From IMG/VR virus record IMGVR_UViG_2675903425_000020: DNA of 11,975 nucleotides; one strand, written 5' to 3'. Of the stretch, positions 1 through 11,975 are shown piece after piece. The DNA is from a virus (taxonomy: Duplodnaviria > Heunggongvirae > Uroviricota > Caudoviricetes). How positions within the stretch are numbered: position 1 is the first letter of the stretch; every line of letters begins with the position of its first letter. The notes below the pieces were generated by a model, which saw only the letters and a program-made list of their open reading frames with translations, searched no databases and was not told the DNA's origin. Both the position numbers and the translations under genes were made by a program.

Positions 1-7249: not shown

Positions 7250-7613
7250 GTGGGGCGACTGGCCACTCAACATCCGCTGCTACTGTTGTATCAACACGAT
7301 TCAACAATACCCGATATGTCTTCCATGCAGCCAGTAACGATGCCTCTTCCTCCGTCGCAATATCCAAATCTACGGCATCCTGAAGTGGCGCAATATGCTC
7401 ACTGGCTACCTGCATCAGGCTGTTTTTTGTTTCTTCTGCCTCCCGTACCCGAAACAGTTTTTCTGCTTCTGCATCTTTCGCCCAGGATGTGCCGTTCCAC
7501 TTCTGACACTCTCCATCCGGCGACAACCAGGTAACATTTTCCGGTAACGGACCGAGTTCAGAAATAAATAACGCGTCGCCGGAAGCCACGTCATAAACCG
7601 TTTTACCCCGATG
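7245..7613 (-). CDS. tfa: Tail fiber assembly protein Tfa, C-terminal portion (copy A; 5' end lost in N-run)
   Basis: Minus-strand translation ...[122 protein letters not shown], close to the C-terminal two thirds of lambda Tfa as I recall it. Stop at 7245-7247. Confidence 0.75.
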
Positions 7614-7663
7614 NNNNNNNNNNNNNNNNNNNNNNNNNNNNNNNNNNNNNNNNNNNNNNNNNN
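7614..7663. other. Assembly gap (50 N) inside the tfa region
   Basis: Run of 50 N flanked on both sides by about 240 bp of near-identical (about 96 percent) tfa sequence. Confidence 0.95.
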
Positions 7664-8112
7664 GCATCCTGAAGTGGCGCAATATGCTCACTGGCTACCT
7701 GCATCAGGCTGTTTTTTGTTTCTTCCGCCTCCCGGATCCGGAACAGTTTTTCTGCTTCTGCATCTTTCACCCAGGCTGTGCCGTTCCACTTCTGAAACTC
7801 CCCTTCCGGCGATAACCAGGTAACATTTTCCGGTAATGAGCCGAGTTCAGAAATAAATAACGCGTCGCCGGAAGCCACGTCATAAACCGTTTTACCCCGA
7901 TGATCTTCAACGAGATGCCACGATGACTCATCACTGTTGAAAACAGCCACGAAGCCAGCCGGAATATCTGGCGGTGCAATATAGGTACTGTTTGCTGGCA
8001 GACCTGTATGAGGCGGAATATATGCGTCACCTTCACCAATAAATTCATTAGTTCCGGTCAGCAGATTATAAATTTTTATGGTCCGTGGTTGTTCACTCAT
8101 TCTGAATGCCAT
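7664..8112 (-). CDS. tfa: Tail fiber assembly protein Tfa, N-terminal portion (copy B; 3' end lost in N-run)
   Basis: Minus-strand ATG at 8110-8112 overlapping the stf stop (TAATG). Translation [149 protein letters not shown]... is nearly identical to the lambda Tfa N-terminus. Confidence 0.8.
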
Positions 8113-11027
8113 TATGCAAGCCTCACAATGTAGTTAAATGCGATGTTTTTGACAGTGTTTTCCGCGTTACCCGCAGCGTTAACGGTGATGGTGTGTCCAT
8201 GTGAGCCAATCGCAACAGAGTGCGTATGAGCACCAATACCGACAGTATGTGCGTGAGCACCTGCAGATGCAGCTGTGCCGCTGACACTATGAGTGTGCGC
8301 TCCTGCAGCACTTGTATTCACACTGGCCGCAGACACTACCTTATGTACTGACCCATTTTGTGACCACTGGCTGACTGCTGATGCGCCTGTGACACTATGA
8401 GTATGGTTTCCGGCACTTGCGGCTGTACCGCTCACACTGTGCGTGTGCGCCCCGGTGTTATTCGTGGATTTAGTGCCGTAATCAAACGACGATGTGGTTT
8501 TCGTCCCCAAATCCGTACTGGATGCGCTGGCGCTGTGGGTGTGCGATTTAATGCCGTCCTGTTCCTGAGACAATACGGCCCGACCACTGGCAGGTTTGCC
8601 CTTAATCGTCCAGCCACGCATATCAGGGATCACGCCTGACGGATAAGCGGCTGCAAGTTTCGGGTATGCAGATTTGTCAAAAGTCTGCCCCTGCATCAGG
8701 GCATAGCCAGACGGAACGGTATCTGATGGCCACGGGATTGGTGCGCCAGGCGGATAAAACTGCTCTGATGGCGTATAGAGTGAATAAACTGTACCGTCCG
8801 TTAACCCTTCCGGCTTATTAGCAGAATATGCTGGTGACGTATGAATCGTCACGCTGGCATTACTGGTATAATCCCATTGAATATTTACACCAGTCGCATA
8901 ATTTCCGATTGCAACGTAAATATCGTAAGTATCACCAGATGTATTGACCCAGGCAAAATTTGTAAACCCTGTCGATGTGCGCTGCCATAAAGCACCAGTA
9001 ATCCCCTTCGGATTACCATTACCTGCACGCAAAACAAGTTCAGATATACCTGCCTGTTGAGGTGACCCCACGTTAAATCCCGCGCCACCAATCAACGTAA
9101 TTGAAACAACAGAACTCGCCTGTGGCATGGTTACCGTTGCTAATTTGAACCAACCAGCACCACCGCTGAATGACATTGTTGTTGAGTTAAGCGTACCAAT
9201 ATCTTTCGGCGTCAGTGTTATATCCGATGAAAGCGCCTTACCATTCACCTTACGGGCAGAAGGTACCCGACCATTCGCATTATCATTAGCTGCTTTCACT
9301 GCTTTCGGTGTCGCGGCAAGCGTTTCAGATGCGCTGTTGGTTGCACTACTGAGCTGGACAATTCCTTTTTGTGCTGTCGTAGCGTCCTGAGCAGTATATT
9401 TCCCGTTAGCAAGGTCATAGGCTGCCTTTACCGACTTTGGCGTTGCCGCCAGCATTTCAGATGTGCTGTTGGTCGCGTTGCTAAGCTGAACTATCCCTTT
9501 CTGTGCTGTCGTTGCATCCTGTGCGGTGTATTTCCCGTTAGCCAGCTCATACGCGGCCTTAACGGCTTTTGGCGTTGCCGCCAGTGACTCGGAAGTGCTG
9601 TTAGTCGCACTGCTGAGCTGTACTATCCCCTTTTTCGTCGTGCTCGCATCCTCAAGCGCCACGGCGGATGCAATATCCTCTGCCCGTTTTGCCGCTGTCT
9701 CAGCGCGCGTTGCTGCAGATTCCGCCGTACTTTTGCTCTGAGCTGCTGCCGTCGCACTACCAGCTGCCTCTGTCGCCTTCGTGGATGCCGTCGTGGCGCT
9801 GCTCTTCGCTGCTGACGCTTGTCTGGTCGCCTCATCTTTTGAAGCAGACGCAGATGATGCCGATGACGCCGCCGAACTGGCTGACGATGCGGCAGCCGTT
9901 TTTGAGGATTCTGCGCTGGTTTCCGACGCTTTCGCGTTCGTTTCGGATGTCTTCGCTGCGGAAGCAGAACTCGCTGCTGCGCTGGCCTGTTCAGTGGCTT
10001 CGCCAGCCTTCGTTGTGGCTGTTGAAGCAGACGATGCGGCACTTTCTGCCGATTTTCCGGCGGCGGTGGCACTGGCTGAGGCCTGCCCGGCACTTGTTGA
10101 CGCGGCACTGGCAGATAATGCAGCCGCTGTTTTTGAGCCTGCTGCTGCGGAGGCACTCTGTTCTGCTGCCGTTTCAGAGGACTTAGCGTTTGTCTCAGAC
10201 GTTTTGGCCGCCTTCGCGGAATTGCCTGCCGCCGTTGCCGAGGAGGCTGCACTACTGGCGCTCGAGGCTGCGCTCGTTTCTGATGATTTTGCCGCCTCTT
10301 TTGAAGCCGACGCATCCCTGGCTGAGGAGGCAGCTTCTGACGCTTTCGTGGTCGCGGTGGATGCAGAAGTGGCGGCTGATTGTTGTGACACTGCCGCATT
10401 CGTTTCTGACGTTTTCGCCGCACCGGCACTGGTAGCCGCCGCGCTTTTTGAGGACTCTGCAGCGGCAGCACTTTTTGATGCTTCAGTAGCCTTTGTTGAT
10501 GCCGTTCCTGCGCTGGAAGACGCTGACTGAGCCGACGACGCGGCCTGTCCGGCTGACGTGCTGGCTGCGCGTGCTGAGTCCGCAGCATCAGTCGCATGGG
10601 TTGCCGCCTCACGGGCTGATGTGCTGGCATCGCTGGCTGACTTCTTCGCGGCTGCCGTGTTCTGTGCCACCGCGGACGCGTTACGCGCCACCTCTTCCAC
10701 CATCAGCTCAAAACGGCGCAGTGCCTCCGGACGGACATCATCCTCAGTCATGGCACCAAGAAAATCATTCAGCGTACCGGGTTGAGAATCTTCATACACG
10801 GTGATGGTCCCGGCATGTGACGGCGGGAANCCTTCCACCAACAGAATNACGCTGTACTGACCGTACTCAACGTCCATGCTGTAACGACCGGCTTCATCCG
10901 GATTTTCAGAGGCCACCGTGTTCACCACCACCGTGGCGCTGTTACGTCTGGCTTTCAGTTGAATGGTGCAGTTCTCTACCGGTTTTCCTGTGCCGTCTTT
11001 CAGTACACCTGAAATCTTTACTGCCAT
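8112..11027 (-). CDS. stf: Side tail fiber protein (lambda Stf-like)
   Basis: 973-codon ORF (track 8112-11033 with GTG; ATG at 11025-11027 gives [59 protein letters not shown]..., the lambda Stf N-terminus). Long Ala/Ser-rich central region, three tandem 42-aa tail fiber repeats, conserved [10 protein letters not shown]...[34 protein letters not shown] block and His-rich C-terminus ending [22 protein letters not shown]. Two ambiguous bases (10830, 10848) give two X residues. Confidence 0.9.
9270..9645 (-). repeat. Three tandem about 126-bp repeats encoding the phage tail fiber repeat motif within stf
   Basis: Three consecutive near-identical units encoding [41 protein letters not shown] (variants ELANG / DLANG / NDNANG); direct DNA repeats visible on the plus strand from about 9290 to 9645. 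Confidence 0.8.
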
Positions 11028-11038
11028 ATTCACCCCAC

Positions 11039-11065
11039 AAAAAAGCCCGCCTGAACCGGCGGGCT
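11039..11065 (-). terminator. Rho-independent terminator between lom and stf (minus strand)
   Basis: 8-bp GC-rich stem AGCCCGCC (11044-11051) / GGCGGGCT (11058-11065), 6-nt loop; on the minus strand it is followed by a TTTTT run (plus-strand AAAAA 11039-11043) immediately before the stf ribosome-binding region. Confidence 0.6.
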
Positions 11066-11092
11066 GTCATAACACTGTGTTACCTGGCTAAT

Positions 11093-11462
11093 CAGAACTT
11101 ATAACCGACACCCACGATGAAACCGTCAGTGCGCCAGTCGCCACTGCCGGAGCCTTCATAAGCAATATCAATGGCCACGGATTCGNNNNNNNNNNNNNNN
11201 NNNNNNNNNNNNNNNNNTAACGGGTAAGCTGGCGATTCTTGTCTCCTGCATAGCTGAATGACGTCACCAGCCCCAGCGTGTCCGTAAATTCATAACGGTA
11301 TTTCACGTTAATCCCGTTAAGATTATCGCTACCGGGAGCGCTCGTCCGGGCATGAAGATACCCCGCGCTCAGCGTGGCCTGCTGCTCAGACGCCCATGCA
11401 GGCGCGCCGGATACGGCCAGACAGATGGCTGCGGACAAAATGGCGGCATAAAGTTTACGCAT
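11093..11462 (-). CDS. lom: Lom-like outer membrane protein (Ail/Lom/PagC/OmpX family beta-barrel), interrupted by a 32-N assembly gap
   Basis: Minus-strand ATG at 11460-11462. N-terminus MRKLYAAILSAAICLAVSGAPAWASEQQATLSAGYLHARTSAPGSDNLNGINVKYRYEFTDTLGLVTSFSYAGDKNRQLTR has a signal peptide and is near-identical to lambda Lom. After the gap the frame reads ESVAIDIAYEGSGSGDWRTDGFIVGVGYKF* with the family-typical terminal aromatic; stop at 11093-11095. The track ORF 11088-11462 is frame-confused by the gap. Confidence 0.85.
11176..11207. other. Assembly gap (32 N) inside lom
   Basis: N-run; reading frame before and after is consistent with one lom gene only if the true missing length differs from 32. 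Confidence 0.95.
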
Positions 11463-11486
11463 AATTACCTCTCGCTTTTCTGCAAT

Positions 11487-11536
11487 NNNNNNNNNNNNNN
11501 NNNNNNNNNNNNNNNNNNNNNNNNNNNNNNNNNNNN
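11487..11536. other. Assembly gap (50 N) between lom and the upstream partial ORF
   Basis: Run of 50 N. Confidence 0.95.

Positions 11537-11975
<439 letters not shown>

Follow-up and report, generated by a model that had tools for sequence, protein, structure and literature searches.

Two diverged tfa segments around a scaffold gap are very probably alleles of two Escherichia coli O157:H7 prophages joined during assembly

The window analyzed here, an 11,975-nt stretch of the IMG/VR virus record IMGVR_UViG_2675903425_000020 (Caudoviricetes), encompasses a P2-like tail block followed by an acetyltransferase gene, two incomplete segments of a tail fibre assembly gene (tfa) located on either side of a run of exactly 50 N (7614-7663), a lambda-type side tail fibre gene (stf) and a lom gene. 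Further Ns are found at 10830 and 10848 (one each), 11186-11217 (32 N) and 11487-11536 (50 N), and because of these additional N-runs the window has to be regarded as a scaffolded draft of several contigs. We refer to positions 1-7613 as contig 1, to 7664-11185 as contig 2 and to the piece that begins at 11218 and ends at 11486 as contig 3; tfa-A and tfa-B denote the tfa genes to which the segments on the left and right of the 50-N run belong, and copies A and B the parts of them that align with each other. Comparison with the O157:H7 strain Sakai and other genomes yielded the following features.

1-476, no strand assigned: IS30 fragment lying within what is left of gpD in prophage Sp13, where contig 1 begins ('IS30 partial' in the Sakai annotation; locus L013, 16108-17221)
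901-6472, plus strand: P2-like tail block of Sp13 (Pfam Phage_sheath_1, Phage_tube, PhageMin_Tail and Phage_P2_GpU), with genes for the sheath (901-2085), the tube (2085-2597), a gpE-like protein (2652-3017) and gpU (5978-6472)
about 3132-5987, plus strand: broken tape-measure gene (Sakai ECs_2640, labelled a pseudogene)
6629-7201, plus strand: serine O-acetyltransferase (hexapeptide) cargo gene of Sp13, after the RefSeq product name in strain 493/89 and other genomes
7209-7238, plus strand: terminator-like hairpin (13-bp stem, then a T-run) between the convergent acetyltransferase and tfa genes
7245-7613, minus strand: 3' part of tfa-A, the C-terminal 122 codons and the stop codon, right end of contig 1 (from translation; identical to Sakai Sp13)
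7375-7613, minus strand: copy A, the Sp13 arm of an assembly bubble, made up of a 62-nt shared node (7375-7436), a variant core (7437-7551) and the first 62 nt (7552-7613) of an 85-nt shared node; exact match to the P2-like tfa of strain 493/89 (locus L001, 11382) and contained in the Sakai Sp13 match
7614-7663, no strand assigned: scaffold gap of 50 N, the flanks of which truly overlap by 239 nt as alternative alleles
7664-7902, minus strand: copy B, the Sp8 arm of the bubble, made up of the shared 62-mer (7664-7725), a variant core (7726-7840) and a shared stretch (7841-7902); exact match to Sakai Sp8 (locus L002, 5001)
7664-8112, minus strand: 5' part of tfa-B (ECs_1651), the N-terminal 149 codons, left end of contig 2 (from translation; 100% identical to Sakai Sp8)
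8112-11033, minus strand: lambda-type side tail fibre gene stf of Sp8 (ECs_1650; Pfam phage_tail_N, Phage_fiber_2, Collar and Phage_fiber, and the Sakai annotation)
11092-11462, minus strand: chimeric, shortened lom, with the 3' end from Sp8 (to 11185) and the 5' part from a different prophage
11218-11975, minus strand: segment of a third lambdoid prophage, one carrying espJ/tccP, with the 5' part of lom and the 3' end of J, in two contigs with the last 50-N gap between them (100% identical to FORC_044, 1995302-1996039)

The sequences flanking the 50-N run, 7375-7613 and 7664-7902, form a gapless alignment of 239 nt, collinear and on the same strand, with 13 mismatches (94.6% identity; BLAST E-value of 9e-108). 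This alignment bears out an earlier, sequence-only reading of the window, according to which two diverged, collinear, same-strand tfa copies flank the N-run; the divergence stands, but the count of about 10 differing positions given there has to be raised to 13. The 79 codons common to copies A and B differ in 6 residues, and the peptides quoted in that reading from both copies were reproduced on translation. The minus-strand frame of copy B leads to an ATG at 8112, that is, the tfa N-terminus, and the minus-strand frame of copy A leads to a stop codon at 7245, that is, the C-terminus, exactly as the two copies had been assigned. The end of copy A at 7613 and the start of copy B at 7664 both abut the N-run with nucleotide precision, as anticipated for an assembly artefact. 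A BLAST search for duplicated flanks at the 11186-11217 and 11487-11536 gaps produced none.

Contig 1 corresponds to nucleotides 2612582-2604970 of the Sakai chromosome (NC_002695.2), with one mismatch, at window position 6434, and no gap. The Sakai counterpart is annotated as 'prophage Sp13, P2-like phage', a remnant, and is identical to contig 1 throughout, including the IS30 fragment and the tape-measure pseudogene, this single SNP excepted. Position 6434 is an A in contig 1 and a C in Sakai and in every other fetched O157:H7 copy, so that the A is explained by a SNP private to this copy of the gpU gene or by a sequencing error. The IS30 insertion interrupting the gpD-like gene is present in Sakai Sp13 as well as in the sorbitol-fermenting O157 strain 493/89, and in genomes without the IS30 fragment the matches begin at window position 476. 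The tape-measure gene is split into at least two ORFs (708 aa and about 230 aa); in other strains it is intact (935 aa). Strain 493/89 was initially chosen as the closest relative, given that it covered more of the window than any other genome, but was rejected because contig 1 shows three mismatches and three gaps against it, as opposed to one SNP against Sakai-type O157:H7, and because its tfa, unlike that of Sakai-type O157:H7, is not truncated by IS629. In Sakai, tfa-A (ECs_5739) continues for 164 nt beyond the counterpart of window position 7613, at which point the gene is cut by the terminal repeat of IS629. Thus, the tfa fragment of Sakai Sp13 ends at IS629, whereas the corresponding fragment of the window stops inside an 85-nt stretch that is common to Sp13 and Sp8.

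The acetyltransferase gene preceding tfa-A in contig 1 gives a weak Pfam match to Hexapep, under the gathering score. Searching public assemblies for the exact 190-aa protein gave 7,515 blocks, and 776 of these include contigs of at least 0.2 Mb. The strong hairpin between this gene and tfa (one such site observed, as against 0.1 expected in shuffled sequences) is likely to be a terminator, judging from its stem and T-run, and, given the A-run 5' of it, might also work bidirectionally. In intact relatives of Sp13 (loci L001, 4480-17883, and L005), the sheath-to-gpU block with the acetyltransferase opposes and converges on a V-W-J-I-H-macro-tfa block, in which a macro-domain gene lies between tfa and the H-like fibre gene. 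In P2, the two corresponding tail blocks are co-directional.

Contig 2 corresponds to a different locus of the same chromosome. Window positions 7664-11185 match Sakai 1653016-1649495, annotated as 'prophage Sp8; lambda-like phage', and differ from it only at the two single Ns; the contig covers tfa (ECs_1651), the side tail fibre gene (ECs_1650) and the start of lom (ECs_1649). The stf gene is accordingly identical to that of Sakai except for the Ns at 10830 and 10848, both in the region encoding the stf N-terminus, where Sakai Sp8 has C and A, respectively; these Ns are likely to reflect collapsed reads from near-identical stf paralogues. The parental Sp8 block is found at 99.9% in hundreds of complete E. 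coli genomes. The tfa gene of Sakai Sp8 is intact, encodes 193 aa and has a catalase gene (ECs_1652) after it, whereas the last 133 nt of this gene with the stop codon, and the catalase neighbour, are missing from the window. The Sp13 and Sp8 loci lie 952 kb apart in Sakai. Because both window matches are located on the same Sakai strand and so far apart, the scaffold jumps over these 952 kb. One finished genome thus carries both alleles at separate loci, each of the two copies representing a distinct paralogue, as an artefact of assembly would have it.

Both parental proteins score far above the Caudo_TAP (PF02413) cut-off of 22.1 bits (136.7 bits for tfa-A and 152.6 bits for tfa-B, the latter with E=8e-45 over the full length). 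By these profile scores, both parental tfa genes are full members of the family, and the window holds one fragment of each. Within the lambda Tfa/P2 gpG family, the P2-like and the lambda-like prophage found here share a tfa N-terminal and middle module that is roughly 94-96% identical, and it is the homology of this module that confused the assembler. Tail-fibre assembly genes were reportedly described by Haggard-Ljungquist and co-workers in 1992 as being swapped between unrelated phages, and the module shared here is an instance of the classic tail-fibre mosaicism of these phages.

The right end of the window comes from yet another locus. The FORC_044 region identical to 11218-11975 adjoins tccP/espJ and lies about 1 Mb from the Sp8-type locus of the same strain, on the opposite strand; compared with Sp8, this part of the window is by our estimate only about 97.6% identical outside the Ns. 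The 32-N gap at 11186-11217 takes the place of 261 nt in Sp8, and the 50-N gap at 11487-11536 represents 30 nt. The segment 11186-11975 thus represents a second cross-prophage join in the scaffold, and the lom gene model is about 230 nt too short. Judging from these sequence matches, three prophages are chained within 12 kb of the scaffold.

To characterize the boundaries of the tfa copies, the parental loci were aligned over their full length, a k-mer graph was built from Sakai Sp13 and Sp8, and unitigs were derived at 14 k-mer lengths from 31 to 127. The parental tfa genes are identical over two stretches, one of 62 nt (7375-7436, with the alleles differing at 7374 and 7437 on either side) and one of 85 nt (7552-7636), and all 13 differences between the copies fall between these two stretches. 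Past the 85-nt stretch, Sp13-type variants lie at 7637, 7643, 7694, 7731 and 7769 in the coordinates of allele A. Each copy therefore consists of 62 shared, 115 variant and again 62 shared nucleotides: copy A ends 62 nt past its last private variant (7551 + 62 = 7613), and the start of copy B precedes its first private variant by the same distance (7726 - 62 = 7664). Among the values of k tested, the simulated unitigs coincide with 7375-7613 and 7664-7902 at k=63 only. In the simulation, lower values of k give shorter arms, the 62-nt node is lost at k = 64-77, and the two loci are fully separate at k >= 87. The ends of contig 3 obey the same k-1=62 rule with respect to the differences between Sp8 and the third prophage (11280 - 62 = 11218; 11424 + 62 = 11486). 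Because only k=63 reproduces the boundaries, the two 'copies' can be identified as the two arms of a de Bruijn bubble with k-1 = 62-nt overlaps. The boundaries of the copies are thus set by the k-mer length and not by biology, which again points to an artefact.

This geometry is difficult to reconcile with the alternative of a genuine tandem duplication put forward in the sequence-only reading, in which part of one tfa gene (about 240-290 bp) would have been repeated. The copies are indeed on the same strand, collinear and separated only by the gap, as a tandem duplication would require. However, their boundaries are the gap edges and extensions of k-1=62 nt past the outermost variants, and the place where a duplication junction would lie is occupied by Ns only, with no sequenced junction. 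Furthermore, each copy is identical to the allele of a different prophage; the copies are 5.4% diverged from each other, whereas their flanks match Sakai, a genome lacking the duplication, at 99.99-100%; a 289-nt repeat unit would shift the reading frame; and no tfa duplicated in this form was found in any of the 5,426 complete E. coli genomes. With k-mer-defined boundaries and two prophage alleles, a tandem duplication is effectively excluded, and we consider it extremely unlikely. Exceedingly improbable, too, is a mixed culture or contamination, in which the alleles of two strains at one tfa locus would have been sampled. Allelic heterogeneity of this kind also gives a two-armed bubble, but each flank is specific to one arm, and both alleles, with their own flanks (acetyltransferase and stf, respectively), coexist in single finished genomes such as Sakai; because single finished genomes carry both alleles with different flanks, a strain mixture is not needed.

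The most probable explanation by far is that the copies are the tfa middle segments of two O157:H7 prophages joined by the assembler, that is, an assembly and scaffolding artefact rather than a duplication. The origin of the two sides and the k=63 arrangement are both established directly, and from these we infer the exact reasoning of the scaffolder as follows. In the k=63 graph, two left flanks, Sp13 on the acetyltransferase side and Sp8 on the catalase side, would enter the shared 62-mer, from which two 239-nt arms would lead to the 85-nt shared node and on to two right flanks, a 164-nt Sp13 stub running into the roughly 20-copy IS629 and the Sp8 path into stf. The assembler would have kept arm A with the Sp13 left flank as contig 1, and arm B with the 85-nt node and the Sp8 right flank as contig 2. 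With only the 164-nt stub and the multicopy IS629 ahead of it, contig 1 would have had no long unique successor competing with contig 2; both arms, moreover, feed the same shared node, and for these reasons the scaffolder would have set contig 1 before contig 2 with N filler, even though the ends overlap by 239 nt. The assembly itself joins arm B, and not arm A, gaplessly to the Sp8 N-terminus and stf in contig 2, so that the Sp8 N-terminus is already accounted for.

One hallmark of false duplications is a gap with near-identical copies on its two sides (Ko et al. 2022, Genome Biol 23:205, PMC9516828), and the prophages of O157 are near-identical to each other across many genes (PMC2669165). 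As in the vertebrate false duplications, near-identical, same-strand copies that should overlap are placed around an N gap, giving rise to a spurious split or duplicated gene model (PMC9516828). The vertebrate cases involve two haplotypes, whereas the copies described here are paralogues from two prophages in a haploid bacterial genome; a further consequence here is that distant loci, 952 kb apart in Sakai coordinates, are falsely joined.

The remaining alternative is a real homologous recombination between the Sp13 and Sp8 tfa genes, with a crossover in the 85-nt identical stretch, occurring either by inversion, where the two loci are inverted, or by integration of an excised Sp13 circle into Sp8. 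In such a recombinant, the acetyltransferase side would continue into stf, and arm B would reside in the reciprocal product (catalase - tfa - IS629). Both routes have some basis: Sp13 has been reported to excise, circularise and replicate (PMC2669165), and in the finished genome of CDC#03-98 the loci are in opposite orientation, so that an inversion would be viable there. In Sakai, by contrast, the loci are direct repeats, and the observed junction would require a deletion of 952 kb. A deletion of this size is judged to be lethal, given the essential genes of E. coli. The same assembly, moreover, ties arm B and not arm A to the Sp8 N-terminus in contig 2.

None of the 5,426 complete E. coli genomes covers at least 80% of the window in one place. 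We also searched with a collapsed synthetic query consisting of the acetyltransferase 3' end, the tfa-A C-terminus with arm A, the shared node, the tfa-B N-terminus and stf; this hybrid was likewise found in none of the 5,426 complete genomes, the best full-length match being 88.8% identical and belonging to an unrelated P2-like prophage. The parental junction (acetyltransferase-tfaA'-IS629), in contrast, is present in 264 of them. A scan of IMG/VR with the shared 62-mer retrieved 105 loci, none of which has two copies or an N-run, and in the GTDB species-representative genomes the 62-mer had 4 matches, all unrelated.

Gap-free hybrid contigs with the order acetyltransferase - tfa C-terminus A - tfa N-terminus B - stf - lom are nevertheless found in many independent drafts, including two in IMG/VR (L019 and L088). 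The exact 192-aa hybrid tfa protein is encoded on 140 contigs (141 index blocks), which could represent a real recombinant lineage, and a reciprocal hybrid protein is encoded on 3 contigs. Drafts with the hybrid tfa (Sp8 N-terminus and Sp13 C-terminus) include L124-L132, and most of the hybrid contigs switch to the variants of another paralogue at window-equivalent positions 10887-11152. The longest contig is 10-20 kb in 115 of the 141 hybrid blocks and 65 kb overall. Contigs of 0.2 Mb or more, present in 776 of the 7,515 acetyltransferase blocks, are absent from the hybrid blocks; were the hybrid a real genotype, about 15 of the 141 blocks would be expected to have such long contigs. The Sp8 side of every hybrid contig examined stops within the repeated stf-lom region, and the two long hybrid contigs gain their length solely from the Sp13 side, where they run into pgsA and uvrC. 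With a hybrid frequency of about 1.9% in drafts (141/7,515 blocks), about 5 hybrids would be expected among the 264 finished genomes, as against none observed (rough P about 0.007). Finally, recombination should yield the hybrid and its reciprocal in comparable numbers, whereas the counts are grossly unequal, 140 as against 3 contigs, the latter of at most 4.7 kb; an alternative 177-aa gene call of the reciprocal hybrid was absent.

With no hybrid in finished genomes, short contigs only and such a skew between the two products, recombination at tfa, the other alternative raised in the sequence-only reading, is disfavoured, and we regard it as unlikely; quite unlikely is the specific scenario in which Sp13 truly recombined with Sp8 within the 85-nt stretch in the isolate studied here as well as in a minority of other O157:H7 isolates. 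If true, it would yield a functional, full-length hybrid tfa and a P2-type tail block fused to a lambda-type side-fibre module. The gap-free hybrid contigs are probably products of the same mis-join, made by other assemblers via the 85-nt exact repeat.

The artefact explanation agrees with what the sequence-only reading favoured, namely that a scaffolder joined contigs ending in similar tfa genes of two prophages; the Sp13 and Sp8 identities in Sakai, the k=63 unitigs and the absence of the arrangement from the finished genomes all support it. Its warning that the linkage of the P2-like to the lambda-like block was unproven was well placed, considering that the two loci are 952 kb apart in Sakai and that the join occurs in none of the 5,426 finished genomes: there is no support for a physical link between the P2-like tail block and lom-stf-tfa. 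Both loci are long-known prophages of Sakai, their tfa products are ordinary Caudo_TAP chaperones, and the window holds no new biological feature.

At first sight, the window would be read as containing a chimeric prophage, combining a P2-like contractile tail with a lambda-like lom-stf-tfa block, and a split or duplicated tfa, neither of which is supported. The same false join probably accounts for the gap-free hybrid seen in roughly 2% of the public drafts that carry the acetyltransferase gene, and the hybrid 'tail fiber assembly protein' has entered the protein databases (e.g., EEC7638276.1 and UniParc UPI00028E253F); GCA_025251185.1 is one of the drafts encoding EEC7638276.1. Studies of prophage mosaicism and tail-fibre diversity in O157:H7 that rely on short-read drafts can accordingly be misled by such joins.
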